Positions 1 through 64,000 of a DNA stretch of 64,000 nt are shown piece after piece; within the stretch, counting starts at the first letter, position 1; every line of letters starts with the position of its first letter. The notes beneath the pieces were generated by a model. The model was not told where the DNA came from. It made no database searches and saw only the letters and a list, made by a program, of their open reading frames with translations. This DNA comes from Candidatus Heimdallarchaeota archaeon. Its GTDB lineage: Archaea > Asgardarchaeota > Heimdallarchaeia > Hodarchaeales > Hodarchaeaceae. Where the stretch lies: the NCBI GenBank assembly GCA_020353515.1, contig CP070695.1, positions 4,439,248-4,503,247 of the forward strand. The letters run 5' to 3'. A program made the translations under genes and the position numbers.

Positions 1-212
1 CTGCTTTATACTTCACTGTCAAATTGCGTCTTCAGGACAAAACTTTGTCGGTACTCTCTGCCTTACTATTTTTTGTTTTCTTTACTCACTCCCTGAAGCA
101 CTTGTCGATAGCTCTAAATCATGCTCTCATGGCTTCTATTATGGATACAGTTACTGCCATATTTCTATTTTTCTATGCATTATATTATTGGAAAATATAT
201 AGGAGTCAATAA
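1..212 (+). CDS. Partial hydrophobic membrane protein (5' end outside window)
   Basis: Frame of ORF 24..212 stays open back to position 3 (ALYFTVKLRLQ...); two hydrophobic stretches; stop 2 nt before next ATG. Confidence 0.55.
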   Translation, partial: ALYFTVKLRLQDKTLSVLSALLFFVFFTHSLKHLSIALNHALMASIMDTVTAIFLFFYALYYWKIYRSQ

Positions 213-214
213 AA

Positions 215-559
215 ATGAATAAAGAACCCATTATTATTATACTTGAAACGACTGGATTATTGGCTTTAGTGGCAGCTCTTATTATTTTTATTATTATTAT
301 CTACCTTGAAATCAAACGAAATAACTTATCTCTTTCAAGTCATAGTTTCTTTATAATATTATTATTAATATGCTGGTTAGTAGTTGAACTTCTCTCACCA
401 TGGCTTTTTGGTTCAAACTCTCTCTTAGAACATTTGACACACTCTTTCTTACTTATAATTCTAGCAGTATGGATTAATCTTCGATTTTATTGGGCTCATA
501 AGAAAGCGAGAGAGATTTCTGATTTAGAGTGGAAAATCCAGATTGAAAGTTATAAATAG
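215..559 (+). CDS. Small 3-TM membrane protein, unknown function
   Basis: 114 aa ORF, three hydrophobic helices, coupled to upstream gene. Confidence 0.6.
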   Translation: MNKEPIIIILETTGLLALVAALIIFIIIIYLEIKRNNLSLSSHSFFIILLLICWLVVELLSPWLFGSNSLLEHLTHSFLLIILAVWINLRFYWAHKKAREISDLEWKIQIESYK

Positions 560-573
560 CGATTTCTCAATAG

Positions 574-768
574 TGTTCAGAAGATATTTCTGATGATACA
601 TTTACTATTACCAATTCGATTAGTACTTTTACTATAACTACGAGTATAGCTACCTCTTTTTCCCCCATTGTTGAAGTTACTTCATTTTATTACCCAGTGA
701 ATTCTTTATTATTCTCTTTCTGGATTTTCCTGATTCTGAGAAGAAATAAAATCAGAAAAGCATTTTGA
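574..768 (+). pseudogene. Orphan C-terminal fragment of a surface protein (Ser/Thr linker + TM + basic tail)
   Basis: Manual translation after TAG at 571: CSEDISDDTFTITNSISTFTITTSIATSFSPIVEVTSFYYPVNSLLFSFWIFLILRRNKIRKAF*; no ATG/GTG/TTG start ahead of the linker; same architecture as tails of 839..5584 and 21020..22177. Confidence 0.55.
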
Positions 769-838
769 CCTTATAAAATTCTTGGATTCAGTTTAATTTA
801 TAACAAGAAAAAGAAACATTGTGTGCAGGGTATGAAGA

Positions 839-3800
839 TTGTTTGCTCGAATAAATTCTGTTACTAGATATAATCATAATTTAACGAGACTTCATGCCAT
901 TATAACACAAATACAGTCAAAAATCATTGCTATCACGTTTATAGTTCTATTTGGTCTATCTGTATTCTCTCTTTTTCATATCAATGTCGTTTTGGGCGAA
1001 AAAGACTCAACATATCATTCTGTATCCTCACTAGAAAGTAAAAAATCATTCATTTTTGACACAATATCAATAAATCAGGAAAATAATGTAGAGAGAAATC
1101 AAAATCTCATTGACATTAAAAAAATGAGAAAAGACCAATTAAAACTATTAGATAAGAATACCAATCAAATTGCCGATAATTTAGAAAAAAGGATTCAAGA
1201 AAGTTCTCAAGAAAAACGAATGTCTATAATAGTTACAACAAAGACAAACGAGTTTCAAGGCGATGTGTTATTATTCGAGGCATACGGAGGGGTAATCCGT
1301 CATATCTGGGACAATCCTGATGACATTATTTATGGTTTTAGTGGAGAAATTCATGCTTCAAAAGTAAAAGAGTTTTCAGAGCAAGTCAAATCAAATATTG
1401 AACTAATAGAAGAAAACATACCTACTATGAGAAATTCCGATGTAGCAACCCATCTTGCAATGATACGAACTCATGTTTGGGATAATCTGAATTATACAGG
1501 AGATCCTAATGTGGCTATTGCCGTCCTTGATACAGGGATTGATGATACCCATCTCGCCTTTTCACCTGGATATCAAGATCAAAATTGGAGTAAAAAGATC
1601 GTGGGTTGGTATGATGCCACTGCTGATGGTTCAACGACACCAGAAGATTTTGGTGGACATGGTTCTCATGTCGCAGGAATAGTTGCTGCAAATGAATATA
1701 ATAACAGTTATGATGACGAGAGAATTGTGTCTACATGGAGTTATAGTTATGATCCAGGACAAAGTGCTGCGGGTGCCTTTGTTTACATAATTTGGGTAAA
1801 TAGAACAGGCACAATAGACATCAGTTATGTGTGGCAAGGTGAATCATCAGCAGAAGGAACAAATCTAAAACTGTATGCTCCTAATGGCACTCTGATGGCT
1901 AGTAATACCTCTGGCAACTCGAATATGACTGTTAGTCGAAGTATTTCATCAGAGGAAGATTTCGGTTATTGGGAAGTGGCGCTTGGAGTTAGTTGGGGAG
2001 TTAGTGGAGGACAACTAGATATTGCAGGTGTTAATAAATATCCTTATCCTGAACCCACGGCCAATTATAGTCGGTTTTCAGGTGTTGCACCAGAAGCAAA
2101 ACTTGTTGGAGTGAAGATATTCAATAAAACTGGCTCAGGTACATCGGTTGAAGTAATCAACGCTTTTAATTGGATCAAAAATAACAAAGCGACGTATCAC
2201 ATCGCTGTTGCATCTGGATCTTTCAGTTCTTCAGGAACTGTCGTGTCTGTTGATTCTGCAGCGGCTGCATTGGTGAATTCAGGAGTTACAGTTGTCCTAT
2301 CAGCAGGGAATGATGGTCAAGGTACAAATTCAATTTTCAGTCCTGGACAAGTTGATGGAGTAATCACTGTCGGGGCAACAGACGATTTTGATAGAATCAC
2401 CTCATACTCATCAGAGGGCCCAGGAAAGACGTCGAATACGACAAAACCTGACATAGTTGCTCCTGGAGGAGAAAGGACTCAAGGAGCTATCCTTCAAGTT
2501 GATAGTAATGACGCAGACTCAAAAAATTCTAGTTGGAGCGATAAAATTGCTAATGATTTCACTAATATTCAAGGAACCTCAATGTCTTGCCCGTTTGTTT
2601 CTGGATCAATAGCCTTACTAATTCAAGCTCTAGGTGGATACAATTATTGGGAAAATGGTTATGGATCTGCAACTAATCCGTTCAAAGTTAAGCAACTGAT
2701 CCTTATGACTGCCAACGAAATATATTTAGACAATAGAGGGGGAAAAGATGTTGTGGAGGGTTATGGAAGACTAAATATTTATGCTGCTATTGAGGCAATC
2801 GAAAATTCTTATGAAATAGGAACAAAAACTAGTGGAGTCTTGTCATTTGAGCTAGGTAAAAGGAAAGTATGGGCACAAAATGTAACTTTAACAACAGGAA
2901 CGAATTACACTTTTGTGTTAACTGTTCCTGATGGTGCAGATTTTGATCTATTCTTGTATGAAGCAGACCCAAATCAATTTGGCGAACCAGTAGTAGCTAC
3001 AAGATCAACAAACTTCGAAATTGGAGCAGATGAATACATTACATACACTCCAGAAGTAAGTGGAGTATATTACCTAGTTGTAAAGTCATCGTTTGCTAAT
3101 CAGGGTTCAGGTACCTTCAACTTAACCTCTACGTCAGGGAGTGATTATCCAGTTGTGTCTATTGTTTCTCCAAGTGAAAATGAGGAACTTTCAGGGGAAT
3201 ATACAGTTCAGATTAGTGCATTAGATTCGGATCTGAAAGCTGTCTATTTAAAGGTCGCAGATGACACTTGGATAAATACTACTTATACAGGAACATATTA
3301 CGAGTATGATTATAATACTACAGCTTTACCTGATGGCAATTTCTCTTTTGTAGCAAAAGCAGTTGATTCTCAAGGACACATAACATTTTTATCAGTAAGA
3401 AATAGTTATACTGATAATTTTAATCAGCCAATATTATTAGTTGATGATGATACAGGACAAGATTACGAGAAATATTATACAAGAACATTACACAGATTTT
3501 CATTGCAAGGGGGTATTGGTTATGACTATCACAGTGTTCAGGCTTTAGGGAGTCCATCAGATAATTTGTTGAAACAATATCAACTTGTAATCTGGTTTAC
3601 ATCAACAGATTCCAGTACTACGCTAACAGCAACTGATCAAAATAATATTATATCTTATCTCGATTCGGGGGGCTATTTATGGATATCTGGCCAAGATATT
3701 GGTCAAGATATTGCCCCATCGTCATTCTATTCAAATTATCTTCATGCAAATTATGATGGAGATACTGTGGTTGATAATATATATGTTTCAGGAGTAGTTG

Positions 3801-5584
3801 GTGACCTATTCGATAAAAAAAGATATTATGTAGGAGGTGGAGCAGGTAGTGGGCATCATGAGTCCCCGAGTGATATTACTGCGAATACAGGGGCCTCAAC
3901 AATTCTAAATTATGAGAATGATTCTGATTATGGCGCAGCAATCAAATATAGCGGAACACATAAGGTGATGTATTTTGCATTTAATTGGGAAGCAATAGAT
4001 GACGAAATTGATAGAATGGATTGCTTAAATCTGTCATTAAACTGGTTTAATCTTGATAAAAGGCCGACAAGTGTTTCAATAACCAACCCAAAAAATGGAA
4101 CGTTGTCTAACCAAAATCCAACTTTTTTATGGAGTGGAACTGATGATTATGGAATAGAAAAATACACAATATTTCGAGATGGGATCTACCTGAAAACAAC
4201 AACTGAAACTACTTTAACATTGAATGATCAACCAGAAGGATGGCATAGTTATAGAATTGTTGGATCTGATGGAAAAAATCAAAGTCAAGCTGACATGATA
4301 TTTCTCTTTGTGGACACAACACCACCAATAGTAGGAAGTATCATTTCTCCCATGAATAAAACCTATTCAACACCTTTCATTCCAATTTATGTTACAAACC
4401 AGAGTGCAGTTCATGCTGCATGGTATCGGTATAAAAATGGGTCTTGGTCAGGAAACTATTCCCTGATTTATGATACTGATGATGATAGGTGGGAAGCAGA
4501 AGTTCTTCGATGGAGTGATGGTAAGTATTTAGTACAAATCTTCTTCAATGATAGTGTAGGAAATGAAGCAACTATAGAGGAATGGTTCAGCGTAAATACG
4601 ACCTCTCCCGATGTTACCATTATCAGTCCTAGTAATATCACTTATACCTCCTCAAATGTAGATGTTTTTGCCAGTAATACCTCAAGAGTTCATACTGCGT
4701 GGTTTCGGTATAGGAATGGTTCTTGGTCAGGAAACTATTCCCTGATTTATGATTCAGATGAGGAGAGGTGGAGAACAGAAGGGCTCACATGGAGTGATGG
4801 ATATTACCAAGTACAGGTTTTCTTTAATAATAGTGCTGGATATGAGGCGTTTGATCAAGAATGGTTTACTGTAGACACCAGTGCTCCTATCGTGATCATT
4901 AACACACCTCTGAACTCATCCTATGACCGAAATAGTGTCTGGCTAAGTTATTCTGTTTCCGATGGTGATGTTACTATCTATATTGATGGTTTAGCCCTAA
5001 GTTCAGAATTCCCTGACGGTTTGACCCTATCTGATCTATTGGATGGGGCTCATAATATTACAATCGTTGCCATAGATGAAGCTGGAAACAGAGGAAGGGA
5101 CACAGTAATTTTTACTGTGGATACTCTTACACCCACGATAAATATTATTAATCCGACTAATACTCAGTATGTGCAAAATAACATCCAATTGATCTATACT
5201 GTTTCTGAGGGCGTGGTTACAATTTATATTGATGGGATAGCCAATACAACGGCAGTCCCTAGTGAATCGTACATTTCAGATCTCTCTGAAGGGAGTCATA
5301 ATATTACTATTGTGGCAATAGATTCAGCAGGTAATATTAGAAAAGTCACTGTCATATTCACGGTGGGTACTATTCCTACTACCACTGTACCTGAAATTCC
5401 TAGTACAACACACCCAATAGTTACTCCTACCTCTACATTCCAACCAATTACTGATACTACAACAACTACTACTCAATCAGAATCCACAAAAAAACGAGGT
5501 TCAGGATTCTTATTGATCGAGGTTTTCATGATGATAGCTTTGATAGGCATTTTAGTCAAAAGACTCAGATCCCAAAGAGAGTGA
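839..5584 (+). CDS. Secreted, membrane-anchored S8 (subtilisin-like) serine protease with propeptide, PPC-like, GAT-like and Ig-like domains
   Basis: Catalytic motifs VLDTGID, HGSHVAG, SAGNDG, QGTSMS; N-terminal hydrophobic segment; Thr-rich linker then GF-TM-KRLR tail; true start may be downstream of 839. Confidence 0.93.
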   Translation: MFARINSVTRYNHNLTRLHAIITQIQSKIIAITFIVLFGLSVFSLFHINVVLGEKDSTYHSVSSLESKKSFIFDTISINQENNVERNQNLIDIKKMRKDQLKLLDKNTNQIADNLEKRIQESSQEKRMSIIVTTKTNEFQGDVLLFEAYGGVIRHIWDNPDDIIYGFSGEIHASKVKEFSEQVKSNIELIEENIPTMRNSDVATHLAMIRTHVWDNLNYTGDPNVAIAVLDTGIDDTHLAFSPGYQDQNWSKKIVGWYDATADGSTTPEDFGGHGSHVAGIVAANEYNNSYDDERIVSTWSYSYDPGQSAAGAFVYIIWVNRTGTIDISYVWQGESSAEGTNLKLYAPNGTLMASNTSGNSNMTVSRSISSEEDFGYWEVALGVSWGVSGGQLDIAGVNKYPYPEPTANYSRFSGVAPEAKLVGVKIFNKTGSGTSVEVINAFNWIKNNKATYHIAVASGSFSSSGTVVSVDSAAAALVNSGVTVVLSAGNDGQGTNSIFSPGQVDGVITVGATDDFDRITSYSSEGPGKTSNTTKPDIVAPGGERTQGAILQVDSNDADSKNSSWSDKIANDFTNIQGTSMSCPFVSGSIALLIQALGGYNYWENGYGSATNPFKVKQLILMTANEIYLDNRGGKDVVEGYGRLNIYAAIEAIENSYEIGTKTSGVLSFELGKRKVWAQNVTLTTGTNYTFVLTVPDGADFDLFLYEADPNQFGEPVVATRSTNFEIGADEYITYTPEVSGVYYLVVKSSFANQGSGTFNLTSTSGSDYPVVSIVSPSENEELSGEYTVQISALDSDLKAVYLKVADDTWINTTYTGTYYEYDYNTTALPDGNFSFVAKAVDSQGHITFLSVRNSYTDNFNQPILLVDDDTGQDYEKYYTRTLHRFSLQGGIGYDYHSVQALGSPSDNLLKQYQLVIWFTSTDSSTTLTATDQNNIISYLDSGGYLWISGQDIGQDIAPSSFYSNYLHANYDGDTVVDNIYVSGVVGDLFDKKRYYVGGGAGSGHHESPSDITANTGASTILNYENDSDYGAAIKYSGTHKVMYFAFNWEAIDDEIDRMDCLNLSLNWFNLDKRPTSVSITNPKNGTLSNQNPTFLWSGTDDYGIEKYTIFRDGIYLKTTTETTLTLNDQPEGWHSYRIVGSDGKNQSQADMIFLFVDTTPPIVGSIISPMNKTYSTPFIPIYVTNQSAVHAAWYRYKNGSWSGNYSLIYDTDDDRWEAEVLRWSDGKYLVQIFFNDSVGNEATIEEWFSVNTTSPDVTIISPSNITYTSSNVDVFASNTSRVHTAWFRYRNGSWSGNYSLIYDSDEERWRTEGLTWSDGYYQVQVFFNNSAGYEAFDQEWFTVDTSAPIVIINTPLNSSYDRNSVWLSYSVSDGDVTIYIDGLALSSEFPDGLTLSDLLDGAHNITIVAIDEAGNRGRDTVIFTVDTLTPTINIINPTNTQYVQNNIQLIYTVSEGVVTIYIDGIANTTAVPSESYISDLSEGSHNITIVAIDSAGNIRKVTVIFTVGTIPTTTVPEIPSTTHPIVTPTSTFQPITDTTTTTTQSESTKKRGSGFLLIEVFMMIALIGILVKRLRSQRE
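4421..4753 (+). repeat. Intragenic tandem duplication of an Ig-like domain (279 nt period)
   Basis: Identical 33-mer tcttggtcaggaaactattccctgatttatgat at 4442-4474 and 4721-4753; protein repeat AWYRYKNGSWSGNYSLIYD / AWFRYRNGSWSGNYSLIYD. Confidence 0.9.
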
Positions 5585-5812
5585 GTTTATAGAATTTTAT
5601 AGATGAAAAAATAGGAATCATCTAGATAAGATATATATTTCCCAAGCCTATCGATAGTAAAGAATTAGATTTATGAAATTCTATATCCCTTTTTTTACCT
5701 TCTCCCTTTTTTTATTCCTTATGGAAGTGTGAAAACGTTCAACTTAGGATAAATCCTCATTCCGTTACAGGGCGCTTAATAAGAGAGGAATTTCCTAATA
5801 AAATTAGAGAGA

Positions 5813-6688
5813 ATGTTCATAGACTTACTGTTGATTATATTATCTCCATTCGTTTTTCTCTATTCTTTGATAATTTTTCAGCAACAACAGCACAGAAAAA
5901 TAATTGAGTGCTGTATCTGTAGACGAAAAATTGCCCCTTTGGAAGAGAGGGTCATTTGCCCATATTGTCAAACTATTTATCATCGCACACACCTATCTCT
6001 ATGGTTGAGAATAAGAAAGAAATGTCCTATATGTAAAAATCATATTGAAGATTGTAAATCTTTGTTGTCTATTGTTTTGAAAGTACAAAATCCCTCAAGT
6101 AACATTCCTAACTCTCAACCAATTGATAACTCATGTCAAATTCAAAAAAAGGAGATTCGGATTTCGTCGTTCTTCAGGGAGTCACTAGTCTTTGAATGTC
6201 CATATTGCAAAAATATCTTAAATTCTGACAAAGAAGCCTTAAACCAATGCCAAATCTGTGGTTTGCGCATATTGTGGATAAATGATATTGAATCCAGAAT
6301 TAAAATTCAAAATGATTTAAATTATTATAAAAACATCAAAAGAAAGATTTATAGTGAAAATAGTGAACGAAATTTTAGTAAAATAAACTATCGATATATA
6401 GAACGTCAGAAAATGAAAAAACGAGAGTCTTTCCGACAAGAATTACAGAAACAATCCCGATTAGAATCTCAAAATCAGATATTATTACTCAATCTTGACT
6501 ATTTGAGGAGAAAAAATCATCAATTAAATAATCAATCTAGTAATCCCTTAAAGCCCATAGAATTACTGGATGAAAAAAAGCATAAAAGAAAAATGAATTA
6601 TTTAAGACTAGAAAGTGTCATATTACTTCTAATGCTTATTTTGACTATATTCTTATCATTAATCTCTACAATGGTTATTATTAGATAA
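5813..6688 (+). CDS. Membrane-anchored RING-variant zinc finger protein (putative E3 ubiquitin ligase) with second Zn ribbon and coiled coil
   Basis: C-x2-C-x12-C-x2-C-x4-H-x2-H-x3-W-x6-CPxC; second CPYC...CQICG; N- and C-terminal hydrophobic helices. Confidence 0.72.
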   Translation: MFIDLLLIILSPFVFLYSLIIFQQQQHRKIIECCICRRKIAPLEERVICPYCQTIYHRTHLSLWLRIRKKCPICKNHIEDCKSLLSIVLKVQNPSSNIPNSQPIDNSCQIQKKEIRISSFFRESLVFECPYCKNILNSDKEALNQCQICGLRILWINDIESRIKIQNDLNYYKNIKRKIYSENSERNFSKINYRYIERQKMKKRESFRQELQKQSRLESQNQILLLNLDYLRRKNHQLNNQSSNPLKPIELLDEKKHKRKMNYLRLESVILLLMLILTIFLSLISTMVIIR

Positions 6689-6725
6689 CTAATATAATTA
6701 ATCTAGTAATCTGGAATAAAGGATG

Positions 6726-6992
6726 TTAGAATCCTTTCCCAAAAAATTCTGTAAGATTAAAATAGACGTTGATAACAGCCTTGTCAGAAAGTTGAATGAT
6801 TAATCGGTCATAAACGTTCTGATTCTCATTCAATAGTTCCTGCTTAAGTAATTGCCATTCCACCCCTCTCTTGCCGAATTTGTTCTCAAGATAAAGGTAC
6901 TCCGCATTGATTCCCTCAAAATGATCATGGACATCAGATATTATTATAGCATTTTCAATCGTTGATCCGTCATGAGCAGAGTACGATACCAT
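6726..6992 (-). CDS. Small conserved hypothetical protein
   Basis: 88 aa; DGSxxENAIII...AEY.YL...YD.L...VYFNLTEFFG pattern resembles a widespread uncharacterised family; ATG start. Confidence 0.6.
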   Translation of the reverse strand: MVSYSAHDGSTIENAIIISDVHDHFEGINAEYLYLENKFGKRGVEWQLLKQELLNENQNVYDRLIIQLSDKAVINVYFNLTEFFGKGF

Positions 6993-7062
6993 TCCAATTT
7001 TTCTCCAATTCAGGTGTTGGTAAGCTAAAACAAAATCTGGTAATTTATAAAATACATGTCAT

Positions 7063-8511
7063 TTAAATACCAATTTTCTCTAATTCGGCTTTGATGGGTT
7101 TTATTTTTTCTGGAGATAGGTCCCAGTATTTCCAATACACTAGTGCCGCGAAGGCCATAAAAAAAGCTGGAACTAAACCAAAGTGGGCCATAATACCCCA
7201 TAAAGCAGGATCAGATTGTATTGGAGCTTCTGGATCGAATGCAGTAAGTGTATGAATGATATATAATGTTCCAATTTGAATAACTGTGACTAATCTTGCA
7301 AAAAAATTCCAAATCCCCAAATAAATACCTTCCTTTCTTTCGTGAAACTTTAAGGCTGCTAAATCAAAGAAATCCCCTTGGACTGGTATGCGAGATATTA
7401 CTATTATTCCTCCTACAACACCCCACAAAGCAGCACCAAGCATCACAAACAGAAGACTTGCTTGAGCGCCAAAGATCAAACTGAAAAAAATCAGTAATAC
7501 TGGAAGCGGACTTAGCATTAAAGCGTATTTGAAGGCTTTTGAATGACCAAGTTTCTTCACAATCCAAATATAAAGTGGGATCAATAAAATAGTTGTCAAT
7601 ACATAAGGAAACGCTACCGTTGCTATCATTTGGCCGTATTCTGTGGATTCTGTATCTTTAATACCTAATATATAAGCAACATAATACGGTTGACTAGCGT
7701 TTATTAAAGCTAAAGCCACCGTAGTGCATAAAGTAACTATGGCTAATACGATAAATGGTTTAAGTTCAAAACAGTCTTTTATATTACTAAACAATTTAGG
7801 TAAAAACGGTTCTTGAGTTAATTCTTCTCTGAAATAAGCGTTTCTTATCGATTCCTCTTCTTTAATGCCAGGGATTGATAGAATAAAGGAAATCAAAGCG
7901 ATTATAGCTAGAATTATACTCATCATCATGTAGGAATCTGGATCTGGAGTAAGAGTTGCTACGATGGCTAATCCAATGAAAGGACCCAGCATCATAAAAA
8001 GGTGTATGAAAGCCCCCAACGTCGTCCTTTCTTCCTTTGATCTAAACTTCACTGGAAGAAGTGCATTATAGTTGACAAGAATGGTCGAAAGCAATCCATC
8101 ATAAGCTGATAAGAAAAAAAGAAACCAGAAAAATAAAAACCAACTCCCTAAAGAAGAAACGAGGGATGCTGAGAACAGAAGTACTAAAGCAAATAACAGA
8201 GGAATCGTACAGCCAACAATCCATGGAAATCTTTTCCCCCAACGACGAGTAAATCGGGTTTTTTGGTCAGAAAGATGCCCAATAAACGGATCATTAAACA
8301 TATCCCATATTGTGTATACTATACTTGCAAGAAACATCATTCCGATATCTAGACCGATCAACGACTCATAGAAAAAGGGATATTGTTGGGTAACTACAAT
8401 GATCATTGCATTAAATCCAAACATCATTACAGCAAATGATGTGTAAGTTGATCGGGAATAATTTTGCCCCATATTAGCTGTTTGTTCTTTTAATTCACTT
8501 TGCTCGTTCAT
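7063..8511 (-). CDS. MFS transporter, GPH (glycoside-pentoside-hexuronide) family
   Basis: ~12 TM; WDMFNDPFIGHLSD and TRRWGKRFPW motifs; ERKEGIYLG. Confidence 0.88.
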   Translation of the reverse strand: MNEQSELKEQTANMGQNYSRSTYTSFAVMMFGFNAMIIVVTQQYPFFYESLIGLDIGMMFLASIVYTIWDMFNDPFIGHLSDQKTRFTRRWGKRFPWIVGCTIPLLFALVLLFSASLVSSLGSWFLFFWFLFFLSAYDGLLSTILVNYNALLPVKFRSKEERTTLGAFIHLFMMLGPFIGLAIVATLTPDPDSYMMMSIILAIIALISFILSIPGIKEEESIRNAYFREELTQEPFLPKLFSNIKDCFELKPFIVLAIVTLCTTVALALINASQPYYVAYILGIKDTESTEYGQMIATVAFPYVLTTILLIPLYIWIVKKLGHSKAFKYALMLSPLPVLLIFFSLIFGAQASLLFVMLGAALWGVVGGIIVISRIPVQGDFFDLAALKFHERKEGIYLGIWNFFARLVTVIQIGTLYIIHTLTAFDPEAPIQSDPALWGIMAHFGLVPAFFMAFAALVYWKYWDLSPEKIKPIKAELEKIGI

Positions 8512-8683
8512 TTCGTACTCAATCCTTATAAATTTAAACAGAAAGTAATGTTTGATTCAAAATACCGGACTAAAAATCTTTTAACGTTAAAGTGATTTTT
8601 TTATTACTAAACTTAAAAAACATTCTAGAAACAATCGCAGAAAACACAACTATCACTGATCTTAATTCTAAAAGATCCATTGG

Positions 8684-9607
8684 ATGAGTAGAATGATGAA
8701 TATCAACAGGAACAAGGATCTGAATTCTCAGATAATGAAACTTTCTGATGGACGCCGCTTTGGTTATGCTGAATATGGGGATTTAAATGGAAAACCCGTT
8801 TTTTACATTCATGGTAATCTCGGAAGTCGTTTAGAGGCAGCATTTGTTGAGGAAGAAAAACTGACGGATTTGGAAGTTAGATTAATATGTATAGATCGTC
8901 CTGGAATGGGAATTTCCGATTACCAGCCTGACCGGAAGATTTTGGACCTTCCAAATGATATATTAGAGTTAGCTAATCATGTAGGACTTACTAAAAAACA
9001 ATTTTCAATACTTGGAGGAAGTGGCGGTGGGCCTTATGCTCTCGCTTGTGCCTTTAGAATCCCTTCAGAGCGATTAAAAAGTTGTATTATCGTCTCTGGG
9101 TTAGGGCCTTATGAACTAGATAAAACGGGGATGAATTCTCGTGGGAAAAACCAACTTATCATCGCTCGACATTTTCCATGGGTATATCGTTTCTTGATTT
9201 GGTTCATGATGGGTCGTAAAGCAACAGCTGAGAACAGAAAATGGTGGGAAAAGAATTTCCAAAAACTCAATAAAGATCTGCCGCTCCCCGATCAGGAAGT
9301 TGTCCTAAATCCAAGTATTGTTGATCGAATGATAGAAAAAACAATTGAAGCCTTCAAACAAGGTTCAAAAGGCCCTGCTCATGACTTTATATTATACACT
9401 AAACCTTGGGGGTTCAAACTAGAAAATATTCCCAAAGAAACGAATGTTTTCATATTTCATGGGGAACAAGATGTCAATGTTCCAGTATCAATGGCACGAA
9501 CTATCAGTCAGCAACTCCCTAATTGTAATTCTAAATTTTATCCAAACGAAGGTCATTTATCAGTTTTGGTTAACAATTTTCCAGAGATATGTAACCCTCT
9601 TTTCTAA
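8684..9607 (+). CDS. Alpha/beta hydrolase
   Basis: DGRRFGYAEYG, HGNLGSR, DRPGMG, nucleophile GGSGGG, HGEQD, EGH. Confidence 0.9.
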   Translation: MSRMMNINRNKDLNSQIMKLSDGRRFGYAEYGDLNGKPVFYIHGNLGSRLEAAFVEEEKLTDLEVRLICIDRPGMGISDYQPDRKILDLPNDILELANHVGLTKKQFSILGGSGGGPYALACAFRIPSERLKSCIIVSGLGPYELDKTGMNSRGKNQLIIARHFPWVYRFLIWFMMGRKATAENRKWWEKNFQKLNKDLPLPDQEVVLNPSIVDRMIEKTIEAFKQGSKGPAHDFILYTKPWGFKLENIPKETNVFIFHGEQDVNVPVSMARTISQQLPNCNSKFYPNEGHLSVLVNNFPEICNPLF

Positions 9608-9664
9608 TATCATCAGATTACAGGAAAAGTTGAGGTAATCCCAGCAGGATCAATCCTTCTCCAT

Positions 9665-10444
9665 TTATAGGAACGTAATTTGAGATTTATGTTCACTCAA
9701 ATTTTTTTCTGAATTTGGTGTCACTGATTCAATATTTTTAATGAGAACGACGACTATCCCGGTAAATATAAATAATCCAAAAATGAACAACCACCAAAAA
9801 TTAGCCATTAAGATAGGAGCTAGGGGGGGTACGAACAATTCAACGACAATGGTATTACCCAGGTAATTGGTTCCAGAAATAATGAGCATCTTATCAATCT
9901 CGAACTGATAGTTCTTGTTTAAAAATAGTGGAAAAACAATGTAAGCTATGATTCGTAATAGATTTCTAAACCATTGTTCATTACAAGGGATGCATAAGAA
10001 GTCTTGAACAATAAAAGTAAAATCTTGGCCAAAAAAATTAGTTAAAATTGCCCCAAAGTTTAACATACAGAATGAAATTAATGCTGTGAGAATAAATAAC
10101 TCTTTCTTTGTATCTATGTTTCGATATTGTTGAGCATTTTTTATAGATAAATATGATAGAAATCCGTTTGCTACAATACCTAAGGGAAAAGATAAAAACA
10201 AAGAGAAAATTCCGAGTGGGAAATTTCTGAATGGATTCTCTTGTATTCCCTCAATAGGAACTTCTGGGATCTCTCGGTTGAGAATAATAGCTGGAACCAC
10301 AATTATTCCATGACCACCTTCGTGAGAAAACATTGTAATAAAAATCAGAATAGGTAAAATTATTAAGAGTGTGCTACTCATGAATATTAATATTAATATA
10401 TTTTTTATAGAAAAAAAATCTTTTTCTGGTCGATTTAGATTCAA
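9665..10444 (-). CDS. Membrane protein with HExxH motif (M50/site-2-protease-like)
   Basis: FSHEGGHG at the end of the first TM region; multiple TMs; possible third ligand in NFFGQD. Confidence 0.55.
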   Translation of the reverse strand: MNLNRPEKDFFSIKNILILIFMSSTLLIILPILIFITMFSHEGGHGIIVVPAIILNREIPEVPIEGIQENPFRNFPLGIFSLFLSFPLGIVANGFLSYLSIKNAQQYRNIDTKKELFILTALISFCMLNFGAILTNFFGQDFTFIVQDFLCIPCNEQWFRNLLRIIAYIVFPLFLNKNYQFEIDKMLIISGTNYLGNTIVVELFVPPLAPILMANFWWLFIFGLFIFTGIVVVLIKNIESVTPNSEKNLSEHKSQITFL

Positions 10445-10477
10445 AATTCATACCTCATTTAATTTAATTTCCGAAAC

Positions 10478-11029
10478 CTATTCTGTATCACCAATATGCC
10501 TGAAAAAAAGTTTAAGAAAGGCTGGAGTAGATTTACGAATGCGAAGAAACCATAATAGCAGTATTAATTCTCCTACGAGTAATATAAAGAGTATTGGATA
10601 AATTAGAAACGGGGTATCAGGTGTATTAAGGGCGATGATAGTGATAATTATGTGAATAACAATTATGAAAGAAACCATCCCAATCCCGATATTGATTCCC
10701 TGTAAAGCTAACGGTTTTCCTGTTTCTTTTTGTGAGAGGAAAGCTTCTTTTAATAAGGGTTGATCAGCTTCCATTATATCGCGATTGATAACATCTAATA
10801 TTTCAAGCGTTCTTTTTCCAAGAGGGGTAATGATATATTTGTTTTCTTCGTTTTTACTAACAAAACCTTTGATTTGATTCAAATGATAAGTGAGTTTTCC
10901 CGAAGAGATATCAAAGTGATTTAACAGATCAGTGAAGGTTTGTGGTTGGTTGAATATAATTCTTAAAGCTTCTCTACGTATATCATGAGCAATAGCTTGA
11001 ATTATAACTTTTTCTGAAGGAATAGACAT
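10478..11029 (-). CDS. Winged-helix (ArsR-like) transcription factor with two C-terminal TM helices
   Basis: AHDIRREAL...TFTDL...SSGKLTYHL...YIITPLG; C-terminal hydrophobic hairpin. Confidence 0.82.
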   Translation of the reverse strand: MSIPSEKVIIQAIAHDIRREALRIIFNQPQTFTDLLNHFDISSGKLTYHLNQIKGFVSKNEENKYIITPLGKRTLEILDVINRDIMEADQPLLKEAFLSQKETGKPLALQGINIGIGMVSFIIVIHIIITIIALNTPDTPFLIYPILFILLVGELILLLWFLRIRKSTPAFLKLFFRHIGDTE

Positions 11030-11351
11030 TATATTAACACCAACAGAACCATAAACAGAATCATTTTTATTATTTTTTGAAAAGAAAACTTTACAACCGT
11101 GCCAAATAAATTTTACAAAGGAATGGAGTATTGAAAAGAAAAATTTCCAAATTCATCATAATTTATTGTCAAACGATGTAAGTCTTCTCAATACATTTGA
11201 GGGAAGTAATTTCATGCTGTCATCTCAGATATAAATCTAAGATGTCTTTTCTATTAATTTTTTTAACTTGTCTGGATGATAGTGCAATAATTGGGAGAAT
11301 GATTTTTCAGGCTTTAGATGAGAGTTAGGAGTTATTTTTTCTAGCGGTTTT

Positions 11352-12125
11352 TTACTCTTTTTTTTTAATAATTTCAAAGAAATAGCTTTCTTGGACTATC
11401 ATTTCGTCTCTAATACTTACCATAATCCGTTTACTGATCTTATTGGCAGTTGAATAAAAATCTGGATCTGAATCACTCCATCCCTTTTTCCGATTGTATT
11501 TTTTGAAAAGAAGTGGTTTACAAAAGGAGATTGAAATAAACGACTTAAATTTAGGGACAATCTTTCCTTGACTTAATGCTTCGTGGGATCCATGAATATA
11601 CATTGGCACTACTGGGATCTTCCCGTTGAGTCTTAAAATAACTCGTCCAACTCCTGATTTTGCTTCTCGAATCAAATGATGATAGTCGTGTATAGGATTA
11701 CTAGGAATTCTTTTACCTTGTGGAGCTATAAGTACTGCTAAATTTTCTTTTAACAGTTTAATGGCATAATCGAGAGCTGGGTTTGGATCTTGTGAATAAA
11801 CTGGAAAAGCTCCAAGATATTTCAGCAAACCAAAGAATTTTTGCTCCATTGCTTTTCCACTTGCCATTAAACCACATGAAGTTCTATTTCCAAAGGGGTA
11901 CACCAATGCACTTGCAAAAATAAAGGTATCTAAATGGGATCTGTGATTAAAACAATAAATAACTGGGATTCCTTCAGGAAAATTGGTTGTATTTTCGATT
12001 CCATTTACTTCAAATCGAAAGTATCGACGTATAATTCGTGGAAGTATTAATTTAACAAATTGGTAAAATAACCTGTGTGGAAGCGACCATGACCGTGGGG
12101 TAGTTTTTGGAGGAAGAAGCAGCAT
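11352..12125 (-). CDS. plsC: Lysophospholipid acyltransferase (PlsC family)
   Basis: NHRSHLD (HX4D), GAFPV, IAPQGKR (FPEGTR variant), PVVPMYIHG; stop falls right after an A9 homopolymer. Confidence 0.82.
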   Translation of the reverse strand: MLLLPPKTTPRSWSLPHRLFYQFVKLILPRIIRRYFRFEVNGIENTTNFPEGIPVIYCFNHRSHLDTFIFASALVYPFGNRTSCGLMASGKAMEQKFFGLLKYLGAFPVYSQDPNPALDYAIKLLKENLAVLIAPQGKRIPSNPIHDYHHLIREAKSGVGRVILRLNGKIPVVPMYIHGSHEALSQGKIVPKFKSFISISFCKPLLFKKYNRKKGWSDSDPDFYSTANKISKRIMVSIRDEMIVQESYFFEIIKKKE

Positions 12126-12265
12126 CTCAGCTCCTTATTTACTAAAATTTGTTTCTTACAATCAGAACAAAAATCATTAATATATCGTTATTATATTATT
12201 ATCTAGAGCTCTTTTCAACCTCCTTTGCTCTAAGATAAATCAACACCCTTCATGTTGACAAGAAG

Positions 12266-12625
12266 ATGAAAAGTACTACCAAAAGAATAGATGAATTAGA
12301 ACAATTGATCAAATCTCTCATGTTAGAAATTCACAACAATATCAACTACTCTGTTAAAAACATTTCCCATCTGGAAAAAGACGTAGACTACCTTAAATCC
12401 CTTATGAAAATTGATACTCTCGATGAGAAAAACGCTCTTACTGATAAACTGGTAGATGTCTTACGGGAGTTTTCGTATCAATACAGTAAATGTCAAATTT
12501 GTGGGATTGATAAAATCCTTATCCAGTGTTCTGAGTGTAAAAGACATACGTGTATGTCATGTTTGAACGTGGTGACATCATCCTTGGGAAGGAAACAGTG
12601 TTTATATTGTGGCCATCGTGATTGA
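12266..12625 (+). CDS. Coiled-coil protein with C-terminal C8 zinc finger (FYVE-like spacing)
   Basis: Heptad-like N-terminus; CQIC-x8-CSEC-x4-CMSC-x12-CLYC. Confidence 0.65.
   Translation: MKSTTKRIDELEQLIKSLMLEIHNNINYSVKNISHLEKDVDYLKSLMKIDTLDEKNALTDKLVDVLREFSYQYSKCQICGIDKILIQCSECKRHTCMSCLNVVTSSLGRKQCLYCGHRD
12578..12608 (+). repeat. 31-bp direct repeat, copy 1 (3' end of Zn-finger gene)
   Basis: tcatccttgggaaggaaacagtgtttatatt; 30/31 identical to 15525-15555. Confidence 0.9.
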
Positions 12626-12627
12626 TT

Positions 12628-15405
12628 TTATTGCCACGAATTTATTCGGGCTGCTTTTTCAATAAATCCTGCAGATAAACTCTTCATACGAGCTTGTAAA
12701 AGAATTTGCCGTCCTTCTAAGGTTCGCGTGTAAATAAGCTCCATTTTACCAACATATTTAGCCCAATTTCTACCGAATTCTTGAGAATACTCTTTATTTG
12801 TTGCCAAGATTGTGGGAAGACCCAGATAATCCTGTCGTTTGAAAATTTTTCCCCAAATAGATCTACGTTTCAAGAGATAGCGGGGATTTTCAATTGGACT
12901 CAGAAGCTCCTCAAGGGCATCAAGGAAGATCGATTCCTCTCTTTTAGTGCAATTATGGATGTAGCATCTAACTGCACCTAAGTATATTTCATCTTTTTCG
13001 GTTTTTATAGTGATTTTCTTAAAGGGTGTTTTAATTTTCCTAATATTACAGAGAGATATCAGCAAAGCATTCGCAACCTGATTCATACTACCTTTCAAAG
13101 GACCATGTCTCAAAAAGAGCCACATAGCTTTGAGAAAATATGGTAGGAAGATTAAAAATCCAACAAGAATGCCAATAAGAACGAGGAGTAAAAGAAAATC
13201 CAGCTCACCTTGGAAACGTACCCTGCTTAATCCTCGAATGTAGAGGGTGAGAAAAAATAGCGAACTCATGATTCCTTGCCAAACAATAGCAGCAATAGTA
13301 TTTGTAAAGACATAAAAACGGGGTAAACTTGCTGGACTGGATCTAACCCCATGTACAAGTTTATAACCTTTATAAGATCGCAGGGCTTTCTCCCAGTCAT
13401 CTACCATCGATTCTCGGTCAACTGCCATTGTCTTGGTCAATTGGTTATAATTTTTTATTTCCTTAGTAGTTATAGGGGGTTTTTTAATATTCAATCGCTC
13501 AAGTCCATTCGAAATAATAGGCTTATCAAAAGCTACTCCGAGAAAACCATTGAAACGTCGCTGTAGAATATGAAAATCTCCTCCAATGGCTTTTCGATCA
13601 GGAAGAAACCCAATTCTTGCTTTAAATGAAGGTAAATCTAAACACACTAGATGCCAGATATTAGCGGTCTTATTGGGGGTTGTGGGGTCGATTCTTATGG
13701 CTCTACCTCGCATTTGGTTACTCAGCATAAAAGAACCCACAAAAGAAGCTAATATAAGAGAGTTGATCGAAGGAGCATCCCAACCTTCTCCTAAAAGTGA
13801 GGTTGTCCCCACTAAGACATTTAATCCCCCTTCAGTGAATAGTCGGGTAATCAGTTCAACACGCTTCCTTTTATCAGCACCTTTAAACCTTATATGAAGA
13901 TAGAATGGATCATGTTTACATTCTGTAATCGTTATTCGATCCAAGGGGATTTCTTCATCCTCTATGATCTGGTTAAATAGAAATTCGCTTACTCTGGGAA
14001 TGATTATTATCGACCCAGTCAACACTCCCAATTTTGGTTGAGTTCTTGTCAAATCCGAATTCAAGTAACGACGAATTTCTTCAAAAATGGGAATTACTCC
14101 TATTTTATTGATCGCAACCGCATCCTCGGGACTCTTTGGTAAGTATTCTTTTCGAATAAAATCTGTCAAAATGACCTGTCGTAACGACTCTCCAAGATGG
14201 GATGACTCTAAATCCACAATCTCAACTATACACTTTAGCTTAGATAAGCTTTGTTTTAAAATGCGTTCTATTTCTTCTACACCCTCCAAGTCTACTTTTC
14301 TTCTCTCAATCGCCCCCAAGGTTTTTAGTTGATCGTGGATCTGGGATAGGAAAGGGGGAAGATCTTCTAATGAAGGAAAGGAATTATACAACAAGCCTGT
14401 GAATAAAATCTCCAACCATACTAACGAGATTCTGGGTAAATCTTCTGATTCAGAATTTACAATTTTCAGAGTATTCTTGGGAATTGTCACCTCGATGCTA
14501 TTAAGATACACAAGCATACTGGAGAAGAAAGCTGGTTCTTCTAAAATGGCCTCTATGTGAGTAGATGGATTAGTAATCCATGGATGGAAGTATAAATAAT
14601 CTCTGAGGGAACCATCGTGATTAATTTCGCTAATAAGATTCCAGATCTTTTTTCTAAAGCGCAAGATTTCTGTTGATTCATCATCGGTTGGTGTGGAAAA
14701 AAGCACATAATCCTGGTGATAACATAGATTTCTTGCTTTTACAAGCTCAGGAACACTGACTTCAGTATCAGCTGGACCACATAACTGGGTATAACGTTCC
14801 CATTCTGCTGGTAAAACATCATACGGAGGTGTTGCAGTCAAAGAAACAATGGTACTAGGAGATAAATGCTGAATCACTTCCTGTAAGGTCACCCACCAGT
14901 TCCTTCGCAGATGATGGGCTTCATCAACAACGATAGTCCTCACATTTTGGCTTTTTAAGAGATCAATTACGTCAAAATTCCGAGTCGATCGTTTACGGGG
15001 TTTTTTTACTTCATCCCCTAGTACTTCATGATCCTCTTTGAGATACATGGCACTATAGAGCCCTTGATACGTGGAAACGGTTAAAAATCGTGGATCTTTA
15101 ATGTTATCAGAAATCCAAGATGGTTTCTGTTTATCAGGAATAAAATGAGTTACAAATCGGTCGACCCATTGATTCTTTATAGCAATTGTAGGTGCAAAAA
15201 TAATAGTAGGTTTGTTGAGTCGTAAAATGACTTCTAAACCTATTATTGTCTTACCTGATCCAGGTGCTGCCACGATATGAAGACGAGAATCATCTAAATA
15301 CCTTTCTAATTCCAATAAAATTCGTTCTTGATAAGGACGCCATGGATATTGGAATCTCAGATTCGAAGGAAATTGAGCCATAAAGTCTCCATTCATAGTA
15401 TTCAC
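12628..15405 (-). CDS. SF2 DEAD/DEAH-box helicase (ResIII-like) with C-terminal membrane hairpin
   Basis: RPYQ, APGSGKT, DEAHH, TATPP, LGEGWD, QMRGRAIR; two hydrophobic helices near aa 700-765. Confidence 0.9.
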   Translation of the reverse strand: MNTMNGDFMAQFPSNLRFQYPWRPYQERILLELERYLDDSRLHIVAAPGSGKTIIGLEVILRLNKPTIIFAPTIAIKNQWVDRFVTHFIPDKQKPSWISDNIKDPRFLTVSTYQGLYSAMYLKEDHEVLGDEVKKPRKRSTRNFDVIDLLKSQNVRTIVVDEAHHLRRNWWVTLQEVIQHLSPSTIVSLTATPPYDVLPAEWERYTQLCGPADTEVSVPELVKARNLCYHQDYVLFSTPTDDESTEILRFRKKIWNLISEINHDGSLRDYLYFHPWITNPSTHIEAILEEPAFFSSMLVYLNSIEVTIPKNTLKIVNSESEDLPRISLVWLEILFTGLLYNSFPSLEDLPPFLSQIHDQLKTLGAIERRKVDLEGVEEIERILKQSLSKLKCIVEIVDLESSHLGESLRQVILTDFIRKEYLPKSPEDAVAINKIGVIPIFEEIRRYLNSDLTRTQPKLGVLTGSIIIIPRVSEFLFNQIIEDEEIPLDRITITECKHDPFYLHIRFKGADKRKRVELITRLFTEGGLNVLVGTTSLLGEGWDAPSINSLILASFVGSFMLSNQMRGRAIRIDPTTPNKTANIWHLVCLDLPSFKARIGFLPDRKAIGGDFHILQRRFNGFLGVAFDKPIISNGLERLNIKKPPITTKEIKNYNQLTKTMAVDRESMVDDWEKALRSYKGYKLVHGVRSSPASLPRFYVFTNTIAAIVWQGIMSSLFFLTLYIRGLSRVRFQGELDFLLLLVLIGILVGFLIFLPYFLKAMWLFLRHGPLKGSMNQVANALLISLCNIRKIKTPFKKITIKTEKDEIYLGAVRCYIHNCTKREESIFLDALEELLSPIENPRYLLKRRSIWGKIFKRQDYLGLPTILATNKEYSQEFGRNWAKYVGKMELIYTRTLEGRQILLQARMKSLSAGFIEKAARINSWQ

Positions 15406-15524
15406 TGTAATTTCTCCTCCTCTTTATATATTTAAGCGTTGGAAAAAAACGGTCAGCGGTCTAGAGCTTCTTGAAATAATAATTCAAAAATCATTTGAAA
15501 AGATGGATTTTGAATTTCTATAGC

Positions 15525-15555
15525 TCATCCTTAGGAAGGAAACAGTGTTTATATT
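15525..15555 (+). repeat. 31-bp direct repeat, copy 2
   Basis: tcatccttaggaaggaaacagtgtttatatt; reads SSLGRKQCLYFE* in the homologous frame. Confidence 0.9.
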
Positions 15556-15840
15556 TTGAGTAATTTTACTTTACCTTATATAGATGTGATTTGCATCTTA
15601 ATCTCTGGAAGGATAATTAAACTAATAGAAGGTTCTTTAGTATATGCATATGAGAACTAGAGGATACAAAATCAATGGATGACCAAGATTTAAAAATTGG
15701 TTGTGAACTTGAATCAACCTTCTGGATAATAAAAATCAAGAAAATAGCAGGATATCTTTAACCACAGGATTAACTCTATAAATTCAATGACTGAATTTAC
15801 TAAAAAGGCTTCATGAATTTATATCTGGATTTGTAGGACA

Positions 15841-16575
15841 TTGGTAACTTTAACAGATATACTACACCCAACTCGATTGAAAATACTGGAGATATTGGGA
15901 GAGGGATCTCAGGCTCTTGCTACCATTGCACGAGGTCTTGACCTGTCTAAGCCTGAAATATCACGCCACTTAACAAGGATGCGGGAACTAAACTTAGTTG
16001 AAAAAAAGGATAAAGTTCATCAGTTGACAAATTTAGGTGAAGTTATCCTAAATTTAACCTCACCGATTGAATTTGTAATTCATAATTATGATTATTTTAT
16101 GAATCACAAGATCGATCTACCGACTTCTCTCATTCGAGATATTGATTCTCTGATGAATAGTGAGCTGATGTCTGGAACTGGGTACTTAATGTCTAAAATG
16201 GATGAATTTCGTTCAAATATTACCAATGAAGTTAAAATGATGATCGATCAGCCTTTTCCTGGGACTAGTGTCTATATTGAGAAAGCCTTGCTAATTGTTC
16301 CTTCGTATGCTAAGTCAGAAAACCTTAATCTAGAAATATTACAAGAATATTGTAAATATTTTGAAATTCGTACACTTCCAATCGTTAATCTTACCCTAGG
16401 AATTCTTGACCGAAAATATGGTTTCCTATTATTCCCTGATAGAATAATTGGAAAAATTGATTACAATCATGCTTTTACTGTTGGGGATGAAATGGGATTG
16501 GACTTTCTATCAAGAATATGGGATTATTTTTGGGAAAAGGCCAAACTAAGAGTGAAGTCTTCTGAGCAAGTTTAG
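15841..16575 (+). CDS. Archaeal ArsR-like wHTH transcriptional regulator with C-terminal effector domain
   Basis: HPTRLKILE...SKPEISRHL..LTNLG; C-terminal GKIDY...WDYFW typical of archaeal DUF1724-like regulators. Confidence 0.8.
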   Translation: MVTLTDILHPTRLKILEILGEGSQALATIARGLDLSKPEISRHLTRMRELNLVEKKDKVHQLTNLGEVILNLTSPIEFVIHNYDYFMNHKIDLPTSLIRDIDSLMNSELMSGTGYLMSKMDEFRSNITNEVKMMIDQPFPGTSVYIEKALLIVPSYAKSENLNLEILQEYCKYFEIRTLPIVNLTLGILDRKYGFLLFPDRIIGKIDYNHAFTVGDEMGLDFLSRIWDYFWEKAKLRVKSSEQV

Positions 16576-16599
16576 CATTTTTAGAAATCATTTCATACT

Positions 16600-16902
16600 T
16601 TGAAAAAAGTGCCAAAACTGTCAAAGAAAGTTTTTAATGATGTACTTTTCTCATATTTCCTGCATATGTCAGATAATCACCATATCGATTTCACTGTAGT
16701 CAAATTGCAAGATGAATCTCCATTTAAAATGGAGATAAATGAAACGAGCTTTTCTTTAACTGCTAATCTTGGAAAACTTGTACTTGTTTCATTCTCTGAA
16801 GAAATTCTTACACTTCAATTTGACAAAGGACATCTACGAATCGATATGACCTTTGAAGACATCTATCGATATTTTAACTTAAAGGAAATAAAAAAGGAGT
16901 AA
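16600..16902 (+). CDS. Small hypothetical protein
   Basis: ANLGKL...LTLQFDKGHLRIDM; true start probably the internal ATG (MSDNHH); operon position. Confidence 0.55.
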   Translation: MKKVPKLSKKVFNDVLFSYFLHMSDNHHIDFTVVKLQDESPFKMEINETSFSLTANLGKLVLVSFSEEILTLQFDKGHLRIDMTFEDIYRYFNLKEIKKE

Positions 16903-16908
16903 TGAATT

Positions 16909-17295
16909 ATGGAAATTAATTGGCATCTTATATTTGTAATAGCGGTCGTGGCTCATGGAATTGGGCACACGCTAGGGTTAATACACACATTCGGACTAAT
17001 ACATTTGACTGATATACCAACGAATGAATCTTGGTTATTATCCAAGCAACTTAAGTTTGACCAGACACTCATTCAGATTATTTCTCTTCTGTGGCTTGTC
17101 GTTGTGCTGGGGTTTCTTGTCGTAGCGGGAGCTTTCTGGTTTGAGTTAAGTTGGTGGAGAATTCTAGCTGTACCGATGATTATCCTCTCGGTAGCATTAT
17201 TCATAGTATGGTTTAACTCATTTCCTATTAACACACAAATAGGAGCTGCTATAGGAAATATCGTTATCATTATAGGGCTATTACAGTTCAATTAG
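16909..17295 (+). CDS. 4-TM membrane protein
   Basis: AHGIGH motif, four hydrophobic helices, aaggag upstream. Confidence 0.7.
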   Translation: MEINWHLIFVIAVVAHGIGHTLGLIHTFGLIHLTDIPTNESWLLSKQLKFDQTLIQIISLLWLVVVLGFLVVAGAFWFELSWWRILAVPMIILSVALFIVWFNSFPINTQIGAAIGNIVIIIGLLQFN

Positions 17296-17325
17296 TATAG
17301 AATTCCTAAGATAAGATGATGAAAT

Positions 17326-18846
17326 ATGGTAAAAACAGTAATAATAATTGGTGCTGGGATTGCAGGTCTATCTGTTGGTTGTTACTTACAAATGAATGGG
17401 TTTTCTACACAAATATATGAACAGCATAACATCCCAGGAGGTTGCGCTACTTCATGGAATAGAAAGGGATACCATATTGGAGGAAGTATACATGGGCTTG
17501 TTGGATCTTCTCCGAGTTCTCCGATGTATAAAATCTGGAATGAGATTGTCGATATGGAAAAGGTTGAATTTCATAACTTTAAAAGTCGGATGCGCCTTCA
17601 TTATAAGGAAAACGGAGATTTTAAACAAATAGATATTCCGTCTAACATAAATGACCTCCAAGACACCCTACTAAACATTTCACCTGAAGATAAAAGTGCT
17701 ATTGATGAATTTATTAACGCAATTCGCTATTTTCAAAAATCGGATATGTTTTCAAAAACAATAAGCAAACCCCGCGAGTTCTATAACATCTTAGATGTTG
17801 TTAAGATGATCCCCCAGTTACCTACCCTTCGTTTCATGAAAAAGTGGTACAAACTTACGGCTAACCAGTATTCGAAACATTTTTCTAATCCTATTTTACA
17901 AAAAATCGTAAAGAATCTCTCTTCTCCAATATTATTTGAAATTCTTGTCCTTGCTGAGATGGATAGAAGAAATTCTGGATTTCCAATCGAAGGCGCCCTA
18001 GAATTTAGCAAAATGATCGAGAAGACATATTTAGAATTAGGTGGGAAAATATTTTACAACAAAAGAGTGGTGGAAATTAATGTATCAACATTTCCTCATT
18101 CAAAACAAGATTTTGTTACTGGAATTTCTTTACAGAATGGAGAAACCATTAATGTCGATATTGTTATTTCCGCAATGGATGGAAAAACCATCATCTATAA
18201 AATGTTGAATGGAAAATATCTGAATAATGATATAAAAGAAACTTATGGAAAAACTAAATTAAATCCGTCAAGGATTTTTATCTCTCTTGGATTAACAAAA
18301 CGAATTACGTCTGGGTCAGGAGTTGACAGGATTTTACTAGAAAAACCACTTTTGCTGCCAGATGGAACTGAAATTAAGGCAATTGATATTCGAATATTTG
18401 ATTTCAATAGTTTTGCGCCAGAAGGAAAAACCTTGGTAAATGTAGAATTCTCAACACATGAATATGCCTATTGGGCTGAATTACGTGAGAAAGATAGAGA
18501 AATTTACAAAAAGAAAAAACAAATAATAGTAGATACAGTCATTGAAAACATGGAAAAGGTTTTTGGTGAAATAATACAACATGTTGATATGGTAGATGTT
18601 GCCACTCCCGCAACTTTCCATAGATATACTAGTAATTGGAAAGGGTCAATTCAAGGTTGGGATAATGAAAACATTTTTTCACGGAAATTTATTAAAAAAG
18701 AGTTACCAAACCTAAAGAATTTCTACATGACTGGACAATGGGTGCAACCTGGAGGAGGAGTCCCAGCAGTTTTTCTTAATGGCCGAGATTTAGCGAAAAT
18801 TATCTGTAAACGGGAAAATCAAGAATTTTCCGTTTTTACCTCCTAA
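17326..18846 (+). CDS. FAD-dependent oxidoreductase, phytoene desaturase-like family
   Basis: IIGAGIAGL, EQHNIPGG, DVATPATFHRYT.NWKGS, FYMTGQWVQPGGGVP. Confidence 0.88.
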   Translation: MVKTVIIIGAGIAGLSVGCYLQMNGFSTQIYEQHNIPGGCATSWNRKGYHIGGSIHGLVGSSPSSPMYKIWNEIVDMEKVEFHNFKSRMRLHYKENGDFKQIDIPSNINDLQDTLLNISPEDKSAIDEFINAIRYFQKSDMFSKTISKPREFYNILDVVKMIPQLPTLRFMKKWYKLTANQYSKHFSNPILQKIVKNLSSPILFEILVLAEMDRRNSGFPIEGALEFSKMIEKTYLELGGKIFYNKRVVEINVSTFPHSKQDFVTGISLQNGETINVDIVISAMDGKTIIYKMLNGKYLNNDIKETYGKTKLNPSRIFISLGLTKRITSGSGVDRILLEKPLLLPDGTEIKAIDIRIFDFNSFAPEGKTLVNVEFSTHEYAYWAELREKDREIYKKKKQIIVDTVIENMEKVFGEIIQHVDMVDVATPATFHRYTSNWKGSIQGWDNENIFSRKFIKKELPNLKNFYMTGQWVQPGGGVPAVFLNGRDLAKIICKRENQEFSVFTS

Positions 18847-18908
18847 TCTTTTGGTTCCTTCCTTTTTTTAGATAAAATAACAAAGAGAAATGGAACATAA
18901 GATCTACT

Positions 18909-19823
18909 TCATAGAATCAGAAAAATGGCTCCAATTACTATGAGTATCATACCAGGTAACCGTTCTTTAATTTCCTCTTTTAAAATTAATCTAGCTAGGA
19001 AGGCAGTTACAAAAACTGATAATAAGGATGCGGGTTCCGCGACTGTTACTTCTAATCCTGCGATAGCAATAAGCAGCATAACATAAGCCCATCCATTAGC
19101 AATACCAGCGAAAATAACAGTCTTGAGATTGTTTTTCAAGGCAAGAAAACCATCAGAATATCGTCTGGTAAAGCATGCAATTAGGAAGAAAAATACTCCA
19201 GCAAAAAATAGAATGGAGAAAGCATACACTCTTGAATCAATCGTTCTTATAGCATAAGTATCAATTATCCGTCCAAGTGCTAAGAAGAACGACCCCCCTA
19301 TCATCAATAGAGATGCCCTTGATGCCTTAATCTTCTGGATTTTTTCAGCAATTTTACCAGGATATAGGAAAAAAACCCCAATGAACATTGAAATCCCTCC
19401 TAATACTCGAAATACTCCGATATTCTCATCAAGAAAAATGATACTCAATATTAATAACCAGAGTAGAGAGGAATTATAGAGAGGAGCAATTAATGAAGCG
19501 TCCTCTTCTGATAATGCTTTCACATAAGCAAAAAAGCCAAAAGTGTAAACAATTGAACTGATAAAGGCAAGTTGTAAATCTTCTAACCCTGTGAAAAGTG
19601 TTTCTTTAGGAATCACGAGAAGGATTGGGAATAAGAATAAGGATCCTGTTAAGAAAAATAAAGTACTGATTATCACTGAATCGTAATCTTCAAGTTGTTT
19701 TAAGAAGATCCTTTCAGAACCTAACAAGAATATTCGTAAGAATAGAGCGAAAAAAGCAATAATAATCAGATCCAAGTGATTAAATCTCCTAATGTTATCA
19801 GTACAATTGCATAATATCAACAA
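18909..19823 (-). CDS. EamA/DMT family transporter
   Basis: 10 TM with internal duplication (ASLIAPL / VTVAEPA, LDE / LKE); real start probably TTG near 19775. Confidence 0.87.
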   Translation of the reverse strand: MLILCNCTDNIRRFNHLDLIIIAFFALFLRIFLLGSERIFLKQLEDYDSVIISTLFFLTGSLFLFPILLVIPKETLFTGLEDLQLAFISSIVYTFGFFAYVKALSEEDASLIAPLYNSSLLWLLILSIIFLDENIGVFRVLGGISMFIGVFFLYPGKIAEKIQKIKASRASLLMIGGSFFLALGRIIDTYAIRTIDSRVYAFSILFFAGVFFFLIACFTRRYSDGFLALKNNLKTVIFAGIANGWAYVMLLIAIAGLEVTVAEPASLLSVFVTAFLARLILKEEIKERLPGMILIVIGAIFLIL

Positions 19824-19834
19824 TCTTAAATTGG

Positions 19835-19876
19835 GAAAAGAAAATCGGTTGCATATGCAACTACATTATAAAAATA
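19835..19876 (-). promoter_or_regulatory. TATA-like box plus palindromic operator upstream of EamA
   Basis: Perfect palindrome gttgcatatgcaac at 19848-19861 next to minus-strand TTTTATAA; near-copy at 20821-20860. Confidence 0.65.
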
Positions 19877-20026
19877 CGGTTCCTGTTTCCAAATATTTCA
19901 TGGAGGAGAGTAGTGACTAGTTAAATCAAGAAGAAATAACTATTTGGATTTTATTTATATTTCGTCTCGTATGCACCAGGACAAGGATTTAAATTCAGTA
20001 TTGCGATAATTAAATATTACTAAGGT

Positions 20027-20716
20027 TCAATTCTCTACCGAACTCTTTTTTAGTAAAAGATAGGGCATCAGCGACGTAAGTAACTTGTTTTCTGCTTTTC
20101 TTAATGTTTTTTCCACCGCATACCTCGAAACCTTAAATTCTCCAGCTAGGTCTTGTGTTCTAATCCTTCTTGGTATTTCATAGTATCCCTGTTCAAACGC
20201 TCTAATTAGAATTAATAGTTGATGTTCCGTTAAATCACTGGTAAATTCCGTTATGGAAATCATCTGAGAAGGGAAAATCCCATTAGATTCTAATTCCTTT
20301 ATTGAATTAATCTTTGTTTCTGGATAGGTTTGCAAGACTCGTACTACAGAGGATAATATGGAATTATCCAAACATACGATTTGATAATGGCTCCACCCTT
20401 TAGAAAATCGGATCGGATAAATTGATATACCTCCCTGTTGTTGTATCTGGGAGTTAATCGTTTTATCGCAAAGGCATTTCATACTAATATATGAAATCGT
20501 GGTTGGATTACTCTCTATAGTCGTAATTTTCCAGCCCTGTGTACTTGGATAAAATTCCTTTGCTTCTTCTAGATTTTGCCCATTGAGCTTACTTGGAATC
20601 ATCAATATATCAAATTTTGAATTGCAATAACCATAAAGGTCTTTATCTAGGAAGGATCTTGAAAAATTAAGGTGAGGAGAATCGTGTCGAATTTGAATCC
20701 TGAGTTCACTTACCAT
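20027..20716 (-). CDS. HTH-10 (Bat/bacterio-opsin activator-like) archaeal transcriptional regulator
   Basis: C-terminal LTEHQ...AFEQGYYEIPRRI...LA..F.VS......LRKAE.KL. Confidence 0.9.
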   Translation of the reverse strand: MVSELRIQIRHDSPHLNFSRSFLDKDLYGYCNSKFDILMIPSKLNGQNLEEAKEFYPSTQGWKITTIESNPTTISYISMKCLCDKTINSQIQQQGGISIYPIRFSKGWSHYQIVCLDNSILSSVVRVLQTYPETKINSIKELESNGIFPSQMISITEFTSDLTEHQLLILIRAFEQGYYEIPRRIRTQDLAGEFKVSRYAVEKTLRKAENKLLTSLMPYLLLKKSSVEN

Positions 20717-20820
20717 AATTCAATCACTATTTCAATTAATACAGGTTAATTCAAAAACCATGTGAAAGAGGCAAAAATACCTTTCTAAAACTCTTGGGGA
20801 ATAATCACTTAGCTTAATTT

Positions 20821-20860
20821 GAAAAAAGAATGGTTGCTTATGCAACCCAAATATAAAATA
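20821..20860 (-). promoter_or_regulatory. TATA-like box plus palindromic operator upstream of HTH-10 gene
   Basis: ggttgcttatgcaacc at 20832-20847 next to minus-strand TTTTATAT; matches the element at 19835-19876. Confidence 0.62.
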
Positions 20861-21019
20861 GTCCAAGGTAGCTGGATTAGTTGCAGGAATCATTTTCTTA
20901 ATAAAAGGACTCTAAATCCCTTCGCCACTATGAAATTGATGAGATTTTCCATTTTTGAGAGGACATTTTATTTTTATGAAAGTTATAAGATAATAATTGA
21001 ATTTATGTGGTAAATACTG

Positions 21020-22177
21020 ATGAAGATAGATTTTAAATATTGTTTAATAGCTTTTATTATCTGTACAGCTTCTCTTGCCCCCTTGAACATCATTACTAGT
21101 TCTAATTATCAACTTACTGATATAAATATGCTACTTGAAGAAATCGGTCAGGTTAATACTCCTGGAATGGCGAGAGACGTCATCATTAGAAATAACATTG
21201 CCTTTATAGCAGATATGGGGAATATGACATCAACATATGGAGGACTTCTGATCTGTAATATCAGTGATCCAACACATCCGACAATCTTAGGACATTTCTA
21301 TGATGGAGGAAGGGCACATCAAATCTTTGTTGAAGAAGATCTTGTATTTGTTGCGGATAATACAGGTGGATTGGAAATTTTGAATATAAGTGATTTAACT
21401 GATCCTGTGAAAATAGCAGAATTTGAGGGAGTCATTAATGGAGTTTATAAAGTAGATCAGCTTCTTTACTTATCAGATTACTACGAAGGATTGATTATAG
21501 TAGATGTCACCAATTTAACTCACCCCTTGGAGATAGCTAGTTATTCAGACTTGGAACATCCAAGATTAAATCTAATTGATGATAATCTCGCTTATGTTGG
21601 AGATGCAAATGGGCTAAAAGTCTTAGACATTACAACTCCTAAAAATATAACAGAAGTAATGAGTACCAATTTAGATCATTTTGTGTTTTCATTTCAGATT
21701 GTCGGGGACTTGGGATATATGGCTTGTAGTCGTTCAATCTACGAACCTAGTGAGGGTTTAAAAATTTGGAACTGTACTAACCCCTTGGATATTTCGTTGA
21801 TCAGTAGTTTTTATGATGGTGGGAGAGCGATAGACCTACATATTTCAGAGGATTATGTTATTGTTTGCGACTACAATGATGGATTGGAAGTAATAAATGT
21901 GAGTGATCCATTTACTCCCAATGAGATGACTCAATATTATGATGGAGGGAATGCTACCGCAGTTCAAGTTGTTGATAATCTTATTTATGTAGCAGATGGC
22001 CAAGATGGATTAGAAATCATTAGAATGACGTTTACTACTCCTACAACAATTAGTTCTCAACATATGACCGAAACTACCACCTCAGCTTCTACAACAAGTG
22101 CTTCAATAGGATTTACTTTAGGGCCAATCCTGTTTATGATGAGTATTCTTTTTGTATTTCTTAGAAAAAAAAGATGA
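21020..22177 (+). CDS. Secreted LVIVD-repeat beta-propeller protein with C-terminal membrane anchor
   Basis: Repeats YVAD..GLEI(I/L)NISDP..P; signal peptide; Thr-rich linker, IGF-TM-RKKR. Confidence 0.88.
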   Translation: MKIDFKYCLIAFIICTASLAPLNIITSSNYQLTDINMLLEEIGQVNTPGMARDVIIRNNIAFIADMGNMTSTYGGLLICNISDPTHPTILGHFYDGGRAHQIFVEEDLVFVADNTGGLEILNISDLTDPVKIAEFEGVINGVYKVDQLLYLSDYYEGLIIVDVTNLTHPLEIASYSDLEHPRLNLIDDNLAYVGDANGLKVLDITTPKNITEVMSTNLDHFVFSFQIVGDLGYMACSRSIYEPSEGLKIWNCTNPLDISLISSFYDGGRAIDLHISEDYVIVCDYNDGLEVINVSDPFTPNEMTQYYDGGNATAVQVVDNLIYVADGQDGLEIIRMTFTTPTTISSQHMTETTTSASTTSASIGFTLGPILFMMSILFVFLRKKR

Positions 22178-22491
22178 AGAGGATCCACTACTATATTGTC
22201 TTGATGGTCAATACGATAGGTTTTGGTAACACCAGCAATATCTTGGATGAGATCAATATTTTCAAATAAAAAATACATGCGGAGCATATTGAATACTTAA
22301 AGGATCTACTAGTGAAGGGTGTATTAATCATGGCTGGTTCCACGTTAGATGATGGTGGAGGCTAAATTATCTTGAATACAACTTCTGAAGACACTGCACG
22401 GGACATTATGTCCAAAGATCCCTTTGTATCATCGGGAATCATGAAATCTATCTATCATCCCTTTAGGGTTTCTCTTATCAATTGTCCTTAA
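22174..22491 (+). pseudogene. YciI-family pseudogene
   Basis: Single frame from ATG 22174: ...IFK*KIHAEHIEYLKDLLVKGVLIMAGSTLDDGGG*IILNTTSEDTARDIMSKDPFVSSGIM...HPFRVSL; in-frame TAA at 22267 and 22363. Confidence 0.8.
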
Positions 22492-22505
22492 AATTTTTAT
22501 AATAT

Positions 22506-23291
22506 TCAATCTGGGAGTGGATCCCACATTCGAAAAGCATACGGAGCGAACGTCATGGGATCGGTTTCGGCTAGTACAGTGACTTCTTCCATTGTACTAT
22601 TACCAACGGAGTAAGTAGCACCAAGAACTTTCACAACTTCGACTTCAGCCCATGGATCATGTTGAGATTCCGTTAAGGTGACCTTTGCCTCACCAACCTC
22701 AAGTGTTTGGAAATTTACCGAGATAAATTGTCTGATTAGATGAAATGAAGGTTGTAGTGTTGTTTCAATCGGTTTTTGACCATGTAGGAAATTAAATACA
22801 ATCATTCCCCCTGCTTCAGTTATCAAATCTGCAAATACCTGGGCTTTTTCGGTCATTGCTCCAGTTAAAATCGCTTGAATCTCGATAAAGCGGATTCCGT
22901 GACGTTCTGCCCAACCAAGAACATTTTGACCATCCTTATTCAACTGAATCTGGGCAATTTTCTTAGGGTATCCACCGAGTTCACGGCCTCCAGCCATCGC
23001 TAAGTCATTCGTAACTGGCATAGCAAGACAATAGAATCCAGGCTCCCCATTGAATAAAGCTCCCAAGAAAAGAGCACTTTCATAATAAGGTAGTCCAAAA
23101 TTCGTTTTGGGGTAATTAGCAACGAAGGCAAATACTAGCGGATCTTGCATCGGTTCTAATGGAGGAGGAAGAAGTTTCTGGACAATTTCTTCCTTTGTCA
23201 GCCATAATACAGACAACATCTCTGCATTATAGAAAGTGGGTCTTAAGGACATAAAACGGTTAATGTCTTCAAAAGGCCAAATAAAACTCAT
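22506..23291 (-). CDS. Acetoacetate decarboxylase-like family protein
   Basis: LLPPPLEP, PYYESA, AGGRELGGYPKK (Schiff-base Lys motif). Confidence 0.88.
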   Translation of the reverse strand: MSFIWPFEDINRFMSLRPTFYNAEMLSVLWLTKEEIVQKLLPPPLEPMQDPLVFAFVANYPKTNFGLPYYESALFLGALFNGEPGFYCLAMPVTNDLAMAGGRELGGYPKKIAQIQLNKDGQNVLGWAERHGIRFIEIQAILTGAMTEKAQVFADLITEAGGMIVFNFLHGQKPIETTLQPSFHLIRQFISVNFQTLEVGEAKVTLTESQHDPWAEVEVVKVLGATYSVGNSTMEEVTVLAETDPMTFAPYAFRMWDPLPD

Positions 23292-23506
23292 GATTTTTTC
23301 ATCCTTCTAATTAAACTCTTTATATTCCCCTTTTCTTCTATATTAATCTTTTCTCAATTACAATCTTAGTCCTTTAAAATTTACATCCATACCTCTTTAG
23401 TTACTCATTTTTCTTATTGATCCAATTCTGATACAGTTTGCTCTAAAATATAGAATTATAAAACAACAAAAAATTTTCCTGTGTAATCAAGGTATGTGAA
23501 TGTAAA

Positions 23507-24256
23507 ATGAATGGGTCATTGATGAAGTATAATATTGTAGCAATTATCGCTGGAATAGGGTTTACATTGGTTATAGTAGGAGCAATAGTTATTATCCCTG
23601 ATCTTCTCGTCAATATTCCAACAGAGCCTAATGGAAACAATGGTAATCATAATGGTGATAAATTTACAATTGGATCTCGTATTGCTTCCTATATCGAGTC
23701 GAGATCCTCCGATATTCTCTTTACTTGGAGTTACAACAATTCAATTGTTAATGTCAACTTTACTTACCAAGTAGGAGATTATGTTGATGGAGTTCTTACT
23801 TATGGGTCGCACATTAATGGGTCGGTAGCAAATGTCTCTTTAGTGGGAGTTTTTGGATCACAAACAGAAGAGATCTCGTCTTCAACCCTTGATTCGATTT
23901 TTACTAAATTTGAAATCGCCATAGAGGATCTTAATGAAACATCAGACACAATAACAGGTCTAGGAGACATAACTCCATGTCCACCAACGTTTGTTTGGGA
24001 TATCGCATTTAACGATAATACATCCATTAGCCTTATGTATTCCAAAGATCAACATGTTCTTGCAGCTATTAATGGAACATGGACTGCCTCAGAATATGGA
24101 TTATCTGGAGAAGACATTATAGAATTTCCCCAATTTGAATATGAATATCATAGTCAAGAAGTTCCTTTACCATTTTTGATACTGGATGAAACTGCAGAAC
24201 AACATGTCCTTGACGCTGTAAATACGTATGTTGACTTGGTTTCAGGACCTTTTTAG
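23507..24256 (+). CDS. N-terminally anchored acidic extracellular protein, unknown function
   Basis: Single N-terminal TM, Asn/Gly linker, many N-x-S/T sequons. Confidence 0.7.
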   Translation: MNGSLMKYNIVAIIAGIGFTLVIVGAIVIIPDLLVNIPTEPNGNNGNHNGDKFTIGSRIASYIESRSSDILFTWSYNNSIVNVNFTYQVGDYVDGVLTYGSHINGSVANVSLVGVFGSQTEEISSSTLDSIFTKFEIAIEDLNETSDTITGLGDITPCPPTFVWDIAFNDNTSISLMYSKDQHVLAAINGTWTASEYGLSGEDIIEFPQFEYEYHSQEVPLPFLILDETAEQHVLDAVNTYVDLVSGPF

Positions 24257-24287
24257 AAGATGGACAGTACTATGGTTGTGGTAATAG

Positions 24288-24782
24288 ATGACTAAACAAG
24301 ATTTTTATAACTTAGATTCCCATAAAAACATGTCTAAAACTATAAGTTCAGGATATCAAGAGAACCTGCAAGGAAAAACTCTAAGGATTTATAGTTATTT
24401 ACTGACGCACACTGAAGCAGGTATAAGAGAGCTTCAAAGAAACTTAGGGCTTTCAAGCTCAAACGTCGTCACTCATCACATTAAGAAATTGATAGAATAT
24501 GGATTAATAAAACAAAATTCTGAGACCAACAAATATATAGTAGTAAAAGAGGTAAAAATAGGTGTATTATCGCTGTATACTCGCTTTGGGAGATATTTAA
24601 TTCCCAAAAACCTTTTTCTTCTCACATTCTTCTGTACAATGACCTTAATGTATATAGCTTTGATTATTGTTCCAAATGGAATTCTTACACATGGTGATCT
24701 CTTCTTTTTGAGTTCTACAATCGTTGGTGTAATATTCCTCATAAAAAGTTCTTATGACATCTGGCGACTTAAACCACTATGA
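24288..24782 (+). CDS. Winged-helix transcription factor with two C-terminal TM helices
   Basis: LQGKTLRIYSYLL...GIRELQRNLGLSSSNVVTHHIKKL; C-terminal hydrophobic hairpin. Confidence 0.82.
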   Translation: MTKQDFYNLDSHKNMSKTISSGYQENLQGKTLRIYSYLLTHTEAGIRELQRNLGLSSSNVVTHHIKKLIEYGLIKQNSETNKYIVVKEVKIGVLSLYTRFGRYLIPKNLFLLTFFCTMTLMYIALIIVPNGILTHGDLFFLSSTIVGVIFLIKSSYDIWRLKPL

Positions 24783-24846
24783 CAAGTTCGTTACCACAAG
24801 AGGGAGGTTGACGATTAATCATAATCAATTATTACTTCATTCAATG

Positions 24847-26571
24847 TTAAAAGAAACCTCCCAGAGTGAAAGTATCTGCAATGATCCAAGCGATGATCAA
24901 AGCATTGAAAAGCGCTCCTGGACCAATGGAACGAGTTAATCGATAAAACCAGTCAGTAAAAAATGAAGAAATGATGATAATAGGAATAACACCCCACATA
25001 AACTCTAGGATAAGTCCCAAAAATCCTGGAATAATCTTTAGATCAAATAAAAATAATGGACCATACAATATCACGATAAGAAACGCAAAAAGAACAATTT
25101 TACTTCCCATAATCTTGAAAAATTGTACTACTGCTGATTTTACATCTTCTCCTTCTTTCTGATTATAATATTCATAGAAAAACAGACCATCCGCAAAAAA
25201 ATTGACGAATAAAAATGGGATGAAAACGAAAAAGAGGAACAAACGCGGGATCGGTAATAAATCTCCAAATAAAGGAGTCAGAACTTGGAAATTGATATTG
25301 AGAATGATCTTCAAAGACATGCTTGAAACATATATGATAACAATTAAGATCGCAACAATCAATGTCTCTTGTTTGTTAAACGAGTTTATTACATCTCTTC
25401 TAATATCTGGGACAACTTCAGTAAATTTAGGTAAGATAAATTTAAGTAACAACAATCCTAAGATTCCCCATACAAACAACCACCAAATGATTGAAGTTCC
25501 AAATAGTAAGGGAGGAATGAAAAAACCTATTATCATCATTGGGAGAAACAGAATGGCCCCCATAAAACCCCAAAGATGTAGTATTTTCCAATTTTTATGA
25601 AATGTTCTTCCACCCCAACTTTCTCCCTTTTTTTGGGGAATATCAAATAAATTATATAACAATGCAGAAAAACTACAAAGAAAACCAATAAAAGCGATAA
25701 AACAACCAATAATCAAAAGATCTCTTACAAGAAAAAGAAAATCAGTAGAAGAGATTAGGTTTTGAGTTGGAGGATTGAGAGCTAAACTCATCCAATGGAC
25801 AATTTCAGCCACAATTGAGGGATCAAATGCCTCAGCAAGATGGATAGTCGGTGTTAAGACAAGTTTCCGAGCAGTATTTGAAGAGAAATCTCCATACTGA
25901 ATATTTGGTTCAACAACCTCACTAGTGTTAAATACTGGAGCTAAATCATCTCTTAATGAGGGTATATCAAATAAAATATCTTGCTTACCTACAGCAATTA
26001 GTAGATTTTTGGGAAATGTAGCATTAAGGTTACCATAAGCCATATCCTCAACCATTTCTCCCAATCCCCCACCAATTAGAACTGTTGCAGAGATATTACC
26101 ATGAGCTGCACTTGTACTACGCACTGCCCCTGCTCCAAGACTGTGACCAATAAGGCCAATAGAGGAGCTATTCACATAAGAGAGCGATTCAATATATCTA
26201 ACTGCCGATAGAATTCCTAAAGTAGGATCACTCGCAAACCCAAAAGTCCCTCCAGAATTACCATGACCAATTTCATCCACAGCCAACGAAAGAATTCCTC
26301 TTCGACTGAGTTCCAATGCGATCCCACTCATGTATTCCTTAGAGCTCGCAATTCCATGTGTCAGAATGACTGCAGGGTGGGGAGCCATAGGAGAAGCACT
26401 TTTTGGTTTATACAGTAATCCACTAAGTTGAATTTCAGCATGAGCTATAGAAACCAATTTTACATCCACGGTTCCAAAATTAGAATTCAATAAACCAGCA
26501 GTAACCATACCAATTGTAAAGATAAGAAAAAAGATTACAGAAAAGAACAATGCTTTTCGATTAAGAGACAT
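24847..26571 (-). CDS. Alpha/beta hydrolase fused to a multi-TM membrane domain
   Basis: PAVILTHG, D..GHG.S, GHSLG nucleophile elbow; ~8 TM C-terminal half. Confidence 0.85.
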   Translation of the reverse strand: MSLNRKALFFSVIFFLIFTIGMVTAGLLNSNFGTVDVKLVSIAHAEIQLSGLLYKPKSASPMAPHPAVILTHGIASSKEYMSGIALELSRRGILSLAVDEIGHGNSGGTFGFASDPTLGILSAVRYIESLSYVNSSSIGLIGHSLGAGAVRSTSAAHGNISATVLIGGGLGEMVEDMAYGNLNATFPKNLLIAVGKQDILFDIPSLRDDLAPVFNTSEVVEPNIQYGDFSSNTARKLVLTPTIHLAEAFDPSIVAEIVHWMSLALNPPTQNLISSTDFLFLVRDLLIIGCFIAFIGFLCSFSALLYNLFDIPQKKGESWGGRTFHKNWKILHLWGFMGAILFLPMMIIGFFIPPLLFGTSIIWWLFVWGILGLLLLKFILPKFTEVVPDIRRDVINSFNKQETLIVAILIVIIYVSSMSLKIILNINFQVLTPLFGDLLPIPRLFLFFVFIPFLFVNFFADGLFFYEYYNQKEGEDVKSAVVQFFKIMGSKIVLFAFLIVILYGPLFLFDLKIIPGFLGLILEFMWGVIPIIIISSFFTDWFYRLTRSIGPGALFNALIIAWIIADTFTLGGFF

Positions 26572-26710
26572 TTTAGGGACTCCTGCTTCGTGGGCTTCGT
26601 GAATTCACTTTACCCTGCATATTATTTATGCTTTTATTGGTTATACCGAGATATTCTCTCAACTACATAGAAGTAAACGTACCCTCTGAACCACACCCTG
26701 CAAATGCAAT

Positions 26711-27046
26711 GTGGATAGAACCGTCGATTGTACTGCAGATATTGGCGACAAATTTAATGTTACCGTCTTTGCAAATGTCACCCTGAATAGTTTTGCATGG
26801 CAAGTAAAATTATTATTTAATTCAACATTTTTTAGAACTACAAAAATTGGTTACACAAGTGATGATAAAAGTGATTTCTTTTCTGAATACTCCCCAATGC
26901 CTGTAACTCCAAGAATTAACAACGAAGAGGATTATATTCTCCACGGGGAGTCGCTACTTGGCAATGATGAAAAAGCGCCTGGATTTGGAAGCTTAATATG
27001 GATTGAACTTTTGGGAAAAGAAAAAAGAGAAAGAAAGGATTATTGA
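26711..27046 (+). pseudogene. Isolated cohesin-like domain fragment
   Basis: IGDKFNVTV.ANVT...FAWQVKLLFNST...GSLIWIEL; no signal peptide or anchor. Confidence 0.45.
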
Positions 27047-28740
27047 ACTAATCTGTCTCTTGCAGATACAACTTTCTTTAGAACAACAATATAGATTAAG
27101 ATAGCAATGACTGTACAAACCAAAGCACTAGGAAGGACATCTATCAAGACCTTTTCGCCTAAAAATATCCCCATATAGTCAAAATAGCTAAATGGGGTTA
27201 ATGCAAGTAGTAAGAAGTTTTCAGTTATAAATCCAGCCAAAAGCAGAAGAATACTAATCGTAAATCCCAGTAATAACGTTTTTTGAGTGTGCTTATACGG
27301 GACTAGAAGTCCTAATGAGAGAAATGTGATGAAAAATACACAGTACCCCCACATAAAGATCAAATAAGTTGTAGCAGCATTCAATAAATCCCCATTATTT
27401 TCAAGTGTAAAATCAATTAGCACATAGCTTAGAAAGCTAACAAAGAACAATGTTATAAGTCCTATTAGGGCGGCAACAGTTCGATTGAAAATTATTTTTG
27501 TCTCACTTTGTGGAAGTACCCACGTAATTTCAGCGATTCTATCTTTTTTGTCTCTGAAAATAATGTTGTTTATGATAATAAGAATAAAAGGACCAAAAGG
27601 TATCATCCAAGCCCAAGCAAAAAATTCCAGGGTAAACCAACCTTCCAGGGTTGGTTCTAGTTCATAATTGAATAGAGCTGCGTCAATAAATGGGATATCA
27701 ATGCTAGCAAAAGTAGCGGCTGTCTTTACCTCTCCTTCATATGTACCTCCTTGCATGATTGTAAGACCGATTGTAACGATTAAAAAGACAGTCATTATTC
27801 CGACCATTGAATGTAATTGATCACGCAAGGCAGGAAATCTCCATCCAAGACTTGCAATTAGCTTTTCGAGTGGTAGTTTAATAGCTGAAAGTTTTTTTGT
27901 GATCTTTTTGCTTGTTATCTCAGATTCATCAATTATTGTTTTCTTATAACCTCCTTCAATGAAATCCTTTCGATGGATTGATAAGATAGATAGTATAATT
28001 AAGATAATTGATAAAAGTAGTGCTAAAAGAATGAATTCTTCATTCCAAGTTCCCATGATCGCATTTTGGGTATTTTTCGTTTTAGAAAATAGATTTAATT
28101 CCAATAGAGCCTCAAAATCTTTGTTATTTCTAAAAGCCATATCTGAGAAAAATCCAATTATAGTATAGCCTCCCCCAATAATATAACCAGTTTTTTTGGA
28201 GAAGGATATTGAACACCCAAACCCAGTCAGAAAAGCGATAAAAATCGCAAGCATTCCTCCAATAACAAAACTAATTGTTAAATTTATTATTGAATCAGCG
28301 TTACCATTAATTAGAAGAAAGACTATAGATAAGAAGTAACTTGGAATACATATTAACCAAATTAAACCAGTTAATAGAATTGAGTTCTCTAGAAAATCCC
28401 TTGTGAGTGATTTGGGTGTTGAAAATAAGAGTTCCTTTCCATCCTTTTCTGCTATTGGTAAAATATTGACTCCAAGAAGGATTGCTGAAAGTGGTAAATA
28501 AATGCTAATTACCATACCTGCTGCAATAATTGTCCATATATGAAATCCTGGATTATCATATTGGAGTTCTCCAACAAATCTCTCATAATAAATGACGATA
28601 TTTTGCATTGACTCCTCGCCAGGATAGATTATTGGAAAAAATACAGTAATAGCAGAAAAAAGTAGGACCGAAAGCCCAAAAACAGTTTTATGACGGATAA
28701 AACGAAGATAAAGGAGTTCAATGAATTTCGGAAGGTACAT
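27040..28740 (-). CDS. ABC-2 type transporter permease (internally duplicated)
   Basis: Two halves, each with an EKDGKELLFSTPKS / DKKDRIAEITWVLPQS-type motif and ~6 TM; follows ABC ATPase. Confidence 0.82.
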   Translation of the reverse strand: MYLPKFIELLYLRFIRHKTVFGLSVLLFSAITVFFPIIYPGEESMQNIVIYYERFVGELQYDNPGFHIWTIIAAGMVISIYLPLSAILLGVNILPIAEKDGKELLFSTPKSLTRDFLENSILLTGLIWLICIPSYFLSIVFLLINGNADSIINLTISFVIGGMLAIFIAFLTGFGCSISFSKKTGYIIGGGYTIIGFFSDMAFRNNKDFEALLELNLFSKTKNTQNAIMGTWNEEFILLALLLSIILIILSILSIHRKDFIEGGYKKTIIDESEITSKKITKKLSAIKLPLEKLIASLGWRFPALRDQLHSMVGIMTVFLIVTIGLTIMQGGTYEGEVKTAATFASIDIPFIDAALFNYELEPTLEGWFTLEFFAWAWMIPFGPFILIIINNIIFRDKKDRIAEITWVLPQSETKIIFNRTVAALIGLITLFFVSFLSYVLIDFTLENNGDLLNAATTYLIFMWGYCVFFITFLSLGLLVPYKHTQKTLLLGFTISILLLLAGFITENFLLLALTPFSYFDYMGIFLGEKVLIDVLPSALVCTVIAILIYIVVLKKVVSARDRLVQ

Positions 28741-28751
28741 TCTACTGTCTC

Positions 28752-29642
28752 CTATTTTTGAGTCTTATAAAATTGCATAAAATAGTCTTCAAGGCTTGCA
28801 GGAGGGTAAGAAAGCTCTTCAGGTTCCATTAAGAGAAGATTCTCAAGAAAGGGTTTGATAGAAGCTGATTGCGGGACTAATATACTCACTTTATCTCCTT
28901 GAATTTCAAGCAGGTTGGCACCAAGAGCTCTTAGTTGCTCTTCATTAGGATGCTTAAGTTGTACTTCCAATTTCCTTGATACATTTTTATTAAGAGTATG
29001 AATCTCTTCAACCTTAACCAAAGTACCCTCTTTAATGATCGCCACTCGATCACAAATTCTTTGCACCTCAGAAAGATTGTGACTACTGAAGAAAATTGTT
29101 TTTCCTTCTTTTTTTGATTCTAAAAGTAGCGTATAAAGTTCTTGTTGAAGAAGTGGGTCAAGTCCTGATGTTGGTTCATCTAGAATTAAGATCTCTGGAT
29201 CATGCATGAGCGCGGCTACAATACCAACTTTTTGCTTATTTCCTTTTGAGAGTTCTCCTATCTTTTTTTTCTGAGGTAATGTAAATCGTTCAACTAGTTC
29301 ATTTCGTCTTTTACTGGGATTTTTACGCATGTTTTGAATGTATGAGAGAAATTCATTTACAGTATAATTCTCTGGAAGGATAAACTCCCCAGGGATATAC
29401 CCAATATTCTCCCGTATTTCAGGATTCTTTCTAGTAACCTTATTGCCATTGATCCAAATATTTCCTGATGTAGGTAGAAGAATATTTATCATACAGCGAA
29501 TTGTTGTCGTTTTACCTGCTCCATTTGGACCAAGGAAGCCAAATATTTCGCCTTCCATGATTTCAAGGGATAGGTTTTCAATCCCACGAGATTTCCCGTA
29601 ATATTTTGTTAGATTTTGGATTTTTATTTTTGGTTTTTTCAT
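28752..29642 (-). CDS. ABC transporter ATP-binding protein
   Basis: GPNGAGKTT, LSKGNKQK, ILDEPTSGLD, SSH. Confidence 0.95.
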   Translation of the reverse strand: MKKPKIKIQNLTKYYGKSRGIENLSLEIMEGEIFGFLGPNGAGKTTTIRCMINILLPTSGNIWINGNKVTRKNPEIRENIGYIPGEFILPENYTVNEFLSYIQNMRKNPSKRRNELVERFTLPQKKKIGELSKGNKQKVGIVAALMHDPEILILDEPTSGLDPLLQQELYTLLLESKKEGKTIFFSSHNLSEVQRICDRVAIIKEGTLVKVEEIHTLNKNVSRKLEVQLKHPNEEQLRALGANLLEIQGDKVSILVPQSASIKPFLENLLLMEPEELSYPPASLEDYFMQFYKTQK

Positions 29643-29666
29643 TTTTAAGACCTAATTGAATACCTT

Positions 29667-29751
29667 TTGCATGATTATCGCAAATGACGGAAATTATGCA
29701 ACAGCTTTTATATTTTTCGAAAATGCCAGAAATTTCATAAATGCCAGAAAT
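29667..29751. promoter_or_regulatory. Candidate operator array in divergent promoter
   Basis: aaatgccagaaat at 29721-29733 and 29739-29751, aaatgacggaaat at 29682-29694; imperfect inverted repeat ttgcat...atgcaa 29667-29701. Confidence 0.55.
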
Positions 29752-29801
29752 AAATAAAAATTTAACTTTGCTTATCTATTATTGTTTTGGACATGAATTG
29801 A

Positions 29802-30917
29802 ATGAAAACAGCTCTTAGTCAATCCCCTTTCATAGATATAAAGAGAAATTATCTTGTTTTTATGGAACAGACATTAACTTGGTTTGATCCAAATCTAGTA
29901 AGGATTCTATTTACTTTACTCATGGAAGGGGAAGCTCTTGATCAAGATCAAATAATTGAGTTAACTGAGCTAAATAGGGCGTCTGTTTCAGCAACGCTTT
30001 CAAGATTAACAGATTCGACTAGTAAATTCTTAGTCCTTCAAACTCGGAAAAAAGGGCAACGTAAAAAGTATCAGTGTCCTCAAAAGCTGGCAGTATATTT
30101 TCGAACTCTTTTAATAGAAGGTTTAGAAGTGACTAAATTCAGTTTGGAACAAGTTCCTCTATTGATTCACAGATTAGACTCACTATCTTCTCAAAGTTCT
30201 GAAATTTTACGTTTAAGAAGATTTCTCAATGAATATTGGGAGCTATCTAATTATTTTCATTTCACCGTAACATATTTCCAAAATAATTTGGAAAAGTTTG
30301 TTAAGAATCCTGATTCAATTTCTCAATTAATTGGCAATCTTTCACTAAATGAAACTAAAGTTTTTAACTTTCCTGGTCCTAAATATAATTTAATAAGCGG
30401 GGATAGTCTTGAAAGAATCAAAAAGGATTTTCTTGAAGATCAAGCTGCAAGTCAATCCTCAAGTGTTGGTAAGAAGAAAGAACTTGTAATGATAGGTTTA
30501 TTATTTTTTGTGGAAGAAAAACCACTCACACAAGATTATATAATTAGAATCACTGGTTATAGTCGTTCAACTGTTTCAGTGACGCTAAAAACACTCATTC
30601 GACTTAATATCCTTCAGGTAATTAAAAAGCGTAAAGATAGAAGAAAATTTTACCAATTAAAATATACTTTGACTGAAAACTTGTTCAACACTGTTAAACA
30701 GTTCCGGTATATATTTTCCAATGCTAAAGAAATCATCCAAGTTCAATTTCAATCATATCTCGAAAAATTTGAAGAGAATGGAGAAAAAGAAAAGTTATCA
30801 ACATTTTTAGAGGAAAATATCCGTTTTTTTGAGTTATTTGAAGATTATACTAATGCTTGTACCTATATATTAGAGGAATTTTTATCAAAACATGAACCCT
30901 CAAACTTAGATCTATAG
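29802..30917 (+). CDS. Tandem GbsR/MarR-like double wHTH regulator
   Basis: Two units LDQDQIIELTELNRASVSATL...KGQRKKY and LTQDYIIRITGYSRSTVSVTL...KDRRKFY; divergent from ABC operon. Confidence 0.8.
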   Translation: MKTALSQSPFIDIKRNYLVFMEQTLTWFDPNLVRILFTLLMEGEALDQDQIIELTELNRASVSATLSRLTDSTSKFLVLQTRKKGQRKKYQCPQKLAVYFRTLLIEGLEVTKFSLEQVPLLIHRLDSLSSQSSEILRLRRFLNEYWELSNYFHFTVTYFQNNLEKFVKNPDSISQLIGNLSLNETKVFNFPGPKYNLISGDSLERIKKDFLEDQAASQSSSVGKKKELVMIGLLFFVEEKPLTQDYIIRITGYSRSTVSVTLKTLIRLNILQVIKKRKDRRKFYQLKYTLTENLFNTVKQFRYIFSNAKEIIQVQFQSYLEKFEENGEKEKLSTFLEENIRFFELFEDYTNACTYILEEFLSKHEPSNLDL

Positions 30918-31117
30918 CCAGTCATTTAGTTTCACTCTGTAGTAAAAGTAAACCCGCACTTAATATTTAACTATGCCCAAGGTTTATTATGTGAGGAAAC
31001 TGGAGTACTTGAGAAATAAAGATAAGATTCATTTAATCATCCAGAATTCATATATTCACATTGTAATCAAAACCTATCTGGTTTATATAACATTCCTAAA
31101 ATCGTGAGAGTGAATAT

Positions 31118-31675
31118 ATGAGTATTTTAACATCATTCTTTGAAAAATATAAATTTGAACAGTATCTATTAGGATTTCTAAGAATTGCTTACGGTTTTGA
31201 ATTTCTTTGGGCATTTTTAGACAAACTACTAGGACTGGGAATAAACACTACTCCAGAAAATTCATTTTTAGCTGGTGGTAGTCCAACTGAGGGTTATTTA
31301 CTATATGCATCAAATCCTAATAGTCCTTTTTCAGCGATTTTTAATGGTCCAGATGCATTGTTACTGCAGCTTGGGATCTTAGTTGATTTAGCTTACATGG
31401 CGATGCTTTTAGTTGGAGGAATAACTTTAATCACTGGTATTGGAGTTCGTATAGGTGGTTTTTCAACAGCAATTTTCTTCTTTTCGGTTTGGCTTTCTTC
31501 TATTCCCCCTGAATTTAACCCGATTCTTGAAGAACATTTCCTTCAAATGTGGATTTTGATTTTCTTTGCCATTTCAAGCTCTGGTTACTGGCTAGGACTT
31601 GGAGAACGTTGGCATCGTTTCTTAGAATTGAATCTGAGTAAGAAATTAGGAAGATTAACTTGGATTTTACACTAA
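31118..31675 (+). CDS. DoxX/DoxD family membrane protein
   Basis: LRIAYGFEFLWAFLDKLLG, GGSPTEGYL, NPILEEH, LGLG..W. Confidence 0.85.
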   Translation: MSILTSFFEKYKFEQYLLGFLRIAYGFEFLWAFLDKLLGLGINTTPENSFLAGGSPTEGYLLYASNPNSPFSAIFNGPDALLLQLGILVDLAYMAMLLVGGITLITGIGVRIGGFSTAIFFFSVWLSSIPPEFNPILEEHFLQMWILIFFAISSSGYWLGLGERWHRFLELNLSKKLGRLTWILH

Positions 31676-31881
31676 CTAAAATCGTTTTTTTTTCTAAAAT
31701 GAGATTAATTATTTTCTTAGAAAATCTGCTATGACATTTTTGGATTAATTATTGGAATACTACTACGTTTAGGGTTATTACGTCCAAGTTATGATTATCT
31801 CATATGTTTTTATCAAAACATGATTGTCTATTTAGAGTTGAAACATAGATATTTCTCACCCCCTCTCTTTTTTTTGATTAA

Positions 31882-32460
31882 TCACCATATTTTGGGAATT
31901 AAGCGATAAGGGACTTTTTTCATATATTCATTATAGTTTAAAAGATCCTTCAACAACATTTCTTCTTCTTTACGGATCCGAAAGACTAACAAAAAGGGTA
32001 TTGGTACCGCCAAGAATATGGATACTAACGAACCAAGTGTAATTGGCGTACTAAAAGCCAGAAGTATAAAACTCACGTACATTGGATGTCGTATGATTCC
32101 ATATGGTCCAATCGTAATTAATAAGTGATTTTCATGTATTATTAGACCCTTTGAAGAGTAAGAATTCGCTCTCATGACCCAGAAATTAATAATGTATGTG
32201 AGTGCAAGCCCTAAAAACCCGATTATCCTAATTAAACTCTTTAATTGTGTCCATTGGAATTTATAATCAAATCCTGGCAGAATTATCAATTGAAAAAATA
32301 AAAGACCGAAAATAACTAGGAAAATATTGTCAGCTTTGCTAGTAGACAGTTTTTTACGTTTTCTCAGCGTCGATAGATCCTTGATAATGAAGTAAATAGT
32401 CATAGTGATGTAGCATTGCTCATTTTCGATTTGAATAAGTTGGTTTGGATACTCTCTCAC
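31882..32460 (-). CDS. Isoprenylcysteine carboxylmethyltransferase/PEMT family protein (N-terminus uncertain, possibly truncated)
   Basis: LITIGPYGIIRHPMY, RIRKEEEML, Y.EYMKKVPYRLIPKIW. Confidence 0.82.
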   Translation of the reverse strand: MREYPNQLIQIENEQCYITMTIYFIIKDLSTLRKRKKLSTSKADNIFLVIFGLLFFQLIILPGFDYKFQWTQLKSLIRIIGFLGLALTYIINFWVMRANSYSSKGLIIHENHLLITIGPYGIIRHPMYVSFILLAFSTPITLGSLVSIFLAVPIPFLLVFRIRKEEEMLLKDLLNYNEYMKKVPYRLIPKIW

Positions 32461-32640
32461 TTTCGTTTTATTTTATGATTTTTGACTAAACGTATTAGGA
32501 GAGAACAAAAAAAGAATTATATTCAAAAAAGGGTTTTAAGAGGCTCAATTTTTTTTAGATAACAATTAGATGATGAGGTCAATTGTCATTCATCAAGTAG
32601 ATTTAAGAAGCAAAAAGGAAGTAGGTTTTCCCAATGTTGG

Positions 32641-34206
32641 TTGAGGAATATGTCAAGGTCAATTGAATTTGAAAGGTCGGAAACACTTTATCTTTTCTTT
32701 TCTTATGATCAAGAGGATTTAATTCAAGAATTTGGGAGGATTGGACTTACTCCGAAGACATATGAGGATACTCCTGTTACTAGGACTTTATACTTAGGAG
32801 CCACTGTTGGTATGAGGCCTGGGGTATCTATTAAGGTCAGATCATATTCTCCAGATTGGGCAAAAAACGTTTATCATATAACTCCTGATTCAGAATTCGA
32901 TTTATTAGAGATTAAATTAACCACTGGGCAAGCGACTATTTCTAGCAGTTTAATAGATTCTCAAGATGAAAGCAGTGATCTTGTTTTCTCCTTTCAGCGT
33001 TCTCTAGATGACGCTTTACTTAAAAGACGACCCCGTCTGAAAAGAAAGTCTCGCTTAATGAAAGCCAAAAACCCTAACTTTCCTTTTGAAGGGAAAAATT
33101 CGAATAAAATAACATTCAAGCAAGTAATTCAAGTTTTAACAAGTTCTAGTGAGCTAGATGAATTTTTAAATCCAAAGCTGCTCAATAATCTTAATGGTAA
33201 GGTTAGACCATTATATGGTAAAACGATCCTTCCATTCATAGTTACGCAGTATGGTCGAATTCATTTTGTCCCACAAGAAGATGCTGGAGAATGGAAGGAT
33301 GTAGTTAGAGTAACGATTGATCCAGGTGTTGAATTTTACAATTTAATTCAGAAAGATCCTGAAACTTTTGTAGATAAACCAGAGATGATCGCAGAGTTTT
33401 TGATGAAAGAGAAACATTCCCGTTTAGAATTAAAAATAGATCCAACAGCTTTAGAACAGTATCCTAAATTTAAAAATGATTTAAAAGCAATCTTTAAAAA
33501 ATATGGAGTAATGAACAGTATCTCAAAGAAATGGACTGGTTTAAATGCAACTACAGATCATTATATAGCCCAACAAAATCTTTGGTGTGAAAGAGAGAAT
33601 AGATATTGTACTTTCCCTGTTCATCGATCATGGTACCGTTTTGGTAGTCCAAGACTAATCTTTTCTAAGCTAGTAAACCCCTCTGAGAACTTCGTACCAT
33701 ATGCAAATGATCTCAAAGTCCTGATAAAAAATGTTCACAGCGTTGATGCAGTTACCCATGCGGATCAAGAATTCCATGTTTCTTTACAGGCATCTCGGCT
33801 TATTTTTAATTTACCTCCAGAAATTCAACCTTATGAAGATAATAACTCTAAATTAAATGTCATTCGAGAAAAGAAATCTATTCGAGATATACAACTCTAT
33901 TCAAAAAAGCAACTAGAGAAATTAACAGAAGAATTCCCAATGGATATTATAGGACATTCATATTACCGCAGTTTTGGAGGTCTGATTTGTTCTGAAAACA
34001 CCAATCGGATATATAAATTCTCGATCGAAAGGAAACGCACAATGATTGATCGACAATTGAAAGCAAAATTTTATTGTAAGTTACGATATTTAGGCTCCAA
34101 ATTCAGATTGCTTCAAGATGATGAAGAGGAGATTGTCTCTGATTTTAAGACTTTTTACGATAAATTCAACGATCATTTCTCCCGGCCAATTGAGCTCTAT
34201 CTATAA
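32641..34206 (+). CDS. VTC-like triphosphate tunnel metalloenzyme (TTM) domain plus a second, degenerate CYTH-like domain
   Basis: Ordered motifs ERSE..Y, TRTLYL, KVRSY, LEIK, KSR, P..VTQYGR, RVTID, LELK, ISKK match the VTC motif order; likely start ATG 32650. Confidence 0.68.
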   Translation: MRNMSRSIEFERSETLYLFFSYDQEDLIQEFGRIGLTPKTYEDTPVTRTLYLGATVGMRPGVSIKVRSYSPDWAKNVYHITPDSEFDLLEIKLTTGQATISSSLIDSQDESSDLVFSFQRSLDDALLKRRPRLKRKSRLMKAKNPNFPFEGKNSNKITFKQVIQVLTSSSELDEFLNPKLLNNLNGKVRPLYGKTILPFIVTQYGRIHFVPQEDAGEWKDVVRVTIDPGVEFYNLIQKDPETFVDKPEMIAEFLMKEKHSRLELKIDPTALEQYPKFKNDLKAIFKKYGVMNSISKKWTGLNATTDHYIAQQNLWCERENRYCTFPVHRSWYRFGSPRLIFSKLVNPSENFVPYANDLKVLIKNVHSVDAVTHADQEFHVSLQASRLIFNLPPEIQPYEDNNSKLNVIREKKSIRDIQLYSKKQLEKLTEEFPMDIIGHSYYRSFGGLICSENTNRIYKFSIERKRTMIDRQLKAKFYCKLRYLGSKFRLLQDDEEEIVSDFKTFYDKFNDHFSRPIELYL

Positions 34207-34267
34207 TTTTCTCGCACTTTACTAAATTCAAACATAACCAGTGATTTAAAGACTAAGTGGATCTTCA

Positions 34268-34924
34268 ATGTGGGAATGGCGTTTTTTTTGTGACTTAGCG
34301 AGTGCCTCTTATTTTTTTACTAATCAAACAGATTTGGAATCAGCAATTAACTCAGAAGATCATGAGATACGTTTTGATAGGTATGTGAATCTGCGTACTC
34401 CAGAATTAGGTTTAAAATTTCGAAACATTAGAAATAATGTTAGAAAAGCATTACTTGAGCTAAAAGTCTTGTTTCAGACAAACCAATGGAAAGCGGAATT
34501 TTGGGAAAAACCAATAAGAAGATACACATTTACTCATCCAGGTAGAGAAGTAATCCCAACTATTCTCCATGAAGAATCAAACAAACTTTACCCAGAATTA
34601 TCAAAAAAAATCAATTGGATTCTTGACCATATTTCAAGTAAGGAGTTAGAATTCACTACTATTAAGAAAAAACGCAAAATACTTCATCTATATGATCCTA
34701 ACAAAGTTGTTAAGTCTAAATTTCAGATCCCCAAAGCGTCCACAAGAATTGAACAAACAGTGGTCGAATTTAATCAAACAACATGGAAGACGATCTCAAT
34801 ACAATCTTATAATGATCAAACAATCAAAGGAATCCTTGATAACCTTGCGATAGATGAGCGATACATTATTTCAGGTTATCCAGGTTTTTTAATAGGACAA
34901 TCCACAACTAATAATAATCTTTAA
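34268..34924 (+). CDS. CYTH-like (TTM superfamily) protein
   Basis: WEWRFF, DRYV, GLKFR, LELK, E.W.K, IKKKR, EQT, W.TISI, GYP.FL. Confidence 0.7.
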   Translation: MWEWRFFCDLASASYFFTNQTDLESAINSEDHEIRFDRYVNLRTPELGLKFRNIRNNVRKALLELKVLFQTNQWKAEFWEKPIRRYTFTHPGREVIPTILHEESNKLYPELSKKINWILDHISSKELEFTTIKKKRKILHLYDPNKVVKSKFQIPKASTRIEQTVVEFNQTTWKTISIQSYNDQTIKGILDNLAIDERYIISGYPGFLIGQSTTNNNL

Positions 34925-36146
34925 CTTCGATAACCGATGGATCAATCTTCAAATCTTGGATTAACGTCCTTTGCTTTGTATCTATTTCAATTCGTTCTAA
35001 GCTTGGTAATTCTGATAATTCTTCTGGAATTTCTTTAAGTGGATTATGCCGTAATCCTAAGACACGCAATTTTTGACATTTGTGAATATTTTCTGGTAAT
35101 TGGGTGATGTTGTTTGAGTTTAAGTATAGAAATTCAAGGTTCTCTAACTTATTAACATCAAAGGAAAAATCTTCTATTTCATTGTGTGAAATCCAAGCTT
35201 CACGTAAATTGGTCATATTTTCCAAACTCGGTAAAATTTTTATGTCATTGTGGCTTAAATCGAGTTTTTCTAATTTTATTAACTTTGAAAATGATTCTGG
35301 AATTTCTGTTAAGAAGTTATTATAACCTCCAAAATCTTTAAGAGATAAAATATCACCTATTCCATCTGGTAACTCTCTTAACCTGTTACACTCTAATTCC
35401 AGACGTCTTAAAACCTTAAATTCTCCAATATTATCTGGTAATGTTTCCAAGTAATTATCTCGGATATCTAATCTTTCTAACTTTTCAATCTTAACTATAG
35501 ATCTGGGAAGTTCAGCTATTCTATTCTTTTGTATGTTTAAATAATTTAATCTAGGAAACCGTGTCATATCTTCAAAAAGACGCGAGAATCTATTTGTGCG
35601 CAGAATCAGTTTTTCTAAGCCCACAAGTCCACTAAGATTTTCTGGTACTTCTGTCAAAAAATTTCGTCGAACATCAAAAATTTCCAGTTTGGTTAAACGA
35701 TTAAGATTTTCAGGTAATCTTGTCAATTGATTTCTGCCTACTGCTAGTTTCATTAAATTCGTGCAATTGCATATACTCTCTGGAAGAATTGACAGGTTAT
35801 TCCTTCGAATTTCTAGGTGTTCTAACTTTTCCAAATTACCAATTGATTCTGGTAATTCAATAAGCTGATTACGATTAAGATCAAGCCGAGTTAGAGTGCG
35901 AAGATCTCCTATATTATCAGGTAGTGTTTCTAATTTGTTCTCTCTTAGATTTAAGCGTTCCAAATGCTTAAGTTCAGAAATTGATTCAGGGATTTGAGTC
36001 AGTCCAAGACTCCTCAAATTTAGCAATACAATCTTATCCTTATCGAAAACTGTATTACCTCTACTTAACAGTTGATTAACTGAATACTCACGAAATTCAA
36101 AATGAAACTCATCAATTATTTGATTCAAAACTTCCAGTTCACTCAT
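34908..36146 (-). CDS. Leucine-rich repeat protein (~15 repeats of 23 aa)
   Basis: LxxLxLxxNxLxxLPxxIxxL repeats; no other domain. Confidence 0.95.
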   Translation of the reverse strand: MSELEVLNQIIDEFHFEFREYSVNQLLSRGNTVFDKDKIVLLNLRSLGLTQIPESISELKHLERLNLRENKLETLPDNIGDLRTLTRLDLNRNQLIELPESIGNLEKLEHLEIRRNNLSILPESICNCTNLMKLAVGRNQLTRLPENLNRLTKLEIFDVRRNFLTEVPENLSGLVGLEKLILRTNRFSRLFEDMTRFPRLNYLNIQKNRIAELPRSIVKIEKLERLDIRDNYLETLPDNIGEFKVLRRLELECNRLRELPDGIGDILSLKDFGGYNNFLTEIPESFSKLIKLEKLDLSHNDIKILPSLENMTNLREAWISHNEIEDFSFDVNKLENLEFLYLNSNNITQLPENIHKCQKLRVLGLRHNPLKEIPEELSELPSLERIEIDTKQRTLIQDLKIDPSVIEVKDYY

Positions 36147-37473
36147 AGACCCTCACTCCTTTGGCTTTTAAGTCACTTATTATCGGCATGGATTGGTCAG
36201 ATAAGGGATTATTCTTGACGTTGATCATCTTGAGGTTGGGTAAATCAAGTAACGATTTGGGAAGATCTCTGAAATTATTGTTATCTAAGGCTAGACCTTC
36301 AAGTTTTGTCAATTTGTCTATATCAGAGGGAAGATCGGATATTTGATTATTGGAAACCCAGATCTCTCTTAATATTGGTAGATCACATACAGCTGGTGGA
36401 ATGTCCTTAAGTTGATTTTTCGAAAGAAATAGGAATTCTAGGTTTCGTAAATTCTTAATATGATCTGGAACATCCGTTAATTGATTGTTATTATAATTTA
36501 ATTCTTTTAAGTTATCAATTGATGTAATTGATGGAGAGATCTCCGTGATTTCATTCTCTTCTAGGGTTAAAATTCGTAACAGCTTTAAATTCTTCAACGA
36601 ATCGGGAAGATCTTTTAGCTTATTATCTGAAAAGCTTAATTCAGTTAGTAGCTTTAGTTCCCCCACTCCTTCAGATATTGAGGTAAGATGATTCGCAATG
36701 AAGTCTAATCTTGACATGTTTTTTAATTGCCAAAGACTCTCAGGTAGAGAAGTTAACTGGTTTGACCTAAAATCTATCCTATTCAAATTTATTAAATTCC
36801 CTAGTGCGTCAGGTAATTCTATTAATTGGTTCTTTTGTAAATTAAAAGTAACTAATCCTTGAAGATTTTCAATTTCATCAGGGATTTTGGAAATGTGATT
36901 ATTCCCTAAATCTAATTCTATAAGATTGACTAATTTTGTTACTGACAGTGGTATCGTGGAAAGACCCATGTTACGTAAACTGAGTAATTCCAAACGGTCT
37001 AACCTATCAATATCCTCGGGAAAGGATTCTATGGATAAATAATTATTGTTTAACAAAAGCTGTCTGAGATTAGAGATCGGTAAGATTTCTTTTGGAAAAG
37101 AAGTAAATAAACATTCACGTAAATCTAATCGCCGTAGCCTTTGAAGTTTGGCAATTTCTTTGGGTAATGATTTTATTGGATTCCAACGTAAATCCAAGCG
37201 TTTTAAATTGATTAGCTTTGTAGTACCAAGAGGTAGGGATTTAAGGTCATTGGTACGTAAATCTAATCTATTTAATTGTTTAAATAACCCAATTTCATAT
37301 CCTAGTTCCTTGATATGTAACTCCCTGAGATCTAATTTTTTGAAAAAATCAATAACATATACTGTTCTTCGCCGATTTAATATTTCATCAATTTGAATAT
37401 CCCCTGGAAGCTTTTGAAGTAAGTTTTTGAGATTTTCAAGTTCAAAGCTTTCAGTCATTAATGTTTCCATCAC
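36139..37473 (-). CDS. Leucine-rich repeat protein (~17 repeats)
   Basis: Same repeat class; stop overlaps next start (ATGAGTGA). Confidence 0.95.
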   Translation of the reverse strand: MMETLMTESFELENLKNLLQKLPGDIQIDEILNRRRTVYVIDFFKKLDLRELHIKELGYEIGLFKQLNRLDLRTNDLKSLPLGTTKLINLKRLDLRWNPIKSLPKEIAKLQRLRRLDLRECLFTSFPKEILPISNLRQLLLNNNYLSIESFPEDIDRLDRLELLSLRNMGLSTIPLSVTKLVNLIELDLGNNHISKIPDEIENLQGLVTFNLQKNQLIELPDALGNLINLNRIDFRSNQLTSLPESLWQLKNMSRLDFIANHLTSISEGVGELKLLTELSFSDNKLKDLPDSLKNLKLLRILTLEENEITEISPSITSIDNLKELNYNNNQLTDVPDHIKNLRNLEFLFLSKNQLKDIPPAVCDLPILREIWVSNNQISDLPSDIDKLTKLEGLALDNNNFRDLPKSLLDLPNLKMINVKNNPLSDQSMPIISDLKAKGVRVYE

Positions 37474-37571
37474 TTTAAGTCAACCTTTCTTAAGAAATGA
37501 CAAATTAGATCAAATATCTACAGTCTAAAAAACATTTTTACTTATTTACACTAATAAACTAATTAATCTTT

Positions 37572-37955
37572 TTAACAAGTAGTGTGAAAAACACCTACTA
37601 CTCTTTCGCCCTGCTCCAAAAGTTCATTTGTTTTAGCGAGAACCAAGGGTGTACGGTCTCGTATCAGTACAACATTCTCTTCTTTCAGTTTCGATGTTAA
37701 CCAGCTTTCCGATTCTTGGGTTAATGGTAAAATGCCAGTTTGGCCTGTTCCAATAACCAAGTAGCTGGGCTTGTTCTGAAATAGCCTTTGGAGTTCCCAT
37801 AAAGAAAGTTCCTTGTGCCCCCTTATTCGCTTTGAATGAGATTTATTCCGCTTAACGATTCCCTGGTCAGGTAAAAGATAGACATCATGAGGATACTCTT
37901 GATTGGATATTGTTATGGCCCCAAATCGGGTTGATTCAAAGTTTATTCTTTTCAT
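37572..37955 (-). CDS. Mth938-like (DUF498) protein
   Basis: FGAITI....YPHDV, LVIGTGQTG.L, T..., VFHTTC. Confidence 0.88.
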   Translation of the reverse strand: MKRINFESTRFGAITISNQEYPHDVYLLPDQGIVKRNKSHSKRIRGHKELSLWELQRLFQNKPSYLVIGTGQTGILPLTQESESWLTSKLKEENVVLIRDRTPLVLAKTNELLEQGERVVGVFHTTC

Positions 37956-38348
37956 ACCTTAACCCAAAAATTACATCTTTAATAAACTTGTTTCAGTTTT
38001 TCTCAAGAATAATTTTTCTGTAAGTGAATAGATTGATGCTAAATAAATAAAAAATACAATAAAACCCTCCCTAGGCAGATTTGGCGTTCCTCTAATTATT
38101 ATCAGAGGTTGCAGATACTTGAAAAATTGGATAATCAAGAAGAACACTAAACTGAGTGAAATGGAAGAGATTTTTTTTATAAATGATTTTGTTATGACAA
38201 ATTTCAGATAAATTAGCTTATCAGCTTTTTCTTTAAACTTTGGAGTTTTATCATTTAACGCGCCAATTTAGAGACTCTTTTATTTTCAAATGAATAAAGG
38301 TTGCTGGAAATCCTCTAATATCACTCAATATTAAAAGATTGGATTATC

Positions 38349-40463
38349 ATGGTATTAAGTTCCTCACAAGACCTTTATCAGCCAACAATAAAAGATATCC
38401 TCCTCCTACCCTTATTTGGAGATATTCAAACGAATCCTAATGGAACAAAAGTAGCTTATTGCACAGGTTACATGAATTTGAATGAGAATAAAATCAATAG
38501 CTACTGTTGTATTCAAGACCTTGAAAAAGAAAGCACCTATTACCTTACACGAACAGGATCGCTTGGAAATTTTCATTGGGTTAATAATGAAACCCTGGCA
38601 GTAATGAAACGAACTGACTCCGCTCCATTTCAAATTTTTCTGTTTGAAAGTCTAGTCGGAGAAGGATTTCAGGTAACTGACCATGCAGGAGGGATAAATG
38701 ACTTTCAACCATTTGCTAATGGTTTTGTATTCATTGCTAATAATCCTGAGAAAGATGAAAAGAAAAAAAGGGAAGCTCGCTTTGGGAATTTTATCCAAGT
38801 AGAGAATGAAAAAAGTATTTCCTCATTGTACTATGTTGATACGGGCAAGATGAAGGAGTACAACCAATTAATCGCACAATCGTTAGAAGATGAACATAAA
38901 AACGGTGTCAAACTAGTTTTTGACCTGGGAATGTTCCTACCAGAACCCGTAAAGATTGAATCAGTCATTCCCTCTTCAACTAACGATTCTGTATTTTTAA
39001 ATTGTCGGAGTAAAGATGACCTGGTATTTGGGCATGAAACGTCTCATTATCGGATTCAATTCAATTCAGAGACAATTTTTCAGAAAGGTTCAAAACCAGT
39101 TGTAACAAAAATAGATCTCCCAGAAGGAGCTAAAATCGTAGCAATATCTCCTGATGGGGCGAAGCTATTAATTCTTTATAAAAAACGTGATAATCGTGAT
39201 TATACTCAAGCAGATTTGTGGATACTGAATGTATCGGATATAGGACGAGGTAATCTTCAGGAACATCTTTCTTGTATTACTTCCAACTTTGATCGGGATC
39301 CACTTTCTTATAGAATATGCTGGACTAAAGCAGGAATCTTTATTACCTATTGGGATGAAAGTCAGGTAAATGTTGCAAGATTATCTGAAGCTGGGGCTAT
39401 TGAGGTTATAGATTTACAGGGATTAATGCCCAACCTCTTTTTTCATGTTAATGACTTAGGGATTGTAAGCTTCCTTGGATTCTCTCCTTCAAAAATTAAT
39501 GATGTATATATGAATCTACCAACAGAAACTGGTCGAAAAACACTTCCATTGACCCACTCTAATGATCTAGTTACTAATTGGGATCTAGGAACGGTTGAAT
39601 CAATAAGATGGACAAGTAGGGATGGAACCGAGATCGAGGGGATCTTACGTAAACCCAGTAACTTTGATCCTAGTCGAAAATATCCCCTACTTATAAATAT
39701 TCACGGTGGACCCCACCACTCTTCTGCTAATGCTCTTTTAGAAGGAATGGATAAATTTTATTATCCTTTAGTTCAATTCACCAATAAAAACATCCTTATT
39801 CTGAAACCTAATTACCGTGGCTCTTTGGGGAAAGGGCAGGCTTTTAAGGAACTACTCATTGATAATGTGGGAGTTGGAGATTTATGGGATCTGGAATCAG
39901 CAATCGATTATTTGGTTCGTCAAGGATTTGTTGATGAAACAAAGATTGGTGCCTGTGGTGGAAGTCAAGGAGCTTACATCAGTGCATTCGCAGCCATGCA
40001 TTCTAATCGGTTCTGTGCGGTTAGTGGTTGTTCGACTCTGTCAAGCTGGGCCACTTATTTCTTTGGCTCTGATAGTAGGTACAGTATTCCTTTTTCTGGA
40101 AACTCGTATCGGAGTAAAGGGCCATTTGATACAGGGATGAAAGAGACATTTGAAAAAACAGCTCCGATGAATGGAATCAACAATACTCGGACACCGATAC
40201 TCCTACAACATGGTGAAAACGATGAACGTGTCCCCCTCTATAGTTCAAAGATGATCCATAGAGCTCTTAAGGAAAAAGGGATTCAGACAGAGCTCTTTAT
40301 TTTCCCAGGAATGGGACACAGCATATCGAAACCCCGTGAGAATTATGCTGTGCTGATTCAGAACTATCGGTGGTTTCTCCATCATCTGTTGGGGGAAGAA
40401 TTGGATTTCTTCAAAGATGATGAAAAAGATCAATTGGAGTATCAGTCTTATGTAAGAAGCTAA
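38349..40463 (+). CDS. S9 family (prolyl oligopeptidase/acylaminoacyl) peptidase
   Basis: YPLLINIHGGP, PNYRGS.G.G, GGSQG, HGENDERV, GMGH; N-terminal propeller. Confidence 0.92.
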   Translation: MVLSSSQDLYQPTIKDILLLPLFGDIQTNPNGTKVAYCTGYMNLNENKINSYCCIQDLEKESTYYLTRTGSLGNFHWVNNETLAVMKRTDSAPFQIFLFESLVGEGFQVTDHAGGINDFQPFANGFVFIANNPEKDEKKKREARFGNFIQVENEKSISSLYYVDTGKMKEYNQLIAQSLEDEHKNGVKLVFDLGMFLPEPVKIESVIPSSTNDSVFLNCRSKDDLVFGHETSHYRIQFNSETIFQKGSKPVVTKIDLPEGAKIVAISPDGAKLLILYKKRDNRDYTQADLWILNVSDIGRGNLQEHLSCITSNFDRDPLSYRICWTKAGIFITYWDESQVNVARLSEAGAIEVIDLQGLMPNLFFHVNDLGIVSFLGFSPSKINDVYMNLPTETGRKTLPLTHSNDLVTNWDLGTVESIRWTSRDGTEIEGILRKPSNFDPSRKYPLLINIHGGPHHSSANALLEGMDKFYYPLVQFTNKNILILKPNYRGSLGKGQAFKELLIDNVGVGDLWDLESAIDYLVRQGFVDETKIGACGGSQGAYISAFAAMHSNRFCAVSGCSTLSSWATYFFGSDSRYSIPFSGNSYRSKGPFDTGMKETFEKTAPMNGINNTRTPILLQHGENDERVPLYSSKMIHRALKEKGIQTELFIFPGMGHSISKPRENYAVLIQNYRWFLHHLLGEELDFFKDDEKDQLEYQSYVRS

Positions 40464-40649
40464 AAAAAAAAAGAAAGAGAAGGTATTACAGCTTAACAAC
40501 AATTGTTTCAGCTAAGATGTCCATAATGTAGACTACATTTATTGGAGTAAAACTAGCTATTTCAAAAATGAGATTAGATGCAATAAACAATAGAAAAAAA
40601 GAAAAAGAAGAAGGGGAAGGAATTGGAGAATCAAATACAGTGATCCAGA

Positions 40650-42077
40650 TTACGGTTTGATATTTCGGTTTAAACGGAAGAAGTTTTGAGGATCAAACTT
40701 CCTCTTTAACTTCGAAAGTCGCTCAAGCTTAGCGGTTCCGTAAGTAGTTTTGACTCTATCTTCTCCTTCATCATAACTTTGGAAATTCACATAAGCACCG
40801 CCAACTGAAAACGGTTGTAAGGCATCCCAAAATGCCCGAGTCCATTTAATGTGCTTGTCTGATTCGTTTGGATCTATCCATGCAGTGTTGAGGATGAGCG
40901 AATAAGAAGCATTTCGGTGACTATATGCCGTTGAATCTTCGTCGATACGACTTACTGCTCCACCAAGATGAAATCCCGCAATGACCGAGAGCGGAGAGGT
41001 GATTCGTGAAGCATGTTCAACAAGTGTATCAATGATATCATCGTTAAGAGCAGGGAGAAATTCTGATTTGACGTAATAATTCAGCCCTGGTCGAGCAGAA
41101 ACATCCAAAAACGATTGGAGTGCTCGGAATGGTTTAGGACCGATTCCATCGATCAGTGGCGTTCCATATTGCCGTAGAGGTGCGATTAATGACTCTCCTT
41201 CTTCGATTGATGATCCTGTATATAAAACTAATATCCCAACCACGGGTTTACCATGAACCACTTTTGGTAAGAAGGGTGCAGGTGGAGCAAGACGGAGAAG
41301 TGGGACAACTGTAAGTTCATCAGGAGTATCAGCGATGAAGTCGCGGTAGAAGCGTAAAAATTCTGGAGCTACTTCCATAGGATGGAGCAGCATTCCCCCA
41401 AGAACCTGGGGACCTATTTTTTGAAGTTTATATTCGAAAGAGGTGACGATACCGAAATTTCCACCACCTCCACATAAGCCCCAAAAGAGATCTTCATTTT
41501 CTGTTTTACTGGCCTTTAAGAATTCACCTTCAGCTGTAACCAGATCAACAGAAATAAGGTTGTCAATGGTGAGTCCATACTTGCGCGAGAGATACCCAAA
41601 TCCTCCACCAAGGGTTAACCCTGCAATGCCAGTAGTCGTAACTATACCAGACGGAACAGCTAAACCAAACACCTGGGTTTCATGATCCAGTTCTCCGAGA
41701 GTGACACCAGCCTGGGCACGTGCTGTGCAAGATTTTGGATCCACGTGAATTCCTTTCATGCGGGAGAGATCAATCACCATTCCATCATCACATAATGCGT
41801 TACCAGTTACGTTGTGTCCCCCGCCTCGGACAGCCACTAAGAGATTGTGTTCACGTGCGAACTTTACTGCATCGATGACGTCTGCAGGACCAGTACAACG
41901 CACAATGAGCGCTGGACACTTGTCAATCATACCATTCCAAATCTTACGGGCATTGTTATATTCATCGTCTGAGGGTAGTAGGACGTCCCCTTGGATTAGC
42001 CCTTTCAGATTTTCTATGGCATCTCCTGAAAGGAAGGCTTCTTCATGTGATAAAGTGATAGTTTTAATCTTAGACAT
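40650..42077 (-). CDS. FAD-linked oxidase, berberine-bridge-enzyme (BBE)/6-HDNO-like family
   Basis: RGGGHN covalent-FAD motif, GIAGLTLGGG, DLFWGLCGGGGNFGIVT, YVNF, K.KFDPQNFF; visibly more GC-rich than flanks. Confidence 0.92.
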   Translation of the reverse strand: MSKIKTITLSHEEAFLSGDAIENLKGLIQGDVLLPSDDEYNNARKIWNGMIDKCPALIVRCTGPADVIDAVKFAREHNLLVAVRGGGHNVTGNALCDDGMVIDLSRMKGIHVDPKSCTARAQAGVTLGELDHETQVFGLAVPSGIVTTTGIAGLTLGGGFGYLSRKYGLTIDNLISVDLVTAEGEFLKASKTENEDLFWGLCGGGGNFGIVTSFEYKLQKIGPQVLGGMLLHPMEVAPEFLRFYRDFIADTPDELTVVPLLRLAPPAPFLPKVVHGKPVVGILVLYTGSSIEEGESLIAPLRQYGTPLIDGIGPKPFRALQSFLDVSARPGLNYYVKSEFLPALNDDIIDTLVEHASRITSPLSVIAGFHLGGAVSRIDEDSTAYSHRNASYSLILNTAWIDPNESDKHIKWTRAFWDALQPFSVGGAYVNFQSYDEGEDRVKTTYGTAKLERLSKLKRKFDPQNFFRLNRNIKP

Positions 42078-42162
42078 GTATTATCCTCCTTCCATAAACA
42101 GTTTTGTTAAATTTAATTCCTTTTTCGAAAATTATTAAAGTCATAATTAACACATATTTACG

Positions 42163-42178
42163 CTTAACAATTGTTAAG
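42163..42178. promoter_or_regulatory. Perfect 16-bp palindrome in divergent intergenic region
   Basis: cttaacaattgttaag between the FAD oxidase and response regulator genes. Confidence 0.5.
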
Positions 42179-42386
42179 TATTTATTTTATTTACCTGCGT
42201 TATTCGTAAACTCTTAATATGGATAGCTAATAAGATATAATAAGATTCAAAGGAAGACTTGTGAAGCTAAGGATCCATCATTTTTTCTTCTAAAATGATA
42301 TCACAAGGGATTATTTTGATAAGTATTATAAAGTAAGTTTCAACTGATCAATCAAATCACTCATTTTAACAAAAGGAAACAGTTGA

Positions 42387-43268
42387 ATGAAATCTGTGAT
42401 CCTTCTAGTGGAAGATGATGAAGCATTACTAGAGCATTCTAAATTAATTTTAGAAAATCATGAATACAAGATCTTAACAGCCAAAAATGGTGTTGAAGCA
42501 TTAGAGATTCTTGAGACCAATGATCAGTTACCAGATTTAATCCTTTGTGACATTATGATGCCCGAAATGAATGGTTATGAATTTTTTAATAAAATGATAG
42601 ATAACCCTGATTGGAACCTGATTCCATTTATTTTTCTGACAGTAAAAGATTCTCCTGAAGATGTTCGCTTTGGAAAAATGCTTGGAGCTGATGATTATCT
42701 TGCAAAACCCGTTAACGAGTTGGATCTTCTAGCAAGTATAGCTGGCAAAATTAATCGGGGAAGAAAACATAATTTATGGAGTAAACAGATCCGAAGTCAT
42801 TTACTAACTGATCAACAAGTAGAAATTAGTTCTGACAAAATCGAGGAAAAAAAGACAGTCATAGTGTTCTTGGTGGTTTGGGATGACAAGATTGGTCCAT
42901 ACTTAAAACTTGTTTATCCAAAGAATGCAAAACTTCCAATCTCAGTCGAATCAATCGGAATCCAGCTATTCCAGGCTGCAGGCCCAATGTATGGAACCAT
43001 TGATTATTATGCTGCTCAAGGAGTATTATTTCGAGTGGCGAATATTGACATGGACAGTTATTTATATTTTTCAACTATTGATGATGAAGATGCCCGGGGA
43101 GGAAAACGTCAAATTATGATCGCAGCCCTCGCTCAAAGAATCAATTATTTTGAATCAATAAGAATATCAGAAATACTCGAAGATTTTTTTGTAGAGAATA
43201 TAGAAGTACAAGAAGATAATATCAAGGATTTATGGGAAAGAATTGGGGAGATAATGACATCTATGTGA
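42387..43268 (+). CDS. Response regulator receiver fused to a longin/uDENN (folliculin-like) domain
   Basis: LVEDD, LCDIMMP, IFLT, LAKP intact; C-terminal VVWDDKIGPYLKLVYP and DEDARGGKRQIMIAAL. Confidence 0.8.
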   Translation: MKSVILLVEDDEALLEHSKLILENHEYKILTAKNGVEALEILETNDQLPDLILCDIMMPEMNGYEFFNKMIDNPDWNLIPFIFLTVKDSPEDVRFGKMLGADDYLAKPVNELDLLASIAGKINRGRKHNLWSKQIRSHLLTDQQVEISSDKIEEKKTVIVFLVVWDDKIGPYLKLVYPKNAKLPISVESIGIQLFQAAGPMYGTIDYYAAQGVLFRVANIDMDSYLYFSTIDDEDARGGKRQIMIAALAQRINYFESIRISEILEDFFVENIEVQEDNIKDLWERIGEIMTSM

Positions 43269-43309
43269 TAGATATCTTGACTTCTGAAGAGACATTAATT
43301 TTAATGAGT

Positions 43310-44152
43310 TTAAATATGGTTTTCCAGCCATTCCTTTAAATCTGTCAATACTTGATTACGTCCAGGCTCTGGTTCGTTATAAACTTCGTGATATAATCCC
43401 TTATATAATTTTAACTGTTTATTAGCGGCTGAAATGTGCGAGAACAACTCAGATGTCTCAAGTGTAAGTTTATCGTGTTCTCCAGATTGAACTAATACTG
43501 GGATCTGGATTTGTGACAAAGATTCTGGAAATTTTTTAGTAATTTTCAGATATTCTGCTCCGAGACGGTAAGTTATAAATTTAAATATTAATGGATCGTT
43601 CTTGTAGGCTTCTACGACGTTTGGATCACTTGAAACATCGGGTGCCAAGTCAATTTTAATCTTCCCTTTTGGTCTTATCTTTGAAAGTATTCCTGAAAGT
43701 AAAACAACTAGTGGATTTACCTTACTTGTGGTTGGGTAACCAAATCCTGAAAAAATAATTCCAGTCAATTCCTCTGGATATTTTTTTGCATAATCAACGG
43801 CAATTAAGACCCCCATTGAGTGACCTAACAAAAAAAAGGGAATATTTTCCTCTTGTTCTTTGATAAGATGGGTAAATTTTCTTGCATCCTCAGAATAGTC
43901 GTTAAAACTGTTAACATAGCCCCTTGTCCCTTCTGATTTGCCATGGCCCCTGAGATCATTGATATAGACTGCAAACCCATTTGGAACTAAAAAATCTACT
44001 ACATTGTTATAGCGAGAGCTGTGTTCTGCTAATCCATGAATGATTTGAATGATGGCTTTTACTTTTCTCTCTGGCTGCCATACCTGATAATATAAATTTA
44101 GGCCATCATCAGTGGCAAAGTGTTCTTCTACATGTTTCATAATTCTTCTCAC
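43310..44152 (-). CDS. Lysophospholipase/monoacylglycerol lipase (Hydrolase_4)
   Basis: HGLAEHSSRY, DLRGHGKS.G.RG, GHSMG, GEHD, YHEVYNE. Confidence 0.92.
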   Translation of the reverse strand: MRRIMKHVEEHFATDDGLNLYYQVWQPERKVKAIIQIIHGLAEHSSRYNNVVDFLVPNGFAVYINDLRGHGKSEGTRGYVNSFNDYSEDARKFTHLIKEQEENIPFFLLGHSMGVLIAVDYAKKYPEELTGIIFSGFGYPTTSKVNPLVVLLSGILSKIRPKGKIKIDLAPDVSSDPNVVEAYKNDPLIFKFITYRLGAEYLKITKKFPESLSQIQIPVLVQSGEHDKLTLETSELFSHISAANKQLKLYKGLYHEVYNEPEPGRNQVLTDLKEWLENHI

Positions 44153-44276
44153 ATCACTTTTTTGATAGAAAAAACAAAAGGAGGAAGTTTATGTTTAACT
44201 TATTATATGAGATAATAAGGATTAAGATGAATTTGATAATATTCTTAAATCTGAGGACTTGTAAAAAAATTATTCC

Positions 44277-45167
44277 TTGAAAAATTCCCCAGGAATGACA
44301 TCCGATTTGGAAATGCATGTATTAGCTGTATTTGGCTTGGTAGTGAACTTAGTTGCTCGTTTTATAGGAGCAATTGTATCTTTTGATATGTATACCAAAA
44401 CAAAGGAAAAAAGACATTTTTTACAACTTATAGGTTGGTTTTTTCTGTTTGTTTCTGGACTATTACCATTTGGAATAACTTTAACTCAAGATCTCTCTGT
44501 TGTGAGTCTTATACGTATCTCAGATGTGATAACCCTTAATATTGGACTATACCTGTTAATTACAGGACTCTCATTGTATTTTGTAACATATCCAAGAAAT
44601 CTGGTAGGGGGTGGTTTAGGGATTATTATAATCGTGCCTATACTTGTATTCATTCTCCTGGATGTTGTAATAGCAATCAATGTTTCAGTTTTCTTTCAGT
44701 TTGTTATAATATTGATTTTTCTGGCTCTTGTTTATTCTAATCGAAAAGAAATCAAAATTATTTTACAATACAGCTATGGCTTGATAGTTCTCCTGACAAC
44801 ATTCTTGGTAGGTTACATTATAGCCTATGTTTATGTTATTACACGTGTACCTAATTATAGCTACGGATTATACATGAGTACTGATGTTATAGGAATAATG
44901 GCATACTATTCAGCAGTTGCAATGGTAACTTTACTTGGATTAATGGTTTTCTTACATTTGGAGCAAGGTATCTTTTTTAAGAAGAAGAACATCTTAACAG
45001 ATGATTATTCACACAAGATTGGCAATATTCTACAAATCATTATGGGAGCAGGAACAACAATTAAGGAATTATCTGATTCAAATGAAGTAAATACAACCAC
45101 TGATTTAATCCTGGAGAGATCAGAGGAAGCTGGAGAGTTAATAAAAAAAATTAGAGAGATGGATTAA
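44277..45167 (+). CDS. Multi-TM membrane sensor-like protein with C-terminal HisKA-like hairpin, no ATPase domain
   Basis: ~7 TM then DDYSHKIGNILQIIMG (H-box-like) and a second helix; ends without N/G1/G2 boxes. Confidence 0.6.
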   Translation: MKNSPGMTSDLEMHVLAVFGLVVNLVARFIGAIVSFDMYTKTKEKRHFLQLIGWFFLFVSGLLPFGITLTQDLSVVSLIRISDVITLNIGLYLLITGLSLYFVTYPRNLVGGGLGIIIIVPILVFILLDVVIAINVSVFFQFVIILIFLALVYSNRKEIKIILQYSYGLIVLLTTFLVGYIIAYVYVITRVPNYSYGLYMSTDVIGIMAYYSAVAMVTLLGLMVFLHLEQGIFFKKKNILTDDYSHKIGNILQIIMGAGTTIKELSDSNEVNTTTDLILERSEEAGELIKKIREMD

Positions 45168-45203
45168 TACCACCCGAAGTTTGAAAACCAAGATAATTTT
45201 CCG

Positions 45204-46274
45204 TTATTTCATGAGTACCTCATTAAGTTCTTGGAGAAAGGCATCAAGAAACTGCTGCAGCTCAGCTCTGGGCTGTGGATGAGGGATTGTAATCCCCAGT
45301 GGCTGAAATTGATGTTTTTGGTCTGAGGTTTCTATGATGAGAAACAGATAATATTCTGGTTCATATTCTCGAATATCCCAGTGAATATCAGTGATTTGAT
45401 ATTTAGAAATGGTTTTAAAGCGATTTAATTTCCAGAACTGTCTACCGACTTGTATTTTATCATTTTCTGCTACTATCACAAACCGGGAGAGAAGCAGCAT
45501 GGAGACCAAGGGTGTAAAAATAACTCCAACTACACTGATTCCTAAACTTATCGTTAAAGTAAAATTCTGCTGGAAAAATCTAATCAATTCCGTAATAAAA
45601 AAGAGAAAGAAGGCAATGACAATTATTGGACTAATTATTCTTGGGACATAACTCTTGTTTATAGGAGAACTAATAACGATTTTAGTTTGATTTGGAGATT
45701 TTTTAGTTTCATACGAGAACCTCATGGGCCATTCTCGCTCTCCTCTAAACGCTTGGAAGAGGTCAAAGAAGAATGAACCAATTAAGGCAAAAAAACCACA
45801 AATCACTATAATAATCCACGGGATAACTAGAAATCCAGTATCAAAGCCAAGAACACGTTGATTTGTACAATATAATTTTAATCGGGCAGAATCTTGAGTT
45901 GGTTCGACAATAACTTGGGCAACTAAGGTATAATCCCCAGATTCTTCAACTTGAAATGAATCTCCCAAGGCTGGATAATAAACATAAGGTGGATCAGGAT
46001 CCATTTCGTATTCTAGGTCTTCTCCAATGAGAAAGGCGGAGAATATCACTTCTTTTCCTTGTAAAATTGAAATATTTATGGTTTCATCCCCAGACCACGC
46101 TCTTACTTCAAAATGATAATACCAGTCTTTCTTGAGGTCTAATGTGAACGTTTTAGTGCCTTCAGTGGGTAAGGAAAAGTCCTTTTCAATTGTTTGAACA
46201 GAAATAGCCAGGAGACCAAGCCCTCCAAATAAAACTAAAAGGTAGAGAATGACGAATGTACGCCTTAATCTCAT
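45204..46274 (-). CDS. Membrane protein with extracellular beta domain, unknown function
   Basis: N-terminal TM, beta-rich ectodomain, three further TMs, cytosolic tail. Confidence 0.7.
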   Translation of the reverse strand: MRLRRTFVILYLLVLFGGLGLLAISVQTIEKDFSLPTEGTKTFTLDLKKDWYYHFEVRAWSGDETINISILQGKEVIFSAFLIGEDLEYEMDPDPPYVYYPALGDSFQVEESGDYTLVAQVIVEPTQDSARLKLYCTNQRVLGFDTGFLVIPWIIIVICGFFALIGSFFFDLFQAFRGEREWPMRFSYETKKSPNQTKIVISSPINKSYVPRIISPIIVIAFFLFFITELIRFFQQNFTLTISLGISVVGVIFTPLVSMLLLSRFVIVAENDKIQVGRQFWKLNRFKTISKYQITDIHWDIREYEPEYYLFLIIETSDQKHQFQPLGITIPHPQPRAELQQFLDAFLQELNEVLMK

Positions 46275-46480
46275 CGGAATTATTTATCCCCTGCTAAATT
46301 CATTGAGGAACAATGAAATTACATGAGTTTTTGTATGTGAAAGTTTGAGAGTATAAAAGTTCTTACAATACTAAAGAGTGTTAAGGAAAATTAGATCTTA
46401 TTACAGGGGCCATTGATGAAATAATGGTCTAAGGCAATGGAAGCGAACTTTCAGCATGATTTAGAAGAGACAGATGAATA

Positions 46481-46927
46481 TTGATGAGCTGCGATATTCA
46501 TAGTCTTGATCCAGTAGCAAATTGTAACAATTTTAATAGAACTATTTGCTCTGAATGTTTGAAACTTATTAAAAAACCATCAGGTGTGTTTTTCTTGAAA
46601 CCTCCAGATGAAAGGTGCCCTCTCTGTTACTGGGATGGTGTTATTGAAATAATGACGAGTAAAACATATTTTTTAAAGCATATTTTAGGAATCATAGGAC
46701 TATCAACCGCTGTTTTTATATGTCAGATTTATTTCGGTAATTATTTTCTAAATATTTCCTCCTGGCTTTTTTTAGGGGTACAATTCTTCATTAAATTGAT
46801 ACCCCAGATAATAGTGTTATTATTGCTTTATTCTTTGTGTTTTAAAACTCCTAGAGTCAAAAAAAAGGCTTTGGATAACAAAATGCAGTTAATTTCCATT
46901 TTGGAAGAAGAAACTAAACTAGATTGA
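46481..46927 (+). CDS. B-box-like zinc finger plus 2-TM protein (one ligand apparently lost)
   Basis: CDIH...ANCNNF...ICSEC...CPLC; expected second Cys is Phe (ttt). Confidence 0.5.
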   Translation: MMSCDIHSLDPVANCNNFNRTICSECLKLIKKPSGVFFLKPPDERCPLCYWDGVIEIMTSKTYFLKHILGIIGLSTAVFICQIYFGNYFLNISSWLFLGVQFFIKLIPQIIVLLLLYSLCFKTPRVKKKALDNKMQLISILEEETKLD

Positions 46928-47147
46928 AATAATTTGGTAGCATAATTGTCTGAATCTGACACGAAAGGTTAAAATGCGGATATTCGTTAAATTATGTTTT
47001 AGTTTCCTATACTAAGTATCACGACTCCACTAATTAATATATTTGAATTTATAAAGGGTAGAGATTTAACGATTTCATTCAAAATTTTAGAACCAAATTT
47101 GCTATAATAACGATGGACGATGAAATCAGGCACAAAAACTCAAGACA

Positions 47148-48449
47148 GTGAATAAAATGAAATTAAAAAACATTTTTAGTTTCTTTATCTTTGTTACTAT
47201 CATTTTTGGGGTATCTCTCACCCCAAAATCCTCGTTAAATGACGTTTCAGGAGATGATTCCTATTCAGGTTTAAGAGGTGTCAATTTAGGCAATTTTTTG
47301 GAGGCACCAAATGAGGGAGATTGGACTAATGGGCTTTTAATCAAAGAAAAACATTTCCAGCGGATTGCCTCAGCTGGATTCAACCTCGTACGTGTACCTA
47401 TACGGTGGAATGCTCATGCTATGGATATTACTCCTTATACCATTGATTCCTCTTTCTTTGATCGGGTTGATTGGGTAATTGATCAGAGTTTTGCAAATAA
47501 TTTGTCAATTATTATCAATATTCACCATTATAATGAGTTAATGGCTGATCCTGAAAGCCATAGGGGTCGATTCCTTGAGTTATGGCAACAAATCTCCCAC
47601 CATTATCAGAATTATTCCCACGACTTATTTTTTGAAGTGTTAAATGAGCCCCATGATAATTTAACTAACATCCTATGGAATCAGTACCTTCAAGACGCTA
47701 TCGATATTATTCGTGTAACAAATCCTGATAGAACTCTGATCGTAGGCCCAACAAATTGGAATAATGTTTGGACACTGTCTGACCTTGTACTCCCCCAAAA
47801 CGACTCCAACATCGTGGCCACTTTCCACTTCTACTCTCCTTTTGAATTTACGCATCAAGGTGCTGAATGGGTCTCAGGAAGTAATGCATGGCTAGGGACT
47901 AATTGGACGAGTTCTCAGGCTGAAAAGGATGGAATTGACAATGAAATCGACTTTGCAGTTAATTGGGCTAAAACAAATAATAGAAGCTTATTTATCGGAG
48001 AATTCGGAGCATACCAATACGGATACATGAATGGTCGAATTGAATGGACCGCCTATGTCCGTGCAAAGGCGGAATCAATCCCTGAAATGTGGGGTTGGGC
48101 CTACTGGGAGTTTTGTTCTGGTTTTGGAATCATGGACAGTAGTTTAAGTTATTGGTACACAGGACTATTGGGTTCTCTCCTTCCAGATAGTCCATTGATT
48201 AAAAGAGACTATTCTACAAGCAGTTCGCTTCCTGTCCTAGAATCGACTCCGGGATCTGAAAGTAGTTCTATCTCATTTACTACGACATCAGAGTCCACTA
48301 ATCTGGAAATAATGCCCATTCTTTTATTAACTTCCCTTATCACTGTTTTTTATAAAAAAAAGCAAGAAAAATCAAAAGAACTAGATACTATTACTTCAAA
48401 AAAGAATGAGAAAAATAAACCAAATGAGAATAGGATAAATCTGCATTAA
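47148..48449 (+). CDS. Glycoside hydrolase family 5 (endoglucanase-like), secreted and C-terminally anchored
   Basis: RGVNLGN, VRVPIRW, NIHHY, EVLNEP (acid/base), HFY.PF.FTHQGA, IGEFG (nucleophile), WAYWEF. Confidence 0.93.
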   Translation: MNKMKLKNIFSFFIFVTIIFGVSLTPKSSLNDVSGDDSYSGLRGVNLGNFLEAPNEGDWTNGLLIKEKHFQRIASAGFNLVRVPIRWNAHAMDITPYTIDSSFFDRVDWVIDQSFANNLSIIINIHHYNELMADPESHRGRFLELWQQISHHYQNYSHDLFFEVLNEPHDNLTNILWNQYLQDAIDIIRVTNPDRTLIVGPTNWNNVWTLSDLVLPQNDSNIVATFHFYSPFEFTHQGAEWVSGSNAWLGTNWTSSQAEKDGIDNEIDFAVNWAKTNNRSLFIGEFGAYQYGYMNGRIEWTAYVRAKAESIPEMWGWAYWEFCSGFGIMDSSLSYWYTGLLGSLLPDSPLIKRDYSTSSSLPVLESTPGSESSSISFTTTSESTNLEIMPILLLTSLITVFYKKKQEKSKELDTITSKKNEKNKPNENRINLH

Positions 48450-48460
48450 TCACAAATTTC

Positions 48461-49090
48461 ATGGAGGAAAAGATTATCATTCAAACTAAACCCATCTTAG
48501 TACAGGAGCTAGTTCAGGTATTGGAAAACTGGTCACGGAATTTTTAGCCCAGAAAGGTTATCTTGTTTATGCCTGTGCACGGAAACCAATTGATATTGAG
48601 AGGCTGAATAAGATAGAAAATGTTATCTCATTCCAGTTAGATGTTACCAACCCAGTAGATGTCCAACAAGTCGTAGCTCGGGTGAACAAGGAAGATAGAG
48701 GGTTGTACGGACTTGTAAATAACGCTGGTGTTGGGGATAGTTAGCCGATCTGTGCTACAAGTGAAGAAATGTTACATCGTGTTTTCAATGTAAAATTTTA
48801 TGGTCCTCTCCGCATCACAAACGCATTAATATCCTTTTTAATCGAATCCCGAGGCCGAATCGTTAATATAAGCTCTGTCTCTGGACTGATCACACGCTGT
48901 TCTAGATGCATTATTTAATGAACACCCAAAATCAAGATATTTATTTATTTCTCAATTAGAGAACGAACTGTTTACCTTGGTTCTCAAATATCAATTTCTC
49001 AAGGTTTACCAGCTTTTCGAAGATAATTCTCATGGGTTTACCGTAATGGATTTATGGAATTTATTGGATGAGGTAATTAATGAGAATTAA
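48461..49090 (+). pseudogene. Short-chain dehydrogenase (SDR) pseudogene with frameshift, nonsense codon and internal deletion
   Basis: MEEKIIIQTKPILV / TGASSGIG..LDVT..LVNNAG..TAG (48742)..GRIVNISS; then jumps near 48895 to AVLDALFNEHPKSRY...EN*; YxxxK segment missing. Confidence 0.85.
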
Positions 49091-49126
49091 AGGAAATTGT
49101 GGAAAGGAACCTTAGGACCCATATAA

Positions 49127-49453
49127 TTAATCAATTTCGTATTTCGAAGCTAGTTTAACGATTAGAAAAATAACGAATGCTATTATGATGAATGTGACCA
49201 ATTCTCCAAGGAAATGGCCAATTAAAAAGTCAGCAGTCCCAATTGAATAAGTTATCTGATCCCAAGGGACATCCGCTCCAGGAAGGAGCTCGAAAATGGG
49301 CATGATGAGATCATTAACAAATGCTTGAACGAGAGAGCCCAAATAGATGCCCATAATGAAAGCGACAGCTAAGCCCAAAACTTTATAATTCTTGAGAAAT
49401 TCTTTAAACTCTTGAAAAAGATTTTTTGGTTTTTCTTCTGATTCAGTCGTCAT
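49127..49453 (-). CDS. mscL: Large-conductance mechanosensitive channel
   Basis: EFKEFL....VLGLAVAFIMG, LV..FVNDLIMP, FIIIAFVIFLIVK. Confidence 0.9.
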   Translation of the reverse strand: MTTESEEKPKNLFQEFKEFLKNYKVLGLAVAFIMGIYLGSLVQAFVNDLIMPIFELLPGADVPWDQITYSIGTADFLIGHFLGELVTFIIIAFVIFLIVKLASKYEID

Positions 49454-49559
49454 TTTTTCACCTCAAGTAGGGAAAAAGAAAATTGGTTAGTAGACTATAC
49501 ATAATTTCCTAATAAATATTATTACATCCTAGAACTGATCAAAAATTGTTATCACCGAA

Positions 49560-49580
49560 AAAAAGCAAGTTCTCAAATTA
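49560..49580 (+). repeat. 21-bp direct repeat, copy 1
   Basis: aaaaagcaagttctcaaatta; exact copy at 52332-52352. Confidence 0.8.
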
Positions 49581-49586
49581 ATGGTA

Positions 49587-50219
49587 TCATTCTTTCCCTA
49601 AATTCAACAATGGAGGGAAAGGACTCGCTAAAATAAAGGTGAAATAACTATTTGGGTCAATTTCAGCAAGAGGTTGTAAACTGAGTTTATGATCTTCATG
49701 AAATTGATAGATGAATTGATTGAGCTCTTTTAGAAAGAGTTCACCTATTTCTTTGTTCATTATTCCTACAGACATTAGTTCCTTTTCAGCTAGAATATTC
49801 TGAACAAAATTATTGATTTCTCGCGTTTTAGAATTGAAAATATTTTCCAGATTTCGTTGAACGGCTAGTAATGTTATTTTCATAAACTCTAAGTCCATAT
49901 TTGCTAGTGCCTCTTGTACAACTGAACCCAAATCTCCAAATTTACGTAAAAAATTGTTTGGACTCAATTTCCAATAATTAATTGCAAAATTACGAATTGT
50001 TTCTGTCTTCGATACAAAGACCAATCCAGTTCTCTCTAAATTTCTCAAATTTCGGGTAATGGTTGATTGATCTTTGTTTGTTAAATTGGCAAGTTGTTTT
50101 ACAGTCAATTCTTGATGAATTATTAAATTCCAAGCTATCAATGCTCGTGTTTCAGATTTAAACAACCTTTCAAAATAGTTTCTAAGGTTTGCTCCTTCTT
50201 CTGTGGCTGTAATTCCCAT
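49587..50219 (-). CDS. wHTH transcriptional regulator (ArsR/MarR-like)
   Basis: ETRALI...LTVKQLA...KDQSTITRNLRNLERTGLV. Confidence 0.85.
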   Translation of the reverse strand: MGITATEEGANLRNYFERLFKSETRALIAWNLIIHQELTVKQLANLTNKDQSTITRNLRNLERTGLVFVSKTETIRNFAINYWKLSPNNFLRKFGDLGSVVQEALANMDLEFMKITLLAVQRNLENIFNSKTREINNFVQNILAEKELMSVGIMNKEIGELFLKELNQFIYQFHEDHKLSLQPLAEIDPNSYFTFILASPFPPLLNLGKE

Positions 50220-50284
50220 CTTTGTTCTGTCTCCATGAACACATTACTATCTGACACAATAAATACATTTTTATATAAACATTT

Positions 50285-50334
50285 TGCATCATGCATACAG
50301 GTGCGTTGCACAATACACACGAGTGCACAACGCA
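50285..50334. promoter_or_regulatory. TGCA-rich candidate operator in divergent promoter
   Basis: tgcatcatgca 50285-50295; inverted pair tgcgttg 50302-50308 / caacgca 50328-50334; adjacent to ttttatataaa. Confidence 0.5.
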
Positions 50335-50515
50335 TCATAAATAAAAATTCACTTTGGTGACAAAAAAATGAAAGGAAAAAAAATCTTAACAAGAATAGAA
50401 GAAAACACAAAATTCTTTGATCTTTGCTACTGGAAAGAACGTCGAAAAAATCCAGATTCACCCAATTTAAAGAATTGGACTGCAAAAAAACGGAAAAACT
50501 TTCAGAACCTTTGGT

Positions 50516-51322
50516 TTGGTGAGGAAAGTGATCAATGAAAATAAGAGTCATATAAGGAAAACAGTCTCAATCCATCAACATTCGTTTAGATTTCTCATCG
50601 CGCTTCATCTGCTACCTGGAGTGTTACTATTTATGGGAATGATCTTGTTTTCTCAACCTGTAGTAGTTAATTTCTTTGGAATTGATCCAAAACTTGGTCC
50701 TGTTTTTGGTTACCTCGCTGCTTCGACCTTACTGTTGGTAGAAGTACTTTGGCTAGTACGAGAGAAAAGAAAATCGGAAAGCAGCGAACTACAAAAAAAG
50801 ATCATAGAATATACCGAGGGAAGCCCGATGTGGCAATATTTCGTCGCCATCCCAATCTTAGTGGCTTTTACATTAATCATGTACTTGGTAATCGCTCCAC
50901 TTGTGCAACCATTCATTATAGATACGTTCTTCAGTTGGTACCCACAAGAATACAACTTTCAAGCTATTATACATGACCCGTCGGTGTTATCTAATTTTAA
51001 AACATATGCAGGAGCCCAATTATTGGCGATTGTAAATTTCATATTACCAGCAACAACTTTAACTATAGTAGAAGAGTTTTATTTTCGAGGATACCTGCTA
51101 CCACGCATGGAAGAGCATGTGAAAGGATATGCACCGTTATTAAATGTAATCCTCTTTTCGGTGTATCATTTTTTTTCACCATGGGAAAATTTGATAAGGA
51201 TCCTTGCCCTTCTTCCAGTTGTTTACTTAGTTTGGTATAAAAGGGACATTCGATATCTATTGATCACTCATCTACTAGCAAATGCAGTAGGCGGAATATA
51301 TGTCCTATTTATGGCTTTTTAA
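50516..51322 (+). CDS. CPBP/Abi (type II CAAX protease-like) intramembrane glutamic endopeptidase
   Basis: EEFYFRG, FSVYH, HLLAN motifs; multi-TM. Confidence 0.9.
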   Translation: MVRKVINENKSHIRKTVSIHQHSFRFLIALHLLPGVLLFMGMILFSQPVVVNFFGIDPKLGPVFGYLAASTLLLVEVLWLVREKRKSESSELQKKIIEYTEGSPMWQYFVAIPILVAFTLIMYLVIAPLVQPFIIDTFFSWYPQEYNFQAIIHDPSVLSNFKTYAGAQLLAIVNFILPATTLTIVEEFYFRGYLLPRMEEHVKGYAPLLNVILFSVYHFFSPWENLIRILALLPVVYLVWYKRDIRYLLITHLLANAVGGIYVLFMAF

Positions 51323-51379
51323 CTCCCAACTGCCAGCTAGCCCTTTTTTCCAAGGAGACCTATCAGCCTCATTTTCTCT

Positions 51380-52021
51380 TCATATTAGAGGAAACTGAAC
51401 CACCACATAAAGAAGAATACTAAATGCAATAATAGAAATCACAATGTCGAATTTCCCTGTATTTAGAAATGGGATAAATAATGGTGTTTTGACTTTATAG
51501 CTATCATATTCAGTACCAAATTTCTTCAATAGGTATTTATCTTCTATAAATGCCAGAATAATATAAGCAAGTAGTTCTAAGTACCAGAGTGCTATTGTTT
51601 CTTCAGCTGACAGCCAACTCATGCCGAAAAAGTTTGTAATATAAAAATAACTCCAACCAGTAAAGCCAATTGTTAAAAGTAGGAAAGCAGTATACTGTGG
51701 GTGTCTTATAAAGCGATATGGGCCAGAAGTGACTAATCCCCTTTTCTTTTTTACCCCAAGATAAACAATAGAATAGATTACAAATACCACACTTATGATA
51801 ATTAAGATTTTTCCTAAAAATACCTCGTTAAAATTGAAGAGATTCGAATAGGCTTCAATAATGCCAGATGGAAGATTGGAACCCAAGGCATACAAAATAA
51901 GAATTACAGGAGCGGCCATGAGAGGTACCCATACCCAGATTCCTGGAATTTGTTGTACTAATAGAATTAAATATCCCGCTACACCAAATAAGATCGCCTG
52001 TACTCTACCTAGTATTTTCAT
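51380..52021 (-). CDS. Isoprenylcysteine carboxylmethyltransferase/PEMT family protein
   Basis: LVTSGPYRFIRHPQY, EDKYL..KFG.EY..YK..TPLFIP. Confidence 0.85.
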   Translation of the reverse strand: MKILGRVQAILFGVAGYLILLVQQIPGIWVWVPLMAAPVILILYALGSNLPSGIIEAYSNLFNFNEVFLGKILIIISVVFVIYSIVYLGVKKKRGLVTSGPYRFIRHPQYTAFLLLTIGFTGWSYFYITNFFGMSWLSAEETIALWYLELLAYIILAFIEDKYLLKKFGTEYDSYKVKTPLFIPFLNTGKFDIVISIIAFSILLYVVVQFPLI

Positions 52022-52331
52022 TAAATATCATCTCTTTTTTCATGCCATTTTTTCACTCAAATTTTCTGATGTAACATTTTCCTGTGTTTAAAATCATGAT
52101 AATCTACCTATTTAAGGCTATAGTTGTTGGCAAGTCGAGAGATGATGGGTTTTGAAAAATAAATTAGTACACTCTGTCTGATAATTAGAACGAAGTGTTT
52201 CATTATTTCGAACCGGCCGTTCTACTTTCAGTACATTTTTAAAAAGTACAGTAATCATTGAAAAAGGATTCAAAGAAAGAAAATTTTGAATAAACATAGA
52301 AGGGGTCAAAAGGAAAAATTTTCTTATGAAG

Positions 52332-52352
52332 AAAAAGCAAGTTCTCAAATTA
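52332..52352 (+). repeat. 21-bp direct repeat, copy 2
   Basis: Exact match to 49560-49580. Confidence 0.8.
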
Positions 52353-52430
52353 TTGATTATCAATTCACATCTATTATCTAACCTCCTTACATCTCAAGAA
52401 TTATGAAAAAGGTATGAAGCCAATTGAAGA

Positions 52431-53450
52431 TTATTTTAATATCAATAGAATACGAGTGGTCCAATCATGGATACGAGCATCTGGTTTCCTCCAACTAGAT
52501 GACAATCTTATTGATCTATTGGTTAATGGTACCTTTCCAAAATCCCAAAGCCCACACTTAGTTTGGTTGTCCCAAAACCATTCAAAAATCTCTTCAACAT
52601 TAGTTCTCCAGCTAGGATAGGGTTTTAAAACTTCAAGGGACCTCAACCACCTTGTGAAAGAATTAGTTCCTATTAAATCACTAGGAGAAGATCTCAGATC
52701 CACATTTAGGTAACCAATACCAAGATTCCATATAAATCTGAAAAATGCCTTTTCTAAGTCTGGATTCAACTTATAAATTTGAGAACCGATTAGATTCACG
52801 CTGTAAACATTATTTATTGTAAGTTCTTTCTTTTCCTTTATTCTTTTTTTAAATCGGGTCGAAAAATCGTCATAATTTATCTTGAGGATTTCTAGAAACG
52901 CAAAGATTTGATTTTGAGCGTTATATGAATTATTAGGGAAGGATTCTTGAATTATTCTTGCCCATAGATCAAAATAATCATTAAGGATTGGATGATTAGG
53001 ATTAATTTCTGCCAATGACGCTGCAACAATCTTATTGATAGAATGATCCCAAAAACTTTGACCTATACCTTTTGGTACAACATCTCGTGGCTTGATTGAT
53101 CTGTTTAGTATACCAACAATATAGTAGGTTACTTTTTGAATGATAGGATGTGTCTCATTAAGACCAAGATTAACGGATCTACTAACACCCACTTCAGTGG
53201 TAGGAACTCTTTGTTTCAAGGTAGTGTCTTCAGTGTGGAATCTTCCCCAGCTCCCATCCTCCCACTGGTCATTTCTGAGAATTTGTACCCATTTATTTTC
53301 GTTTAATCTTGATTCTGCTTCAATTAGTTCAGCATCGTTTCTATTCTTTCCTAATATATCACGTAATAATCTAACTTGAATGGCAGGATCAGGATTATCT
53401 TCAAGAATTCTTTCTGCGATGTTTTGAATTTTTCTGTTTCCCTTTGACAT
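52431..53450 (-). CDS. Alpha/alpha-toroid protein with QW-like motifs (terpene cyclase/prenyltransferase superfamily), function unknown
   Basis: DPAIQVRLLRDIL, QWEDGSWG and NQTKCGLW motifs. Confidence 0.55.
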   Translation of the reverse strand: MSKGNRKIQNIAERILEDNPDPAIQVRLLRDILGKNRNDAELIEAESRLNENKWVQILRNDQWEDGSWGRFHTEDTTLKQRVPTTEVGVSRSVNLGLNETHPIIQKVTYYIVGILNRSIKPRDVVPKGIGQSFWDHSINKIVAASLAEINPNHPILNDYFDLWARIIQESFPNNSYNAQNQIFAFLEILKINYDDFSTRFKKRIKEKKELTINNVYSVNLIGSQIYKLNPDLEKAFFRFIWNLGIGYLNVDLRSSPSDLIGTNSFTRWLRSLEVLKPYPSWRTNVEEIFEWFWDNQTKCGLWDFGKVPLTNRSIRLSSSWRKPDARIHDWTTRILLILK

Positions 53451-53754
53451 AAATCCGTCTCCACATTAGAATATAAGAACACTACCTATTAAATTCAGAG
53501 CTACTCTAAAAATCAGACTCCTCGTTCTAAAATATAGGTTCTTAAACCTATGGTTTATTTTACAGACTTAGTTATGTTCCTGATAATATCTCTTTTTGAA
53601 GGTCACACTTCACTTACATATCTGTCAATTAGGACTGTGGTGAAGCTTTGCATTAATATTACCTATTCATGGTAGCTAATTTGTCTTGTGGGTCTTAAGT
53701 ACTTATTTTATACTTCTAAGAAAAATCAAGAGATGATAAAAAACAGAAATAAAG

Positions 53755-54435
53755 TCAAAATCTCTTTATATCCAATACATTGAACCTTAAGATGTAATAT
53801 GCAAGCACTCCAATCCAACTAATATATGAAAAAACAGATAACCATTCAATGAAGGGAAAATTTGCTTCAACACCAGTTAATACTAAAAAAACAAGAAAAC
53901 TCAGGTCGATTAAAGAGACCCCGAATCCATAATATGCTACAATTTTATTAAAATCAGGAAAGGTTAAGATCGATTTATTTACTAGGATCAAAATTGGAAA
54001 AAATGAGAGAAAAATCAGAATACTCCAGAATACATGCTGAGAGTATGTTTCTTGTGTTTCTGAAAAAATACCAGCCATTATAATAGCTAGCGCATTAATT
54101 ATACCAATTGCTAGGCCAACAACAAGTGTAGGGCTCTTTTTTTTCTTCATGAACCATTCATAAAGCCCTATATAAAAGAAAATTGATGCTATACCAGTGA
54201 GGACCATGCCTACGTTATAGAAAATCGCTCCATTGGGATTATCATAGAAATCACCCAGTTCACTCAAGTTATTATTGATAGGATTAAAGTTTCGTGGAAA
54301 GAAAGAGAAAGATATGAGCGTAAAAATACAATAAATTGTGATACCCACAAATCCCACTATGCTAACTTTGGGCCACCTTAAAGGGTTGAAATCGAAACGA
54401 TAAGGTCTTTCTAACAAACTAAAATCACCAATCAT
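53755..54435 (-). CDS. DUF998-like membrane protein
   Basis: FNPINNNLSELG, IFYN.G, AGIFSE, H, EW; 5-6 TM. Confidence 0.75.
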   Translation of the reverse strand: MIGDFSLLERPYRFDFNPLRWPKVSIVGFVGITIYCIFTLISFSFFPRNFNPINNNLSELGDFYDNPNGAIFYNVGMVLTGIASIFFYIGLYEWFMKKKKSPTLVVGLAIGIINALAIIMAGIFSETQETYSQHVFWSILIFLSFFPILILVNKSILTFPDFNKIVAYYGFGVSLIDLSFLVFLVLTGVEANFPFIEWLSVFSYISWIGVLAYYILRFNVLDIKRF

Positions 54436-54692
54436 CTGGAATAAATATTAGTTCATCTTAGAGTCAGCTCTTATAAATAAATACCGTTAAAGGCAATTAA
54501 TATAATCTCAATCCCGATTAATATTAGCCAAAAAAAGAAAATTTCAGAGATTATTGAATTCCTACTATTTGAGAGGGCATAAAAGGCTGGATTCATAATC
54601 AAAAGGATCCTACCTCGAAACCAATCTATAAAAGCTACACATCTTGTTGGTTACCACTACTTCCAAAATTGATTTTAGTGTGAGGTTTTAAT

Positions 54693-56009
54693 GTGATTAT
54701 TAACCCAATAATAACATTTTTGGGAATAAAAGAATCTCTTCCTCACAATGCCCAAGGTTTGGTACAAAAATTCCTAATTCTCGCATCTTTCCAATCAATG
54801 ATATTTTTTGTGTCGGGTACTTTTTATGTTCTTTTTGTCATTGACAAAGTAGGTTTTACGGAGTTAGGAATACTTGTAGGCATCTCATTCCTAGTACAAG
54901 CCACATTAGATTATCCTAGTGGATCACTGGGGGATTGGATAGGACAAAGATGGATTTTAGCTGTAGCTTTTTTCACATATGGTTTGAGTTATTTATTATT
55001 AGTTTTTGCGAATGATTTCACAGATTTATTAATTGTATACATTTTAGCGGCTTTCGCTGCGTCTCAGGAGTCAGGAGCGCTGCAAAGTTGGTTTGATAGA
55101 AATTATCGTTTCGCAGCGAAGGAAGTAGACACCGATCGAAGAATTTATCAGCTATTTCAAGGGAAAATATCCATGATTCTTGGGCTCTTATGGGCAGCTG
55201 CTATTCTAGTGGGAGGGTTACTAGCTACGTACTTCTTCAGAGAAACTGTGTTTGCAGTTCAATCTGTTGGTATGTTTTTCCTCGCTTTTGTCAGTTTTAT
55301 TTTTGTGAAAGACCTTCCAGGATTCGACAGGCCTGAAGTTTCTTTTAAACAATACTTTCGTATCTTCTTTAATGGGTTGAAATTTACTTTTACAACGAGC
55401 TACATTTTTTTCTTTGTTTTAGCTATTTGTATTTCTAATGCTTTATGGTCAATATGGGGAACTATGATTTTATTTCCTTTATATTTTGGATATACAGGGA
55501 GTGATCTCGGTGCTGGAATATTCAGGTTTCTAGTTTGGATTGGGGCAGCTATTACGGCATCAAGGGCAGCTCAAGTCGCTACACGATTAAGTGAAAAGAA
55601 ATGGATTCCTAGACTAGAATTATTTGTGATGTTGGGCTATTTTGGTTTTTTCGCTCTTCTTATAGCAATATTCCCTTTAAATAATGAATTTAATTTAGCA
55701 GGAATTGTCCTTACAATTTTTGCGATGTTTGTTTTAGATATGGGGATTAATATCACAGTCAATCTTAGGCAAAAGCTTTTTCTAGATTTAATTCCTGATG
55801 AGATACGAAATTCCATCTATAGCCTGGTACCAACACTTGCACTTATTGCAAGTGCTCCTATAATTTCAGTAGCGGGAGGAGTTGTGGAGACCTTAGGATT
55901 TCCTCAGACTCTGTTAATTCTTGCAGGAGTATCAACAATCGCAGCGTTTTTCTATTTCATTTCGTCTAGAAATATGCCTCCTATCAGACTCAGCTTAAAT
56001 AACGATTAA
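54693..56009 (+). CDS. MFS transporter
   Basis: DYPSGSLGDWIGQR motif A; ~12 TM; IPDEIRNSIYS. Confidence 0.88.
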   Translation: MIINPIITFLGIKESLPHNAQGLVQKFLILASFQSMIFFVSGTFYVLFVIDKVGFTELGILVGISFLVQATLDYPSGSLGDWIGQRWILAVAFFTYGLSYLLLVFANDFTDLLIVYILAAFAASQESGALQSWFDRNYRFAAKEVDTDRRIYQLFQGKISMILGLLWAAAILVGGLLATYFFRETVFAVQSVGMFFLAFVSFIFVKDLPGFDRPEVSFKQYFRIFFNGLKFTFTTSYIFFFVLAICISNALWSIWGTMILFPLYFGYTGSDLGAGIFRFLVWIGAAITASRAAQVATRLSEKKWIPRLELFVMLGYFGFFALLIAIFPLNNEFNLAGIVLTIFAMFVLDMGINITVNLRQKLFLDLIPDEIRNSIYSLVPTLALIASAPIISVAGGVVETLGFPQTLLILAGVSTIAAFFYFISSRNMPPIRLSLNND

Positions 56010-56318
56010 TTAACAGCTGATGCTATCATCTGAAGGAAATAAAGAATCCTCTTCATGCATAGACCTACGTAAATAAATAATGAAGAAGGAAACCTAATAT
56101 AACAACACTTTGTTTTATGACCAATGATAAAAAATAGACTATAGTGGGATAAATCTATGGATAGAAACAAAGGATTTTATTTTTATTTCTAAAGAGGGCG
56201 TAGCAAGTTTTGCTATTCTCGGATTAATAGGATTGCGAGCTATTTCCTATCAAGAAATTCGACAGGGATATGTAGGAAGAGTAACTATTTCTGTTAATGC
56301 TATTAGAAGAGGGCTTTT

Positions 56319-57248
56319 GTGCGGAGTATAGAGATAATAGGAGAAGTAACCAAAAACATATGCTGGATTAATTCTTTTGAAAAAATATTTAAAGATTCAA
56401 ATCATATCGATCTAGACCTTACCATGCGATCTGATATGTTTAATTTTCCTGTTGAAATAATAAAGCTTGATTGGCCATTTAATTCTAATTTTGATGAAAA
56501 TGAGATTCACCAGCTACTTACTGAATTCAGAGGATTTTTAAAACCTCGATCAAAAGAAGATCGTTATACATTCTATGAATTTACTCGTACAGGACTAGGA
56601 CTAAGTCGACCAACCATTGTCCTCTTTCTACCGAGTAAAGGACATTTCTCCATCAAAGCATTTGCTTACCCTCCACCGATAACTCTCTCTCTGAAGAAAC
56701 CTCCAGTAAATTTAGCAAATTATCATCGGATGCGGGTTCAGCATTTAATGCATTCTCTTGAAGAGCATTTCCCTGAAACACATATCTTAGAATCAAAGTC
56801 AGGAAACATGTTAATTATTTTTCAGGAATTTTTATTTCATCCAATTTGTCAATTTAATACTCCTCAACAAATCAACCAATTAATTGAAATTCTTTGGTTA
56901 GCATCGCGAGCTCGGATTTTACTAGATTACAATCAGAGCAATTGGCTTGTTTCAGGATTGGAATTCCTTTATTATGTAGACACTGATTATATTGGACATT
57001 CCTATATTGATCTAGATAGATGTCTTTTAGAGAACTTAAACCAGTCGATGGCTTTCTTTACACCAGAAAATGTTAAGTTACTACCCCAAGCTCTTAAAGA
57101 TTTTTCCGAACTCAGTGAAACCCACACTAAGTTTGTCACTAGATTTAAAAAAGTTTTACAGAAAATTATAGAAAGCTGGGATCAAGATAAGTTATCAGAA
57201 GAAAATAAACAGAAATATGACATTTTTACCGAAATTACTCAGCCTTAA
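56319..57248 (+). CDS. Atypical protein-kinase-like fold protein
   Basis: In order: GLGLS (Gly loop), FSIKAF (beta3 Lys), IIFQEFL (hinge), LLDYNQSNWLV (D-x4-N), LYYVDTD (DFG equivalent). Confidence 0.6.
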   Translation: MRSIEIIGEVTKNICWINSFEKIFKDSNHIDLDLTMRSDMFNFPVEIIKLDWPFNSNFDENEIHQLLTEFRGFLKPRSKEDRYTFYEFTRTGLGLSRPTIVLFLPSKGHFSIKAFAYPPPITLSLKKPPVNLANYHRMRVQHLMHSLEEHFPETHILESKSGNMLIIFQEFLFHPICQFNTPQQINQLIEILWLASRARILLDYNQSNWLVSGLEFLYYVDTDYIGHSYIDLDRCLLENLNQSMAFFTPENVKLLPQALKDFSELSETHTKFVTRFKKVLQKIIESWDQDKLSEENKQKYDIFTEITQP

Positions 57249-57625
57249 AGGCTTTTTTTTCTTTGAATTTTAAGATCACTTTAAGGTTATTAAAAATCCG
57301 ACAAAATCATTTTAAAATTACGCAAGTCCCGCTTTTTTTTAATAGTTATACATAACGATTATATCGGGAGGTAGACAACCATGAAGTAGTTCACCGAGCT
57401 GTAAATGGGAGAAATAGAACTCTAACATTTGGATAGATAATGACGGTTCCTATTTTTGAGAGCATAATTTCATCGTTTATTTTCAAGAATGTTACAATCA
57501 ATTTAACGAATCAATATCTAAAGGTTTTGTCGCCCTTTAACCGTCCAAGGATTAACCTCTATTTCTTTTGTGAAGAGGACTTGTTGCATATCAAAAAATT
57601 AATTAAGAATGAATGAGGGGTAAGA

Positions 57626-58204
57626 TTGTTTGGGGATAAACAGTTGTCAACAAACGACCTTGTATTAAAAATTTGTTCAATTGGCACAATCTACGTTGGT
57701 AAAACCTCCCTAATCCGCAGATTTGCAGATTGGAAATTCTCAACCAATTATCTACCCACCATTGGTGTTGACTACACCATAAAAAGGATAGTTCTGAATG
57801 ATAAACCCGTCAAACTTCTATTAGCTGATACTGCTGGGCAGGAGGCTTTTGGTAAAGTACGTTCAAGTTATTACATAGGATCTTTGGGAGGTCTAGTGGT
57901 ATTTGCTTTGAATGATAGAAAATCTTTCAACGCAGTGCCACATTGGATAAGAGAATATCGAAGTAAAGTAAACCCACATTCAATGGTAGTCTTAGTTGGG
58001 AATAAAAATGATTTAATCAATGAGCGAGTGATTTCTGCTGACGAAGCTCAATCAATGGCTAAAAAGTTCAATATTATGTATTATGAAACCTCGGCTTTAT
58101 GGGGTGGACAGGAAATTATAGAGATCTTTCACACCTTAGCTTCATACATTCTAGATTTAATCCCAAAAATTCAAACACTACAATATCTACAATTAAAAAA
58201 ATAA
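57626..58204 (+). CDS. Rab-like small GTPase (Ras superfamily)
   Basis: G1 GTIYVGKT, G2 PTIGVDY, G3 DTAGQE, G4 NKND, G5 ETSAL; no C-terminal Cys. Confidence 0.93.
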   Translation: MFGDKQLSTNDLVLKICSIGTIYVGKTSLIRRFADWKFSTNYLPTIGVDYTIKRIVLNDKPVKLLLADTAGQEAFGKVRSSYYIGSLGGLVVFALNDRKSFNAVPHWIREYRSKVNPHSMVVLVGNKNDLINERVISADEAQSMAKKFNIMYYETSALWGGQEIIEIFHTLASYILDLIPKIQTLQYLQLKK

Positions 58205-58623
58205 ATTCTTTAATACTTGAACTACTCAGTCTTAAAGGTTGGTTTAGATGGAAGGAGTATATGATGGGCAATTCTTTTCCTAGAAACAGCATTCGCTATT
58301 TCAGCTCTTTTTGGATATATCCTCTGGAAACGAGCTGGTTTGTGATCATTGTTTGTAGAACCAAAATTCTCATACATCCGTCATAGAGTCAAAATGCTCT
58401 AGAGAGACTCTCCGCAGATTCATGGGGCATTATTTAGAATACCTTATAATCATTAATTCCAAATCAAGATGCGAATCAATTAAGAGAAGTATCTCAAAAC
58501 ATAAAAATTCTTAGTAGAAAGTCTAGGTTCTGTACAAAGAGTACTAGATATAAGATCCAGCGAAAACAGTTTTTGTCCTTCCTTAGTTGATATTTCCAAG
58601 AAATACTTCCTCTATGGGGAATT

Positions 58624-59571
58624 TTGTTGGTAGTTGTAAGCCAAATTTGGATTCAGCATCTTCCATGCATGCATATTATTGGTCACTGTCAATTAAGAGG
58701 AGGTATTGAGCTCGAACCCGAATTAGGAGGAGCCCTCTATACCGCGATAGCTTTAGCTCTCGCTGAGGTGGAAAAAGCACCGTATTATACCATGTCTGGA
58801 GTGTTTGGTCACGTTATCCCTGAATTAGAGGGAATGGGCATATTTACAGTCCAGAGTGGGAATTACCGAATTTTTTTCTTGTGTGAGGGTTTGTATGGTC
58901 ATGGGATTCCTTACTTAGCAGGAAAAGGGATGGGAAAGAAAATTAATAACTTGTTTCACCTCCTTGAAGAGGATGATCCCCAAGATTCATGTATAATGAC
59001 ACATAAATCAAAAAGTGAATCTTATTGGTTTGATCTCATTTGTCTTGCGGGATTGGGCGAAAATATTCAGATTGAAGAAATTGGCAGTATTTTTCCATTA
59101 CAAACTGTGTCATTTCAGTACAAACAGTCCACAGATAAAGATTACGACATCAATCGGATTGAATCCTCACGTTTACACGATTTAGGATATGGATGGAAAG
59201 AGAGATATAATACGATTCTTAAAAAGATTGAAGCTCTTTTTCTAAATCCCAGGTACAGTTTTTTAATTTATAAATCCCTTTTCGATCAATTCAATGAATT
59301 TAATCCCGATTTTCAACCGAGCTTACTTGTTTTAACGTACCAACAGGGAGATTTACAAGCAATTGAAAATGCTATAGTCGCCATTTTAATCCTGGAATCA
59401 ACTAAATTACAAATTGAATATTGCCTCCCTGTAACGCTAGGAGAGTCGCTAGAAGGTAGTCATGCTGTTAGTATATTTTTACGGTCTCTTGTATTAAATT
59501 CATCTGATCAGGATAGATCTCAAACACGGATAAAAGAAACGGAAATTCTGAATAAATTTCATAAATATTAA
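58624..59571 (+). CDS. Protein with probable N-terminal longin-like domain
   Basis: beta(SQIWIQH)-beta(HIIGHCQL)-helix(EPELGGALYTAIALALAEV)-beta-beta(GIFTVQS)-beta(YRIFFLCE)-helix pattern. Confidence 0.55.
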   Translation: MLVVVSQIWIQHLPCMHIIGHCQLRGGIELEPELGGALYTAIALALAEVEKAPYYTMSGVFGHVIPELEGMGIFTVQSGNYRIFFLCEGLYGHGIPYLAGKGMGKKINNLFHLLEEDDPQDSCIMTHKSKSESYWFDLICLAGLGENIQIEEIGSIFPLQTVSFQYKQSTDKDYDINRIESSRLHDLGYGWKERYNTILKKIEALFLNPRYSFLIYKSLFDQFNEFNPDFQPSLLVLTYQQGDLQAIENAIVAILILESTKLQIEYCLPVTLGESLEGSHAVSIFLRSLVLNSSDQDRSQTRIKETEILNKFHKY

Positions 59572-59886
59572 ACTGTTATAGGGGAATTTATGTCGTGAAA
59601 ACTCACTGTACCATCATAATTTAAAAATTTTAATATTTCAATGATCTCAGGAATATCTCCTTCAGATTGAGGTTTATGGGAATTATCATTCATTTTATCT
59701 TCAATCAAGAAATAATCTCTCATCCTTTATAAGGCTAATCGAATGGTATTCATAAATAGAAAAATACTTAAACTGTCATTCTAGCGAAAAGGGAGTACAA
59801 TCATTCTACAGATGTGTAAAACGAACTAAAGATAGATTGTTCCTCCACTCCAAGTTATACCGTCGTTTATGGCTGGATGAACACCA

Positions 59887-59993
59887 GGGGTGGTCAGGAA
59901 ATTGTAGAGATCTTCCACACCTTCGTCTTATACATTCTAGATTTAATTCCAGAAATTCAAACACTACAATATCTCCAATTAAACAGAGTGTAA
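59887..59993 (+). pseudogene. 3' remnant of a second copy of the Rab-like GTPase gene
   Basis: 59887-59983 aligns without gaps to 58101-58197 at 87/97 nt; reads GGQEIVEIFHTFVLYILDLIPEIQTLQYLQLNRV*. Confidence 0.88.
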
Positions 59994-60265
59994 AAATATT
60001 ATTAGAAGTTGTTACCAATCTTTCCATTTCGATATAGGAGATCGAAATTCCTTATACAATAATGTCTCCCCAAACGGTTTTATTTCCCGTTAAAGTGGTC
60101 AGAAAGTTCACATTCGGAAATCTTCCTTCAGAGGGGGTTTTATAGTAATAGAATTCTCGTATGCATGAAAAAAGCTAGTATTTCCAGATTAGTAACACAG
60201 GATCAAGATTTTAAGAAGATTAAAAGATAGATTGATCGGAAAATAAACAAAGAAGGGGCCTAAAC

Positions 60266-61081
60266 ATGCCATTTAAGTATGAAATGAAACCCTCACTTGG
60301 AGTATTCAGCCCTTATTATTACTTTATCTTTCGTAAGAATGATTTACTGGTTTTCTTTGAGAAAAGTAGAGCTGCTATCCCATTCATATCAGATATTACT
60401 GAACTTAATCTAGACATCATCCGAAAACAATATTTTGGATCGCTAGATAACTATCCTTGTTATTTTGGAGAGGTTTCACCTGACATAGAACCACCTAAAG
60501 GCATGGCGTTTCTTGGGTTACGTAGTTTGTATGAAGTATTAGAAGAAGAGCTCCTCTGGATAGCTGGTCGGGCGTTACAACTTATAAACTGGGATAGGAC
60601 TACCCAGTATTGTGGTTCTTGCGGAGTTCGAACAGAAGTCAATACCAAAGAACGTGTAAAAATCTGCCCTAGCTGTGGTCTTCTTAATTATCCTAGAATT
60701 AGTCCAGCTATAATAGTGGGGGTTATAAACCAAAAATCAAACCAAATTCTTCTTGCTAATGGTACACGTTTCCCCTCTAACTTTTATAGTGTTCTTGCAG
60801 GATTCGTGGAACCAGGGGAGAACCTTGAGGAGTGTGTAAGGAGGGAAGTCAAAGAAGAAGTCGGTTTAGAGGTAGAAAACATCACTTATTTTGGAAGTCA
60901 GGCGTGGCCGTTTCCTGATTCTCTTATGATCGGTTTCTTAGCAGATTATACTAGAGGGGAAATATCCGTTGATGAAGCTGAAATCAATGACGCAAATTGG
61001 TTTACAAAAGACAATCTCCCTCCTATTCCAAGTAAAATCAGTATTGCACGAAAGATCATTGATTGGTTCGTAACAAATTAA
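60266..61081 (+). CDS. nudC: NAD(+) diphosphatase (Nudix)
   Basis: CGSCG..CPSCG Zn ribbon, YPRISPA, Nudix box GFVEPGENLEECVRREVKEEVG, SQAWPFPDSLM. Confidence 0.95.
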   Translation: MPFKYEMKPSLGVFSPYYYFIFRKNDLLVFFEKSRAAIPFISDITELNLDIIRKQYFGSLDNYPCYFGEVSPDIEPPKGMAFLGLRSLYEVLEEELLWIAGRALQLINWDRTTQYCGSCGVRTEVNTKERVKICPSCGLLNYPRISPAIIVGVINQKSNQILLANGTRFPSNFYSVLAGFVEPGENLEECVRREVKEEVGLEVENITYFGSQAWPFPDSLMIGFLADYTRGEISVDEAEINDANWFTKDNLPPIPSKISIARKIIDWFVTN

Positions 61082-61399
61082 AGAATCAATTAACTCGAAA
61101 ATGCCTTGGATAGTAGTTAGAAGATTCTCTTACGTTTCATTCAAAATTTTATTTATTTCTTCAGCTGCATTTATTTGTCCCATTGGATGATAGAAATATA
61201 CAAAATGTTTTTTTCCTGATGTTGTCTTAATTAATAAATGATTTCCAAGGAGAAACAATTCCAGTTTTAAAGTGGGTTATCCTTGAGAGTATAGACCAAA
61301 TGAGAATACAGGTTATCCAACGCTAATCTACATATAAAACTATATTTCATCACTACGGTATATATCAAGCGGTAATCGGCATCAGGATGGCATGAGTAA

Positions 61400-62329
61400 A
61401 TGATAAATAATAAAGAAACAATGATTTTGCAAGAACTTGAGAAAATGCTTTATAAAACAGAAAAACTTGAAGAAGGAGAAAATATTCATATTCTAGAAGA
61501 AAAAGAACACCTTTATGATAATGAAATAAGTGTAAAAATAAATAATGGAACTATAACAGCATTATCACTTAGATTTTCTGGTTTAGTTCAACTTCCTGAA
61601 AATATCGGTGCTTTGAAAAATCTTCAATACCTGTTTGTACATGATAACAAACTAAATACATTTCCTGACAGTATAGGTAGATTAACAAATCTGGAAGTAT
61701 TAGATGCTGCAAATAATACTATTGATACATTACCAAGCTCGCTAGGCAATTTAAAGAAGCTCAAGTTTTTGTACTTACACAACAATGAACTCAGTGACAT
61801 ACCAGACTGCATTGGAGAGTTACACGAGTTAATATATTTGAATATTAGCGAGAATTTTCTCCAAGGATTACCTTCAAGTCTGGGAAAGTTAAGAAATCTA
61901 GTAGAATTTCGATTATATAATAATTCACTTACTACGTTGTTTAATAACATAGGAAATTTGAAAAATTTGAAAGAATTTTATTGTATGTACAATAAATTGA
62001 GTACATTGCCTAATACCTTTGGCGAACTGCATAACCTGGTTAAAGCTGACTTCAAAAATAATGTAATTCAAACGGTCCCAAATAATTTCGGGAATTTATC
62101 AAATCTGATGGAATGTAGTTTTAGAAATAATAGAATCAGAGAATTCTCTTTCTCAATGAATGCAATGAAATCTCTGAAATTTTTGGACTTACGTGCAAAT
62201 AGATTACGATTCGTTCCAGAACAGATCAAAGAGCTCCAAAGTCTACAAAAATTAGATTTACGTTGGAATCCACTTAAAGAAAATTTTGGGAAAGACAAAG
62301 TGAAATCTTCTATTCTGTTTTATTATTAA
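61400..62329 (+). CDS. Leucine-rich repeat protein (~10 repeats)
   Basis: LxxLxLxxNxLxxLPxxIGxL repeats ending LDLRWNPL. Confidence 0.93.
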   Translation: MINNKETMILQELEKMLYKTEKLEEGENIHILEEKEHLYDNEISVKINNGTITALSLRFSGLVQLPENIGALKNLQYLFVHDNKLNTFPDSIGRLTNLEVLDAANNTIDTLPSSLGNLKKLKFLYLHNNELSDIPDCIGELHELIYLNISENFLQGLPSSLGKLRNLVEFRLYNNSLTTLFNNIGNLKNLKEFYCMYNKLSTLPNTFGELHNLVKADFKNNVIQTVPNNFGNLSNLMECSFRNNRIREFSFSMNAMKSLKFLDLRANRLRFVPEQIKELQSLQKLDLRWNPLKENFGKDKVKSSILFYY

Positions 62330-62379
62330 AGAGGTCACTCAACTTTTGTCGTAATAATTGGTAACAAAAAGATATGACT

Positions 62380-62634
62380 CTACATTTTATTAATTGCTTT
62401 TATGAAAAGCCAATTTCCATGATTTTCCATCATGTCAATATGAAATTTCGCTTCGACAAGTTTTTGTTTTATTTCTGTCCTACTCCGATTCTCTCCTCTT
62501 GAACCATATCCTGTTTTCATTTTTTTACCATTAGATAAGGTGATTTGTAGTCGTATAATAAATAAATCTTTATTATTGGATATTATTGCGTCCCAAATCC
62601 AAAATTCTCCATTATTTTTTTTAAAACTCGACAA
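62380..62634 (-). pseudogene. Possible C-terminal remnant of a class I SAM methyltransferase
   Basis: K.NGEFWIWD...TGYG...AKF resembles the post-motif LKPGG region; SAM-binding N-terminus absent. Confidence 0.35.
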
Positions 62635-62720
62635 ATTTCCTTAGTTACAACGTCGTCAGTGGCTGGACTTTGGGTTAATACCAAACCTGTAAAATAGACT
62701 TCTGTTGTCCAAAAATAATC

Positions 62721-63104
62721 TCATTCACAAATCTCACATCGTCCAAAAAAAGTAGTTTCAGCACTATCGATAATAATTTCTGTCTGGTTCTCAATCATTT
62801 TTAATGCATAATCAATTAATTCTTTTGATTTAAAATCTAAAATTTTTCCACAGGATGTACATATAATATGATGATGTGGTTCCATTTTAGCTTCAAACCT
62901 TGAAACTCCCTTTATATTGACTTCCTTGATGAGACCATTAGCAACGAGGATCTTCAAATTTTTGTAAACGGTAGCTTTTGTTATTCTAGGTAATTTCTGT
63001 TTAACTGTTTCAAAAATTTCTTCAACTGTAGGATGATTAAAATTGTCTTTGAGGAAATCTAAGATAGCCACGCGTTGATTGGTATATTTCATTACTAAAA
63101 TCAC
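62721..63104 (-). CDS. Fur family regulator, probably PerR-like
   Basis: TNQRVAIL, HPTVEEI, ATVYKNL, HHHIICTSCG, G.CEIC; divergent from catalase. Confidence 0.9.
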   Translation of the reverse strand: MILVMKYTNQRVAILDFLKDNFNHPTVEEIFETVKQKLPRITKATVYKNLKILVANGLIKEVNIKGVSRFEAKMEPHHHIICTSCGKILDFKSKELIDYALKMIENQTEIIIDSAETTFFGRCEICE

Positions 63105-63329
63105 CTGAAAGGATGATCTATTCTGAATTTACTAATTTTGAGAGAGTAGGCAAAGATTTTACAATTAAATACATATTTTTTTAGATTAGAGCAAGGTACC
63201 TGCTATCTAAACACAAATCAGAATAGACTTAGATTATCAATTAATATAGTTTATCTATTAACACAAAGTATTTAACAATTATGATTTTCCAAAAATACTA
63301 AACTAAATAACAAACTGAAGGAGAAATCC

Positions 63330-64000
63330 ATGAAGAGCGATAAAAAAGAAAAAAAATTAACAACAACAGCAGGAAATCCAGTGGCAGATAACCAAAATAC
63401 ACTAACCGCTGGTTCAAGGGGTCCTGTTCTTATACAGGATTACCAATTAATTGAGAAACTCGCACACCAAAACAGAGAAAGAATTCCTGAACGAGTCGTA
63501 CATGCCAAGGGATGGGGTGCCTTCGGTACCTTCACAGTGACTCATGATATCACAAAATATACTAAAGCCAACATTTTCAGTGAAATCGGTAAGAAGACCG
63601 ATATGCTAGCCCGATTCTCTACTGTTGCTGGTGAAATGGGTGCCGCTGATGCAGAGAGAGATGTTCGCGGATTTGCTCTAAAATTCTATACTGATGAAGG
63701 AAATTGGGATATGGTTGGTAACAACACCCCTGTCTTCTTCATACGTGACCCTCTGAAATTCCCAGATTTCATTCATACACAGAAAAGGCATCCCAAAACG
63801 AATCTCCGGTCCAATACCGCTGCTTGGGATTTCTGGAGTCTTTCTCCAGAAAGTCTGCACCAAGTAACTATACTCATGTCTGACAGGGGGATTCCTGTGG
63901 CTCCTATGTATATGAATGGTTATGGTTCTCACACATACAGCTTTATCAATGCAGACAATGAGCGTTTCTGGGTCAAGTTCCACTTCAAAACTCAGCAGGG
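63330..64000 (+). CDS. katA: Monofunctional heme catalase (partial, runs off window; absent from ORF track)
   Basis: Manual translation [23 protein letters not shown]...[13 protein letters not shown]...[39 protein letters not shown]; aaggag upstream. Confidence 0.96.

Follow-up and report, generated by a model that had tools for sequence, protein, structure and literature searches.

The window analysed here is the whole 64,000-nucleotide stretch of DNA from a Candidatus Heimdallarchaeota archaeon, and it carries a block of four genes that we call A, B, LRR1 and LRR2 (Table 1). An earlier note on this DNA had proposed that A and B form a two-gene operon for polyphosphate (polyP) synthesis and turnover. 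The gene pair was found as claimed, with 61 nt between the two reading frames. Read from the TTG at 32641, the open reading frame of A (32641..34206, forward strand) encodes 521 aa, and all residue numbers of A are counted from that codon. Since the database record of the protein holds 518 aa, the real start is probably the ATG at 32650.

Table 1 Features of the four-gene block in the window
Feature	Position	Strand	Description	Evidence
Gene A	32650..34206	+	518 aa from ATG 32650; two-domain soluble protein	ORF, relatives, dN/dS
A N-domain, residues 1-303	32641..33549	+	Predicted Vtc4-like TTM domain	Foldseek, VIA, PF09359 in relatives, residue map
A motifs, N-half			TRTLYL 47-52, KVRSY 65-69, LEIK 89-92, KSR 136-138, QYGR 203-206, RVTID 223-227, LELK 262-265, SKK 295-297	
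A strand 1 motif ERSETLY (R12, E14, L16, Y17)	32671..32691	+	Matches Vtc4 R196-x-T198-x-K200-Y201	
A S295-K296-K297	33523..33531	+	S295/K296 equivalent to Vtc4 S457-K458	
A C-domain, residues 304-521	33550..34203	+	Rare beta-rich domain	Profile search, ESM features, invariant residues
A motifs, C-half			ERENRY 317-322, YYRSF 441-445, TNRIYKFSIE 454-463, CKLRYLG 479-485	
Gene B	34268..34924	+	218 aa; predicted TTM/CYTH fold, unnamed family	AF2, Foldseek, VIA, synteny
B motifs			WEWRFF 2-7, DRY 37-39, KFR 50-52, LELK 63-66, KKR 134-136, EQT 162-164	
LRR1	34908..36146	-	412 aa leucine-rich-repeat protein, 13 LRR motifs	Ortholog best matches
LRR2	36139..37473	-	444 aa leucine-rich-repeat protein, 14 LRR motifs	Ortholog best matches

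All motifs that had been listed for A and B were recovered, once each and with their order kept. Their charged residues are nearly all invariant among relatives that are only 24-37% (A) or 23-29% (B) identical, and the motifs are not chance strings. All four genes are under purifying selection, with dN/dS values between the window and the related genome G060 of 0.12 for A, 0.37 for B, 0.09 for LRR1 and 0.12 for LRR2. No hydrophobic or transmembrane segment was found in protein A or B, in line with the solubility proposed for A. Full-length relatives of A were detected in 12 of 400 Asgard genomes, in 3 of 22 within its own genus and also in two bacterial MAGs. With so patchy a distribution, the A family is not a polyP synthase of the housekeeping type.

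The N-terminal half of A had been taken for a Vtc4-like TTM domain, and structural comparison agreed with this. In the AF2 model of A, the N-terminal 300 residues form a TTM barrel (pLDDT there mostly 70-88), for which Foldseek ranks 1-10 were all VTC proteins (Vtc4/Vtc3/Vtc2, E 1e-6). VIA superposed model residues 12-300 onto Vtc4 196-478 with Z 12.7 and rmsd 3.3 over 215 aligned residues, whereas Z for generic CYTH and other non-VTC families was 8.9 at most. The Pfam VTC model PF09359 gave no match to the window protein itself; it was matched at profile positions 101-213 by 9 of 18 full-length relatives (33-37% identical), the best of which scored 31.9 bits (E 1.3e-7; cut-off 23 bits). An HMM built from eight canonical Asgard VTC proteins barely detected the A family and missed the window protein, and profile-profile support for A against VTC by hhalign was weak (probability 1.2%, E 0.044). 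The VTC membership of the window protein rests on transitive homology and predicted structure, which together indicate that its N-domain is a Vtc4-type tunnel.

Because PDB chains yielded no TTM match in direct searches, whether with the sequences of A and B or with profiles of their families, A was mapped onto Vtc4 by way of canonical Asgard VTC proteins to PDB 3g3q, using alignments and hhalign. The resulting residue map is collinear across the whole domain and agrees with the ranges of the structural superposition. On this map, A keeps eight of the nine triphosphate/Mn ligands of Vtc4, the Lys458 equivalent included. A residues K65, R67, K92, Y204, R206 and E263 correspond to Vtc4 R264, R266, K281, Y359, R361 and E426, respectively, and all are invariant; by alignment, E263 is the equivalent of the Mn-binding Glu and R223 the counterpart of R373. 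S295-K296 was invariant in 17 of 17 aligned family members, bacterial ones included (Vtc4 ‘pkfSKFihG’, canonical VTC ‘kiSKFasG’ with S233-K234, A ‘iSKKWtG’). In yeast, K458 distinguishes active Vtc4 from inactive Vtc2/Vtc3 (10.1101/2023.01.27.525886).

Of the Vtc4 Lys/Arg residues, A has equivalents of K458 and most ligands, but not of Lys200. Strand 1 aligns with ‘FVRQTTKYW’ of Vtc4 and ‘FnRFEiKY’ of canonical VTC, and the Lys200 position is Leu16 in the window protein and all of its close relatives (75-100% identical), in place of the Arg found in every other A lineage (strand 1 ERSE[LI]RY or ERREDRF). The K200A exchange in Vtc4 results in less polyP in yeast (10.1101/2023.01.27.525886). Judged from this substitution, the A protein of the window clade may be a weakened or altered enzyme.

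The C-domain of A is rare. Its profile matched only nine proteins among 1.84 billion representatives, which either had ~520-550 aa and carried the domain C-terminally or were fragments. Sequence and profile searches of the PDB gave no match, and Pfam searches at E up to 10 with 12 C-domains produced noise only. In the AF2 model of full-length A, pLDDT fell below 50 at 289-319 and for most of 359-444; in the better-modelled parts of this low-confidence model, the order of strands and helices is compatible with a barrel. By ESM features, the nearest named clusters were mRNA_triPase, at 0.87 for the window protein; its relative P0011 reached 0.91 (181/256 features). Comparisons of A N-half, A C-half and B by hhalign returned nothing, even between the N-half and B, although the structures of both are TTM, and the method therefore has no power on the C-half. 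The suggestion that this half lacks acidic metal ligands was too strong, as E317 and E463 are both invariant, together with R443, S444, G446, R456, K459 and G485. The dN/dS of the C-domain is 0.19 (window vs G060). The domain is possibly a second, degenerate TTM-like barrel.

B is predicted to be a complete TTM barrel. Its AF2 model (pLDDT 87.6, pTM 0.83) has an eight-stranded tunnel over the whole length, and the top fold matches were all from the TTM superfamily, led by the PPPi-hydrolysing YgiF (5a60), HpAC1 (6yp4) and AtTTM3. Foldseek gave E 8e-6 to YgiF. In VIA, 189 of the 218 residues of B aligned with YgiF at Z 13.7, and the Z to 2gfg was 12.7. The strands carry alternating conserved Glu, Lys and Arg, and the invariant residues of the family are E3, R5, R35, D37, Y39, K50, R52, E64, K66, K81, K134 and E162. 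The earlier description of B as a CYTH protein holds for the fold but not for the sequence: no match was found in Pfam (CYTH PF01928 at E up to 1), NCBIfam or PDB sequences, while the PF01928 model did find two canonical CYTH genes elsewhere in the same genome. Strand 1 of B (M1-W2-E3-W4-R5) reads xxExR instead of ExExK in 19 of 19 aligned sequences, in which the position of the first Glu is occupied by the start Met, Leu or Lys. The B family was found in Asgard archaea only and adjoins A at all B loci examined. No fused forms of B (441-2000 aa) were found, which is weak evidence.

The adjacency of A and B is conserved, but the unit is larger than the two-gene operon that had been proposed, as the two downstream LRR genes belong to it. 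LRR1 converges on B, with 3′ ends overlapping by 17 nt, and LRR2 overlaps LRR1 by 8 nt. B follows A immediately in 9 of 11 other Asgard genomes, at 27-29% identity, and is absent beside A in G076 and G048; the A-B pair is convergent with two orthologous LRR genes, likewise in 9 of the 11. When the LRR genes of the other loci were compared with the ORFs of the window’s own genome, the best match of the proximal gene was LRR1 at every locus, and that of the distal gene was LRR2. Among the 4658 ORFs of this genome that reach 100 aa, only five contain eight or more LRR motifs. The positional counterparts of LRR1 matched the Pfam models LRR_8, LRR_14 and LRR_4. In G131 and G130, the LRR pair is followed by a Ras/Roc-like GTPase gene. 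The block diverges as one unit even within one genus (G076 vs window), and it is flanked by housekeeping genes, which vary from lineage to lineage. DUF4956, CotH and SPX were found neither in the window neighbourhood nor at the 11 related loci, as had been claimed for the former.

We know of no tie between LRR proteins and polyP. An ‘arginine ladder’ of the LRR proteins was considered as a polyP binder and rejected, as every ortholog offsets its basic residues at repeat positions 3 and 7 with an acidic ladder at position 5. The orthologs have pI values between 5.3 and 9.5 and show no net basic charge on their concave faces.

The distribution of polyP genes across the Asgard genomes places A and B in context. 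PPK1 was absent from all 400 genomes searched, and PPK2 was found in two. One of these is G279, where A, B, a CYTH-CHAD gene (PF05235, E 3e-25) and PPK2 (E 3e-64) follow each other on the same strand with abutting ends. Because the A-B pair there runs on into CYTH-CHAD and PPK2 genes, the link to polyP that had been suggested for it is plausible. In the second PPK2-bearing genome, G049, the gene is not adjacent to an A homolog. The closed 4.94 Mb genome of the window (96% complete) contains no PPK1, Ppx-GppA, CHAD or canonical VTC, and no PPK2 above the cut-off. The link of A-B to polyP genes was seen in one genome, G279. The A family occurs in 12 and canonical VTC in ~29 of the 400 genomes, with no genome holding both; mutual exclusion of the two was considered and discarded, as the lack of overlap is not significant (~0.9 genomes expected by chance).

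We tentatively favour a reading in which a conserved Asgard module (A, B, LRR1-LRR2), with A and B as its enzymatic core, handles a triphosphate or polyP substrate and most likely serves cytosolic polyP synthesis. In a Vtc4-like manner, A would bind ATP-Mn2+ in its tunnel and pass the gamma-phosphate to a growing chain. As A has no membrane partner, the product would be released into the cytosol. The C-domain could be a catalytically degenerate second barrel stacked on the active one, as Vtc3/Vtc2 on Vtc4, and B may act on the chain by trimming, priming or capping it, or may be a PPPi hydrolase. LRR1 and LRR2 would serve as scaffolds or regulators. To our knowledge, there is no prokaryotic VTC-domain protein with measured activity.

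A more far-reaching version, which we consider rather unlikely, holds that A and B make up a membrane-independent VTC-type polyP polymerase of three barrels, of which one is active, one is degenerate and fused to it, and one is separate. This would be the sole polyP synthase of Asgard archaea without PPK1 and PPK2. Its active and inactive barrels would correspond to the eukaryotic Vtc4-Vtc2/3 heterodimer, or even be related to it, and the LRR proteins would regulate instead of SPX.

The same genes could, at a similarly low likelihood, act on another triphosphate in a signalling device, with the LRR pair, joined by the small GTPase in some genomes, reading its output or controlling its activity. 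A class-IV-like nucleotide cyclase, a nucleoside tri/tetraphosphate or PPPi enzyme, or an RNA 5′-triphosphatase are examples of such chemistries. TTM enzymes take many triphosphate substrates and the fold does not fix the chemistry; cyclases, ThTPase, Cet1 and YgiF are all among the fold matches of B, and the language-model neighbours of the C-domain are mRNA triphosphatases. Yet A is clearly nearer to Vtc4/2/3 (Z 12.7) than to cyclases or Cet1 (8.9 or less), and both A and B lack the ExExK Glu pair of TTM hydrolases and cyclases. The Leu16 of the window clade suggests that Vtc4 chemistry is not strictly kept, but the polymerase-specific S-K458 is retained. In gene context, no neighbour is more conserved than the LRR pair, which is followed by the GTPase in G131 and G130, whereas the operon partners in G279 are polyP proteins.

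Degradation of chains by A, B or both, with a tripolyphosphatase or short-chain polyphosphatase activity as in YgiF, NeuTTM and AtTTM3, appears improbable. It would fit the PPPi hydrolases that are the best structural matches of B, the loss of the Lys200 equivalent in A and the G279 neighbours, as YgiF-like CYTH-CHAD and PPK2 both consume polyP or PPPi. However, the window’s genome already has its two canonical CYTH genes, and the absence of any known polyP synthase from these genomes would leave such enzymes with no source of substrate other than A. In addition, the first ExExK Glu, which binds metal in TTM hydrolases, is missing from both proteins, and A retains its K458 equivalent.

It is very improbable that the barrels have no enzymatic role and serve for binding or as scaffolds, similar to Med18/Med20, or as polyanion readers in an assembly with the LRR proteins. 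Med18 and Med20 do appear in both fold-match lists (Z about 8-8.6), three barrel-like domains with two LRR scaffolds resemble a complex, and the C-domain has no clear catalytic motif. The TTM enzymes nevertheless score well above the Mediator subunits (Z 12.7-13.7 vs about 8.6), and the invariant positions are the charged tunnel residues of active TTMs, including the metal-binding Glu. We give least credence to an anti-virus defence system with an LRR sensor and a nucleotide or polyP effector: LRR proteins are common immune sensors, the distribution is patchy and the block diverges as a unit within a genus, but PADLOC gave no significant match for the five proteins tested, the block contains no STAND NTPase, nuclease or other effector, and its lineage-dependent flanks are housekeeping genes.

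Polyphosphate is found universally. Its synthesis is ascribed to VTC in eukaryotes and to PPK1 and PPK2 in prokaryotes (e.g. PMC13318637). Owing to the absence of PPK1 and the rarity of PPK2 in the 400 genomes, VTC-type tunnel proteins are the only candidates of a known kind for polyP synthesis in Asgard archaea, the closest archaeal relatives of eukaryotes. New here are the conserved A-B-LRR-LRR block, the G279 link to CYTH-CHAD and PPK2, and this absence and rarity of the polyP kinases. A soluble VTC-type polyP module is the likeliest reading of the block, and the conserved LRR partnership could point to a new kind of regulation. The A family offers a soluble, expressible form with the full Vtc4 ligand set in most members, in which the Lys200-to-Leu variant of the window clade provides a built-in natural comparison. 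If A is active, VTC chemistry without a membrane channel would be possible, with bearing on the origin of the eukaryotic enzyme and on the pairing of active and inactive barrels.

Among known systems, Cet1-type mRNA triphosphatases (PF02940) are the nearest named clusters to the A C-domain by language-model features; the domain, however, has no sequence or profile match to them and lacks their two-Glu metal motifs, with E317 and E463 as its only invariant Glu. B shares its predicted eight-stranded tunnel with YgiF, Bacillus halodurans BH2851 and AtTTM3 (PF01928; Z 13.7, 12.7 and 11.1), but differs from CYTH hydrolases in lacking a PF01928 match and the first Glu of ExExK, the Lys of which is replaced by Arg. 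With the stand-alone VTC-domain proteins of prokaryotic CotH-VTC-DUF4956 operons (PF09359, PF16316 and PF08757), A has in common the predicted VTC-type TTM catalytic domain, in which R-x-E-x-K/R-Y, K/R-x-R, E-x-K, Y-x-R, R-x-T-x-D, E-x-K and S-K follow in identical order. Both families are present in Asgard archaea. Canonical VTC proteins are ~250 aa long and match PF09359 at E 1e-31 to 1e-45, whereas A proteins have 520-570 aa with the added C-domain and match weakly or not at all. The canonical gene lies between CotH and DUF4956 at Asgard loci L015-L026, an arrangement seen at none of the 12 A-family loci, where B and LRR genes take the place of these neighbours.

Compared with yeast Vtc4/Vtc3/Vtc2 (PDB 3g3q, 3g3o, 7ytj, 8i6v), A has neither SPX, nor a Vtc1-type transmembrane domain, nor a membrane partner, and is thus predicted to be soluble. 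Coupling to a membrane channel is through the Vtc1-type domain in eukaryotes and through a DUF4956 partner in prokaryotes. The Lys200 position differs (Leu in the window, Arg in relatives), direct comparison detects no sequence similarity to Vtc4, and the extra domains have no detectable homology to Vtc2/3. The A N-domain nevertheless superposes on Vtc4 196-478 and keeps the equivalents of R196, R264, R266, K281, Y359, R361, R373, E426, S457 and K458. In the yeast complex, the barrel of active Vtc4 is stacked head to tail with that of inactive Vtc3 (10.1101/2023.01.27.525886), and a barrel partner, as the putative C-domain or as B, may similarly accompany the active barrel of A.

Gene A, which encodes a protein of two tandem domains (N-domain, residues 1-303; C-domain, 304-521), and gene B (218 aa) come from an Asgard archaeon of the Hodarchaeales whose closed genome measures 4.94 Mb. 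Residues of A are numbered from the TTG at 32641, and the length of the database record indicates that translation probably starts at the ATG at 32650. Neither protein contains a hydrophobic segment, and neither gave a direct match in Pfam or NCBIfam. The motifs that the earlier note had listed for A and B were recovered, each once and in the order stated. The two genes abut or overlap in other lineages, compared with a short gap in the window's clade. Within this gap, a TTTAAA box is located 22-27 nt upstream of the ATG of B, suggesting that in this clade B may be transcribed from a separate promoter, as a leaderless mRNA.

Coordinates of the genes and loci discussed (window positions unless a contig or locus is named)
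Feature	Position	Strand	Remarks
Protein with two winged-helix (MarR-like) domains and ICMT/PEMT-like membrane methyltransferase	29802-30917 and 31882-32460		upstream of A
Gene A	32641..34206	+	ORF; database record 518 aa
A-B gap	34207-34267		61 nt
Gene B	34268..34924	+	61 nt downstream of A, same strand
Tandem leucine-rich-repeat (LRR) pair, LRR1 and LRR2	34908-37473	-	overlap 8 nt with each other, 17 nt with B
Third LRR gene, same genome, outside the window	C1:406686-408074		close paralog of LRR2
L035, locus in Asgard genome G279	4643-9576	-	abutting A, B, CYTH-CHAD (541 aa) and PPK2 (265 aa), same strand
L045, A relative in a Vicinamibacteria MAG	7974-9464
L046, A relative in a second bacterial MAG	2263-3924

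Close relatives of A (75-90% identical) are Hodarchaeales proteins without a name. More distant full-length relatives (33-37% identical) matched the Pfam VTC domain with a best E of 1.3e-7; the domain was matched by 9 of the 18 aligned family members, and some relatives carry the NCBI name "VTC domain-containing protein". An AlphaFold2 model of A, based on an 18-sequence alignment, had a pLDDT of 70-88 across most of residues 20-290. Its ten best Foldseek matches in the PDB were all Vtc4, Vtc3 or Vtc2, subunits of yeast VTC (E about 1e-6). A second structure aligner (VIA) superposed residues 12-300 of the model on Vtc4 196-478 (Z 12.7, rmsd 3.3, 215 residues), and generic CYTH enzymes reached Z values of at most 8.9. 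The earlier view of the N-terminal half as a triphosphate-tunnel (TTM) domain was thus borne out by the predicted structure. Selection on this domain is strongly purifying (dN/dS 0.07).

The residues of A were mapped onto Vtc4 through canonical VTC proteins (~250 aa) from other Asgard genomes, the profile of which matched PDB 3g3q (E 7e-7). Profile-profile comparison of canonical VTC with the A family gave a collinear alignment of 217 columns with all motifs in register, with a score that is weak when taken alone (E 0.044, probability 1.2%). R12 of A corresponds to R196 of Vtc4, position 16 to K200, K65/R67 to R264/R266, K92 to K281, Y204/R206 to Y359/R361, R223 to R373, E263 to E426, and S295/K296 to S457/K458. 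These Vtc4 residues are triphosphate and Mn2+ ligands, each required for normal polyphosphate levels, and among these ligands only K458 is changed in Vtc2 and Vtc3, which are inactive (VTC cryo-EM preprint, 10.1101/2023.01.27.525886). Seventeen members of the A family agree at every mapped position but one: at position 16 the window's clade has Leu and every other lineage Arg. Judged from these alignments, the putative ligand set is conserved in A apart from position 16.

The first reading is weakest for the C-terminal half of A. The pLDDT of the full-length AlphaFold2 model fell below 50 at residues 289-319 and 359-444. A TTM barrel could accommodate, but is not proved by, the better-predicted elements: a strand (321-326), two helices (336-345 and, at the C-terminus, 495-514) and, between these helices, three long strands (445-486). 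When 12 C-halves were combined into a profile and compared with 1.84 billion representative proteins, only nine proteins were retrieved. These were either 520-550 aa long, with the domain in C-terminal position, or fragments, and the domain is thus known only in fusion with an A-type N-domain. No match to the C-half was found in Pfam, PDB sequence or hhalign tests. The only positive hint of a tunnel fold came from protein-language-model features, by which the nearest named clusters were mRNA triphosphatases, themselves TTM enzymes (0.87 for the window protein; 0.91, with 181/256 features, for the divergent relative P0011). E317, R443, S444, G446, R456, K459, E463 and G485 are invariant, and with two glutamates among them the earlier statement that this half lacks the acidic metal ligands is too strong. 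On balance, the C-domain is probably a degenerate TTM-like barrel. Another relative of A, P0012, is 324 aa long and encoded on a contig of 77 kb. It stops exactly at the boundary between the domains through a split gene or frameshift, which supports a border near residue 312.

Gene B was modeled as a complete TTM barrel (pLDDT 87.6, pTM 0.83), and its top structural matches all belonged to the TTM superfamily (YgiF by Foldseek, E 8e-6; by VIA, Z 13.7 to YgiF over 189 of 218 residues, 12.7 to 2gfg and 11.4 to 1yem). Its earlier description as a TTM-type CYTH protein therefore holds for the predicted barrel and fails for Pfam CYTH membership. Conserved residues alternate along the strands (E3/R5, R35/D37/Y39, K50/R52, E64/K66, K81, K134/R136 and E162/T164). 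Strand 1 reads MWEWR in 19 of 19 sequences, that is, ExExK without the first Glu and with Lys replaced by Arg; the VTC S-K motif is absent from B. The gene evolves faster than A (dN/dS 0.37).

Full-length A was found in 12 of 400 Asgard genomes, spanning five families, yet in only 3 of the 22 genomes of its own genus. The neighbourhood comparison proposed in the earlier note covered the 11 other genomes. In 9 of them B lies directly downstream of A, frequently overlapping it or within 10 nt. The comparison also revealed an unforeseen feature: two tandem LRR genes convergent on B, which the window shares with 9 of these 11 genomes (one of these contigs ends after the first LRR gene). The LRR pair is present and B absent in G076. 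When compared with all ORFs of the window's genome, the B-proximal LRR gene always best matched LRR1 and the farther one LRR2; of the 4658 ORFs in this genome that are 100 aa or longer, only 5 contain at least eight LRR motifs. The LRR pair are positional orthologs across Asgard families (window and loci L027-L037), and the conserved unit accordingly comprises A, B, LRR1 and LRR2. Genes upstream of A vary between lineages, with neither the MarR-like nor the ICMT/PEMT-like gene kept beside A in other genomes, and beyond the block DUF498, NUDIX or Ras/Roc-like GTPase genes are found, depending on lineage.

In every ortholog, the LRR repeats are basic at positions 3 and 7 and acidic at position 5. 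Over 366 residues, the third LRR gene shares 88% identity with the G060 ortholog of LRR2, pointing to a recent duplication to a site outside the block. In G076, from the window's genus (locus L029), A is 37% identical with Arg16 and LRR1 40% identical; two such different versions within one genus suggest either that the whole block was transferred together or that the versions separated long ago. The two bacterial relatives of A are full length, with both domains and all key residues (25% identical), and are flanked by neither B nor an LRR gene.

G279 is the only genome with B but without the LRR pair. Its CYTH-CHAD protein matched PF05235 (E 3e-25), and its PPK2 (E 3e-64) is one of only two in 400 Asgard genomes. 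PPK2 enzymes use polyphosphate, whose granules are bound by CHAD domains. No PPK1 (PF02503) turned up in the 400 genomes, and the window's genome has no PPK1, Ppx-GppA, CHAD or canonical VTC, and no PPK2 above the cut-off. Canonical VTC genes occur in about 29 of the 400 genomes and never together with the A family, where the overlap expected by chance is <1.

The predicted folds, the conserved ligands, the shared gene order and the gene link in G279 best support a reading as a soluble VTC-type module. The N-domain tunnel of A would bind ATP or triphosphate with Mn2+, and the module would probably polymerize phosphate. The fused C-domain and/or B could act as accessory barrels, with the LRR pair as possible scaffolds or regulators. 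Arguments against this reading are Leu16 in the window's clade, the scattered occurrence of A and the derivation of the polyphosphate link from a single genome, G279. A different triphosphate substrate combined with a signalling role fits less well, as does a purely hydrolytic role of A and B. Med18 and Med20 of the Mediator head appear repeatedly in the fold-search lists of both proteins (Z about 8), a sign that their barrels resemble the TTM fold in general shape; non-catalytic barrels of this kind also fit less well. A defence system is likewise a poorer fit.

We found no paper describing the A family, and none on VTC proteins in Asgard archaea. For the VTC-type module, polymerase activity of A is predicted, as it is for prokaryotic VTC proteins generally. 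The canonical Asgard VTC genes always lie in CotH-VTC-DUF4956 triads (loci L015-L026), whereas the A genes of Asgard genomes mostly have B and the LRR pair as neighbours.
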